Below are positions 1 through 64,000 of a stretch of DNA of 64,000 nt, one piece after another (positions within the stretch are counted from its first letter, which is position 1; each line of letters starts with the position of its first letter). The notes beneath the pieces are model-generated. The model saw only the letters and a program-made list of their open reading frames with translations, ran no database searches and was not told the origin of the DNA. Both the position numbers and the translations under genes were made by a program. The stretch covers positions 6,624,001 to 6,688,000 of the forward strand of contig CM000151.3 in assembly GCA_000004695.1 (NCBI GenBank), read 5' to 3'. This DNA is from Dictyostelium discoideum. Lineage: Eukaryota.

Positions 1-615
1 AAAAAAAACAGTGTGGGCAAGTTTTTTCAATAATGAAATTATTTATAGAATTTTGAAAAAACAAATTTGGCACTCTTAATAAACAAAAAAAAAAAAAATA
101 AAAAAAAAAAAATTGATTAATTTTGACCACACAGAATCAATAATTATAAATTACCTTTTTGTTTTTGAGATTGAGAAATTTCTTTTAATTCAAAAAAAAA
201 AAAAAAAAAAATGAATAAAAAAAATAAAAAACCAGTATTCTGCGATTTTAGTTTTAATTAATGATTGTGATTTTGGTGATTAATATAAACTATAAAATTA
301 TAAATTTACAATTATTTAATTGGGTGGATATGATTGTGTGTTGTTTATATATCTAATAATTTATAAAATATGTAGATATATGATGGATAATTAGAAAATG
401 GTAGTGTGGCAACAAACTATAATTTACAATTAAAAAAATAAAAAAAATAAAAAAAAAAAAAATAGTAAAATGGAGTAATATAAAAAAAAAAAAAAAAAAA
501 AAAATTAAATAAAATTAAGATATCTAATGTACAATTTAATGTTTTTAGAGAATAGTGAAATAAGTGAGAATTTGTGTTATTGCATATGGTGTGTGGTTTT
601 TTTTTTATTTTTTTT

Positions 616-650
<35 letters not shown>

Positions 651-685
651 TTTTTTTATTTTTATTTTTATTTTTATTAATAAAA

Positions 686-726
<41 letters not shown>

Positions 727-1324
727 AAATATCCAAAAACCCTTTTCCAAAAATTTTTATCGCTTTTACAAAACAATTCTCTGAAAAAAAAAAAAATAAA
801 AAAAAAAATAAAAAAAAATGAAAAATAAAAAAAAAAAAAAAGGTGAAAATATTTCGCTATCAAATGAGATTGGTTTCCAAACGAGTGGGTTTTTTTGATT
901 GTCGATTGTATGAAAAATATTCAAACAAAATATATAAATAATTTTTTAAAAAGATTTGTTTGCAGTTTAATTATTTGTTGGTTGGGTGGTGAAATTATTA
1001 TTATTATTTTTTATTATTTTTTTTTTTTTATTGGGTTTCCAAAAGGTTGATTTGGATTAAAACTTACTGATTGTATAATCGATTTGAATTTAATATTTTT
1101 TATTATTTTTTTTTATTAATTTTATTAAAAAATTTAATAAAATGTTGATTGATTAGATATTAAAGTTTCAAAGATTTTTTTTTTGTTGAAATATTATTGG
1201 TGAAAAAAATAATTAATGTTGAAAAATGGCTTTCTTTAATTAAAAAAACTATTTGATTGCTTTCTATAAATTTTTTATAGTTTGTATTGTATAATGAATG
1301 ATTATTATTAAAATGAAATTGAGG

Positions 1325-1364
<40 letters not shown>

Positions 1365-1387
1365 AAAAAGAAAAAAAAGAAAAAGAG

Positions 1388-1424
<37 letters not shown>

Positions 1425-2696
1425 TTTCGAATGTTTGACTTTGGACACATTTTTTTTATTAATATCTCTATAAAAGTGAAAGCCGTGGTTTATAATAATG
1501 AGTTTCTTTTTTTTTGATTGGTGGTCTAATTTTAACCACATTTAAAAATTGTCTCAAGTTTGTTATTTTATTTTTTTTTAATTTTTTTTTTTTTTTTTTT
1601 TTAACAATTTAAATCAATCGTGTTTCTACCAAAAATAGCCACCAGTTCATTTATAACAAAATCACTTCGGGTTTTTTCAATTGATTTTTTTTTTTAATTT
1701 TATTTATTTTAAATTATTTTTAATGATTTTTTTTTTTTTTGTGTCCTTCAACATTTTGAAAGCGGCGAAAGAGCGATAAACGTCACAAATTCTCAGAACA
1801 ATGCAAATTCAAAATTGGTGGATGTTTATTTTAATTTTTTTTTATTTTTTTTCTTTTTTTTTTATTTTTTTATTTTTTATTTTTTTTTGTGTTAGTAAAT
1901 GAAGAGAGTAAATTCAAATAAAATAAAATAGTTAAAATTAAAAGAAAAAAAAAAAAAAAAAATATTTACTTTTTTTTTTTTTTTGCTCTCTTACCAAAAA
2001 AACCTAGCAAAACAATAAAAAAAAAAAAAAAAAAATTAAAATGACCCAAATAAAATAATTGATTGTGTTTAAATTTTTCTTTTTTTTATTGTTTATTAAA
2101 ATTTCTCAATATAGAGTTATTAAATTCATGATGAAATTAACAATATAACTACTTCCATGAAATTAAATGAATTCGTAATACAGCTATTAAACCAGATTAT
2201 AGTTGTAATTTTACAGGTTCATTATCAATTGCTCTAAAAATAAATCAAGATTTGTTTTACTATTTCCATCATCAGATGTTTTGAGTTAAAATATTTCCAA
2301 AATTGTATCCTTTTTTAAATCACTAATGAAGATAGTTTTACCAATGCACTAACAACATGGCCATTAAATTAAATCCAATGTATAAAATGAGAAGGTGAAA
2401 AATAAAATTTATAATAGATATGATAATTTTTTTTTGTAAAAAAATCTTGATCTATTTTTTTTTTTTCCACAAAAATTTATACCAAAAAAGGTTTTTTATT
2501 TATTTGTGACATATTTTTTTATACAAACCTTAAAAAAAAATGAAAAAAAATATATTTTTCATTTTTTTTTTTTTTTTTTTTAACAACAATTTAATTATAT
2601 TTTTATTATGAATTTAGTATAGATAAATAGGACGCTCAAAAATATAAAAAATGAAATAAAAAATAAAAAAAATGTAATAAAATGATTAAAAATTCT

Positions 2697-2737
<41 letters not shown>

Positions 2738-3740
2738 GAAAATTTAATTATTTATCATTAATTTTTTATAAATGTATTTTTTTATTTGAAGAAAAATTGG
2801 AGGGAATATTCTTTAAATAAAAAAAATAGATACTAAAAAAAATAAAATTGATTTTATTGGATTGCCATGTGTAAGGCTTCGGTGTTTTATTAATATTTGT
2901 TCATTAGAAAAAAAAATAAATAAAAATATAAATAAAAATAAAAAAAAATTTTAAATTCTCCTGTTTAATTACAATAAATAATCCATTCTTCTATATTAAT
3001 TTTATTATTAAAAAAAAAAAAAAAAAAATAAAATAAAAACTAAAATTATAAAATTTAATTTAAGTTAAAAAATCAATATCGCTTTTTGTTTTTATAAAAA
3101 AATTAAAATTTTAAAATATATTTTTTTTAAAAAAAAAGAAAGTAAAACGAAAAGTAGAACTAATTTTAAAAATAAAAAAAAAAAATTATAAATTTTTAAA
3201 ATAAAATATCTTATTTATTTAAGTTGCCACATCATATTTTTTATAAAAAAAAATAAAAAAATAAAAAAACTAAAACAATCATCTTTCAAATTCTAAAAAG
3301 AATAGTGTGACATCACAGAAAAAAAAAAAAATTAAAAAAACTAAAAAAAAACTCTCGAACCAGAAGATGAATTCGTAAAATTAAAATATCTTTAATGATT
3401 TTTTTTTCATATGAAAATAATTTTAAAGGAATTATTTTTTTTTTTTTTTTTTTTTTTTTATTGGCCTTTAATAATTTGAATTAAAAAAATAAAAAAAAAA
3501 ATTCCAAAAAAATAAATTCTAAAAAAAATCTAAAAACTATTAATCATTATAAAAAATCAAGATATTTAGAAAAAAAAATTAAAAAAAAAACTATTTTTTT
3601 TTTTTTTTTTTTTTTTCGTCCATTGATATAAAAAACAATTCATTCTGTTTAAACATAAATTAGCTATTTAAAAAATAAATAAAATTTTAAAACAAATATA
3701 TATATAATAAATAAAAACAAAAAAAAAAAAAAAAAAAAAA

Positions 3741-4430
3741 ATGAAATTATTATTAACATTAATTTTAATAATTGTAAATTATTGTTGTTTCATAAATGCA
3801 AATAAATTATTTGTAAATTTTGTTGGATCATATAGTTCAAATACATGCGATGGTAATCCAAGTGGAATTGGTTTTTCTTTAGCTGTTGGCCAATGTCTTC
3901 CAATTGAAGGTGTTTTATCATATGTTATAAACGATATGCCACCAACTACCAATTGGTTCATTACAATGGGCGGCAATGGCAATAGTTTCACACTCAAGCA
4001 ATATGATAGCCAAGATCAATGGTGCAAACAAGACCCAATCAATACACTCCAATTCGATAATTTCGATACTTGCGTAGAACAACCAGCTTTCATCAATGTT
4101 AATAATTCTCTTCTTGCCGATACCCCTGTTGTTTATTCCAAATTAACTCTCTCCCAAAATGTTCCAACCTACGCTCCAGACTCTGTGATCATTGGTCAAT
4201 ACAATACAAATACTAATGTTTGTACCTACAATGATCAACAATTCGGTGTCTCTTACACCTCTGGTACTGTCATCTATAATGAAAATGGTATTTCAATTCA
4301 TGTCTTATGTAATCAAGTTAATCAATCAATGATGTTCAAATGTAAAGAAAGTAAATGCGGTGAAACCTTTATTGACACTTATTGTCAAATGTCTGGTGAT
4401 GTTCAAATTTATTGTAACTCAAATAATTAA
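3741..4430 (+). CDS. Secreted Cys-rich protein (229 aa), tandem paralog 1; possibly ponticulin-like family
   Basis: Intact ORF with an N-terminal hydrophobic signal peptide (MKLLLTLILIIVNYCCFINA) and spaced cysteines with repeated 'sYs..tC' / 'iGQYNTNTNVC' modules. About 60% identical to the next gene. The ponticulin-like assignment is from memory only. Confidence 0.7.
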   Translation: MKLLLTLILIIVNYCCFINANKLFVNFVGSYSSNTCDGNPSGIGFSLAVGQCLPIEGVLSYVINDMPPTTNWFITMGGNGNSFTLKQYDSQDQWCKQDPINTLQFDNFDTCVEQPAFINVNNSLLADTPVVYSKLTLSQNVPTYAPDSVIIGQYNTNTNVCTYNDQQFGVSYTSGTVIYNENGISIHVLCNQVNQSMMFKCKESKCGETFIDTYCQMSGDVQIYCNSNN

Positions 4431-4658
4431 AAATAAAAATAAAAATAAAAATATAAATAAAAATAAAAAATTAAACTACAATTTTTTTTATTTTATTATT
4501 TTGTTAACACTATTTAAAATTTAATATATTTTAATTAATCATTTATTAAAATCCATTTCTGAATTATTTTTATTTTATTTTATTTTTTTTTTTTTTATTT
4601 TTTTGTTTTTTTTTTCCCATTAACCATTTTTATTTTTTTCATAAAAAAAAAATATCTG

Positions 4659-4692
<34 letters not shown>

Positions 4693-4907
4693 GAAAAAAA
4701 AAGCAGATTCTAAAAATCAACTTTGGAATGAAAATATCTTGATTCTGGGGTGATGATAAAAGTCTATAGATTTTTATTTTTTTTTTTTAAAAATTGAAAA
4801 AATTAAAATTAAAAAAATAAAAATTAAAAAAATTATTCGTGTTTATTAAAGTTGATACATCATCATCATTTCATACTTTTTTTTTTAACATTAACAAATA
4901 ATTAAAA

Positions 4908-4909
4908 AA

Positions 4910-4988
<79 letters not shown>

Positions 4989-4990
4989 AT
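4908..4990. repeat. (AAAT)n microsatellite, about 20 units
   Basis: Direct read: aaataaataaat... immediately upstream of the second paralog's ATG. Similar tracts occur at 6388-6430 and 41950-42005. Confidence 0.95.
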
Positions 4991-4997
4991 TAAAAAA

Positions 4998-5375
4998 ATG
5001 AAATTATTATTTGGATTAATATTATTAATTGTAAATTATTGTTATTTAATTAATGCAAATAAATTATTTGTAAATTTTGTTGGAACTTATAATTCTGAAT
5101 CTTGTAGTGAAAGTCCAATTGGAACTGGTTTCTCTATGGCTCTTGGGCAATGTGTTCAAATGCAAGGTATTTTTTCTTATGTCACTAGTAGTTCACCAGA
5201 GGCAACAATTTGGATGGCAACATTGGGTGGTGATGGTAATAGCTTTACATTAAAACAATTCCATAGCTCTGATAAACTTTGTACTGAAGATCCAATAAAT
5301 ACTGTTAAATATAATAAATTTGATACTTGTGTTCAACAACCATCCTTCTTAACTTCAAATAATTCTCTCTTGGCC

Positions 5376-5435
<60 letters not shown>

Positions 5436-5732
5436 CTAGTTTATTCCAAATTAACTTTATCCCAAAATGCTCCTTCCTATGCCCCAAATTCTGTAATAAT
5501 TGCTCGTTACAATTCAAGTGATTCCGTTTGTAATTATAATAATCAAAACTATGGTATTTCTTATTCCACAGGTTCTGTAATCTATAATGAAAATGGTGTT
5601 TCTGTCTATGTTGTATGCGATCAATCAAACCAATCAATACTTTTCCACTGCCAAAATGATCAATGTGTTCAATCATTTACTGATACTTCTTGTGACATGC
5701 CACCAAATGACTTACAAATTTATTGTAACTAA
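4998..5732 (+). CDS. Secreted Cys-rich protein (244 aa), tandem paralog 2, with an internal poly-Asn (N20) insertion
   Basis: Intact ORF with a signal peptide (MKLLFGLILLIVNYCYLINA). It is collinear with 3741..4430 except for an (AAT)n-encoded N20 tract at 5386-5445. Confidence 0.7.
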
Positions 5733-5786
5733 TTATTAAATTAAAATAATAAAATAATAAAATAATAAAATAAAATAAAAAGTTGC

Positions 5787-5824
<38 letters not shown>

Positions 5825-6366
5825 TTATTTTTTTTTTTTTTTCCATTTATTATTATTTATTTTAATTTATTATTGTTGGAATATTTTTTAAATAAGTTTT
5901 GGTTTAATTGATAGATTGATTGATAGATCATATCTTTTTTAGTTTTTTATTTTTTTTTTTTTTTTTGTGACGCAAAGTTTGCCAACCAGAGTACTCACAA
6001 AATTTTCATTGAAAATAAATAAAATAAAAAAATAAAATTAAAAAAAAAATAAAATTAAAAAAAAAAAAATAAAAAAATTTTAAAAAATAAAAGAAAAAAA
6101 AAAAAAAACTTTATTAATTCAATTTAAAAAAAAATACTAATTTTCAATCAAATATTATTTCATTGTGTGTTTTATTTTTTAAAGGTTAGTAATAATTATT
6201 ATTATATAAATACAAGTTTATTATATATCTATTTCTTTATCGTGAATATTCATACAAGCACACACTCACACTTTTATAATATTGTGGTACAATATTGCAT
6301 TATTATATTTATTATTTTGATACAACACCACACTAAATATACTACAAAAATTTTTTTTTGGGAAGG

Positions 6367-6445
<79 letters not shown>

Positions 6446-6548
6446 ACAATAATAATAATAGTGTAACTGTATTTTATGTATATATAATTTTTAAATTATA
6501 AATAAAAAAAATAAAAAATAATAAAAAACAAAAAAAATAAATAAATAG

Positions 6549-6596
<48 letters not shown>

Positions 6597-6771
6597 AAAT
6601 TTCAAATTCTTACCCCTTTTATTTTTTTTATTTTTTCATAATATAAACCCACACAAAAATAAATAAATAAATAGATAAAAACAAATAATAATACTACTGT
6701 ATTTTTTTATTTTTTATTTTTTTATTTTTTTTATTTTTTTATTTTTTTTTTTTAAAATTTAATTTTTTTTT

Positions 6772-6805
<34 letters not shown>

Positions 6806-7151
6806 CCCAAAAATTCAAAAACTCAACTTAAACCCAAATCCATACTAAAATTATTATTACCCTATCCTTTCATTTAGACTATAATAGAATAATTTTAAAC
6901 ACCTAAAAATAAATAAATAGCTTATAAAAAAAATAATAAAAATAAATAGTTACCAACTAAATAAATAATAATTAAAAATTATAGTTAAAAATACCTTTTT
7001 AACAAATATCCAATATTTAAAAAAAAAATAAAAAAAAAAAAAAAATAATAATAAATAATAAAAAAAAATAAATAAATAATAATAATAATAATAAAATAAT
7101 AATAATAGCAACAATAAATAAAATAAAATAAAATAAAATAAAAAAAAAAGA

Positions 7152-8139
7152 ATGGAATCATATTCACCATCAATTCAAAAACTATGTGTTTTCTTAAAAC
7201 CAGAATCAGATATTTCAAACACTGGTATTTCATACTTAAATAATTTCCTCGCTGATATGAGCAATGCCATCATTGTTGAATCAATTCATAGTTCAAAATC
7301 ACATAAACACAAGACAATTCTAATTGAAGACATTGAATCAGCACTCAATGTTGTTTTCCCATCTGAAATTGCAGACTCAATTATTAATCAATCAAAAGGT
7401 CGTATTCAAAGTACTTCTTTAAAGAATTTAATGCAAGTTAAAACTTTTAATAATGGTGGTAATAATAATAATAATAATGAACAAGATAATGATCTACAAG
7501 AAAAAGAACAAAATGAATTATCAGATGATTCAGATGTTGAAGGATTTGAAATTATACCAAATAATAACAATATCTACTCACATGACGTTAGTCTTTGTTT
7601 TCCAATTGATTTGGTGTGTCGTGTAACATTGGATTACATTTGTAGAAAGAAGGTAATCCACCAGAATCCATCCGATTTCTACAAGGTGATAGAACAACAA
7701 CAATCGAATCACGTTATCTATACCTACATCTCTTATGCATTGGAGGTTATCACCACCAAGATTTTAATTAAAATTTCTTCATCCACAGACTTGATCGATG
7801 AAGATATCATCCGAAAAGTCATTCAAGATAATCATCATTTAAATTCAGTTCGTCATAAAAATATTCAAGCTTCAAATATTGCTGGTAAATTGTTAGATTC
7901 TTCTTCCTCTTCAAATTCTAATTTACAAACTTCCTTATCTTCTTCTTTTATTTTCTCTTCAAGTAGTAATAATACTACTACTTTTACACAACAAGAACAA
8001 CAAGAACAATTCAACGACGATAAAATTAGTGGTGATGAAATTGAATTTGAAATTAATAATAGTAAATATTTGGAAAAAGAGGATAAAAAAGATCAATTAA
8101 TTCAAAAAGATGAAGAAATTATTTTAAAAACTTTTAATG

Positions 8140-8208
<69 letters not shown>

Positions 8209-8576
8209 TTAATATTAATAACGATAATGATAATAATAATAATAATAATAAAAATAATGATAATAAAAATTATGATAATAATAATAATAATAATGCCGAT
8301 AAAATAGAAAAACTATCACCTGTAAATAATAATGTAAAAAATAGCGAAATTGAAAAAAATATAGAAAAATTAAAAAATATAAATAATAATAATAATGTTG
8401 AAATTAATGAAGCTTTAATTTCAATCATTAAAGAAACTTGTAAAAATATTCCTTCTTCATCATTTTCTTCTGTAAAAAACTTGAAACGTTCACCACCATC
8501 TTTATTTAAATTCAAAGAGCCAATCGATTTGGTTCAAGTTTTAGCTGAAGGAGGTATACATATGGAAGCAACGTGA
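7152..8576 (+). CDS. Histone H2B-fold protein (H2B variant-like) with a roughly 380-aa low-complexity C-terminal extension
   Basis: The N-terminal 95 aa align with the H2B globular core (ESYS...DTGIS...NFLADM...KHKTILIEDIESALNVVFP.EIA...SKG, versus H2B [78 protein letters not shown]). The remainder is Asn/Ser-rich. A GTGAGT at 8573 followed by ...caaacag at 8720 could add a short 3' exon; this is not resolved. Confidence 0.6.
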
Positions 8577-8607
<31 letters not shown>

Positions 8608-8973
8608 ATTATTATTTTAATTTTTTTAATTAAAAAAATAATTAATATCCCTCAATTTTTAATTACACTTTCTAACATACAATTTTTTTTTTTTTTTATT
8701 TTAATTTTTTATTCAAACAGGAATGGAATGTTTTTAGTTTTATTAGTATTAATGGGTTTTGTTATCCAACATGTCACACATACTCAACAAGTTTGTTGAT
8801 CAATTAATTTATCACTTTTCAATTTTTTATTTTGATCATCAAAAAAAATCTCATTTTATTCTATATTTACCATTTTTAATCTTTTCTTTTTTTTATTTAT
8901 TTCCTTTTTTTTTTTATCACAAAAAAAAAAAAAAAAAGAAAAAAAAAAAAAATAAAAAAAATAAAATCAAATA

Positions 8974-9006
<33 letters not shown>

Positions 9007-9146
9007 AACAAAAAGAAAAAAAACTTTTTGATTTTCAATTAATATAACATTTTTAAGACAAAAAAAATTCTTGGTTTATTTATTTTTTTTTTTTTGGATA
9101 ATTATAAATAAATAAAAAATCTAATTTCCAAAATTTATTTTTTTTT

Positions 9147-9184
<38 letters not shown>

Positions 9185-9195
9185 TTTAATTTTTT

Positions 9196-9251
<56 letters not shown>

Positions 9252-9634
9252 CTTTCTTCTTCCTACATCTATCCAATTAAACGAGTGGAAGTGAAAAATT
9301 TATAAAAAGAGAAAAGTAAAAGGATAGTGAAATAGGGATTTAGAAATTAATTTTTATAATTTTATTTAATTTTATTTTCTCAATTAAACAGAACAAAATA
9401 AAAAAAAAAAAAAAAAAAAAAAAAGTAAAGGTAATGTGATATATAAAACACCCACCACACTAAAAATAAAAAAAACAATTGTTTCAGTTTTTACATGTTT
9501 TTTTTTTTTTTCACACAGATCCAAATTTTTTTTTTTATTCATTGTTTTATTTTATAACATATTGTTGCAACACTGTTGTTTTTGTTTTTGTTTTTTTAAA
9601 TTATAAAAAATTAATACAATAAAAAAAAAAATTA

Positions 9635-10042
9635 ATGATGGAAATTGATAAGAATGTTGAACAATCATCTAATAAAGTTGAATATAATCAACCAAAATCA
9701 CCAATAACTTCAATTTTAGTAAACAACAATAGTAGTAATAATAATAATAATAGTAATAATAAAAATAATAACAATGAGGAAGAATTTGACATATCATCAC
9801 CATTAACATTATCACCAATTGCTAATTGTGGGGCAAGTGGTAGTAATATTGATTCATCAATTGATAATACACCTCACCTATTATCACAAATATCCACTCC
9901 ACCAATATCATCAACTTCATCTATTACATTATTAAATGATAAAAAAAAAGGAATCTATTCAACTTTTTTAGATTTAGATTATTATAATAATACTTATTTA
10001 AAAAATAAACAAAAAATATTACAACCAAAATTAAATCAACAA

Positions 10043-10073
<31 letters not shown>

Positions 10074-10187
10074 CTAAAACATTAACATTTTCATTAGATT
10101 CACAACAACAGCAACAACAACAACCACAACTCCAATCACCTCAATTAATAGATCAACAACAACAACAACAACAACAACAGCAACAGC

Positions 10188-10219
<32 letters not shown>

Positions 10220-10907
10220 ATACCATATCATCAAAGAAAACATCATATATCAATTAGAGATGGTGATGATAATGATAATGAAGTAGATTCATTTAATATT
10301 TTAAGTCAAAATCAATTAATTCATCAAACATTTAATAATCCACAAAATCATCATTACTTTTCATCAACATCACCATCTTTATTGTATCACCACCAACAAC
10401 AAACACAATTAGAACAAAAACCAATTTATTCATCTTCATCTTCATCATCAATTTTATCATCACTATCATCATCAACAATTTCATTTTATAATTCTATTAC
10501 ATCATTATTTCTAACGTTTCCACAAACTATTAGTACAGATCCAATTATAATTAGAGAATACGAAAGATTAAAAATGTTACAAGAACAACAGGTAGGACCA
10601 AGACATACAGAGATTTTATTAAGAAAAGAGGATGGAGTTGGAGGAAGAAAAGCATTGAAAGAAAAGTTTGTTGAAATCTATGAATCCTTTTTCAATGGTG
10701 AAGATCCATCAGAGAACCAACCAATTTTTTGGGAACAATTATTTTTAATTAAAGTTAATATTCCATTCCTTGAAAGATGTATAATCCTAACATCTGAAGA
10801 GAATTTATTAGCTTTAAAACAAAATATTAATAAAATTTTCACTCAATCTTGTTTTTGGTTAAAAGATTCAAATTCTTTAAGATTAACTCATATTATTGAA
10901 GTAAGTA

Positions 10908-10942
<35 letters not shown>

Positions 10943-12269
10943 ATCATTATTATTAATAATATATTTTATATTTTTTATTTTATTTTATTTTAATTTAGAC
11001 ATTAAGTATATTATTAAAAAGTATATTTAGAAAGAAATTTAATAATTTTGGATTTGATATTTTAAATATTTTATGTGGTATAGAGAATTCAGATCAAGTT
11101 TTTACAGATATGATAAAAGATTTAGAACAATTATTAAAGAATTCAAGTATTGATAAAAAGGTTAAAATTGGTGTTATCAATTTATTTACAATCATTGCAA
11201 CAGCAACAGAATATATTAATCAAAATACACTCTTACAATACTTTATGTCTGTAAATATCTTTGATACATTGGTTACATTCTTGGGTGAAGATGATATTCC
11301 AAAACAAACTCAATTAAATATTCTCACTTTACTTTGTTACTTTTCAAACTTTCAAAAATATGAAATTACAAATCCATATTTAAAAGATTTATCAAATTTA
11401 TCTGATCCAATTAAAGTAAATTTAATAATTTAATAATTTAATAACTTAATTTTATATTTTATTATTAACATTTTTTTTTTTTTTTTTTCATATAATTTTA
11501 GATATTAAAAATTTTAAATTTAATAACACAAAATTTAAAAGATCATAATGAATTTTTTGAACAACAATATAGAGATCCAAATTTAGGTATGGTATCAAGA
11601 TTTAGTGGATATTTAAGTAGTTGGGTTTATTCACCTAAAGTAGTACAACCATTATCATTCTATGAAACTGGATCAAGTTTAATGATATTGTATGAATTAT
11701 TCTATCAAAATGATCATTTTGTAAACATGTTGGTAAAAGGTGGATTACCATTTGCAAATGGTGGTGAAAATGGTTCAACATGTCCAGATATCATTAAACA
11801 ATTCTTTAGTTTTTGTGCTTATTTAGCATCGGATGCTCAAAAGGATTTGAAAACCATTTACTCTAGAATGGCATTGTTAATATTACTTTGCATTTGTGAA
11901 AAGAGAGAATTGGAAGATTTCTTTCATGATATTAAATCAACTTGTTATATCTTTATCTACTCAAAGAAATCATTGTTCTCAGATCCAAAGGAAACTGAAA
12001 AACATCCTTTATCATGTTGGACATTGGATATTTTATCTCAATTCATCAAATGTAATCTCAAAGGTAAAATCTCAATGGATGTTCATCAAAGTGCTGTAGA
12101 TTGTATTCATCGTATAGTATCTTATAAAAAGAAAACTTTAAATCGTTTACCTTATAAATGGAGTGAACTTTGGAGTGCTTTATTCTCTTTAATTTCAATG
12201 GTTTCAACTTTAAATATTTCAAATGATAAAATTCAATTAAATCAATCAATTCATGTTGGTATAAGTGTA

Positions 12270-12323
<54 letters not shown>

Positions 12324-12947
12324 CTTCTCTAAAAATAATATTTTATTAACTTTTTTTTTTTTTTTTCACTTTTCCCCAAGACTGTTAATATTTTTAATCT
12401 TTTTATAAATTATGGTGATTCATTTTTACCAAGTCCAAATGATTATGATGAATTATTTTATGAAATTATTCGTTCTGGTCAAGTTATTGAAAATTTTTAT
12501 CAATTTATTTTAAACCAAACAACAACTGGAGGTCAAAGTGTTACATCTCCATCAGCAGCAGCATCAGCATCTAATCCAACAACACCAACTCCATTATCAC
12601 CTCAACAATTACCAACTATTACTACTACTACTACTACCATCACTTCTAATAATGAATCAAATAATCCATTATTAAATCAATTATTAAATATAAGATCAAT
12701 CGTTCAACACTTTACAAGTAAACTTGAAGAGTGGTCAGCAAATAATGCAGAGGTTGCTTTAACTGCACCACAAGTTTCAAAAATCATTAAAGATAATTAT
12801 GATACACTCAGACTTAAACTTCAAGAGAATTTAGATCAATTTGAACCATATGTTGAAAATCCAAAAGAAGTTTTATTCTTTAAACATATTATTAAAGAAT
12901 TAATTAATGATTTAAGGAAACAAATTAATGTTACTAATATAATTTAA
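9635..12947 (+). CDS. 4-exon gene encoding a roughly 1004-aa protein: N-terminal poly-Q/poly-N region plus a conserved helical (armadillo-like?) C-terminal region; function unknown
   Basis: Exons inferred by eye: 9635..10900 (donor GTAAGT), 10999..11415 (acceptor tttag; donor GTAAAT), 11502..12266 (acceptor ttttag; donor GTAAGT), 12381..12947 (acceptor ccccaag; stop TAA). This joins three track ORFs and an unlisted 3' exon into one frame-consistent reading frame. Introns are AT-rich with poly-T. Confidence 0.6.
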
Positions 12948-12966
12948 AAAAAAAAAAAAAAAAAAA

Positions 12967-12999
<33 letters not shown>

Positions 13000-13139
13000 A
13001 AAAATAAATAAATAAATAGATATTCTAAATAAATAAATAAATATTATAAATAAATATAATTTTTTTAAAAAAAAAATATTAAATTTAAAAGTTTACCTTT
13101 TTTTTTTATTAAACAAATATTTAATTATATAATTAATTA

Positions 13140-14780
13140 TTAATTTAAATAATTTACTTTATTAAATGTTTTATCAATTAATGAATCTTGTTTACATTTT
13201 ATATTTTTGATATTTGTATTATCAATTTCTTGTTTATAATTATTTTTTTGATGATTTATGTAATTCAAACATGATTGTTCTAAATTAAAAGATTTATTTT
13301 CATTTATAATTTTTTCAATTTCAATTAAAATATTTGGTGATTTAATTTTAATTGATTTATTTAATTCAATGATTTTATTTACATCTTGAATATTTCTATC
13401 TTGATTTGAACCTTGAGATTTTGCAGTTGTAAAATAAAGTTTAGCTTGCATAAAATTTTGAGAAATACCTTCACCATTTAAGAAACATCTACCAACAGCT
13501 TCTAATGCTGGTGAATAATGATTTAAAGATGCACTCTTCATAAAGTATTCAAATCCTTTACATTGGTTTTTTAATACACCTTTACCATAGAATAAACAAA
13601 GTCCAAGATAATAAAATGTAATCTCTGGATTATGTTCTTGATGATGATCACAAATTGATGATTGATAAAATAAACGGTATGCTTCATTATAATCAATTGT
13701 AACTCCTCTACCATAATAAAAACAAATTCCTAATTTGGTTAATGAATTACTATCAACATTTAATGATGCTCCAATTTTAAAAAGATTAAATGCTTTGAAA
13801 TAATCTTGACATATTAAATTCAATTCTTCATTTTCACCACTGCCATCATCATGATCATCATGATTGTCAATGGTTTTAAAACCGTTATAATAATAATCAC
13901 CCAATAGAATTATTGAATCTTCATAAATAAATTCAGCACTTTTTAACAGATAATATTTTGATTTTATTAAATCTTTCTTTTGTTGTTTATAATAATTAAA
14001 TAATTCAAAATATGCTTTTGCATTATTTTGTTCAGCTGATTTAGTTAAATATTTTAATGACTTTTCAAAGTTTACACTATACCCATTCATTCCATAATAA
14101 TATGATGATCCAAGTAAACATTGCGCAATTGAATTTCCTTTTTCACTTTGTTTTTTTAAAAATTCTTTATTCTCTTTATTATATTGTTTTCTATCTAATA
14201 TTTCTTTTTCATCATTTTCATTCTCTTCTTCAATTTTATTTAAATTTCTATATGAACCATGTTTAATTAATGTTATATTTTCAATATTTAATAATTTAAT
14301 TTTTGGTAATGGTGGTGGTGAATTTGATCTTTGATTTTTATTATTATGATTTTCATTAATTTCTTTATTTTCATTATTTACATTATTTACATTATTTACA
14401 TTATTTTTATTATTATTATTATTATTATTATTAATATTATTATTATAATTATTATTATATTCATCAATTTCATTAAGTTCTAATTCAATTGATTTTGATT
14501 TTTTTTTTGGAATCCAAGGAAATTGGGTTATATTTATTTGATTATTATTATTATTATGAAAATGTGTTGTTTTTTCACATAAATTACAAATGACACAATT
14601 ACATAATATGCAATATTTTATAATTGGTTCATCATGTGTTGGACAATGAAATTTATCTATATTTTTAAATGATTTTAAATTATGTTGAAAATGATCAAAT
14701 TCTATGCAATCAACACAACATAAAGTTGTGCAATTTAAACACCACATAATATTTTTTTCATTATGAATTTTACAATCCAT
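13140..14780 (-). CDS. B-box zinc-finger + Sel1-like repeat protein (546 aa)
   Basis: N-terminal C/H-rich B-box-like motif (CLNCTTLCCVDCIEFDHFQHN...HCPTHDEPIIKYCILCNCVICNLCEKTTHFH). C-terminal Sel1/TPR-like repeats (LGxxYYxGxGVxxDxxEAxRLFxQSA...YYLGLCLFYGKGV...AVGRCFLNGEGI). A central poly-Asn linker separates them. Confidence 0.65.
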   Translation of the reverse strand: MDCKIHNEKNIMWCLNCTTLCCVDCIEFDHFQHNLKSFKNIDKFHCPTHDEPIIKYCILCNCVICNLCEKTTHFHNNNNNQINITQFPWIPKKKSKSIELELNEIDEYNNNYNNNINNNNNNNNKNNVNNVNNVNNENKEINENHNNKNQRSNSPPPLPKIKLLNIENITLIKHGSYRNLNKIEEENENDEKEILDRKQYNKENKEFLKKQSEKGNSIAQCLLGSSYYYGMNGYSVNFEKSLKYLTKSAEQNNAKAYFELFNYYKQQKKDLIKSKYYLLKSAEFIYEDSIILLGDYYYNGFKTIDNHDDHDDGSGENEELNLICQDYFKAFNLFKIGASLNVDSNSLTKLGICFYYGRGVTIDYNEAYRLFYQSSICDHHQEHNPEITFYYLGLCLFYGKGVLKNQCKGFEYFMKSASLNHYSPALEAVGRCFLNGEGISQNFMQAKLYFTTAKSQGSNQDRNIQDVNKIIELNKSIKIKSPNILIEIEKIINENKSFNLEQSCLNYINHQKNNYKQEIDNTNIKNIKCKQDSLIDKTFNKVNYLN

Positions 14781-15377
14781 TTATATTTTTTTTTTTTTTT
14801 AATAAATAGTATTTATATATATATTTTTATTATTATTATTATTTAATTTAAAATTTAATAAATGAATTCATTTTTTAATTTATATTAAAAAGAACAAAAA
14901 AAAAAAAATAAAAAAAAAAATAAAAAAATAAAAAATCTGAAAAATTACAAAAAAAGCATGTTGGAAATTTGGCTTGGATTTAAAAAAAGTTAAAAAAACA
15001 TTTTGATTGTTTAGAAAAATAAAAATAAAAAAAAAATAAAAATAATATAAGAAAATACGATGATCGGTTGGATTACATTTTTTTGTTTTGTTTTGTTTTA
15101 TTTTTTGATAGCGAATTTTCATTTTTATTTCAATATCACATTTTTCAAATATATGAAAAAAAAAAAAAAAAAAAAGTAATATTTAATTTATTTTGATCTT
15201 TTGTGATTGTGATTCGTAGTTCTGGTTATTTTTACTATTTTTATTATTACTATTTTTTAAATTTTTTATTTTTTGTTTTGTTTTTTTATTTTTTATTTTT
15301 TATTTTTTATTTTTTAATTTTATATTTTAATAATTGTTGGAGGTTTTTCTTATATTTAATACAATTTAATTTACAGC

Positions 15378-15755
15378 TCAATCATAGTACTTCACATTTG
15401 TTGAGAAAGGTACATTTAAATTTGGGGTTACACCATAACCTGGTGATACCATTGATGGACCCATAAAAGGTTGTGAAGGGATCATTGGTGGGGACATAAT
15501 TGGTGATACCATTGATGGACCCATAAAAGGTTGAGAGGGAATAATAGGTGGATACATCATAGGTGGTGTCATAATTGGTTGTGTCATAATTGGTGGAGTC
15601 ATAATTGGTGGTGCCATCATTGGTGTTGGATAAATCATAGGAGCTGTTGATACCTGAGGTGTTCTCATATAATAATTATTGTAAGATGGGGCACCATAAA
15701 TTGTTTGACCTGCAACAGGGGCGTAAGTTGGTGGAGGAACTTTAAATTGGTCCAT
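15378..15755 (-). CDS. Small Pro/Met-rich protein (125 aa) with an internal duplication
   Basis: A GC-richer island in AT-rich flanks. 'IPSQPFMGPSMVSP' occurs twice, plus PPIMTPPIMTQPIMTPPMM repeats. The reading frame is intact. Confidence 0.45.
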   Translation of the reverse strand: MDQFKVPPPTYAPVAGQTIYGAPSYNNYYMRTPQVSTAPMIYPTPMMAPPIMTPPIMTQPIMTPPMMYPPIIPSQPFMGPSMVSPIMSPPMIPSQPFMGPSMVSPGYGVTPNLNVPFSTNVKYYD

Positions 15756-16386
15756 TTGGTTGTATAATTATTTGTGTGAGAAAAAAAATAAAAAAAAAAT
15801 AAAAAAAAATGAAGAAAAAAAAAAAAGAAAAAAATTTGAAATTTTTTTTTTTATTATGTTTTTCTAAAAAAAAAAAGGGTTCTTTGAAAGTTAAAAATAA
15901 ACCCAAAAATTTTTCTCTAAAATCTGAGAAATTTTTTTAATCACATAATTTATATAGATCTGTATTTGAAAAAAATTAAAAAATATTAATCGGAAAAAAA
16001 AAAAATAAAAAAAATACTTTTTTTTTCCAAATTATATCTTTTTTTTTCTTTATTTTTTTGTTTTTTTTTTATTTTTTTTTTTGAAACAGTTGTTTCTCTT
16101 TGGGATACTTATTCTCGTTTCATTTTTATTTTTTTTTAATTCGACACTGTTGGTTTTTGTTTTTTGTTGCTGTTGCTATTCTATGTTTGTTTGTTTTGTT
16201 TTTTGTTGCTGTTGCTATCCAATGGTTGCTTTGAGCCTAAGGCCTCAGAATACTCAATTCCAGCACTTTAGAATCAAACTCCGGTCTTCCTTTTTTATAA
16301 TTTCTCCTTTTTCTCATTAAATTTTTTTTCAAATAATCAATTTTTTCTCTTATAAATTTTAGCCAAAAAAATCAAATTTCATCTAA

Positions 16387-16459
16387 GCCCGTTTAGCAAA
16401 GTTGGAATTGCGGCAGCCTTCTAAGCTGCAGGTCGTGGGATCGAGACCCACAATGGGTG
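16387..16459 (+). tRNA. tRNA-Arg (anticodon UCU), copy 1
   Basis: Cloverleaf read by eye: acceptor GCCCGTT/AATGGGT (two G-U pairs), A box TAGCAAAGTTGG, D-stem GCAA/TTGC, anticodon stem GCAGC/GCTGC with loop CTTCTAA, T-arm GTGGG-ATCGAGA-CCCAC. An identical copy lies in inverted orientation at 23152..23224. Confidence 0.75.
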
Positions 16460-16490
16460 ATATTTTTAACTGGGAAATTTATAGATCGCA

Positions 16491-16503
16491 GGTTCAATGT
16501 CTG
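16491..16503 (+). promoter_or_regulatory. External B box (exB) downstream of tRNA-Arg copy 1
   Basis: GGTTCAATGTCTG lies 32 bp after the tRNA 3' end. Dictyostelium tRNA genes typically carry an extra B box about 30-40 bp downstream. The same spacing is seen at 22448..22459 (-), 23108..23120 (-) and 56481..56492 (-). Confidence 0.6.
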
Positions 16504-16649
16504 ATATGAAGATACACGTGAAAAGTAATTCATCCTTTTCTATCCTTAATCTCGGTCAATTTTAACCAATCTTTCAAAAAAAATCACCAATCCACCACGA
16601 TCTACAGATCTAACTTACCAAATCGCCGATTCAAAGGAATCCCATCGAG

Positions 16650-17903
16650 ATGAATTCCTACGCAGACGCGGCTAAAATGGCCAACCCCTCCACCCATATG
16701 GACGAGGCATCAGAGAACTTCATTAAGGAATTCTCCACAAAAACAGCAGAGATAAAGGAGACCTACCCCAAATTATCAATAGGCCTCAAAGACATCTCCA
16801 AATACTGCGAGACCATATTGAACATGACTGCTCTCTCAACCTACGAGAAAAACAACGGATTCTACCCAATTACACTCGAATTCCCCAAAATGGATCTCAT
16901 GGGGTTAGAAGAAATGAGAAAAACACTCTCAAACTACGATATCCCAATCGACAAGATATACATAGGCAAAGGAACTAGAAAAACGATCCACCTGATGATT
17001 AAAAACGAACAATCTCTCCTAAATATCATTAGAGATAGAAGCAAATTGGGAACCTTCATCACCTCCAGTAGAGACTACCACGTCCTCACAGGAAGAGTAA
17101 GAATTCCAAGAGAAAAGGCAGGAATAGTGGACGCCCTCATCAAAACTGCCTTTGCAGAAGAAATACCCTATGCAATATACCATACTATATACTCCACCGA
17201 CCACCTCCTAGTATTCGGTCTAATAGAATGCAAAATAGGCGATCAAATGAAATCTGGCCAACACAATACAGAAATCGCCAACTTTACCATCAGAACGGCC
17301 ACCAAAACCTACTCCTCACAAAAGAAAAATAAGAAAGTAGAGTCAAACAACACGGAAGAACCATTAGAAGATGAGATGACAGATGATCCTCCCAACATCC
17401 AAAACAGGATAGCAATCAAATCCTCTCAACCAAAACCACAACAACAAACATACAACCCAGCAAACAATAAGTCTGATAAACAATCAACCCAAGAGAAAAA
17501 AGCCCAATCAAAAAAGTCCTCTCAACCTCTTCCCCCCAAAAACCAAGCAGAATCTCAATCTGTCAAACCCACCACAACCACTACCACAACATCCAACGCC
17601 ATCCAAAAAGACAATGCCAACAAAACGAGCACTAACATCCATTCATCCTCGGAAAACAGAGAGAAGACACCAAACATCCCTCCATCACATAAACGCAAGA
17701 ACGAGGAAATCCACTCAAACAACGAGGTCACCCAACTCTCACCAACAATAAACAGAAGCAACCCTTACATCCCATCCACCCCTAAGACACCTGTCAAAAA
17801 AGAAAGGAAAGGAATCATTGAGAGCTTCATAGAGAGTATCTACCCTTCACCATCCAAACCGCAGCTATACGACTCCCAAGAGGAGATCGATATCATCTCA
17901 TAA
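16650..17903 (+). CDS. Retrotransposon ORF1 (417 aa)
   Basis: GC-richer than the host DNA. Basic/Ser-Thr-rich C-terminus. Its stop overlaps the ORF2 ATG (TAATG). Confidence 0.75.
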   Translation: MNSYADAAKMANPSTHMDEASENFIKEFSTKTAEIKETYPKLSIGLKDISKYCETILNMTALSTYEKNNGFYPITLEFPKMDLMGLEEMRKTLSNYDIPIDKIYIGKGTRKTIHLMIKNEQSLLNIIRDRSKLGTFITSSRDYHVLTGRVRIPREKAGIVDALIKTAFAEEIPYAIYHTIYSTDHLLVFGLIECKIGDQMKSGQHNTEIANFTIRTATKTYSSQKKNKKVESNNTEEPLEDEMTDDPPNIQNRIAIKSSQPKPQQQTYNPANNKSDKQSTQEKKAQSKKSSQPLPPKNQAESQSVKPTTTTTTTSNAIQKDNANKTSTNIHSSSENREKTPNIPPSHKRKNEEIHSNNEVTQLSPTINRSNPYIPSTPKTPVKKERKGIIESFIESIYPSPSKPQLYDSQEEIDIIS

Positions 17904-20900
17904 TGGTAGTAATCAAAATCAACCAATGGAATGTCAGAGGTTGGGGCACTGACACCTCCTTCAAAAACAAAACAGACTTTATCAAATCCCAATCCCCCCC
18001 AAACTCATTGGCACTAACCATAGTCAATGAACTCAACGCCGACGCAACACAAGCACACCAGCTATTTCCTGGCTCCATCATTAGCGCAACCAACAGAGGC
18101 AACGGAATAGGAATACTAAACCACAACAACCAAAACATAAAACTCTCACCAATATTCATAATAGAAGGTAGACTAATAATATCAGACATTCTAATAAAAG
18201 ATACCACAACGAGAATCTTGGCCATATACGCCCCGGCCCAACCTGATAAGGGAAAAATACTAGCTTGAACACTAAACAAACACTTGAACAACCAATACCA
18301 CAACCTAACGTCTAACCCTAAAAAAAACATCGACATCATAGCAGGTGACTTCAATTGTTTAGACTTCAATGACAATCACACATCAAATGACGACCAAGGC
18401 AACTTGACAACACAATCCCCAGATGAGATGGCCACAGTAATTGAAGCCATCAGAATTTCAAATAACCTAATGGATATGGACCAACTAAATAAAAGACCCA
18501 CCTTCTCAAGAACGATACACAACACAAACAATAACCTCACAAGAATCTTGGAAAGGAGACTAGACAGAATATACCTTAACAATAGCATAATCAACTACAG
18601 TCAATTATACTTAAGGAACCTAATCCCCCCAAAAATTAACGACATACCTCTATCAGATCACAACTTCCTATCAACCACCTTCACTCTACCCAACATACAG
18701 ACGAACATGCGCAGATGGAGATTAAAAAAATCCTCAATCCTCTCAAGCATAATGCTTAAGAAAATAGACATCCTACTTAACGATTATTCAAGGGAGCTGT
18801 CATCCAACCATAACTCTATTTCCTTCTCTCAACTCAACAGCTTACTGAACAAAATAAAACAACTATACACAGAATTTCAAAAACAAAACGACTACAACAA
18901 TAAGGCAAACATCAAAAATCTAATCTCCCTACTAGAGACAGAATTTAAAGACCAAGCCTTTGCAACCCTTTCAGCAATAAATGAATCTAAAAGAAGAGAA
19001 GAACAACTTAAACAAGAATTGAACAACTATTGCGAAGAAACCTCACTCAAGTACATCTCCGCGAGAATCAAGAAAAGACACAATGATTTCACCATCAACG
19101 CAGTAAAAGATACACAAGGTAGAACAATCAACAAACAGGAATTGATCGAAGAAGAATACGTAAAATATTACTCAAATCTTTATGACTACAAAGAAGATGA
19201 CCCACCATCTCATTATGAAATGTTGGAAAATTGGACAGTGACCAGGGACTCAACATGGGACAACCTTGAAAATGAATTCACATCACAAGAGATCCTAGAA
19301 GTAATAAAACAATTGAACCCACACAAATCTCCAGGCCCAGATGGAATTCCAAACTTATTCTACATAACACACAAAGAAAAACTAGCTCCAATACTGGCCT
19401 CAGCATTCAACGACACTCTAAGAAATCCTCATCTAATTAGCAAAAATTACAAAGAAGGCCTCATTATCACGATACCTAAAAAGGGAGATCCCGAACTAAT
19501 CAAAAACAGAAGACCAATTACACTGGCCAACTGTATATATAAAATCCACTCAAAACTAATAAACAATAGAATAATCCCAATACTAACGAAAGTGATCAAC
19601 CACAATCAAAAAGGTTTCGTACCAGGCAGATTCATTCTCGATAATATCATATCAATTAACGAATTAATCAACTATTGTAATGATAAAAGAATTAACGGAA
19701 TAATTACACTATATGATTTCGAAAAAGCTTTTGACTCGATCTCACACGGTTCAATACTCAGATCACTACAACACATCAACATTCCAACCAATATAATCAA
19801 CCTGATAATGAATCTACTCACCAAATCTGAGGCAAGAATTGAAATTAATGGTAGAACTACTATACCCTTTGAGATCAAAAGAGGAGTTAAACAAGGAGAT
19901 CCACTATCACCCACCCTGTTCGTCCTTGTAATAGAGGCTTTAGCTAGAAAAATTTTACAAGATGACCGAATTACTGGCCTTCCTCTAAACAACAGCAACC
20001 ACAGAGAGAAATTCCAAAGCTTTGCAGACGATTCGGCTTCAATGGTCCCAGACTCTCAACAACTTGAATTAGTACTACAACACTTCAATTCATTTTGCAA
20101 AGCCACTTCCTCAAAACTAAACATCGACAAATCTTCATCAATTCTTATAGGCAACCCAGACAATACCAACCAAAGAATTCCAATATCTACAAATCCAGAA
20201 AGATACTTGGGATACTTCTTCACAGGCAAAGGGATAACAAGAAAAATGCCAGAAATATTAAACACAATAAGATCATCCTTAGTACTATGGAAAACCACTG
20301 ACTCAACAATCAAAACCAAAACCAACATCCTCAAAGCATTCGCACTCTCTAAATTAACCTACTATTCATATGTAGAGAACTTTAAGGAAGAGGAATTAAA
20401 CCAAATCAATAAATTGGTCGAATGGTTTTTATCGGCACCTAACAACAAAAATGCTAGTGGATTTCAAGTTATTAATTTAATGAGAACCAAAAGAGCAAGA
20501 TACCCACTAAATGTAGGGGGCTGGAACATTTGGAATATAGAATTGAGACAACTGGCGCAGAAACTTTGGATCATAAACCAGTTCATCCTAGCACTAGAAA
20601 CCAAACAAACAAACTCATCTCATCACAAAAGCTGGGAATATCAGATCCAAAAAAACAAATTCACATCCAGATACCTAAAAGAAAACTTAGACGAATGGAA
20701 CAAAATAAGAATAAAAAAAGCAATCTTCAACAATAATCTCACATCCATAAAAAACGAAAATGGACAACCACTTTCACTGGCAGAATGGTATACCACAATT
20801 CAAGACCAAAATCCAACCATCCCTAAAACGGAATTCCAATCATCTCTAAACTTAAGAGGCTACAGCTATAATCAACTCTTCAACAACATACTGAAGATAA

Positions 20901-21493
20901 AAGACCCTAAAACAAGAGACACAATGTTTAGATTCCATGCCAGATGCCTTCCAATAAACTACCTTCACAACAAACAATGCCCACTCTGCAAAGAAGATAT
21001 GAGCAAAGACCCATACGGTCACCTGTTCTTCTCATGCAAGAAAACAAAACAATTCATAAAAATAAATAAACTCAAAAATTTCATCTATATTACCACAGGC
21101 AAAGGTAAAAACTGGCACCATACAAACTTTGAATGGAACTATAAAGCAATAGACTATGATCTAACTAGATCATTCGCATATAGAAACCTAATGGCCCTTA
21201 TCCTCCACAACATTTGGATTTGGATTTGCAATCAAATATACAGTGAAGATCCTTTAACAGATGAATCACTATCATACAGCTCCCTTCTAAAGAAATGGCA
21301 CAAATTGGCCACTCTAGAATACATCAAAAAAGCAAAAGATCTGAAAAACTTATCAGCAAAAGACCATAATAACTTCAAAGATCCTAAGATCCTTCTCACT
21401 TCAACGATCAAGCTAAGAAAAACAACAGCTAATTACTATTGTATTCCAGAATCATCTCTCCCAAATATTATATCTTTTGATCAATTCATATGA
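17903..21493 (+). pseudogene. Retrotransposon ORF2 (endonuclease-RT-zinc finger) interrupted by a single in-frame TGA at 18266..18268
   Basis: Track ORFs 17903..18268 and 18284..21493 are in the same frame (both coordinates are 2 mod 3). They are separated only by TGA, within the endonuclease domain. Confidence 0.75.
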
Positions 21494-21590
21494 TTAAAAT
21501 AACCCTTCAGCTTAAATGATAAGCCTTTAAATAAATATTAAATAAAACTCGTATTAACACAGATGGACATATATCAATCTTGTTAATCCA

Positions 21591-21626
<36 letters not shown>

Positions 21627-21822
21627 CCTACAGTTGATCAAACGGATACTAGATACAGAAAAACATATCCATCATCAATCTAACATCAACTCCCAAATAT
21701 TATATCTTTTGATCAATTCATATGATTAAAATAACCCTTCAGCTTAAATGATAAGCCTTTAAATAAATATTAAATAAAACTCGTATTAACACAGATGGAC
21801 ATATATCAATCTTGTTAATCCA

Positions 21823-21860
<38 letters not shown>
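21459..21860 (+). repeat. Tandem duplication of the element's 3' terminus: the last 35 nt of ORF2, the 3' UTR and poly(A), present twice
   Basis: 21459..21625 and 21691..21860 are near-identical (ctcccaaatattatatcttttgatcaattcatatgattaaaataaccc...aatattaaaaaa(A)n). A 65-bp unique spacer separates them. Both copies lie inside the TSD-bounded element. Confidence 0.9.
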
Positions 21861-21864
<4 letters not shown>

Positions 21865-21871
21865 GAAGATA

Positions 21872-22150
21872 AATTAAAAAATCAAACTTATTATACCACC
21901 ATATATGAAGAAAGATCATGAAATTAACATAGACTACATTCATATAAGATTTCACACTTCGTATGGTGCTATAGATCTATATATTATGACCTTTCAAGAC
22001 TTTTCTCATTAAAAAACTTAAAAGCAATGATATTTCACTAGGTATGGATATGGATTTGCAATCAACTATACAGTGATGACAAAATTCAAGCCACAAAATT
22101 AGACTATGATATGATCCTTAAAAAATAGTACAAATCCGCACCTTAGTTTG
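21872..22150 (+). mobile_element. Diverged remnant of a related retrotransposon ORF2 3' region
   Basis: 22050..22085 (ggatatggatttgcaatcaactatacagtgatgac) matches ORF2 at 21220..21250 (tggatttggatttgcaatcaaatatacagtgaagatcc). 'agactatgat' is also shared. The rest is degenerate. Confidence 0.45.
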
Positions 22151-22490
22151 CTTTATAATTCCTCATTGGGTATATATATTAGAATTTTTTTTTTTTTTTT
22201 TTTAAATATTGATTGATCAGTGTTTATCCATTAAAGGAAATAAACAATAAACCATTAATGGTTTTATATGTGGATTTTAATTTTAAAACATAGTGTAGTT
22301 ATAGTTATTATTATTATCATTTTTATGTTAGTCCAAAAAAATTAAACAAATCAAATAATAAAATTAACTATTTTATTAAATTGGAAAGTTGATTTAAATC
22401 TTTTTCATTTTATAGAGCATACGATTTCTCAATCATAGTTGAATATTGAGAATCGAACCTGTTATCAGTAAATCTTACTGGGGAAAACAT

Positions 22491-22573
22491 TGCAAGAGGC
22501 GAGATTCGAACTCGCGAACCGAATGGATGAGATCTTAAGTCACACGGATTTAACCAGACTTTCCTACCCTTGC
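22491..22573 (-). tRNA. tRNA-Leu (anticodon UAA) with a long variable arm
   Basis: Minus-strand read: GCAAGGG-TA-GGAAAGTCTGGTTAAATCC-G-TGTGA-CTTAAGA-TCTCA-TCCATTCGGTTC-GCGAG-TTCGAAT-CTCGC-CTCTTGC-A. T-arm GCGAG/TTCGAAT/CTCGC, a 12-nt variable arm, and an exB box GGTTCGATTCTC at 22448..22459. Confidence 0.65.
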
Positions 22574-23151
22574 TTTGGATGGAAATTTTATTTTATTGGT
22601 TTTTAAACCTGGCACCATCATCCCATAGAAAAACTAAAAACTCTCATCCATAAATCATAATTGAGAAGCAATTGTGTATAAAATACATTTTTGATAGATC
22701 TATAAAAAAGAAAAGATCAGATTCCAAAAAAAGATTGTTTCACCAAATTATTTTCTATGGTTTGCTAGGCATTTTCAAAACAAAAATAATATTTTTTTAA
22801 TTTTTTTTTTTTAGGTCATTTTTTCCCAGTTATTTATTAATGTTTGGGTTATTACTCTTTCTTTTAAAATAATTTAATGTTTGCCATCAAATCTATCAAA
22901 AATATAATTTAAAAATTTCTTTTTTAAATTGGACTATGTGGTTTCAATTTTTTCACTGATATTACTTTCATATGCATTATTTTATAATGGTCGTAGAAAT
23001 ATTTCATTGTTTAAAATTTATATGTAAAAAAAGAGAATATATTGGAATATCCAAAATCACTTGGAATACTAGACCCAATTATGTGATGATGTTTTTGAAT
23101 GAATGATCAGACATCGAACCTACGATCAATATTTTCTTTGGCATAAAGATT

Positions 23152-23224
23152 CACCCATTGTGGGTCTCGATCCCACGACCTGCAGCTTAGAAGGCTGCCG
23201 CAATTCCAACTTTGCTAAACGGGC
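23152..23224 (-). tRNA. tRNA-Arg (anticodon UCU), copy 2, inverted relative to copy 1
   Basis: Exact reverse complement of 16387..16459 (73/73). The downstream exB box (rc GGTTCGATGTCTG at 23108..23120) is conserved, but the spacer between has diverged. Confidence 0.75.
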
Positions 23225-24009
23225 TTTGATGAAATTTGTAAATATTTATTTAAAATTTATAAGTTGATATTATAAAATTATAAAATTATTACACATCGAT
23301 CGAAACCCTATGATACTATTATCGGCATATTTTTTAAATGAGATACACATTTTGGATATTAAATCAAAGCTCTCTTTATTTTAATTGGAAGAGACTCTTT
23401 TGGAAAAAAAATTTGGGAATTAAACAAAAGTCCTCTTTAAATTGGGTGAAAAATGGATAAATTGAAAAAAAAAAAAAAACAATTGAGTTTTATGGCAAAA
23501 GTCTTGATTAAAAAAAAAAATAGTGACAAACTTAAAGATCTTTTTGGTAGTGAGATATTAAATTTTTTTTTTTGTTTTTTTTAAATTTTCCTTTTTATTT
23601 TAACTTTTCCAAAAATTTGGTTATTTTTTTTTTTTTGTTCCTCCAAAAAAAGATTTTTTAATTGAAAAAAAAAAAATTTTCAAAAAAAAAAAAATAAAAA
23701 TAAAAATAAAATAAAATAAAATAAAAAAAAAAAATAAAAAAAAAAAAAAAAAGAAAACAAAAACAAAAACAAAAACAAAAATTTTAAATACTGTTTTAAT
23801 CAGTTAATCTAAGAGTAAAACATAAAAAAAAAAAAAAATAAAAACAAAATAAAATAAAAACAAAAAAAAAGAAAAGAAAAAAAAAAAAAAAAGAATTTTT
23901 TAAAAAAGAAAATTTCCTCTTAGATGAAATAATATTATAATAATAACAATCAGTTTTGTTTGAATAAATAAAAATAAAAAAAATAAAATTTATGTTTTTA
24001 AATTTTTAT

Positions 24010-24058
<49 letters not shown>

Positions 24059-24063
24059 AAAAT

Positions 24064-27000
24064 ATGGCAACAAGTTGTAATATTAGAGTAATGTGTAGGT
24101 TTAGACCACTAAATGAAAGGGAGAAAGCATTAAAAGAGAATCAAACCTGTGTTACATTTCCTGATGAAACACAAGTTATAGTTTCAGGTCAACCATTTAC
24201 ATTTGATAGAGTATTTACACCAGAATCAACACAAAAAGAAGTTTTTGAATCTGTTAAAGATACAATTCATGATGTATTACTTGGTTATAATGGTACACTT
24301 TTAGCATATGGTCAAACAGGTAAATATTTATAATAATAATAATAATAATAATAAGTATAACTTTTTGTATGCACACATATTAATATTTACAAATTATTAA
24401 GGTTCTGGTAAAACATTTACAATGGGATCAGCAGCAGCAGAATCTGATTTTGAAAATGTTGAGCAGTTAGGTATTATACCAAGGGGTAATCATTTAATTT
24501 TTAATACAATTGCAGAAGAAAGTGATGGAAATGCAGAATTTACAATTAAATGTTCATAGTAAATATAAATCAATTTATTATTATTATTATTTTTTTTTTT
24601 TTAAAAAAAAAATAAGTTATTAATTAATTTTTAAATTTTTTTTATTTATATTATTTTGATATTAATAGTTTAGAAATTTATATGGAAAATATTCAAGATT
24701 TATTAAATCCAAAAAATAATAAACAATTGAAAATACGTGAATCAAAATCACAAGGTATATATGTTGAAGGATTGACAGAGGAGTATGTAGCAAGTGAAGA
24801 GGATATTATGGAATTGATTCAAGTTGGTGAATCGTCACGTTCAGTTGCAAAAACCAATATGAATCAAAGATCATCACGTTCACATAGTATATTGATTATA
24901 GCGATTGAACAAAAGAGTTCAGATGGTAGTAAGAAAAGGGGTAAATTAAATTTAGTGGATTTGGCAGGCTCTGAAAAAGTTAGTAAAACTGGTGCAGAGG
25001 GTATAGTTTTAGAACAAGCTAAAAAGATAAACCAATCTCTATCATTATTGGGAAATTGTATTCATGCATTGACAGATTCAAAACGTGAGCATATACCATT
25101 TCGTGATTCAAAACTCACAAGATTATTACAAGATTCATTGGGTGGTAATACTAAAACAACATTATTAGTAACTGCTTCACCACATTTTAACAATGTTGAT
25201 GAAACTATTTCAACACTTAAATTTGGTGCTCGTGCAAAGTCAATCAAAAATAATGTTAAAGTGAATCAAGAGAAAAGTGCTGCCGAATTACAAATCATTG
25301 TGAATGCTCTAACAAAAGAATTATCAATTTTAAAAGTTTATTCAATATCTTTAGAAAATTTAGTAAATTATTTTAAATCTTCATCATATCAACCTGGTAA
25401 TCCAATACCAAAAGAATTGGAACCAAATAAACAAAATTTATTATTATTACAACAACAATCAAATAGTAGTAGTGGTGGTGGTGGTAGTGGTAGTAGTGGA
25501 GGAAGTAGTAATGGTAGTTTAATGATGAAACCTAGATCAACAACACCAACACCACCATCAATTAATAGACCACATTCATCAGCATCAACACATAGACATT
25601 CAATTGCAATTACTGGCACACATAGTAAAGAGGGTAGTGGTGGTGGATTAACATCATCAATTTCATCATCATCAATTTCATCAATGTCATCATTATCATC
25701 ATCAATTGATAATGATTATAATGGTTCATCATTGGATGATAGTAATGGTAGTAATGGATTATTTAATCCATTGGCAATTGTTGAAATGTCAATTGAAATG
25801 GAGAAAATGAAAGAGGATACTCAATTATTGATTGAAAAGTTTAAAGATGAAATATCAGAGATTACAATTCAATATCAATCAACTCAAGAGGAATTAAATC
25901 AATGTCGTCAACAATTGGATCAAATTAAAGAACAGCTTGAACAACAACGTTCACAATTCATTAAAGAACAATCTCTATTAAAAGAGAGTGAACGTAATGC
26001 AACACTTGATTCAACTTCAAAAGATTTGAAAATTCAATCCCTAATTAGCAAAATTGAGGATTTACGTCTATTGGCCTCACAAGTTATACAATATTTAGAG
26101 AGAAAAAGATTATCAGATGATTTTGATATTGGTATTTTTATGGGTTCTCAAGATGGTGCAAATGGTGATTCTGCCAATATGTTCTCTTTAATTTCAAACT
26201 CTATCGATCAAGGTACCTATGAAGATGATGTAAACATTGAGGATATTATACGTTATCTATCAGAGGAAGAGGTTTTAACAATGCAAGTTAAATTACAATT
26301 ACAAAATAAAGTTCATCAATTGGAACAAAAAATTCAACAATTGGTGTCTGATTTAAATACAACTGAAATTAATTATAATCAATCAATATTACAATGTCAA
26401 AAATTTGAATCTGAAAATTCATTAATTAAACGTAAATTTAAATCAATGTTTTCATCTTCAAATAATAATAATAATAATAATAACAGTCCACCATCTTCAC
26501 CTTCTTCAAAACTATTAATTCAATCATCAAATAATAATAATAATTTTGATTCAAATTTAAATTCATCATCATTATCATCATCATTACCATCATCAAATGG
26601 TATTGAACAAGATCAACAAGTTGATCATCAAGTTGATCATCAAGTTGAAAATGATCATTTGGTTAATGATGAAGATAATAAATTATTGGATGAAAATTCA
26701 AAACTTAAAGAAAATGAATTAAAATTATTATTAGAAATAAAGAATCTTAAATTACAATCTGAAAAGAGTAATGATGAAACTTTGAAATGGAAAGATGAAT
26801 TATCAATTAAATCTGCACTTTATCAAAATCAAATTTTAAATCTTCAAAATGAAAATCAATCATTATCAAATAAATTAAATGTAGAGAAACAACAAAAACA
26901 ATCTTCACAATCACAACAAATTGAATTGTATGTATATATATTTATTTTTTAATTTTTAATATTAATATATCAAAACTAATTTTTTTTTTTTTTATTATTT

Positions 27001-27339
27001 TTATTTTCTTTCCTTTATTTTTTTTTTTAAAAAAAAAGTGCCACAAAATTAAATGATTTAATTAAATCATCAGAAGATGATAAAGAATTGTATAGAAATG
27101 AAAAGAATCAAATGGAACTTGAAATTGCAAGTTTGAAAGCATCTTTAGATGAAATGGATTTAAAGAATAAAGAACTTCAAGATCAATTAATTTCAACTCA
27201 AAGATTAATTGGTGCTAGAAGAGTTGTTAAAATCGTAAGAGGTGGTGCTGATTCTATGAAAACTGCTTTGGCCACAAAGGAAGTTTTTGGTCAATTCACT
27301 TTAAGAAAAACTGAAAATAGTAAAACACTTTTTCAATAA
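24064..27339 (+). CDS. kif5: Conventional kinesin heavy chain (kinesin-1), 4 exons, 990 aa
   Basis: Exons: 24064..24319 (donor GTAAAT), 24402..24558 (donor GTAAAT), 24669..26927 (donor GTATGT), 27039..27339. The splice at 24319/24402 rebuilds the P-loop GQTGSGKT. The splice at 24558/24669 rebuilds IKCSYLEIYMENIQDLL (cf. IKVSYFEIYLDKIRDLL). Switch motifs SSRSHS and LVDLAGSE are present, followed by a long coiled-coil stalk and tail. The total of 990 aa matches the length I recall for Dictyostelium Kif5 (Kif3 is longer). The symbol is therefore tentative. Confidence 0.8.
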
Positions 27340-27357
27340 TTAAATAAATATATACAC

Positions 27358-27463
<106 letters not shown>

Positions 27464-27825
27464 TAAAAAAATAAAAAAAAAAACAAATATAAGAATTAAT
27501 TTATTATAAAAAAAAAATATTACCACTACTATTTTAAAAAAGTGAAATTCAACATTATTAAAAAACCAAATAACAAGAAAGTAAATTTGAAACTTTAAAT
27601 TCAATGTTGAGTAACTTTTCACCAAAAAATAATTTTCTTCCCTTCATATTAATATTAAATATTTTTTTTTTTATCAATTTTCTTTTTCATGTTCGTTTTA
27701 TTTGAAAATTGATTCAACCAAAAAAAAAAAAAAAACTGATAAAAGTAGGTTACCCCATTTTTAAAATCTCAAAAATCTTTTTTTTTTTTTTTTTTTTTTT
27801 TTTTTATTAATTTTTTTTGAAATCT

Positions 27826-27863
<38 letters not shown>

Positions 27864-27957
27864 AAAATCATTAAAAATAAAATCAAATGTTTCTTTTGGA
27901 ATCAAAAATAAAAAAAAACCAACAAAACTATATATTTATGTAACTCTTCATTTCAAA

Positions 27958-31821
<3,864 letters not shown>

Positions 31822-31927
31822 AAAAATCAATAAAATAAAAATTTGTAGAATTCTTTATATATGTATTATAAATAAATAAATAAAACTTTTTTATTTTGTT
31901 TATTATTATTATTATTATTATTATAAT

Positions 31928-34354
31928 TTAATTTTTAGGGAATAATCCAACAACACCATATTTATTTAAATCAGTTAAAGTTGATAAAAATGCTTCTTTA
32001 GTAACAAAAGTTTGTTTGTCAATAAAATCTTTTAATAATAAACCATTTGGATAAGATTTTAATAAATTCCAAACTGGTTCCCATTCATTTGGAATTTCTA
32101 AAGTGTAAACTTGATCATCTTGAATACCAATGAAATAAAAAGTTGGAGTAGTTGAATCTCTAGAATCTTTAATTATTTTTGAAATTTTTTCATTATGAGC
32201 TTTAATTTCCCTTTCTAAAATTTTTTTATTCTTTATCATTAATTCTAATTCCTCGATTTGGAAATCCAAATCCTCTGAAAATGTTTTATGAAGTTGAGCT
32301 AACATTTGATTATTAATTCTAACTAAATTAAAATTTTGAGATGCAATAACATTGAATTGATCGGTATCCTTATATTCTATATTATCATCTTCATCACCTA
32401 ATTCAATTGATAAACAACCAATCCAATTCTCTATTGGATTCTCTTCAAAATTATTTTGACTTAATTCTAATACTTTATCTTCTAAATCAATTAATAATTT
32501 ATAAATTGGATTATTTAAACCAATTATAATATCATTATCATTAGTATCAGTGGTGGTATTATTATCAGTAGTATTATTAGAAGATTGAATAAACATTGAA
32601 AATCTTTGTGATAATGATTCTCTTAAATAAATATATTTTGAATTTGCAAATTTAGTAATTAAATCATCTAAGCTATTAATATTTTTTAATTTCCCATCAA
32701 AAGTATCGAATAAAATATTATCTTTTGAAGAATTTTTAATTGAAAATTCTAATAAAGACATTGTCGCAGGTATACATGAATGTAAACCATCAGTTAATTG
32801 TGAAATAGAGATTGAAGTTTTTGATTGATTTAATTCATTACTACTACTAGTGGCTACTAATAATTTATTTGAATTTAATAAACCATTTGAAAGAATTTGT
32901 GGTGATAAATATTTTTTAGATTCTTGAATGAAATCAGATGTTGAACGTTTTTGTAAAGTTTTACATAAATGTGCTAATTTTCTTAAATCAGATTCTTCAT
33001 GACGTTTTGCATCAGGTGATGTATTAAAAACTTGATAAACTTTAAATTGTCTAAATGCTTCACGTTGTAATAAATCCAATTTTAATTTATATTCAAATTG
33101 ACGATTACCATTAATGGTTGTTGTCGATGTTGGATCAAATTCAATGGTTTCAAATAATAAAGTATCTAATAATTTCTCTAAAAATTGTTTATAATCTTCA
33201 TTTGATGTGAAATAATCTTGATTCTCTTTTAATTGTTGAAAGAATAATATAAATGGATCAGATGTAATTCTAAAATGATGACCTTTCATATAGATAAGAC
33301 TATCAACTATTGAATTATTAATAATCTTTTTAAAATCTCCACCATTTTCAACTTCAATAATATTTTCTGATGAGTTATTATTATTATTACTACTATTTAA
33401 AGTTTTAAAAATATTTAAATCTGTTGAATTAATTTCATTTGAAATGAATTTAATTGATTCTAAAAATTGATTAATGATTATTGAATTATCATTATCATTA
33501 TCATTATTTAAATTGATTTTATCTAAAATATGTAATTGAAGTTGTGGTATTAATTGATTTAATTTTGAAGATGAAAACATTTCCCAATTGGTTAGTTCTT
33601 TATTCCAAACGAATTTAGATAATCTACTAACCAATTGATATGATTGACTATTGGTTGACATTGATTCATATGGATTAAATGAAACGAATAATTCATCTTG
33701 TCTAAATGTATCAATTCTTGGTTGAATCTCTAATTGACTCATTTCCCATTTTGTACTATTTGACATTTGTTGATCGAAATGTTGTTGTTCTTGTTGTTGT
33801 TCTCTTATAATTTCCATCTCTCTTTCAATTGACATTGATTTCTTATTGTTATTGTCTTCTAAAAATGGTGATTTCTTTTTATTAGCACCACCACTTGTTA
33901 ATGAATCAATTTCTTGACTTTGTAATTTATAAACTAAATCTTTTCTTTTTTGTCTCTCATAATCATCAGTTGGATTAATTTGTTTTCTTAATTCATGATG
34001 ATAGAATGAAATACCTTGATTGGCTGCTAATAAATAAGCTCTTAATGTAAATGGTGATTTTGTAATATTATACTTTAAATTATCACTTGTTAAATTTAAT
34101 GTTTTCGATAAATCTTTCATTAATTCTTCACCTCTTTCTTTTAGTAATTGATTGGTTTCATCTTTAAGTTGATTTAATTTCTTTTTAATACTATCATTAT
34201 TTAATGAATATAATTCTTTTCTATCTTTTATATCTAAACCTTTAATCTTATAAATTTCACTTGTTTTTTTTTTTAATATTGTACTTGATGAACTATAATA
34301 ATTTTTAAATTTTATATATTTTGAAACATTATTTATTATTATTGTTTTATTCAT
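31928..34354 (-). CDS. Hypothetical protein (about 808 aa), no family recognised
   Basis: Long intact minus-strand ORF. The track's first 30 codons are poly-T-derived ([16 protein letters not shown]); the likely start is ATG at 34354 (MNKTIIINNV). Mixed-complexity sequence with short N/Q tracts. Confidence 0.55.
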   Translation of the reverse strand: MNKTIIINNVSKYIKFKNYYSSSSTILKKKTSEIYKIKGLDIKDRKELYSLNNDSIKKKLNQLKDETNQLLKERGEELMKDLSKTLNLTSDNLKYNITKSPFTLRAYLLAANQGISFYHHELRKQINPTDDYERQKRKDLVYKLQSQEIDSLTSGGANKKKSPFLEDNNNKKSMSIEREMEIIREQQQEQQHFDQQMSNSTKWEMSQLEIQPRIDTFRQDELFVSFNPYESMSTNSQSYQLVSRLSKFVWNKELTNWEMFSSSKLNQLIPQLQLHILDKINLNNDNDNDNSIIINQFLESIKFISNEINSTDLNIFKTLNSSNNNNNSSENIIEVENGGDFKKIINNSIVDSLIYMKGHHFRITSDPFILFFQQLKENQDYFTSNEDYKQFLEKLLDTLLFETIEFDPTSTTTINGNRQFEYKLKLDLLQREAFRQFKVYQVFNTSPDAKRHEESDLRKLAHLCKTLQKRSTSDFIQESKKYLSPQILSNGLLNSNKLLVATSSSNELNQSKTSISISQLTDGLHSCIPATMSLLEFSIKNSSKDNILFDTFDGKLKNINSLDDLITKFANSKYIYLRESLSQRFSMFIQSSNNTTDNNTTTDTNDNDIIIGLNNPIYKLLIDLEDKVLELSQNNFEENPIENWIGCLSIELGDEDDNIEYKDTDQFNVIASQNFNLVRINNQMLAQLHKTFSEDLDFQIEELELMIKNKKILEREIKAHNEKISKIIKDSRDSTTPTFYFIGIQDDQVYTLEIPNEWEPVWNLLKSYPNGLLLKDFIDKQTFVTKEAFLSTLTDLNKYGVVGLFPKN

Positions 34355-35046
34355 TGTTGTTTTTTTTTTTTTTTTTCCAATCAATATTGAAAAATAAAAA
34401 AAAAAAAAAAATAAAAAATAAAAAAAAAATGAAATGAAAGACAAGTGATTTGTGTTTGTAAAAATTTCCTCGTTTACACGAAAATGAAATTATTTTATTT
34501 TTTATTTTTTTTGTTGGATAATTTTATTATTTTTTATTTTTATTTTTTATTTTTATTTTTTTTTTAAATCAAAACATATGTTAATAATAATAATAATTTT
34601 TCATTATGCTGTTTTTCTTCACAAATTCTTTTTTTTATTTTTTTATTTCTTTAATATTATTTTACTAGTAAAGAAATATAAATAGCGTTAGAATGAAAAT
34701 TTTGGAAATTTTTACAAAAAACACCCCAAAATATCATTTTAATATTTAATTTAAATTTTTATTTGTTCTTTATCTTTAAAAAAAAAAAAAAACTCTTCAA
34801 AGCATTGGTAAATATAAATACTTACTAGTTTTGTTAATAGATAATTTTAACAAATGAGGTTTATTATATCTATTGATATCTTTTTAAAAAAAAATTTTTT
34901 TTTTTTTTGGGGGTAAAATTTAAAAAATATATGAAATTATTAAAAAAAAAAAAACATTTTTATTTTTTAATAAATTTAAAAAAAAAAAAAAAAAAAAACA
35001 TTTTTATTTTTTTAATAAAGTTAATAAATTTGAAAAAAAAAAAAAA

Positions 35047-37094
35047 ATGGAAAATAATAAACCTTATAAGTTTATAGACAGAAATTTAAATATCATTAAA
35101 AAAAGTGGTAGTTATGAAAATATTTATAAATCATTTAAATATGAAATACCAGAATATTTTAATATTGGTTTAGAAGTTTGTGATTATTATGCAAATGATC
35201 CTAATAAAATGAATAATATTGCAATTAAACATATTTATGATACTGATGATAAACAAATTTTAAAAGAGTATGTAATTAAAAAAAATATTAATAATTTAAT
35301 TAAAATAAAATAAAATAAAATAAAATAAAAAAAAAAAAAGGACAAATTCTAAAAAAAATAAAATTCTATTTTTAAATTATTAAAAAAAAAAAAAAAAAAA
35401 AATAAAAAAAAAAAAAAAAAATTAGGTATACATTTAAAGAAATTAAAATTAAATCAAATCAATTGGCAAATAAATTTAAAGAAATTGGTTTAAATAAAAA
35501 AGGTGAAGTTGTTGGTGTTTTTTTAACACAAGGAATTGAATGTGCTTTATCACATATTACAATATTAAGAAGTGGTTTTATTGGATTATTATTATCAGTT
35601 TTATTTGGACCAGAAGCTTTAGAATATAGAATTTCATCATCATCAGCTTCATGTGTTATCACTGATTTAGATAATATTCATAAACTATTAAAAGTAGTTC
35701 CAAATTTACCAAGTTTAAAGAAAATTATTGTATTTGGTGATAATTTAAATTCAATTAATTATTCAAAACATAAAAATATTGTTGAATTGTAATAATTAGT
35801 ATATTTATATATATATTATTTTTAATTTTAAAATTTCACAATACATACTAATCAATATAAATATATATTATTTTAATTTAACTTTAGATGGAATGAAAAT
35901 ATTTGTAATAATTATTCAAAAGAATTTGAACCAATTATAACCAAATCAAATGAACCAGCATATTTAATATATACATCAGGTACAACTGGGTTGCCAAAAG
36001 GATGTTTACATGCACATAGAGTATTAATTGGTAATAATGTTGGATTACAATTCACATTGAATCTATTCCCTCAAAATACAGTATCAGTAACAGAGAATTG
36101 TTATTATTCACCCGCTGATTGGGCATGGATTGGTGGATTATTAGTAGTGTTTTTACCATCATTATATTTTGGTGTACCTTTGTTAGCATATAAATCAAAA
36201 GGTCCATTTGATGCAAAGAAATTATTAACACTAGTGAAAACTCATAATGTAACAATGTCATTCTTACCACCATCTGCATTGAAAATGATAAAGTTTCAAA
36301 AGGATCAATTAAAAGATCATAAAATTAATAATATGTTGGCAATCAATAGTGGTGGTGAAAGTTTAGGTGAGAATTTATTAGTTTGGTCAAAAGATCAATT
36401 TGGTGTTGAAGTTGCTGAATTTATTGGGCAGAGTGAAGGAAACTTCATTACTGGTAATTGTTTAGATTTATTCCCTCCAAAGAATGGATCAATGGGTAAA
36501 CCAATACCAGGGAGCAATGTCAGAATATTAAATGATAATGGTGAGCGAGTACCTCACGATGAAGTTGGTTATTTATGTATAGAATTTACAGGTGATAATG
36601 CAAATCAATTCTTAGGTTATTGGAATGACCCTAGTTCAACAGAGAAAAGAATGATTTTCTCAAAAGAAAGTGGTACCAAATGGATAAAAACTGGTGACCT
36701 TGCAAAAGAGGATAGTGATGGCTACTTTTGGTATATTGGTAGAGATGATGATGTTATTAATTCAAGTGGTTATCGTATTGGTCCAAATGAAATTGAAGGT
36801 TGCCTACTAAAACATCCATTAATTTTAAATGTTGCTGTTATTGGTATACCTGATGAAATTCGTGGTGAAGTTGTAAAAGCATATATTGTTTTAAATCAAT
36901 CAGTAACACCTTCACAAGAGATAAAAAAAGAAATTCAAAATTATGTTAAAACTCAATTATCAGCTCATCAATATCCAAGAGAAATTGAATTTATAAATCC
37001 AAATGAAATGCCAATCACAACAACTGGTAAAATTATGAGAAATTCATTAAGGCAATTACATAAAATGAAAAGTAATAATAAATCAAAAATTTAA
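35047..37094 (+). CDS. AMP-dependent acyl-CoA synthetase/ligase (medium-chain type), 3 exons, about 596 aa
   Basis: Exons: 35047..35267 (donor GTATGT), 35426..35788 (acceptor attag; donor GTAATA), 35888..37094 (acceptor ctttag). Motifs: AMP-binding YTSGTTGLPKG, linker TGDLAKEDSDGYFWYIGRDDDVINSSGYRIGPNEIE, C-terminal GKIMR. Confidence 0.8.
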
Positions 37095-37121
37095 AAAAAA
37101 AAAAAAAGAAATTTCTTTATC

Positions 37122-37154
<33 letters not shown>

Positions 37155-37295
37155 TGTGCGGATTAGCCAAATCTAACATTTTTTAATTTTTTTTTTTAAA
37201 TTTTTCAAATCAAACACTTTTTTTTTTTTTTTTTTTTTTTTTTTTATTTGTTTTTTTTTTTTTATTATTATTTTTTTTTTATTATTTTTCTTTTT

Positions 37296-37862
37296 TCACC
37301 TTTTTCTTTGGTATTGATTTCTTTTTTTTTCAGACCAGAAGTTTAGGCTTTGGCGATAAAATCCAATGAACAGTTCTTTGTTTTTAATTAGAGAATTATC
37401 GATGGTGTCAATAATCTCATCAAGGAAGGACCCATGGGAATTACGTTCTCGGTAGAAATGGTTCTTGATATAGCCAAAGAAACGCTCAATGGGATTCAAC
37501 TCTGGAGAATAGGAAGGAAGAAATATCAATTGAACCGAATATTGATTAAACAATTCAAATAGTGCATTTAAAGCTTCGATACCACCGTGAATTGGAGCAT
37601 TGTCCATTACCAATAATGAACCAGGCTTGCAAAATCCACTTTCCAAAAGTTCTCTAACATATTGAAAGAAGTCTTCAGTATTATTGGTTTTATCACGGAT
37701 TTTATACAAACAATCATCCAAACTGATGGTGAAAAACACATTGTAGGTCTCAGAAATGCTGGTGCTATTGGTAACATAAACCGGCTCTCCAATCGGTCCA
37801 ACAGCTTTAGATCTCCTTAATTCTAATAAAAAACCTTATTAGTTTTAATTATTTATTTTGTA

Positions 37863-37911
<49 letters not shown>

Positions 37912-38458
37912 AAAAAAAATTAATAAATATAATTACCTTATAATGTTAATAGTGGAATTCAGAATAGATGGAAAGAAAGACAATTATTTAATTAAAAATA
38001 TTTTTTAAAAAAAAAAAAAAAAAAATTAGTATAAATATTTATATTCAATCTAAAATAATAAAATATAATACCTCTAGAAGAAAAATAAATTTTTTTCCAA
38101 TCAGTATTGTAAATTATTGTATTAAAATAAAATAATTTTAATAAATTTTCAATTTTGTATTTATTTTCCTAAAAAAAAAAAAAAAAAATTAACAAATAGT
38201 TAGTTATTTAATATATTAAAACTTTTTTACTTACTTGTTTATAGGTTGGAGAGTGGTAATTCCATTTCAATTCTTTGAATATTGAACATATCCTCGATTT
38301 GTTGACCTTTTTATAAAAAATAATTGAGTTGATTTCTGGTCAAACCATATTCACGAGCAGCTCTACTTATATTACCGATTCTAACCCCATATTCTAATGC
38401 ATTGTATATTCTCTCAGTATGCTCAATTAAGTGAGTTAAACTTCTTTTAGGTTTCATT
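37296..38458 (-). mobile_element. Remnant of a Tc1/mariner-like DDE transposase gene (Dictyostelium DDT-type DNA transposon), with introns and frame disruptions
   Basis: C-terminal catalytic region: LLVMDNAPIHGG...LIFLPSYSPELNPIERFFGYIK (DDE signature DNAPIH / ELNPIE), in frame back to about 37845. N-terminal HTH MKPKRSLTHLIEHTERIYNALEYGVRIGNISRAAREYGLTRNQLNYF sits at 38458..38320 on the minus strand. Intron-like GTAAGT...TTTTTAG segments (about 38230..38165 and 37935..37846) and a frame break lie between the two parts. No terminal inverted repeats are recognisable. Confidence 0.6.
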
Positions 38459-38460
38459 AT

Positions 38461-38700
38461 ATTGTTATTACTATTATTACTACTATATTGCTATTGCTAT
38501 CACTATTGTTACTATTATTACTACTATATTGCTATTACTATTATTACTATTACTACTATATTTCTATTGCTATTACTGTTATTACTATTATTACAATTAT
38601 TACAATTATTACAATTATTACTACTATATTTCTATTGCTATTACTATTACCATTACTACTATATAGCTATTGCTATTAATATTTCTATTTCTATTTCTAT
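38461..38700. repeat. Complex minisatellite (about 36-40-bp period; tattactactatattgctattgctat... units)
   Basis: Direct read. It directly abuts the transposase N-terminus. The track ORFs 38462..38761 and 38488..38679 are translation artefacts of this repeat. Confidence 0.85.
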
Positions 38701-38937
38701 TACAATTATAAATATAATTAATTATATTATTATTTTGGTTTTATTAATTATGTTTTTTTAATTGTTTTTATTATTATAAACTGCAAGTGGTTTTTTTATT
38801 TAAAATAAAAAAATGATCATTTTAACCAAAAATGTAGATGTGATGGTTTATTATTATAAAAACTATGGCCAATTGTATTTCATTTTATTTATAGTTGGTT
38901 AAAATAATGAGTGAATTTTTTTTTTTTAACTGTGAAA

Positions 38938-39030
38938 CATTTCCCCCACTTTTTTTTAAATTAAAAAAAGAAAAATAGTTGGAGATATTTTCCCCCACTT
39001 TTTTTTAAATTAAAAAAAGAAAAATAAAAT
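38938..39030. repeat. Direct duplication: tttcccccacttttttttaaattaaaaaaagaaaaata occurs twice
   Basis: Copies of about 38 bp at 38940-38978 and 38989-39027, separated by gttggagatat. Confidence 0.8.
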
Positions 39031-39470
39031 AAAATAAAAATAAAATCTTTTATCAAAACAAAGATAACTTTTTTAATTTTTTTTTTATTTTAAAAATAAT
39101 AATAATAATAATAATAATATTAATAATAATAATAATAATAATAAAAATAAATAAATAAATAAAATTCAATTTATTTTATTTCCAAAAAAATTTTAGTATA
39201 AAATATTTTTATTGTATAGTTTTAAATTTTTAAAATAAAAAAAAAAATATTCATAATAATTAACTTAGAAAGTTTTTTAATATTTTATAGCGAGTTTAAA
39301 CCCTTTTTTTATTTTTTTTTTTTTTTTTTTTTTTTTTTGTTTGACTTAAGTGAGTTTTTTTAATTTTTTTTTTTATGATTAATTTGCTCAAAACGCACTA
39401 TATTTTAATTTTTTTATTTATTTTATATGTTTTTTAAATTATTACTTTATTTTCTTTTTTTTTTTTTTTT

Positions 39471-41132
39471 TTATAAAACAATATTACCATGTTTTTTAGT
39501 TGGATTTGATAATTTTTTATTTTTAAGAATTTCTAAATCTTCACAAATGTATTGACGAGACATTCTTGGTGGGATGATATCATCAATGAAACCTCTACGA
39601 GCAGCTGGTAATGGATTAGCAAATTTATCATTGTAAATTTGTTCTTGTTCTTTGATGTCACCTTTGCCTCTAAAGATGATTTCTACGGCACCTTTTGAAC
39701 CCATGACAGCGATTTGACCGGTTGGCCAAGAGTAATTGGTATCACCACGAAGATGTTTGGATGACATAACATCATAGGCACCACCATAAGCTTTACGAGT
39801 GATAATTGAGATCTTTGGAACGGTAGCTTCAGCGTAAGCATACAATAATTTAGCACCATGTCTAATGATACCATTGTGTTCTTGATTAGTACCTGGAAGG
39901 AAACCTGGAACATCGATGAGAGTTACAATTGGAATATTGAAACAATCACAGAAACGTACAAAACGGGCGGCCTTAACAGAGGCATCAATGTCTAAACAAC
40001 CTGCGAGTTCTTTTGGTTGATTGGCAACGAAACCAACAGTACGACCCTCCATACGAGCATAACCAACGATGATATTCTTGGCAAACTCTGGTTGAATCTC
40101 AAAGAATTCTCCTTCATCAACGATACGTTCAATGACTTCTTTCATATCGTATGGTTTGTTTGGATCGTCTGGAATGATTTGATCCAAGACATCATCTTCA
40201 CGAGATGGTGAATCGAATGCTTCTCTCATGGCTGGTTCATTTGGATTTGATGGGAGGAGAGTGACAAATTCACGAACTCTCTTTAAGGCATCGATATCAT
40301 TGTCAAAAGCAAGATGGGCAACACCAGATTTGGTGGTATGGATTTTAGCACCACCTAAACCCTCTTGAGAGATCTCTTGATTGGTGACAGATTTGACAAC
40401 ATCTGGACCAGTGACAAACAAGTAACTGGTGTCCTTTACCATGAATACGTAATCGGTGATGGCTGGTGAATAGACGGCACCACCAGCACAAGGTCCCATG
40501 ATGACAGAGATTTGAGGAATGACACCACTTGCCATAACATTACGTTGGAAAACTTCAGCATAACCAGCCAATGAAGCGATACCTTCTTGAATACGAGCAC
40601 CACCACTATCGTTTAAACCAATGACTGGTGCACCAACTAACATTGCTTTATCCATGATCTTGCAAATCTTTTCAGCATGTGCTTCAGAGAGTGAACCACC
40701 ATTGACTGTACTATCTTGACTGAATACAAATACCAATTTACCATTGATTGTACCATGACCTGTTACAACACCATCACCTGGTGTCTTTTCAACGTTGAAA
40801 TCAGTACAACGATGGGTTACCAACATATCGTACTCTCTAAATGATCCATCATCCAATAAGAGATCCAATCTTTCACGTGCTAATAATTTACCTTTACCAT
40901 GTTGAACATCAATCTTCTTTACACCACCTCCTAATTGTGCTCTCTCTGTTTCTTCTTGAATTCTACCATTTATTCTTTCAATTGTTGATTCATATTTTAC
41001 TGCTTTGAATGGTTCTTTTGCTGGTGTTGGTTTACCTGTAGCAAAACTTTTAATACCTTGTGATGATACATTTTTACAATTCTTATTCAAAAATTGAATA
41101 GTATTTTTATTTAATAATCTTCTTGATAACAT
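39471..41132 (-). CDS. pccB: Propionyl-CoA carboxylase beta chain (carboxyltransferase), mitochondrial precursor, 553 aa
   Basis: Full-length collinear similarity to PCCB (…[123 protein letters not shown]…). The N-terminus is basic (MLSRRLLNK). Confidence 0.9.
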
Positions 41133-41217
41133 CTTTTTCTACCTCCTTTTTTTATCAAAAAATTAAAACAAATAAAAAAAAAAATAAAATAAAATGATTT
41201 TTTGAATGATGGAATGA

Positions 41218-41249
<32 letters not shown>

Positions 41250-41749
41250 AAAAAAAAAAAAAAAAAAATTAAATTTTTAAAATTTCAAATTTATAAAAAA
41301 AAAAATAAAAAAATAAAAAATAAAAAAAAAAAAATTATTTTATTATTTGATCACTTCATCTTCATCATATTTTTTTTTTTTTTTTTTTTAACAAAAAATA
41401 TTTAAATATTTATAATTTCTTTGTTTTGTTTAATATAGAAGAGTAATCAATTGATAGTGATGAAATTAGAAGTGGGGGTGGAATGAAAATGGACCAATTA
41501 AATTAAAATATTTCAATATAAAGAATTTTTATTTTATTTTATTTTTTTTTTCACTTGTTTATATAAATTTCAAATAAAAATAAATCAAAAAAATAAAAAA
41601 AATCATTTTAATCTCCAAAAGTTTATAATATTTTTTTTTTTTCCATTTCCTTTTTTTTTTTCCTTTTTTTGGAGGGTATGTTACTATTGATAAATATCAT
41701 ATAATTATGTTATCTAACTATTGTTCTTAGTAAGTATCGAAATTGGAGA

Positions 41750-41804
<55 letters not shown>

Positions 41805-41958
41805 AGCCCAGATATGTTGAAAAAATAATTAACAATTTTCTTTTTATTTTTATTTTTATTTTAATCAATAATCATTTTAATCACCAAAAGTTTATAAAAT
41901 ATATTTTTTCCTTTTCCTTTTTTTTTTTTTTTTTCTTTAAAATAAAAAAATAAAAAAA

Positions 41959-42005
<47 letters not shown>

Positions 42006-42021
42006 AAATTAATTATTAAAA

Positions 42022-42639
42022 ATGAAAAATCTATTTATATATACATTATTATTATTTTTATTTTTATTTTCATTAATAAAAGTAAAAAGTCAATCGTTAT
42101 CTGGTTTTCCAATTTATTGGTAGGTTTATTTATTTTATTTTATTTATTTTTATTCTAAAAAACAATTATTTATTATTTTTCTACTTAACAGGCCATGTTT
42201 TCCGTCTTGTGAGCCTTATGGATATTGTGATGATTATAATGGAAAATGTGTGTGTGAAAAATATTCGACTGGTTTTGATTGTAAAAAAAATTTTAATTTT
42301 ACATCCATTACACCTGCTTTTGTAACTGGTATAGTTTATTTGAATGGTGATTTTTCAAATATTTTTGATCGCAATTTAACAATTGATATAGGTAGTGGAC
42401 AATGTAATATTACCAATAAAAATGAAACAGTTATAGAATGTATAGTTGGACCAGGTGAAGGTTCTCATAGTTTTGTCATTAGAAATGATTATTTAGTGCC
42501 ATTTGTAACTACCTTTGAATATAAATATTTTACTTATCCACTTGGTTGTTCATCTCATGGTGCTTGTAATAAATATAATGGATTATGTGATTGTAATATT
42601 GGAACTTATGGTAATCAATGTTACCAAGAAGATTATTAA
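42022..42639 (+). CDS. Secreted EGF-like + IPT/TIG domain protein, 2 exons, about 181 aa
   Basis: Exon 1 42022..42119 (signal peptide; donor GTAGGT), exon 2 42192..42639 (acceptor aacag). Cys-rich EGF-like module (CFPSCEPYGYCDDYNGKCVCEKYSTGFDC), IPT-like fold (ITPAFVTGIVYLNGDFSNIF...CNITNKNETVIECIVGPGEGSHSFVI), second EGF-like module (CSSHGACNKYNGLCDCNIGTYGNQC). Confidence 0.6.
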
Positions 42640-42699
42640 ATAAAAATAAAAAAATAAATAAATAAATAAATTAAATAGATATAACTATTTTACATAAAA

Positions 42700-44188
42700 A
42701 GTTCAATTCAATATACAAAAGGTTTAAATTGTGACCTATTAAATGCATCAATATCATCAGTTGAAACACCAACAATTGATGGTGGTGTCGTTAAATTATT
42801 AGGTGATTTTAAACATATTTTTAGTATTCTGGGAAATATTGAAATTTCAATTGGTAATTCAATTTGTAATCAAATTCCTATGGAAAATACACAATTCATA
42901 ATTACATGTCAATAGAACCTGGTTTTTCTAATAAAACAATTACTTTATCTGATGGAAATGGAGCAACATTATCATATAAAGGATTTTATTACCGTTGGCC
43001 ATGTCCCGTTCCTTGTAATGATTTTAATGGAAAATGTGTGTGAAAAATATTTAACTGGTTCTGATTGTAAAACTCTAACATCAGTTACACCAACTTTTGT
43101 AAGTGGGGGAAACGTTTATTTAATTGGCGATTTTTCAAATGTTTTTAATCTCAATTTAACTATTCATTTAGGTGATCAACAATGTAGAATTAACAATATT
43201 AATCAAACAGTTATAGAATGTGTTATTGGGCCAGGTGAAGGTTTTCATAATGTTACAATTTCAATCAATGTTATATTAACATTTAAAACTATAGATACTC
43301 CCTTTGAATACAAATATTTTACTTGTCCACTTAGTTGTTCATCACATGGTACTTGTAACAAATATTATGGATCATGTGATTGTAATATTGGAACTTATGG
43401 TAATCAATGTCAATTTTTTGAATGTCCATTAAATTGTTCAAATCCAAATGGTGCATGTGATAGTAAAACTGGTATTTGCAACTGTGATGATAAACATGGT
43501 GGAGAATCATGTAATTTTATTTTATGTCCATTACATTGTTAAACTCCAAATGGTGTATGTGATGGTAAAACTGGTACTTGTAATTGTGATTATAAACACG
43601 GTGGTGAATCATGTGATTTTACTTTATGTCCATTTAATTGTTCAACACCAAATGGTATATGTGATGGTAAAACTGGTATTTGTAAATGTAATAATCCATA
43701 CACAGGAGAAGCTTGTGATTTAATTATTAAATGTAAACAAGAATGTTCTTTAAAATATGGAAATTGTGATACTCATACACAAGATTGTATATGTGATACT
43801 CAAACCAGAGGATTATCATGTGAAGAATCAAGATTATTAATCGAATCAATAGAATTAACAATTTAGATGGTGGTACAAATACAATAGTTGGATATTTTGG
43901 TAGAACAACATCATTATTAACAATTAAAATAGGTGCTTCACAATGTACAAATATTAAGGTATTTAATGATACAACATTAAATTGTTTCATTGGTCCAGGA
44001 GAAGGAACTCATAATGTAACGATTACAGATGATGATCTTTCATTTACTGCTATTAATAAGTTCCAATACATTGGAGAAAAAATCAAAAAAATCAAAGATA
44101 TCAGGTGGTACAATTGTTTGAATAACTGCTGGTTGTGTTGTTGGTCTATCAGTACTTGGAGCAGGTAGTTATTAAAAACTTAATCATT

Positions 44189-44190
<2 letters not shown>
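42700..44190 (+). pseudogene. Degenerated paralog array: IPT/TIG + tenascin-type EGF repeats + C-terminal TM segment, disrupted by frameshifts and nonsense codons
   Basis: The same domain logic as 42022..42639 is repeated and extended (4 EGF repeats CPLNCSNPNGACDSKTGICNCDDKHGGESC…, 3 IPT units, hydrophobic tail GGTIV.ITAGCVVGLSVLGAGSY). Lesions: TAG at 42913-15; a 2-bp loss in a (GT)n run creating TGA at 43040-42 (tgtgtgtga versus tgtgtgtgtga in the intact gene); TCA>TAA at 43540-42 within CPLHC*TPNG; frame shifts near 43860 and 44110. Confidence 0.65.
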
Positions 44191-44242
<52 letters not shown>

Positions 44243-45752
44243 TAGATAAAAAAAAGAATTCATTCAACTTGTAATTGCCACCAAAATATTTAAATAATAA
44301 TAATTTAAAATAAAAAAAAAAATAAATAAAAAAATACAAAATTAAAATCTTCTTTTTTCTTTTTTCTTTTTTATTGTATTTTAAATAAAGTATAACTACC
44401 ATAATATTCATATTTTAATATTATTTAAAAAAACATTTTTAATAATTAAAATATCTTACCAAATGATTGTCTTTTATCACCAATTTTTATAATTTCCAAT
44501 TAATTAATTAATGGGGTGGAGGGGTGGGGGTGGGAGGGGTAAAAAAATTGATATTTACATAAATCATAATTGTACATGACAATTTTTTAAAATAATTAAT
44601 TTGATTGATTCATCATAAAAAAAAATTAAATAAAAAATTAAAAAAGAAAAAATTAAATCGGCAATTTTAACAACAACAAGAACATTTCGATAAGATCATA
44701 CATTAATTGCAATCACACACAAACACCCAAAACTTAATTACGCACGTACACCACGACACACTAACATAAAAAATTATTAAGAGAAAAAAAAAAAATAAAA
44801 AAAAAAATAAAAATTAAATAAGTAGAAAATAAATAAAAAATTAAATCACTATTTCAAACATAGCATTTTATTAAGTTACAATTTCTGAATAACAATCACA
44901 CACTTTCTCACTCTCTACCAGTTTTGTTCTATTTAACAAATAAATACATTGTGGTGGGTGTGTGAGAGAGAGTGAGGTGATAGTGTGTGACAGTGTGTGT
45001 GTGAGTGGTATATATTAACCTAATTAAAAACTTTTTTCTACACATCAAACAATATTAAAAGGTGGTAAAAATCACTAAATAAAATTAAAAACCATTTAAT
45101 TTTTATCTCGAACAACAACTCCACCACACATATATAGATAAAATACATATAGGTCTACCCCTTTCTTTTTTTTATTTTTTATTATTTTTTTTTTTTTAGT
45201 TTTTTTTTTATATAAAAAAAAAAAAACAACATATAACTGATGATAAAATTTTAACCTTGTTTAATATTATTTTTAAAAATTTTTTTATTTTTTTTTATTC
45301 ATTATTTATTTTTAAAATATTACTTTAAATTAATATTAAAACAATTATTATAGCTTGTGTATTTTATCTGTGCATAAAATTAAATATTAATAAATTAAAA
45401 TTACAATTGTGTGTAATTTTTTAAAAAAATTAAAATAATTATTTTCAATAGCTAATAATAACAATTCCTTTTATAATTTTAATTTTAAAAATAAAATAAA
45501 ATAATTTTAATTTGAATTATTTTCCAATTAAAAATAAATTATTTAATATATATATATATATATAATTTTATTTTAATAAAAAAGCAATAGAAAGTGATAT
45601 AGTTGTATATCCTAATTATTTTTAAAAAAAAAATTATATTTTTAAAAAATTAATATATTAAAAAAAAAAAAAAAAATAACAAAAATTAATAAAAATAAAT
45701 AATTACTTAAAAGTTATATATACTTAATTATTTTTTTAAAAAAAGAATAAAA

Positions 45753-46914
45753 ATGGGAAGCCAATTTAGTGTTTTAAATAGAAAATGGTTAATTGAAAGA
45801 AGTATTATGATTGAAAAAAGGAAAAGAAGATCAAATAAATTAATAAAAATTTTAATGATGGGTAATGAAAATTCAGCTAAAAGTACATTTGCTAAAAAAG
45901 TTAAATCAATTTATCAAAGTGATAAAATTGAAAATTCCGATGCCAATTCAATTTTACCATATATTAAATTATATTTATCTAATAGTTTCAAAGATGTTAT
46001 AAAATTTATTCAACAACATCCACAATCACCAGATACAAAACCAATGGTTTCAACACAATTAGGAATAATAGCATGGGATAAATTATCAAGTTTTAATTAT
46101 ATTCCATTTAATTTTAAACCAACAAAAGAATTGGCAAAATATATTTATGATATTTGTCATGATCCACTTTTTAAAAGTTATATTTATCCAATAATTTCTT
46201 CAAAAAGAGAAGATGCATTTTAGTATGTTTTATTATAATAATAATTTTTTTAATTTTTTTTTTAAATATAGTTATTAATTATTTAAATTTAATTTTATTA
46301 ATAGTTTAATTGAAAATTGTAAAAGAATGTCAAATGATGATTATATACCAAATGATGAAGATATAATTAGATGTTCAAAAAATAATCAAAGTGGAGTATT
46401 TGATACTAAATTAGAGATTGGAAAAAGTGAATTTGTATTTGTTGATACAGGTAATCAAAAATGTGATAGAAAGAAATGGGTTCATCAATTTGAAGATGTT
46501 GATATAATATTATTTTTTTTGGCTTTAGATGAATTTGATTTACCACCTGATGAAATTAAATCACAATCACAATCAGTTCATGATTGTTATAATAAATTAA
46601 ATGAAAATATATTAGTATTTGATGAAATTGTAAATAATCACTTCTTTTCAAATACACCCGTAATTGTTTTATTTAATAAAAAAGAACAATTAATTGAAAA
46701 ATTAAAAACAACAACTTTTTCACAACATTATCCAGATTATCAAAGTAATTCAAATAATCCAAACGACATTTTTTCTTTTATTTCAAATCAATTTAAATTA
46801 AGAGATCATTTTCCATTAAACAAACGTTTATTTATTCATTCTTTTAATTCTTCAGATACTAATCAAATCGATTTCTTTCAATATGTTAAAAAAATATTAG
46901 AAGATACAATTTAA
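45753..46914 (+). CDS. Heterotrimeric G-protein alpha subunit, divergent, 2 exons, about 359 aa
   Basis: Exons 45753..46222 (donor GTATGT) and 46305..46914 (acceptor taatag). MGSQFS (myristoylation-type N-terminus). Switch/G-box regions DEDIIRCSKNNQSGVFDTKLEIG, DTGNQKCDRKKWVHQFEDVDIILFFLALDEFD, VLFNKKEQL. The P-loop reads IKILMMGNENSAKST rather than the usual GAGESGKST. Confidence 0.75.
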
Positions 46915-47138
46915 ATAATAATAATAATGATAAAAAAAAAAAAAAAAAAAAACAATAAAAAATAAATAATAAAACTAAACTTGTAAATAATTTCTTTTAT
47001 ATATAAGATATATACTTTTAAGTATATTTTTTAACAATATTTGTTTTTATTTCTCATCAAAAAATATACAACATATATATATAAAAACAAAAACCTTTGC
47101 TTTTTTTTTTTTTTTTTTTTTAATTAGAATTTAAATTT

Positions 47139-50100
47139 TTAATTTCTTCTTTTTCTTTTATTTAAAATATAATTTTCTTGTAATAATTGGGACTGAGAAG
47201 GATAAAATTGTTGTTTAATATATTTTGAAGTAAAAGTTGGAATTAAAGAAATGAAAATCATAATTATTACCATTAGATAGAATTGAAGTAATGATAATGA
47301 AAAATTAAATACTTGATAAGATTGAGGCATTGAAGGTAACATAGAATTTGTAATTAAAGCTATAATTATATATAATAAAATACTACCCCAAATACCAATA
47401 TGAACAATGAAATTCCAATATTTTATATCTAATGCTGCTTGAAGTAATATTGAAATCACAGAGAAAGAAGCACAATAAGAACCCATTATAGCAAGTCCAC
47501 CAATTTTACCATACTGGTTTAATATATTATCATCTAAAAATAAAAGATATAAACCAAAATACATTACTACCGATTGATAAAGTCCACCTAATACTGATCT
47601 TGCAATTGTAAGATACTGGAATTGTTTACCATTTTGAACCTCTAAAAATAAATGTGGATTCTTTTCTAAAACTCTTTCATTTACATCTTTTTCAAAAAGT
47701 GCCATGAAATAAGGTGGAATTGCAGTGATTACAGTATTAAAAGATGTAATGATAGCATCATCGAATAAAGTTTGTGATGACCAACCACTATGAATTGAAA
47801 ATAGAAATTGAATGAAAAAGAAGGTCATATTCTTATAAAATGAGTATCTAATACATGCAGCATTCCTAATCATTGAATAACGACCATGAATTGTAATTAA
47901 TCTTGATAAATGTCTAAATCTTAATAAACTATAGTCAGATGCACGTGATGCTTGTGATCCTTCATTACCAAATATTCCAATTCCAATATTTGCTTCTTGA
48001 ATCATTGAAACATCATTTGCACCATCACCAATTGATAAACAAACCTCTTTTGTATCCTTTTTAACCATCTTTACAATTAATGATTTTTGAATTGGTGTAA
48101 CTCTACAACAAATTACTGAATGACATTTCTTTGCAATTGATAAAAATTTATTTTCAAATTCTAAAAATATAAATATTAATGATTCACCATCAATTACTAA
48201 TGAATAATTATTATTATTATTATTTAAATTATTATTATTATTATTACTATTATTTAAATTATTATTATTATTATTTTCAATTTCATTTAAATTATTAATT
48301 ATATTATTTAATTGTTGTTCACAATTATCACGTGAATTTGAATTAATAATAAATAATTGATTTGAATGAGAAAGTAATTTACAAGAATAACCAATATTAA
48401 TTGCAGTTTCTTGTTTATCACCAGTTATAATCCAAACTTTAATATTTGAATTTAATAAAAATTCAATTGTTTCAGGTACACCATCTTGTAATTTATCTTC
48501 AATAGCAGTACAACCAATTAAAGTTAAATCATTTTCTAATTGGTTATTTAATTCTTCAATTTGCTCTTCCCTATTTTCAATTGAATTTAATATTGAATTA
48601 TATTTTTCAAACCATTGATTAAATTGATCAATTTCAATTTCTTTCATTGCTAATATTAATGTTCTTAAACCTTCATTTGAAAATTCTTTAATATGTTGAG
48701 TTGTTTTTTCAATTATTAATTGATTATTATAATTTATTAAACCATTATTATTGATATTATTATTATTATTATTGATATTATTATCTTGTTTTAATCTTGA
48801 CATCATTACAGAATCAGCACCTTTTGAATATAAATAAATTTTATTTGTTTCAATATCTTTTAAAACCACTGACATTCTTCTTCTTTCAGATGTGAAATCC
48901 ATTGAAGTTAAGAGTTTAAAAGTTTTTTCTTTTTTTAAAATTTGGATTTTAATTTCACCATTATTTCTCTCTTTGAAAATGAATTGATTTAATTTTGAAC
49001 AATTTAATAAAGAAATTTCATCGGGTGATGGTGATTGATAAATTGCAATTCCATCTTGATCTAATTCAGAAACAGCAGAATGACAAGTTGTCATATTAAT
49101 TAAAAATTCTTTTACAAATTTTTGATCAATAGTTTCACCACCTTCAGATACAATCTCTTCTAATTCCATTGATGATGATTTGTTTTTAATTTCATTTAAT
49201 AATTGTGATTCATTTGGTGATTGATAAATTTTACCACCAATTGAACATTTTTTAAAAATCATTTTATTCTCTGTTAATGTACCAGTTTTATCAGAGAATA
49301 TATATTTAACCAATGCTAATTCATCATTTAAATTACTATTTTTTACAGTCATATATTTATGTACAATTTTATTTTCTCTACCACTACCACTACTGTCGTC
49401 GTCTTTAAGAATTTCTGATTTTAAATTATCTTTTGATATTGATTTTGAAATTGATGTTGATGATATTGATTTTGTAAATTGTTTTTGTTGTTGTTGTTGT
49501 TGTTGTAATTCTAAATCACCATTATTTTGATTTTGATTTTGATTTTGATTATTTTGATTTTGTTCATATTGTAATAGTTGCTTTCTATATTGTTTTTCTT
49601 TATAACTCATTAATAGATCGAATTGCATAAAACCACCTTGTGAAACTTTAACAATTTCCAATGTAATTAATAATGACATTGGTACTAAAAACGATAAGTA
49701 TGCAAAATAAGCGAAAAATGTTTTAACAATTACTAATCCAATTGAGTCTGGTTCTTCATTTATCCAAAGATACCAACTTTTATTAGTTGTACGTTCTGTT
49801 ACTAATGTTCCAACAATTGTTGATATTATTACTAATATCATTTTAAATATAAATATACCAATAACTGATTTACTAATCATTTTTTCAACTGTTGAATATT
49901 TTGATGGTGGACTCTTTTGATTTAAACTTAATTTTGTATCTCTACCACAATAAACTACAATACCATAAATAAATTCTGTATTTCTTAATGTTGATCCTCT
50001 TAATAATAATTGTTTTTCTGATAATGATATTGTTGTTATTTCTGTTGTTGTGGTGGTTTTTAAATTTTCTTCAATATTATCATTATTATTGTTTTCATTG

Positions 50101-51100
50101 TCATTTTCTAAATTTAATATACCTTTAAATTTATATAAATTATTATTTGGGAATTCACATTGAATATTACCTTTTAATTTTATAAATTGTTGTTGTTGTT
50201 CTTGTTGTGATTCATTTAAATTTAATGATATATTTTTAAATTTTGAATGTGTTTCATTACATGATTTAAAAATTTTTAAATTTGATTCACCATCGAGTTC
50301 ACTAGTTTCTACAAAACATACACCATCGCCTAATGATGAAGAACTTAATAAAATTATATCTGCAGGAATCGATTGATTATTATCTATCTTTATAATATCA
50401 CCAACTTTTATATTTTTACTTTTAATTAATTTAAATTTTGATGATTCTATATCATAATTTTCTTGTTGTTGTTTTTGTGGTAATGGTGTTGTTGATGATG
50501 ATAGTGGTGGTTGTTGTTGTTGAGGTATTGGTTTTGGAAGTTGATATATTAAATATTCTTTATAATTTGATGATTTATCCGCTCTATATCTTTTAAAATC
50601 TTCGTACGCTTCTTTAATAGCTGTTAACCCAACAATCAAACCTAATGGTAATATAGTAGTTGATGGATCCAATGGACTAACTTCTGGAATTAATGTTATT
50701 ACACTAACAATTACAAAATAAATCTTTTTTTTGAAAAAAAAAAAAAAAACAAGAGTTAATTAATAATTTTATTTTATTTTATTTTATTTTATTTTATTTT
50801 ATTTTATTTTATTTTATTTTATTTTATTTTATTTTATTTTATTTTATTTATAATGTTATTTATTATATTAGTTTATATTACATTTGTATATTTTTTGAAT
50901 TGTTCAAATAAATTTTTAAAAATAAAATTATATCTTGTATATTTTGTGGTTGAAATTTCATTATCAGAAAATAATGATTTTATTTTTTTTTCGTTGTTAT
51001 TTGAAAAAAAAAAATTATTTTTAAAAGTATTAAAATAAATATTTGGATATGTCGTTCTCTTTTTTTTTAAATTTCTTTTTTTTTTATTAAATATTTTCAT
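47139..51100 (-). CDS. P4-type ATPase (phospholipid-transporting flippase), 2 exons, about 1267 aa
   Basis: Exon 1 51100..50882 (MKIF...ISTTKYTRYNFIFKNLFEQFKKYTN; donor GTAATA). Exon 2 50723..47139 (acceptor aaaaaag; IYFVIVSVITLIPEVSPLDPSTTILPLGLIVGLTAIKEAYEDFKR...). Motifs DKTGTLTENKM, TGDKQETAINIG, GDGANDVSMIQEANIGIGI. The track ORF lacked the TM1-TM2 exon. Confidence 0.8.
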
Positions 51101-52258
51101 TATTTTTTATTTTTTATAAATATTTACATAAATTGGTTAATTGAATTAAAAAATAAAAAATAAAAAAAAATAAATACACTTTTGACAAAAAATTATTAAC
51201 AAGCAGGAATGGAAAAAAAAAAAATTATTTTTTAAATTAAAAATATTATTATTATTAAAAAAAATCAAAAAAAAAAAAATTATTTAATAATAACACTATT
51301 AATAATAACACTAATAATAATAATGACAATTGTTTATTTTATAATAATTTTAATCTTATTTTAAAGTAAAATTTTTAAACGCAATGGAAAATAAAAATAA
51401 TAAATAATAATTATAAAAAAAATAAAAAAACACAATTTTTGTGGTGATTTTTATTTGTTAATGAATTGTACAAATTAACTTATTTTTTTTTTTTTTTTTT
51501 CTTTTAAATTTTTTTTTTTTTCTTTTTTTTTTCTTCACATGTGTAAGGGTGGCGATAACCCCTTTGATATTTTTAATAATTTTTTTTTATTTTTATTTTT
51601 ATTTTTTTTTTTTCTTAATAACAACATTAATTTAATGAAATGTCAAATGGCGATAAAAAAAAATTTTTTTTCATTTTATTTTTAATGTCATCTGATAGAA
51701 CCATCATTCCGAATTTTTTTTTTAACATTAATTTTATGGCTATAAAAAAAAAATGAAAAAAAAAAAAAAATAAAAAAAAAATAAAAAAATATTTTTAACT
51801 TTTTATTTGAAAAAAGTTAAATGATGGTTTGGTTCCCAAACAGATGTATTAATTATGTAATGAAAACCTAAAATGCAGTTTGTCAGTTTTCCAATTACAA
51901 AAAAAAAAAAAAAAGGAAAAAAAAAAAAATAATTATGGAATTAATTGATTATATTTTGGCAAAAGATCTTGAAATTTCATTTATTTGGTTATTATATCTT
52001 TTTAATTATTATTATTGTTTTTTTTTTTTTTTTTTAATATTTTTTTTATATTTTATCTATCCAGTTTTTTTTATAAAAACGAAAAAAAAAAATTACTCAT
52101 TAAAATATTTCAATATATAAAGTTTTTAAATAACTTAAAAAAAAAAAAAAAACAGATAATTGATCACTCTAATAATAAAAAATAACAAAGCTCCACTTTC
52201 CAAATTCTTTGAATAAATAAAGAAACACTTTTTTTTTTTTTTTTAAAGGGTTTTTTAT

Positions 52259-55209
52259 TTATTTTTTAATTTTAAAATCATTACCAACCAATTCAATTTT
52301 CTCTTCATTTACTAATTTTGAAAGGAAAGCTTTTAATTCATGAATTGTACTTGTATAAAGTTCACTATTAAACATTGTTAACATTGAATGAATTCTTTCC
52401 AAAGGAAGGGTTTTGAAATTTATAAGCATACCAATAATAAAACTTTCAACGACTCTCATTTGTTCTTCTTTTTCTTTTGCAGATGTCGATTTTTCTTCTT
52501 CTTCTTCTTCAACTACAATATTATTATCATCATCATCATCATCACTACTACTTTCATCTTGATCATCATTTTCAATTTGTTGTTGTCTTTGTTTTTGTTC
52601 TTCTTTTTCTTTATTATTAATTTTATAAGTTTCATGAGAAGTTTCTTTAATAATTTGATTATTTAACCAAAATATTAATTTCTTTTTAACTAAATCTTTT
52701 GAAATTTCTAATTGTTTTGATAAATATTCTAAAGTAAGTTCTTTTTCATCATCATCATCGCCATCATCACTTTCAAATAACATAATTAAAGTTGCATGAA
52801 TTGGTGAAACTTGAAATGATTGAATATTATTGCCAATTTCTAAATCTAAATCAACTAAACCTAAATGTTGTTTCCAAATTAATTGTCTTGGTGTTTTAAT
52901 TCTTTCATATTCTTTACTATAAATTTGCATTTTCTTTTCAATTGATTTTGGATATTTAAATTCATCACCTTTTAAAGTTGGCCAAAATAACTGTGATAAT
53001 ATTAATGTTTCAAATTCTTTAAGTTCATTATTATTATTATTATTATTATTGTTATTGTTATTTACACCTTGACTATTTTTAATTTGTAAATTTAATCTTT
53101 TTGAATCAACCATATCTTTAATCATAATTTCACAATTAAATAAAACTGAATCACCAAATCTTAATTTTAATAATTCAATATTTTTAATTTCTTTATCTAA
53201 ATCAAAATCTACAACCGATAATAATCTATCTGATAACATTGATCTATATTCATTTATAAATAAATCTATACCATCATAAATATTTACTAAATGACTAATT
53301 GTATCTTTTTTTTTTTTTTTTTTATTATTGTTATTGGCTTTAGCATTACCAATTGAAATAGTAGTACTACTACCATCAATTTTATTTGGAATCCAAAATT
53401 TAAAATCATCAATTGATGAAAAATTATCACCTTCGTCAACATATAAATCACAATTACCAAAAGCTAAAAGTGAATTATTTGAATCATCATCACCACCATT
53501 ATCTTGTGGATCATAATTACAAAGTTCTTGATAGATTTCATTTGATTCTTCGGTGAAACTTGAAATGATACAACGAATTGTATCTTCACGTTGTGAAAGA
53601 TATTCTCTAATTGGTTTTCCAACTTTTTCCATTACCATACCTGATGGATCAATAATATCCATAGCATGAATTGTAGAAATATATTGAGTAATAATATCAC
53701 TTGTATTTGCACCTGGATGAAGTAATCTATTATGTAATACTCTCTTTAAATTGGTTATCATTGTTTTTTCAATTGGAATTTTTTGAAAACAAATTGATAA
53801 ATCTTCTAATGATGGTAAACTATCAGGATATTGTACAATCATATCAAAAAGTTCTGAAATTCTTTGTTGTGAATAGTTTTCATAAATTGAAAATTCTAAT
53901 CTTTTTTTCCATTGATTAAAAATTTTTAAACTATTTTCTTTATTTTCATCATCGTCATCGTCATCATTATCATCGTCATTGTTATTAATTATATCATTAT
54001 AATTATTTATTTTTGTTGTTGTCGTTGATGATAATAAAATCATTGCTAACCATTTAAAAATTACTTGATCAGCCCATTCTAAAATTGATTTTAAAAAGCT
54101 TTTTTCAAAAACACCTTTGCATCTTGTTTCAATGTATTCAAAAACTTTTTTAAATAAAATTTGTGTGAAAATCTCTTCTGAAATAACTATAAAATTTAAA
54201 TCTTGTAACTTTTTACATAAATCCATAAATGAATCCTCTTTAATATTAATATCAGTTATACTATCTTCAAATGACATTTCCATTATTATATAGGATTTTG
54301 ATTCTTCTTCATTTTCTTCTTCTTCTTCTTCTTCTTCTTGTTGTTGATCATTAAATTCTAAATCCTTACTATTATTATTATTTTCTTCTTCATCTTTTAA
54401 AATTTGTTTTTTTGAATGATAGAATGATTTTGTAAATGATATAAAATCACGTTCAAAAAACATAAATAAAATTGTATTAAAATATTTGGTTTGTTGATTT
54501 GTTGTATGCATTATATTTGTAATTAATAAATCTTGTAATTTTTTAATTAAAAAATTAAAATTATATGATTCCCTTTTTAATAATAATAATAATAATAATA
54601 AAATTAATAAATTAGTTTAAATAAATGAATGATTTTTTTTTTTTTTTTTTTTTTTTAATCACTTCTATATTTACTTTTTAAATAATAATTCATAAAATAA
54701 AAATAAATTTGATTTAAAAAAAGAAAATACTTTATGTAATAAATTAATTGATAATGCAAATTGATGATTTATAAATTTTAATTGTCTTCCTGATGTTGTT
54801 GATGAATCTAATTCCGCTAAATTTACATTATTAAAAAATTTCCAAAATTCATTTGATAATGTACTTTTAAAATATTTTTTAATTGATTCTTTTTTTTTTT
54901 TTTTTTTTTTTTTTTTTGTAATTGATTGAATCAAAAATAGAATATTAATATTGTTGTGTTGTGATAAAAATAATAATTAATATATGCACACCAATTATCG
55001 AGATAACACATACCAAAATACCAATCTAAAACTAAGGATTCTAATTTATAAAGTTTAACAAAATTAAATAATTGTTTTAAATTATTATCAATATTGTTTG
55101 GTGATTTTTGTTTGAAATTTAAAATTTCATTTTGTGATGGAATTGAAAATATTGATACAATCTTTTCCCATACAAGTATTGATTCTGTTTGTTCTTTGTT
55201 TTGAAACAT
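52259..55209 (-). CDS. anapc2: Anaphase-promoting complex subunit 2 (APC2, cullin-homology), 3 exons, about 907 aa
   Basis: Exons 55209..55014 (donor GTATGT), 54888..54675 (acceptor aaaaag; donor GTAAAT), 54572..52259 (acceptor aaaaag). The N-terminus aligns with human APC2 (LVLDWYF..ESIKKYFKSTLSNEFWKFFNNV versus VLEEWFVEVLQNDLQANISPEFWNAIS). Cullin region LVNIYDGIDLFINEYRSMLSDRLL...IKNIELLKLRFGDSVLFNCEIMIKDMVDSKRLNLQIK (cf. LVSIYGSKDLFINEYRSLLADRLL...VELLKLRFGEAPMHFCEVMLKDMADSRRINANIR). C-terminal ERIHSMLTMF (cf. DRIYNMLRMF). Confidence 0.7.
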
Positions 55210-55218
55210 TTTGGTCAA

Positions 55219-55259
<41 letters not shown>

Positions 55260-55319
55260 TTTTTCAATTTTTTTTTAAATTTTTTTTTTTTTTTTTTTTT
55301 TAATTTTAGCTTTTACAAA

Positions 55320-56012
55320 ATGACAACGATTAGAAGATTTGTTTGTGATGATTTATTTAAATTTAATAATATAAATTTAGATTATCTAACAGAAACTGTA
55401 AGATTCTAATAAAATAATTTTTTAAAATCTTTTTGAATTTTTACTAATTTTCTTTTTTTTTTTTTTTAGTATTACTTACCATTTTATTTACAATATTTAT
55501 CAAAATGGCCATCATTATTATCAATGGCTGAAGATGTAAATGGAAAACCAATGGGATATAGTAATATTATTATTATTTATATTAAAAATTTATAAATTAT
55601 ATATTTCAAAATTAAGTTACTAATTCTTTTAAATTTATTATTAAATTTGTTATTTTTAGTGATTGGTAAAGCAGAAGGTGAAGGTATTAATTGGCATGGA
55701 CATGTTACAGCAGTTTCAGTCGCACCAGAATTTAGAAGAATAGGTTTAGCAGATAGATTAATGCATATTTTAGAAGAAGGATCAGAAAAGATTTATGATG
55801 GTTATTTTGTGGATTTATTCGTTAGAAAATCAAATACATTAGCAATTAATATGTATACTAAATTTGGTTATTCAGTTTATAGAACGGTAATAGGATATTA
55901 TTCTGGTGATGAAGATGCACTAGATATGAGAAAAGCCTTACCTAGAGACGTGGAAAAGAAATCAATCATACCTCTCAAACATCCAGTTTATCCAACTGAT
56001 GCTGATTTGTAA
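55320..56012 (+). CDS. N-alpha-acetyltransferase 20 (NatB catalytic subunit, NAA20/Nat5), 3 exons, 173 aa
   Basis: Exons 55320..55397 (donor GTAAGA), 55470..55560 (acceptor ttttag; donor GTAATA), 55660..56012 (acceptor tttttag). MTTIRRFVCDDLFKFNNINLDYLTETV|YYLPFYLQYLSKWPSLLSMAEDVNGKPMGY|MIGKAEGEGINWHGHVTAVSVAPEFRRIGLADRLM...FVDLFVRKSNTLAINMYTKFGYSVYRTVIGYYS...DMRKALPRDVEKKSIIPL is collinear with human NAA20. Confidence 0.85.
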
Positions 56013-56525
56013 TATCTATCAGTACTAGTATTTTTAATCGCTTTATTGTTTTTTTTATTTTGGAATTTTGAAGAGATTGATCACTCTAGTTATGATTAGT
56101 TATATATAAATAAAAAAAAATAAAATAAAAAAAAAGAAAAAAGAAAAAAAAAAAAACCTCATTTAAATTTATTTAGGGTTTTGTGTTTTTAAACACTTTT
56201 GTGGTGGTTTTTGTTGAGCTGGATGGACCACTTTCATTATTATTTCAAACTGGTTTACAATATAATGAATTACTTTGATAAGTTTTTATAATAATGATTA
56301 ACAAGTAAACAATAATAATTAAAATAATAATTTATTTATTTAGTTTTATATATTTAAGAGTTTTAGTTCGAAAATAACTAAAACTCGAAAAATAAAAAAA
56401 CTGAAAAAATGAAAAAATAAAATTAGTTTTAATTCACGCTTTAATTATGTGTTCCTTTGTTGACAATTAATTAATTAAAACAGAATTGAACCGGTAACCT
56501 ATTTTTATTTTTCTAAAAAAAAGAA

Positions 56526-56615
56526 TGCCCGAGCTCAGAATCGAACTGAGGACCCTCTGTTATCGCTTTAGCACATAGTACAAGACAGATATAATAACCA
56601 CTATACGACACGGGC
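56526..56615 (-). tRNA. Intron-containing tRNA gene (anticodon reads UGU=Thr with the canonical loop, or GUA=Tyr if the stem is shifted by 1)
   Basis: Minus strand: GCCCGTG-TC-GTATAGTGGTTATTATA-TCTGT-CTTGTA[about 17-nt insert CTATGTGCTAAAGCGAT]A-ACAGA-GGGTC-CTCAG-TTCGATT-CTGAG-CTCGGGC-A. A box TATAGTGG, B box GGTTCGATTCTGAG. One T-T mismatch in the acceptor stem. A T8 Pol III terminator and an exB box GGTTCAATTCTG (56481..56492) follow. Confidence 0.6.
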
Positions 56616-57537
56616 TTTCGATGAAAATTGTTTTAAAAAACCTCACTCACTTTCATTAAATATTATATATAATTTTTGTCACACTATTCAATTCTAATCT
56701 TTTTATTTAAAAACACTTTTTTTATAATAAATTTTATTTTTTATTTATATTTATTTATATTCATGTTTATAGCTTATTAATTTTTAACATACTAAAACAA
56801 CCTTGAAATTAACCTAAAACTAACCCACTGAAAATAAAATAATATTTTCTTTTTATACTAATAAAATGACATTCTAAAAAATAGATTTAAATAATGCTTA
56901 TTTTGAATATTTGAGACACATATGAATATTATACAGATTTTATAAAATGATTATTAGAAAATATATTTGACACACATTATTGATTATTTTACATTTTTTA
57001 TAAAATTACATTTGTAATGAAAGCGAAAGAGGTTTCATTACAAATCAAATTTAAACTCCTAAAAAAGATAATTCAAAGAAACCAAATACTTTACAATTCA
57101 ATCAAAAAAGGTAAAAAAAGGTTAAAATAAGAACGTATTTTTCAATTGAAAGTCAACCAACCTTAAACCAAATTTATTCTGAATTAAAACCTAAATTTTT
57201 AAATAATAGTTCCAAGTTGCCAGAATTAATATATAAAACATTATTGGGCCCATTGTTTTAAATAATTTCAAACTCAATAATGGAATTAACTTGGGCCATT
57301 GGAAAAATTTCTAAAACAGGATAAAATATTGGAAAAATAAAAATATAGATATATTAATTAATCATTTAATATATTATTTAATTAAATTGATACTAAAATA
57401 AATTTATCCAACTCTACTTTCAAAAATACAAGTTAGGTTTGGAAATAGTGTTTTAAAACATTTTGAAAATTTTTTTTTTAAATTTTTTTTAAAGTTTTTT
57501 TTTATTTAATTTTATTTTAATATTATTTATTATTTTT

Positions 57538-60500
57538 TTAAATATCAGATTTCCATGAACTGATTGAAACTGATCTTTGATACCAATTTTGTTTTGAAGT
57601 TGATTGATCATATGGTAAATCTATAGAGAATAATAATTCCGATCTAGTTTCATTGAGATAGACTGGTACAGATAGTTTTGAAGATGAATTGTTAAAGATT
57701 GGATCATCTTTATCTTTCCAAGTTAAAGTAGCGATTGAAATTGGAGTTGAGAGGATATCGGTTGGTGTGAGTTGATCATTGTTCCAAACAGCACCTTCTA
57801 AAGCCATACCTTTAACATTGAAACTAGCACCACCTTCTGAAGAGATTTTACCCAATGAGGAAGCGTGTAATCTAAGGTTTTCTAAGGACCAACCATTCAA
57901 TTGAGAAGCGGATTGTCTAGTAGCGGTAATGTAAGCTTCTGGATTTAATAAACCACCCAACCAAACTTGAATGGAACTATAATCTGAACTTTCTGAAATC
58001 TCTGATAATTGTTGCATTCTCTTTGAGAAATCAGAGATCCAAACTGAAAGACTAATGGTTTCAGGTACTGAATACCATTTCCATTCTTTTGGAACGATAC
58101 CTTTAGAGATTGAAGTGGTAAGTGAACGAAGATAATTGGTTGATTTAATATTACCAGAAATTAGTTCTAAAAGATTTGCGAGATCATTGGTAATCTTTTT
58201 AACTAATTTACCACCAGTTGAAATTTCTCTTTCAAAGCAACGGAATAATGGATCTTTAATATTTTGAGTGGTTCTCTTTAATTGTTTCAATGGTTTTGGT
58301 AAGAGTTTAGTCCATTCAGTGATGGTTGCTCTAAGTTTAGCTTTACCTTTATCTTCTGATGATGATGATGATGATTCTTTCTTTGAACTACCACTAACTT
58401 GATCATCTTCACCATCTTCTTCAGATGATTGCATTTTTTGGAGATCATTAATCATCTTTCTAGCTTTATTTGACAAGAGTAATGATTCAGCATTTTCAGG
58501 TAAACCTAACCAAATTGGAGTTGAAATCTCTGGTAAAGCTTCAATCCATTTCATAAAGTGAGCACGAGTTGTACCTTCTGGAACTGATAAACCAATGGAT
58601 GGTACTAATGGGAAATCTGGATTGAATGCACTTGGAGTAAAAAGTTGTTCAAGGAATGAATAAAGTAAACGCATATCAAATTCATTATCAATTCTACCAC
58701 CATAAATTGTACTACCTAAAATGGTACGAACAGCGATCCATGGAATCTTGTCTGGATCAATGTTACTTCTACCTTTACTATAGAGATCAACCCAATAATC
58801 GATTGAATCTAGGGCACCACGTAAATCGGCATCATTGAATTCAAAGAATTTAGTCCAACCCAATGGAATATAACGAAGTCTTTCTTGAATGATTGCATGG
58901 AACCAAGCTAAAAGGAAATAGATACGTGAACGTTCTGCTGGTTGTTTATCCATACGAGTTGCAGGAATACCAATAAAGGTATGTAAAAGATTAGCTTTAA
59001 CACCTGGTGGATTTTCATAAGAGAATACATTTGACATACGAAGAAGATTTGCTGGAAGAGCTGGATGAATTTCAGAGGTCATAAATAATCTAAAGCTTGG
59101 ATGTGGAGAGAGTGAATGAAGTTTCTTTTCCAATTGTACCAACCATTGTGGTGCCAAATGAATATTCTTTAATAATACCCAAGTACCAGATTTAGCGGCG
59201 GCATAAATTGATTTCTCGGCTAATTCAAAACCTTCAGGTGAACCAATAGCAAATGACTTATATTGTTTATGTAATTGTAATGCTAAATCATCGACTTTAC
59301 TTGATGCATCATAACCTGGAACTGAACATAATAACAATGGTGATGAAGATTTAACCTCTTTCTCTACAATGTTTGCCATATCTAATTCTTGAGTATTTAA
59401 GAAATCTTCACCAAATACTGAACAAACAAAACTATGAGAATATTGTAAAACTCTATCACTATGGAAAGCTTTCATTAAAAGAATTTTTCTAAAGTTTGAA
59501 ACAATGGTTGATTGTTGATTAGAAAGTTGAGCTTGAGCTACGATCCAAGATTCTGGAATGATTGGTTCACCAACTTGATCTTTACCAAAGAATTGTTTCC
59601 AATCGGAAGAGTTTTGTTGAATATGATCAACCAATTTAGAGAATGATGGAACTTGTTGTCTAAGACAAATTAACCATTTTTGTTGAGTAGTTGATAATAA
59701 TGAATCCAATTGTGGAATGGTTTCTTTGATTGATGTTAAATTATCACCACCTTTCAAAAGGAAGTCCCATTCACTTTCTTCGATTTCATTGGATGTACCT
59801 TTAACTGAAATGATAGTTAATTGAAGTGCAAATGTTAATTTATCATCATTTAAGAGTGTACGAGTTACACGATTGAAAGTCATTGAGAAAATATCTTTTG
59901 ATAAATAAACCAAACGTTCATTTGGATCTTTTTTATCGACTAAATTTGGATTATTATTAAGTAGATTATAAAAGATATCCAAGAAAGCACGTAAAGAGAA
60001 TTGGTAGAGATGGAATTGAGAAAGTTCTTCCATTGCAAAGTAAACACGTGAACATGAGAGAGCCATTGGATTATAAAGAGCTGAAACTTCACTAATTTCT
60101 TGCATAACGGTCTCGGTTTCTTCAACTTTAAGTGCAATTTCAGTGGTTTCTTTCTTTAATGTTTCAAGGGTTGAAATGACAGAATCATCATCTAAAATGT
60201 TACCAGAGGCTTGGGAAAGAGCATTCAATAAAGATTTTTCGAGAATTCTTAATTTAACTTGGAATTCACCTTGAATCTTGAGGAGATCAGAACGTTTCTT
60301 ATGAGTATCTGGTCTTTCAGTTTTAAGAGCTTCATGAAGACATTGACTTTGAAGTGAGGATGGAGTGACAGTGAAATTTACAAAGGTAACACGAGAACAA
60401 AGATCTGGAGTAAAGTGAGCGGTTGGGTCACGAGTGAACAAAAAGATCATAAAGGATGGAGAGAAATCGACATCTTGATCACCTAAACGAATGAGAATAC

Positions 60501-63500
60501 GACCACCTTTCTTACGAATTTCTTTATTGAGTACTGGATTCAATACTGGATCAATGTTTTCAACATCTTGTACCAATAATGGACAACCAAATCTGAGAGC
60601 ACTCTCTAAATTCTTCATAAATGATGAATCGAGGAAACTAGTTTTGGTAATCTTTTTGTCGGCATATTGATTCATAAGGAATTCCATGGCTTGACCAGAT
60701 GGATCTATAACCAATGGATAACGATTGAAACGTTTAAGCATGATTGCATTTTCAATACATAATTCATCGGATGGTAAAGAATTTGCATGCCAGTTAAGAC
60801 GTTCTTCTGGTTTGGAAAGGAAAGATGGTACTGATAGATCACTCTTGAATTTAATACCAACTGAATCTAAACGAATCATCCATTTTCTCATAAGGTCAGT
60901 ACGGAAGTTTTGATCAAAGAAACCAATATATGCAAGGAAAGCAGATGCTAAAACAACATCACCAACAACAGTTGACATTTGAGTGTTAAAGTTTTCACTT
61001 TGTTGTTCCCATCTACCACGTTCAGAGTTAAGATTATCTAAAAGAGCAATTGAACGATCGACCTTATTCTTGACTTTACTTGATTCGGTTTTAATTTGTT
61101 CAGTTTCACGAATTAAAGTTGCATACTCTTCCTTATAGGTGGCAATAGATTTCTCCAAGGCAGTAATGGTGGCAACGATTTCATCTTGTTTCAATTTCAA
61201 TTCATTTGCAGCGTTTTCTAATTGTTCAACCTCTTCACGTAATGGTTTAATACGATCTAAAATTTCAGAGTAATAAGTTTGAGCGGTTGCCCATTTAACC
61301 AATGGACCACAAGCTTTGGAGGCACGATTAACTGTTTCATAATCGAAACCTGGATCTTCTAAATAACCTTTGGTAATGGCTTCTCTGATTTTTGGTGTCA
61401 TCATTTTCTTTGTATCATAATTAATAATCGAGGTAATGAAATTTGGTTCCATAATCTTCTTTCTAATATCTGCCCATTCTAATTTCTTACCACCCAACAT
61501 TAAACAAACTGCTTCCATTGCCAATTTGACTGGAGTTGGTGGTTTTGGTAAAGATTTAATTTCATCCAAATGTTTCTTTTTAATGGTGGATACAGCTTCT
61601 TGAGCTTCGATAATGGCTGGTTCAGCTTTTTCTAAATCTGCATAAGCTTTAACTTTTTGAACGGCAATCTCTTTGTTTCTAACATCCAATTGAACTTGAA
61701 GTTCACGAGCATCCTTTTGTTTAATTTCAGCTGCTTGTTGATCTTGAACCATTTGTTTTAATTTTTGATTGGCTTGTTCATTCTTAACATCGAGTTCACG
61801 ATTCTTTTGAGCTAAACTAACTTGAAGATCTTTAACTTGAGCCTCAGTATCACGTAATTTCTTAAGACCAATATTGAGATGAAGTTGTTCCTCTTCTAAT
61901 TGATCACGTTTCTCATTGATTAATAATACCACTTGATTAATGAAATCCAAATAATGACGTGGAGTTACATAATTTTGACGACCTTGACGTTTAAGTAAAC
62001 GAATATTGGCTTCACCAATGGTTTGATGAATATAAACCAATGAACTTACGACTGCATCACGATGTGATGGTGGGATGGCCATTAAATTATTACCCATTAT
62101 CTCTGCTTCTTGAATGAAAACTGGTGGAGCAATGTATTGTGGATTTTCAAGATCGAGATTTCTAGTGAATTCAGAACCAACTTGGAATAAAGCTTCTGGT
62201 GACCATTCACCAAACCAATCCAAAACACAACGATTGAAAAGTGCAGGAGAGGTAGCTGAACGATTGTGGAAATCTGGACTTGCTGGATTCATTGTGAAAA
62301 CTACATGAAGATTACGACGAACTTGACTTGTAAAGTATTTGTAAAGTTCTTCTTCAGAATCTAAAATGAGACCATTTCTTTGGGCGGTTTCTTTACAAGC
62401 ATGCATGAGTGCAGTGAATTCTTCACCTTCGAAAAGACCTGGAACTTCACCACCTGCCAATAGAGTATTCATACGTTCAAGGAAAGATGATTCTAAAACA
62501 TTGGATTCATCGAAAATGAAACAAATCTTCTCTTCTTTACAACCTGCACGTTTTAATAACATACGAAGATCATCATCGAAATCAGAGGATTTATAATTGT
62601 TGTTAACTTTGATTGTATAGATTGATAAACCATTCATCCAAGCGACAAAACGTGATAAAACTGATTTACCACCACCAGATACACCAATTAAAAGTGCATG
62701 ACCTTGTGGTTGACGGAAAACACGATCAATTCTAAGAATATGATCCAATACTTCATTGAATAATACCAATGGAACATCCAACTCTTCTTCATAGAATACC
62801 TTTAATCTTGCTTTGACATATTCACGAAGATCTGAACGATTAACTGGTTGATAATCTTTGGTTAACCAATTACTATAGAGGATTGGACGTTTCAAAGCAT
62901 CTAAATTAACAGATGGGAAATGTTTAAGAGCTACTTCATCAATCTTTTTATCGGTCCATTCTTTTTCTTCAGTTTCAACGAGACGATCTTGGAATAATCT
63001 AAGAGCTTCATGGGCCCATAAACGTACTAAACCTTCCAATGTACAACCATCCATAGTTTGAATTGCCTCTAAGAGAGCACGATCCCAACGAGAGAGTTCA
63101 CGTGGTGAATAAATGTAATGAGCTTGAATATCAGGAGTGAAACGTTTTTGAGATTCACTATAGAATTCAACCATTGCATCGGTTAAATTATCAGCGAATG
63201 AACGAAGATTTGGTAAAAGTTTCATTAAGGCTCTATTAAAAGTACCATAGATTTGAGTGAGAGATGAAGTTGATGGGAAATCTACCAATAAGATTGGAGC
63301 ATGTCTAAGGAAACGATGAGTTAATTGAACACGACCAGCATCAGTTGGTGGATTACATGCACCAACGAATTGAATCTTATCCAATTTAATCCAAGTATGA
63401 TCGGATGTTCTCCAGAAACCACCTTTTTCAACCATTTGACGAATGAATGTAATAACACGTTGAGTGCCATATTTATCAGTGGATGGAAGATTGATTTCAT

Positions 63501-63999
63501 CACAAAATACTACTAACCATTTACCTAATTGAGTTGGACGAAGTACAGTTTCACCACTTGGTGTACGTTTATATTCACAATGATGATCGAATGTCTTGAG
63601 TAAAAGTTCTGGTGTTGTTGCTGAACTGAAATTCAATGAAACCACCTCAAAGTCTGGGAAAGCACGAAGTGTACTTGTGAGTGTCATGGTTTTACCAGAA
63701 CCTGGTGGACCACAAAGAATCAATGGACGATGTTCAGATAACCAAGCATGTAATACATCAACATGACGAGTTGTATCAACGGTTGGAATGACAACATCTG
63801 GTGAGGCAACTTTATGAGTTTCAACTTCAACTGATGGTACTTTATTCTTCCATAAACTCCAATTGGCATCATCAATTGATACGGAATAATCTAACAATGG
63901 AATAGTATTGGCTGGAACTGGAGTAATTGCAATGGTTTGAATGAATTTAGAGAAGTTCTCTCTTTCAACTAAACCCATACTACCACCTAAACCCCACAT
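57538..63999 (-). CDS. dhcA: Cytoplasmic dynein heavy chain, C-terminal about 2153 aa (partial; the 5' end lies beyond the window)
   Basis: Continuous 6.4-kb ORF running off the window edge. AAA+ P-loops (LILCGPPGSGKTMTL; LLIGVSGGGKSVLSRF), the stalk coiled coil, AAA5/6 and the C-terminal domain. Typical dynein motor architecture. Confidence 0.9.
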   Translation of the reverse strand: MWGLGGSMGLVERENFSKFIQTIAITPVPANTIPLLDYSVSIDDANWSLWKNKVPSVEVETHKVASPDVVIPTVDTTRHVDVLHAWLSEHRPLILCGPPGSGKTMTLTSTLRAFPDFEVVSLNFSSATTPELLLKTFDHHCEYKRTPSGETVLRPTQLGKWLVVFCDEINLPSTDKYGTQRVITFIRQMVEKGGFWRTSDHTWIKLDKIQFVGACNPPTDAGRVQLTHRFLRHAPILLVDFPSTSSLTQIYGTFNRALMKLLPNLRSFADNLTDAMVEFYSESQKRFTPDIQAHYIYSPRELSRWDRALLEAIQTMDGCTLEGLVRLWAHEALRLFQDRLVETEEKEWTDKKIDEVALKHFPSVNLDALKRPILYSNWLTKDYQPVNRSDLREYVKARLKVFYEEELDVPLVLFNEVLDHILRIDRVFRQPQGHALLIGVSGGGKSVLSRFVAWMNGLSIYTIKVNNNYKSSDFDDDLRMLLKRAGCKEEKICFIFDESNVLESSFLERMNTLLAGGEVPGLFEGEEFTALMHACKETAQRNGLILDSEEELYKYFTSQVRRNLHVVFTMNPASPDFHNRSATSPALFNRCVLDWFGEWSPEALFQVGSEFTRNLDLENPQYIAPPVFIQEAEIMGNNLMAIPPSHRDAVVSSLVYIHQTIGEANIRLLKRQGRQNYVTPRHYLDFINQVVLLINEKRDQLEEEQLHLNIGLKKLRDTEAQVKDLQVSLAQKNRELDVKNEQANQKLKQMVQDQQAAEIKQKDARELQVQLDVRNKEIAVQKVKAYADLEKAEPAIIEAQEAVSTIKKKHLDEIKSLPKPPTPVKLAMEAVCLMLGGKKLEWADIRKKIMEPNFITSIINYDTKKMMTPKIREAITKGYLEDPGFDYETVNRASKACGPLVKWATAQTYYSEILDRIKPLREEVEQLENAANELKLKQDEIVATITALEKSIATYKEEYATLIRETEQIKTESSKVKNKVDRSIALLDNLNSERGRWEQQSENFNTQMSTVVGDVVLASAFLAYIGFFDQNFRTDLMRKWMIRLDSVGIKFKSDLSVPSFLSKPEERLNWHANSLPSDELCIENAIMLKRFNRYPLVIDPSGQAMEFLMNQYADKKITKTSFLDSSFMKNLESALRFGCPLLVQDVENIDPVLNPVLNKEIRKKGGRILIRLGDQDVDFSPSFMIFLFTRDPTAHFTPDLCSRVTFVNFTVTPSSLQSQCLHEALKTERPDTHKKRSDLLKIQGEFQVKLRILEKSLLNALSQASGNILDDDSVISTLETLKKETTEIALKVEETETVMQEISEVSALYNPMALSCSRVYFAMEELSQFHLYQFSLRAFLDIFYNLLNNNPNLVDKKDPNERLVYLSKDIFSMTFNRVTRTLLNDDKLTFALQLTIISVKGTSNEIEESEWDFLLKGGDNLTSIKETIPQLDSLLSTTQQKWLICLRQQVPSFSKLVDHIQQNSSDWKQFFGKDQVGEPIIPESWIVAQAQLSNQQSTIVSNFRKILLMKAFHSDRVLQYSHSFVCSVFGEDFLNTQELDMANIVEKEVKSSSPLLLCSVPGYDASSKVDDLALQLHKQYKSFAIGSPEGFELAEKSIYAAAKSGTWVLLKNIHLAPQWLVQLEKKLHSLSPHPSFRLFMTSEIHPALPANLLRMSNVFSYENPPGVKANLLHTFIGIPATRMDKQPAERSRIYFLLAWFHAIIQERLRYIPLGWTKFFEFNDADLRGALDSIDYWVDLYSKGRSNIDPDKIPWIAVRTILGSTIYGGRIDNEFDMRLLYSFLEQLFTPSAFNPDFPLVPSIGLSVPEGTTRAHFMKWIEALPEISTPIWLGLPENAESLLLSNKARKMINDLQKMQSSEEDGEDDQVSGSSKKESSSSSSEDKGKAKLRATITEWTKLLPKPLKQLKRTTQNIKDPLFRCFEREISTGGKLVKKITNDLANLLELISGNIKSTNYLRSLTTSISKGIVPKEWKWYSVPETISLSVWISDFSKRMQQLSEISESSDYSSIQVWLGGLLNPEAYITATRQSASQLNGWSLENLRLHASSLGKISSEGGASFNVKGMALEGAVWNNDQLTPTDILSTPISIATLTWKDKDDPIFNNSSSKLSVPVYLNETRSELLFSIDLPYDQSTSKQNWYQRSVSISSWKSDI

Positions 64000-64000
64000 T

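Follow-up and report, generated by a model that had tools for sequence, protein, structure and literature searches.

The gpaK locus and its gene model

The window, a stretch of 64,000 nucleotides of Dictyostelium discoideum DNA, contains a two-exon gene at 45753-46914 on the forward strand, with the start ATG at 45753 and the stop codon ending at 46914 (Table 1). No residue of the 359-aa spliced product differs from D. discoideum AX4 XP_643181.1 (UniProt Q8T130), named in the databases as “Guanine nucleotide-binding protein-like alpha-11 subunit” (gpaK; Gα11 below), and therefore the two-exon model, as the original prediction had drawn it, is right. The intron position is common to six species: D. 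discoideum, D. cf. discoideum, D. citrinum, D. firmibasis, D. purpureum and P. violaceum. gpaK is an already catalogued and annotated gene and no new kind of element; its reading as a pseudo-GTPase is a sequence-based prediction. The “-like” in the UniProt name, which is also given to Gα10, presumably reflects the atypical sequence of Gα11.

Table 1. Features of gpaK and its product; positions refer to the window, residue substitutions to Gαi1 numbering
Feature	Position	Strand	Basis
gpaK gene (Gα11), start to stop codon	45753..46914	+	identical translation; Pfam G-alpha 227 bits
Exon 1, codons 1-156 and 2 nt of codon 157; αN helix, P-loop, most of helical domain	45753..46222	+	
MGSQFS, N-myristoylation-type start (Gly2, Ser6), no Cys3 for palmitoylation	45753..45770	+	sequence reading
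Basic cluster EKRKRRSNK in predicted αN helix	45813..45839	+	
G1 / P-loop GNENSAKST, aa 37-45; G42E, E43N, G45A; G40, S44, K46, S47, T48 kept	45861..45887	+	
Intron, 82 nt, GTATGT...AATAG, phase 2	46223..46304	+	
Exon 2, Ras-like domain from linker 2 to C-terminus; stop codon 46912-46914	46305..46914	+	
Switch I DIIRCSKNNQSGV; R178S (catalytic Arg), T181Q (Mg-binding Thr), one-residue insertion	46360..46398	+	
G3 / switch II DTGNQKCDRKKWVHQFEDV; D200, Q204 kept, G203 = Asn; remainder near family consensus	46444..46500	+	
G4 NKKE, aa 281-284; D272E	46675..46686	+	
β6-G5 HSFNSSD for HFTCATD; T324F, C325N, A326S, T327S; within clade-specific conserved motif NKRLFIHS	46837..46857	+	
Short α5 helix / C-terminus IDFFQYVKKILEDTI; 4 residues past Gαi1 I343 position vs 11 in Gαi1	46867..46911	+	

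Several recent assemblies annotated the locus as two ORFs of 156 and 195 aa, which are the two gpaK exons called without splicing. Among the Logan contigs we found no transcript-derived gpaK contig; the matching contigs retain the intron and are therefore genomic. Cloning of a full-length gpaK cDNA has been reported in the literature, and the gene has been placed in a gene-family tree (PMC12849267). Besides this tree and one assay with RACK1, no functional or biochemical study of gpaK or Gα11 was found in the literature. The neighbouring genes (carboxyl transferase, P4-ATPase, APC2 and kinesin) are unrelated housekeeping genes and give no clue to function.

Over its full length Gα11 has the G-alpha fold, made up of αN helix, Ras-like domain and helical domain. 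The protein matched the Pfam G-alpha profile PF00503 with 227 bits (E=4e-67, cut-off 48.8), aa 13-354 covering profile positions 6-332 of 333, and the full-length match together with a Ras-like domain, an inserted helical domain and an N-terminal helix places it in the G-protein α family. The best PDB matches by HMMER were Gαo and Gαi (about 1e-32), and identity to any solved Gα was 22-25%. The AF2 model (pLDDT 77.5) has a helix at 4-27, β1 with the P-loop, the Ras-like strands and, at about 61-165, a block of helices. Through Foldseek with this model, the top matches were all Gα chains (TM 0.65-0.72), including 1GG2 (G203A) and 5TDH (G203A/A326S). The D. discoideum Gα paralogues were absent from the best 150 exhaustive-search matches, and ten compositionally Dictyostelium-like matches were Anaeramoeba, nematode, fungal or unnamed sequences.

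The myristoylation-type start noted in the original prediction is present: MGSQFS, a putative lipid-anchor motif, fits the MGxxxS pattern, and the MG is found in all orthologues. The basic cluster of the αN helix might have a role in membrane binding.

Nucleotide-binding motifs and C-terminal tail

Residues were mapped by HMMER against Gαo and by MAFFT against PDB-verified Gαi1, and substitutions are given in Gαi1 numbering. The two independent alignments gave the same P-loop register, by which a mis-set register was ruled out. All strings on which the original prediction was built occur in Gα11: GNENSAKST, IRCSKNNQSGV (within aa 176-188), DTGNQK (aa 204-209), RKKW, FLALDEFD and NKKE. Its description of a degenerate P-loop, an altered NKxD box and a switch I that lost Arg and Thr agreed with the alignments. 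For DxxGQ, said to be retained, the Asp and the catalytic Gln are indeed kept, but the glycine (G203) had been missed and is Asn; of the TCAT-like box only the Asp of TCATD persists, the rest being replaced so that it reads FNSSD.

These changes are rare in the family. The P-loop does not match GxxxxGK[ST], since G45 is Ala where 145 of 147 ungapped other Gα have Gly, and G42 is Glu. Among 154 other Gα representatives, the R178 position is occupied by Arg in 148 and Lys in six, and the T181 position by Thr in 147 and Ser in seven; Gα11 has neither residue pair. Gly203 is conserved in 152 of the 154, the Asp of NKxD in 151 and Ala326 of the G5 motif (T)CA(T) in 144, so that DTGNQ, NKKE (N269 and K270 kept) and FNSS all depart from the family motifs. 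Altogether Gα11 deviates at six of 14 core sites; 133 of the 154 representatives have no deviation and a single one has at least six. Of the eleven residues that contact GDP in Gαi1 (listed in PMC5022103, Fig. 4 legend), five are changed. K46, S47, T48 and D200 (ligands of phosphate and Mg), Q204 (catalytic), N269 and K270 are retained, and therefore some nucleotide binding might still occur. The counterpart of Gαi1 W211 is kept too, as W215.

Losses in D. discoideum Gα11 were not enriched at nucleotide-contact sites compared with other family-conserved sites (Fisher p=0.49), and we do not claim targeted loss there; the same test on D. purpureum Gα11 gave p=0.054, which is not significant.

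The C-terminal α5 tail of Gα contacts activated receptors (GPCRs). Past the Gαi1 I343 position, we counted 1-4 residues in the Gα11 clade; for about 88% of 149 other Gα the count is 9-14. The receptor-inserting tail is thus absent from the whole dictyostelid Gα11 clade.

Selection and orthologues

Through comparison of D. discoideum, D. cf. discoideum, D. citrinum and D. firmibasis, we found that gpaK is under strong purifying selection and is not decaying: dN/dS was 0.023-0.058, with dS up to 0.54. Between close species, the codons of the degenerate motifs showed 7-11 synonymous differences and 0 nonsynonymous ones in about 95 sites, which argues that the nucleotide pocket is still constrained and could bind a ligand. 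It could be supposed that gpaK is a decaying pseudogene, or that an artefact of the gene model with a wrong exon hides a canonical isoform, as the two separate ORFs, the truncated H. album model (245 aa) and the failure to find a transcript-derived Logan contig would suggest. This is largely refuted and we consider it scarcely credible. The frame is intact, the intron position is kept in six species, a full-length cDNA was reported, and dN/dS (0.02-0.06) and the motif codons free of nonsynonymous change rule out a pseudogene. An alternative exon restoring GxGESGKST, the possibility that the original prediction held against itself, was not found either: a six-frame scan of 41200-47200, covering both strands, gave the GNENSAKST site only.

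With the fold kept, the G motifs lost and the gene under selection, Gα11 fits the pseudo-GTPase class as far as can be judged from its sequence.

Orthologues were found in Synstelium polycarpum, P. violaceum, T. lacteum, A. subglobosum, H. album and D. purpureum. The dictyostelid Gα11 clade is monophyletic (100/100 NJ bootstraps); its members have in common the motifs NKRLFIHS, YLIENCKR and FDTKL, the truncated C-terminus and, wherever DNA was available, the intron position. Synstelium Gα11 has canonical G1-G5 motifs with 0 deviations at the 14 core sites, and in Polysphondylium violaceum R178K is the only one. The erosion of the motifs is therefore lineage-specific and derived. D. purpureum deviates at seven of the 14 sites, T. 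lacteum at nine and A. subglobosum at four, the sites being partly different and the residues different; in D. purpureum the Mg2+-binding serine is replaced as well (S47H). D272E and E43N may have a common origin or may have arisen convergently. In the NJ tree, T. lacteum grouped with group-4 Dictyostelium (98/100) and P. violaceum fell outside, which conflicts with taxonomy and probably results from long-branch attraction. In view of this conflict, a clean story of independent erosion with a fixed number and order of events was set aside.

Regions of Gα11 differ in how they relate to the family. Switch II, with 61% identity, lies nearest to the family consensus and is also conserved within the clade. 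At αN, where the sequence is divergent, identity with the family majority is 29%. β6-G5 is the most conserved region within the clade (73%), yet only 18% of it agrees with the family. Such a pattern in the base-recognition boxes, with the G4 and G5 changes conserved in group-4 Dictyostelium, might indicate a pocket remodelled (NKKE, FNSS) for another nucleotide or a small molecule, the protein still being a switch. We consider this very unlikely. The damage extends to the phosphate, Mg and switch elements, which argues against any working nucleotide switch, and the orthologues vary at these same sites (G4 reads DCKE in T. lacteum and NK-D in A. subglobosum), which resembles relaxed constraint more than a specificity newly gained in common.

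Predicted mode of action and comparison systems

Canonical Gα (human Gαi1 and Gαo; PF00503) resemble Gα11 in full-length homology, in the αN helix and the Ras-like domain with inserted helical domain, and in the MG start, the switch II RKKW(I/V)H.FE and the catalytic Gln. Gα11 differs from them by G42E, G45A, R178S, T181Q, G203N, D272E, T324F, C325N and A326S, and by the loss of about 7 residues from the receptor-inserting tail. Several of these positions have been mutated elsewhere. Substitutions of G42 and loss of R178 abrogate hydrolysis (bioRxiv 10.1101/795088). Gαs G226A, equal to Gαi1 G203A, stabilised Gβγ binding, impaired GTP affinity and blocked the GTP-induced change; Gαs A366S, equal to Gαi1 A326S, lowered GDP and GTPγS affinity; and D272F abolished GDP binding of Gαi1 at the very residue changed in Gα11 (PMC5022103). 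From the sequence and these mutants we infer that Gα11 lost nucleotide binding or hydrolysis, and that it probably does its work with no ordinary GTP switch. The altered nucleotide handling of the original prediction, and its possible pseudo-GTPase, are supported here, and G42E, G203N, C325N, A326S and the lost tail make the case stronger than it was first put.

The reading to which we lean, at somewhat better than even chances, is that Gα11 is a GTPase-dead, poorly nucleotide-binding and receptor-uncoupled Gα which binds a partner stably, plausibly Gβγ. It would not hydrolyse GTP at a useful rate, and its affinity for guanine nucleotide would be weak or nil; the GTP-induced change of switch II would be impossible, and canonical activation by a GPCR would be absent. 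Most likely such a protein would be a nucleotide-independent, membrane-anchored subunit which holds its partner stably through the preserved switch II and αN surfaces, although the αN surface is itself among the divergent parts of Gα11. The residues retained in the G motifs, the constraint on the motif codons and the lack of enrichment of losses at contact sites also speak against this reading.

The lost Arg finger and G42 could also be read in the opposite direction: because of them Gα11 would stay GTP-bound and constitutively on, GTPase-deficient yet still loading GTP spontaneously and signalling to effectors, with control by expression or localisation. Replacing R178 or G42 is a classic way to kill GTPase activity, A326S-type changes speed nucleotide release and so favour spontaneous loading, and the seven retained residues and the purifying selection on the motif codons agree with it. 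We nevertheless consider an always-on Gα11 unlikely. G203N removes the γ-phosphate-sensing glycine needed for an active switch II, and the G226A/G203A mutants fail exactly there; T181Q deprives the GTP state of its Mg2+ ligand; G45A, D272E and A326S jointly predict low affinity; and the D. purpureum orthologue has lost the Mg2+-binding serine.

The nearest engineered likeness to a partner-holding Gα11 is the dominant-negative Gαi1 G203A/A326S (5TDH; PMC5022103) and Gαs G226A/A366S, as Gα11 is naturally changed at both positions (G203N and an identical A326S). In engineered G203A/A326S Gαi1, nucleotide contacts are weakened and the Gα-Gβγ interface is larger and tighter. The engineered proteins keep the receptor tail and sequester receptor plus Gβγ, whereas Gα11 is without the tail, has many further changes, and is a putative binder of Gβγ.

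A natural likeness is found in plants. The affinity of XLG2 for GTPγS was 100-1000 times below that of canonical Gα, yet XLG2 still bound Gβγ, and it was proposed to act independently of nucleotide (bioRxiv 10.1101/795088). Arabidopsis XLG2 resembles Gα11 in its Gα fold, in the Glu at G42, in lacking the arginine finger, and in having DxxG disrupted and the Ala of G5 altered. The XLGs differ by a long N-terminal extension and by the loss of K46, D200 and Q204, all retained in Gα11; Gα11 is no XLG, being a protein of 359 aa that starts directly at the αN helix and belongs to an amoebozoan. Since the lineages (plants and Amoebozoa) are unrelated, the likeness is analogy without shared descent.

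Dictyostelium is a main model for G-protein-driven chemotaxis and has one Gγ and twelve Gα, and we know of no function for Gα10-12. Gβ is encoded by a single gene (PMC4094278). This single Gβγ would be the most plausible partner of Gα11, which would then buffer or scaffold G-protein signalling and not switch it. The sole reported interaction test, a yeast two-hybrid assay of Gα11 against RACK1, was negative (PMC4094278) and is silent on Gβγ.

More tentatively, we might speculate that Gα11 is a natural dominant-negative-type Gα, a convergent amoebozoan counterpart of the plant XLG decoys; this stronger version is possible but doubtful. In such a course of events the Gα11 lineage would have lost its receptor-docking tail first, and the pocket would then have eroded in several dictyostelid lineages. 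Group-4 Gα11 would sit at the membrane, essentially nucleotide-free, constitutively holding the single Gβγ or another switch-II-binding partner, and would thereby set the Gβγ pool open to receptor-coupled Gα during chemotaxis and development.

If Gα11 does hold Gβγ independently of nucleotide, it would be an extra buffering layer in the Dictyostelium G-protein system and, after the plant XLGs, a second independent case of a Gα turned decoy. The canonical and eroded Gα11 orthologues form a natural series for tracing the loss of the GTPase switch.

The gpaK gene and its selective constraint

In the AT-rich window (24% G+C), two open reading frames (ORFs) of 156 and 195 aa are linked by an 82-nt intron (GTATGT...AATAG), giving a spliced coding sequence of 1080 nt (359 codons). 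Its product matched residue for residue with XP_643181.1 / EAL69252.1 / UniProt Q8T130. From this identity and the ORF join, the coordinates, the two-exon model and the motif strings of the original prediction were all correct. The protein is named 'G-protein subunit alpha 11 [Dictyostelium discoideum AX4]' in GenBank and 'Guanine nucleotide-binding protein-like alpha-11 subunit' in UniRef, where "-like" presumably reflects the atypical sequence; the symbol gpaK is from PMC12849267. Since its contig reaches up to 8.48 Mb, gpaK is a chromosomal gene. Databases have listed it since the genome project, so it is an annotated, uncharacterised atypical Gα accurately re-discovered here. Several recent assemblies (D. 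discoideum, D. cf. discoideum, D. citrinum and D. dimigraforme) carry it as two 'hypothetical proteins'; these are its two exons, annotated as if unspliced.

Coordinates of gpaK and neighbouring features in the window
Feature	Position	Strand	Remark
Carboxyl-transferase gene, upstream of gpaK	39471-41132	opposite to gpaK	553/554 aa
ORF between carboxyl transferase and gpaK	42952-43542	+	196 aa; sub-threshold EGF/teneurin-type match, 34.7 bits (cut-off 65)
gpaK	45753-46914	+	Gα11
'Hypothetical protein'	45753-46223		156/157 aa
gpaK intron	46223-46304	+
'Hypothetical protein'	46327-46914		195 aa
P4-type phospholipid-translocating ATPase (flippase) ORF, downstream of gpaK	47139-50672	-	Asn/Gln-rich insertions
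ORF with two Walker-A sites	57538-63999	-	>2153 aa, extends beyond the window; GPPGSGKT, GVSGGGKS

The coding sequence was also spliced from five other genomes, with an identical intron position in all. By the Nei-Gojobori method, dN/dS between D. discoideum and D. cf. discoideum was 0.023 (dS 0.10), with D. citrinum 0.058 (dS 0.24) and with D. firmibasis 0.045 (dS 0.54); with D. purpureum and Polysphondylium violaceum it was 0.2-0.35, at saturated silent sites (dS at least 1.0). Across the five G boxes (39 codons), the close species were separated by 7-11 synonymous and zero nonsynonymous differences. Between D. discoideum and D. purpureum, pN of these codons (0.18) was similar to that of the remaining protein (0.20). 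gpaK is clearly a functional gene, and a pseudogene or mis-model is essentially excluded. The 'broken' pocket is constant in the short term, yet far freer than that of ordinary Gα in the long term.

Fold and nucleotide-binding pocket

Gα11 matched the Pfam G-alpha family over its full length (227 bits, E=4e-67, cut-off 48.8), and its nearest solved structures were Gαo and Gαi (~1e-32). The AlphaFold2 model, built from 32 input sequences, had a mean pLDDT of 77.5. An αN helix, a Ras-like sheet and a helical domain were all present in it; confidence was low for switch I, for some of switch II and for the insertion at 243-249. Its top Foldseek matches in PDB were Gα chains only (TM 0.65-0.72, identity 22-25%), including Gαi1 G203A (1GG2) and a dominant-negative G203A/A326S heterotrimer (5TDH).

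Motifs were aligned among Gα11, 154 other Gα representatives (D. discoideum paralogues outside the set) and human Gαi1, whose sequence was identical to a 354-residue PDB chain. The P-loop register on which the original prediction depended was confirmed, as the HMMER pairwise alignment to Gαo gave the same one.

Pocket motifs of D. discoideum Gα11 in human Gαi1 numbering
Motif	Sequence	Changed	Kept
G1	GNENSAKST	G42E, E43N, G45A	G40, S44, K46, S47, T48
Switch I	DIIRCSKNNQSGV	R178S, T181Q, one inserted residue	G183
G3	DTGNQK	G203N, V201T	D200, Q204
G4	NKKE	D272E	N269, K270
G5	FNSSD	T324F, C325N, A326S, T327S	D328

DxxGQ had been called intact, which holds for D200 and Q204 but not for the DxxG glycine. 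This position is Gly in 152 of the 154 other Gα, and G203N ranks among the most telling changes. Five of the eleven residues that contact GDP in Gαi1 (E43, S44, G45, K46, S47, T48, N269, K270, D272, C325 and A326; PMC5022103) are replaced, though the enrichment of losses at nucleotide-contact sites was not statistically significant. At 14 core sites (G40, G45, K46, S47, T48, R178, T181, D200, G203, Q204, N269, K270, D272 and A326), D. discoideum Gα11 had six deviations; among the 154 other Gα, 133 had none, 16 had one and five had at least two. The only comparably eroded member outside the Gα11 clade was a fungal protein with seven, KAH8888107.1 of Thozetella sp. PMI_491 (G45S, S47A, T48E, G203N, K270N, D272T and A326S), an independent erosion sharing G203N and A326S with Dictyostelium.

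Switch II past G203 (QKCDRKKWVHQFED vs QRSERKKWIHCFEG) is the Gα11 region nearest to the family consensus and is also well conserved inside the clade. The N-terminus has a MGxxxS myristoylation-type start, without Cys3, followed by a basic cluster.

Orthologues and the C-terminal tail

Exhaustive HMMER and word-based searches returned a small dictyostelid clade: D. cf. discoideum, D. citrinum and D. firmibasis (95-99% identity to D. discoideum), D. purpureum (67%), P. violaceum (55%), Tieghemostelium lacteum (41%), Synstelium polycarpum (40%), Acytostelium subglobosum (39%) and Heterostelium album (36%). The H. album 'G-protein subunit alpha 11' (XP_020433202.1) is a truncated 245-aa model that stops after α3 with an unrelated tail, without G4 and G5; this reflects either an error of gene prediction or a copy that is truncated or decaying. 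Six full-length orthologues among 60 Gα were monophyletic in 100/100 neighbour-joining bootstraps, and the clade has its own motifs YLIENCKR, FDTKL and NKRLFIHS.

Synstelium Gα11 is wholly canonical (GSGSSGKST, R..TSG, DVGGQ, NKHD, YCAT), and in P. violaceum (GSEFSGKST, DVGGQ, NKKD) R178K is the sole core-set change. D. purpureum has the D. discoideum changes plus S47H. The erosion in T. lacteum (GSENSSKNK, DTCGQ, DCKE) and A. subglobosum (GSNSSSKSL, NK-D) affects sites overlapping those of D. discoideum, mostly with other residues. These canonical or near-canonical pockets and the differing erosion elsewhere argue that the ancestral pocket was normal and was later lost, more than once or progressively. 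The distance-based tree placed T. lacteum with the group-4 Dictyostelium (98/100) and excluded P. violaceum, contradicting taxonomy; this is probably long-branch attraction among eroded, fast-evolving sequences.

In Gα, the C-terminal tail is the part that enters the activated receptor. In every Gα11 orthologue only 1-4 residues follow the position of Gαi1 I343, whereas 9-14 are present in about 88% of 149 other Gα (Gαi1 has 11, ending ...KDCGLF). The receptor-inserting tail has thus been lost clade-wide. Since it is absent even from the canonical Synstelium protein, the order suggested is that the lineage gave up canonical GPCR coupling before its pocket eroded.

Predicted function and neighbouring genes

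G45 corresponds to Ras G15, and Ala at that Ras position gives the classic nucleotide-free dominant negative. At other altered positions, G42 substitutions or R178 loss abolish hydrolysis (bioRxiv 10.1101/795088), D272F abolishes GDP binding, and A326S/A366S lowers GDP and GTPγS affinity (PMC5022103). G226A, at the G203-equivalent residue, makes Gβγ binding more stable, reduces the affinity for GTP and prevents the conformational change that GTP induces; in the G203A/A326S heterotrimer, nucleotide contacts are weaker and the Gα-Gβ interface is enlarged (PMC5022103). Gα11 carries natural substitutions, G203N/A326S, at the positions of these engineered dominant negatives. Arabidopsis XLG2, like Gα11, carries Glu in place of G42, lacks the Arg finger and has a disrupted DxxG. 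Its GTPγS binding is 100-1000 times weaker than that of canonical Gα, but its Gβγ binding is normal, and it was proposed as a decoy (bioRxiv 10.1101/795088).

Together, these published effects make a coherent prediction. Our reading is a Gα11 that would lack GTP hydrolysis, bind nucleotide weakly or not at all, be membrane-anchored and uncoupled from receptors, and act by holding a protein partner stably, most plausibly Gβγ. The substitutions, the fold, the conservation and the selection are established by the analysis; the losses of nucleotide binding and hydrolysis, the partner and the cellular role are predictions. A constitutively GTP-bound, 'always-on' protein would fit the retained K46, S47, T48, D200 and Q204 and a pocket under constraint, but G203N, T181Q, G45A and A326S, with S47H in the D. 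purpureum orthologue, make it unlikely. A pocket with changed ligand specificity we regard as very improbable.

Earlier work placed Gα11 in the Gα family tree (PMC12849267) and cloned its cDNA for yeast two-hybrid against RACK1, with a negative result (PMC4094278); the searched literature held no functional or biochemical study of it. The dominant-negative parallel, the clade-wide tail loss and the canonical-to-eroded orthologue series appear undescribed there; they add incrementally to what is known and do not amount to a new kind of system.

Around the gene, synteny of gpaK with the carboxyl transferase is seen in D. purpureum, D. firmibasis, D. citrinum and D. cf. discoideum, and absent in P. 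violaceum. At the spot equivalent to the small intervening ORF, D. cf. discoideum has a 237-aa gene without Pfam match. The flippase ORF is part of a larger gene, with orthologous models of 1304-1334 aa. Judged by motifs only, the ORF with two Walker-A sites resembles AAA+ proteins of the dynein heavy chain type.
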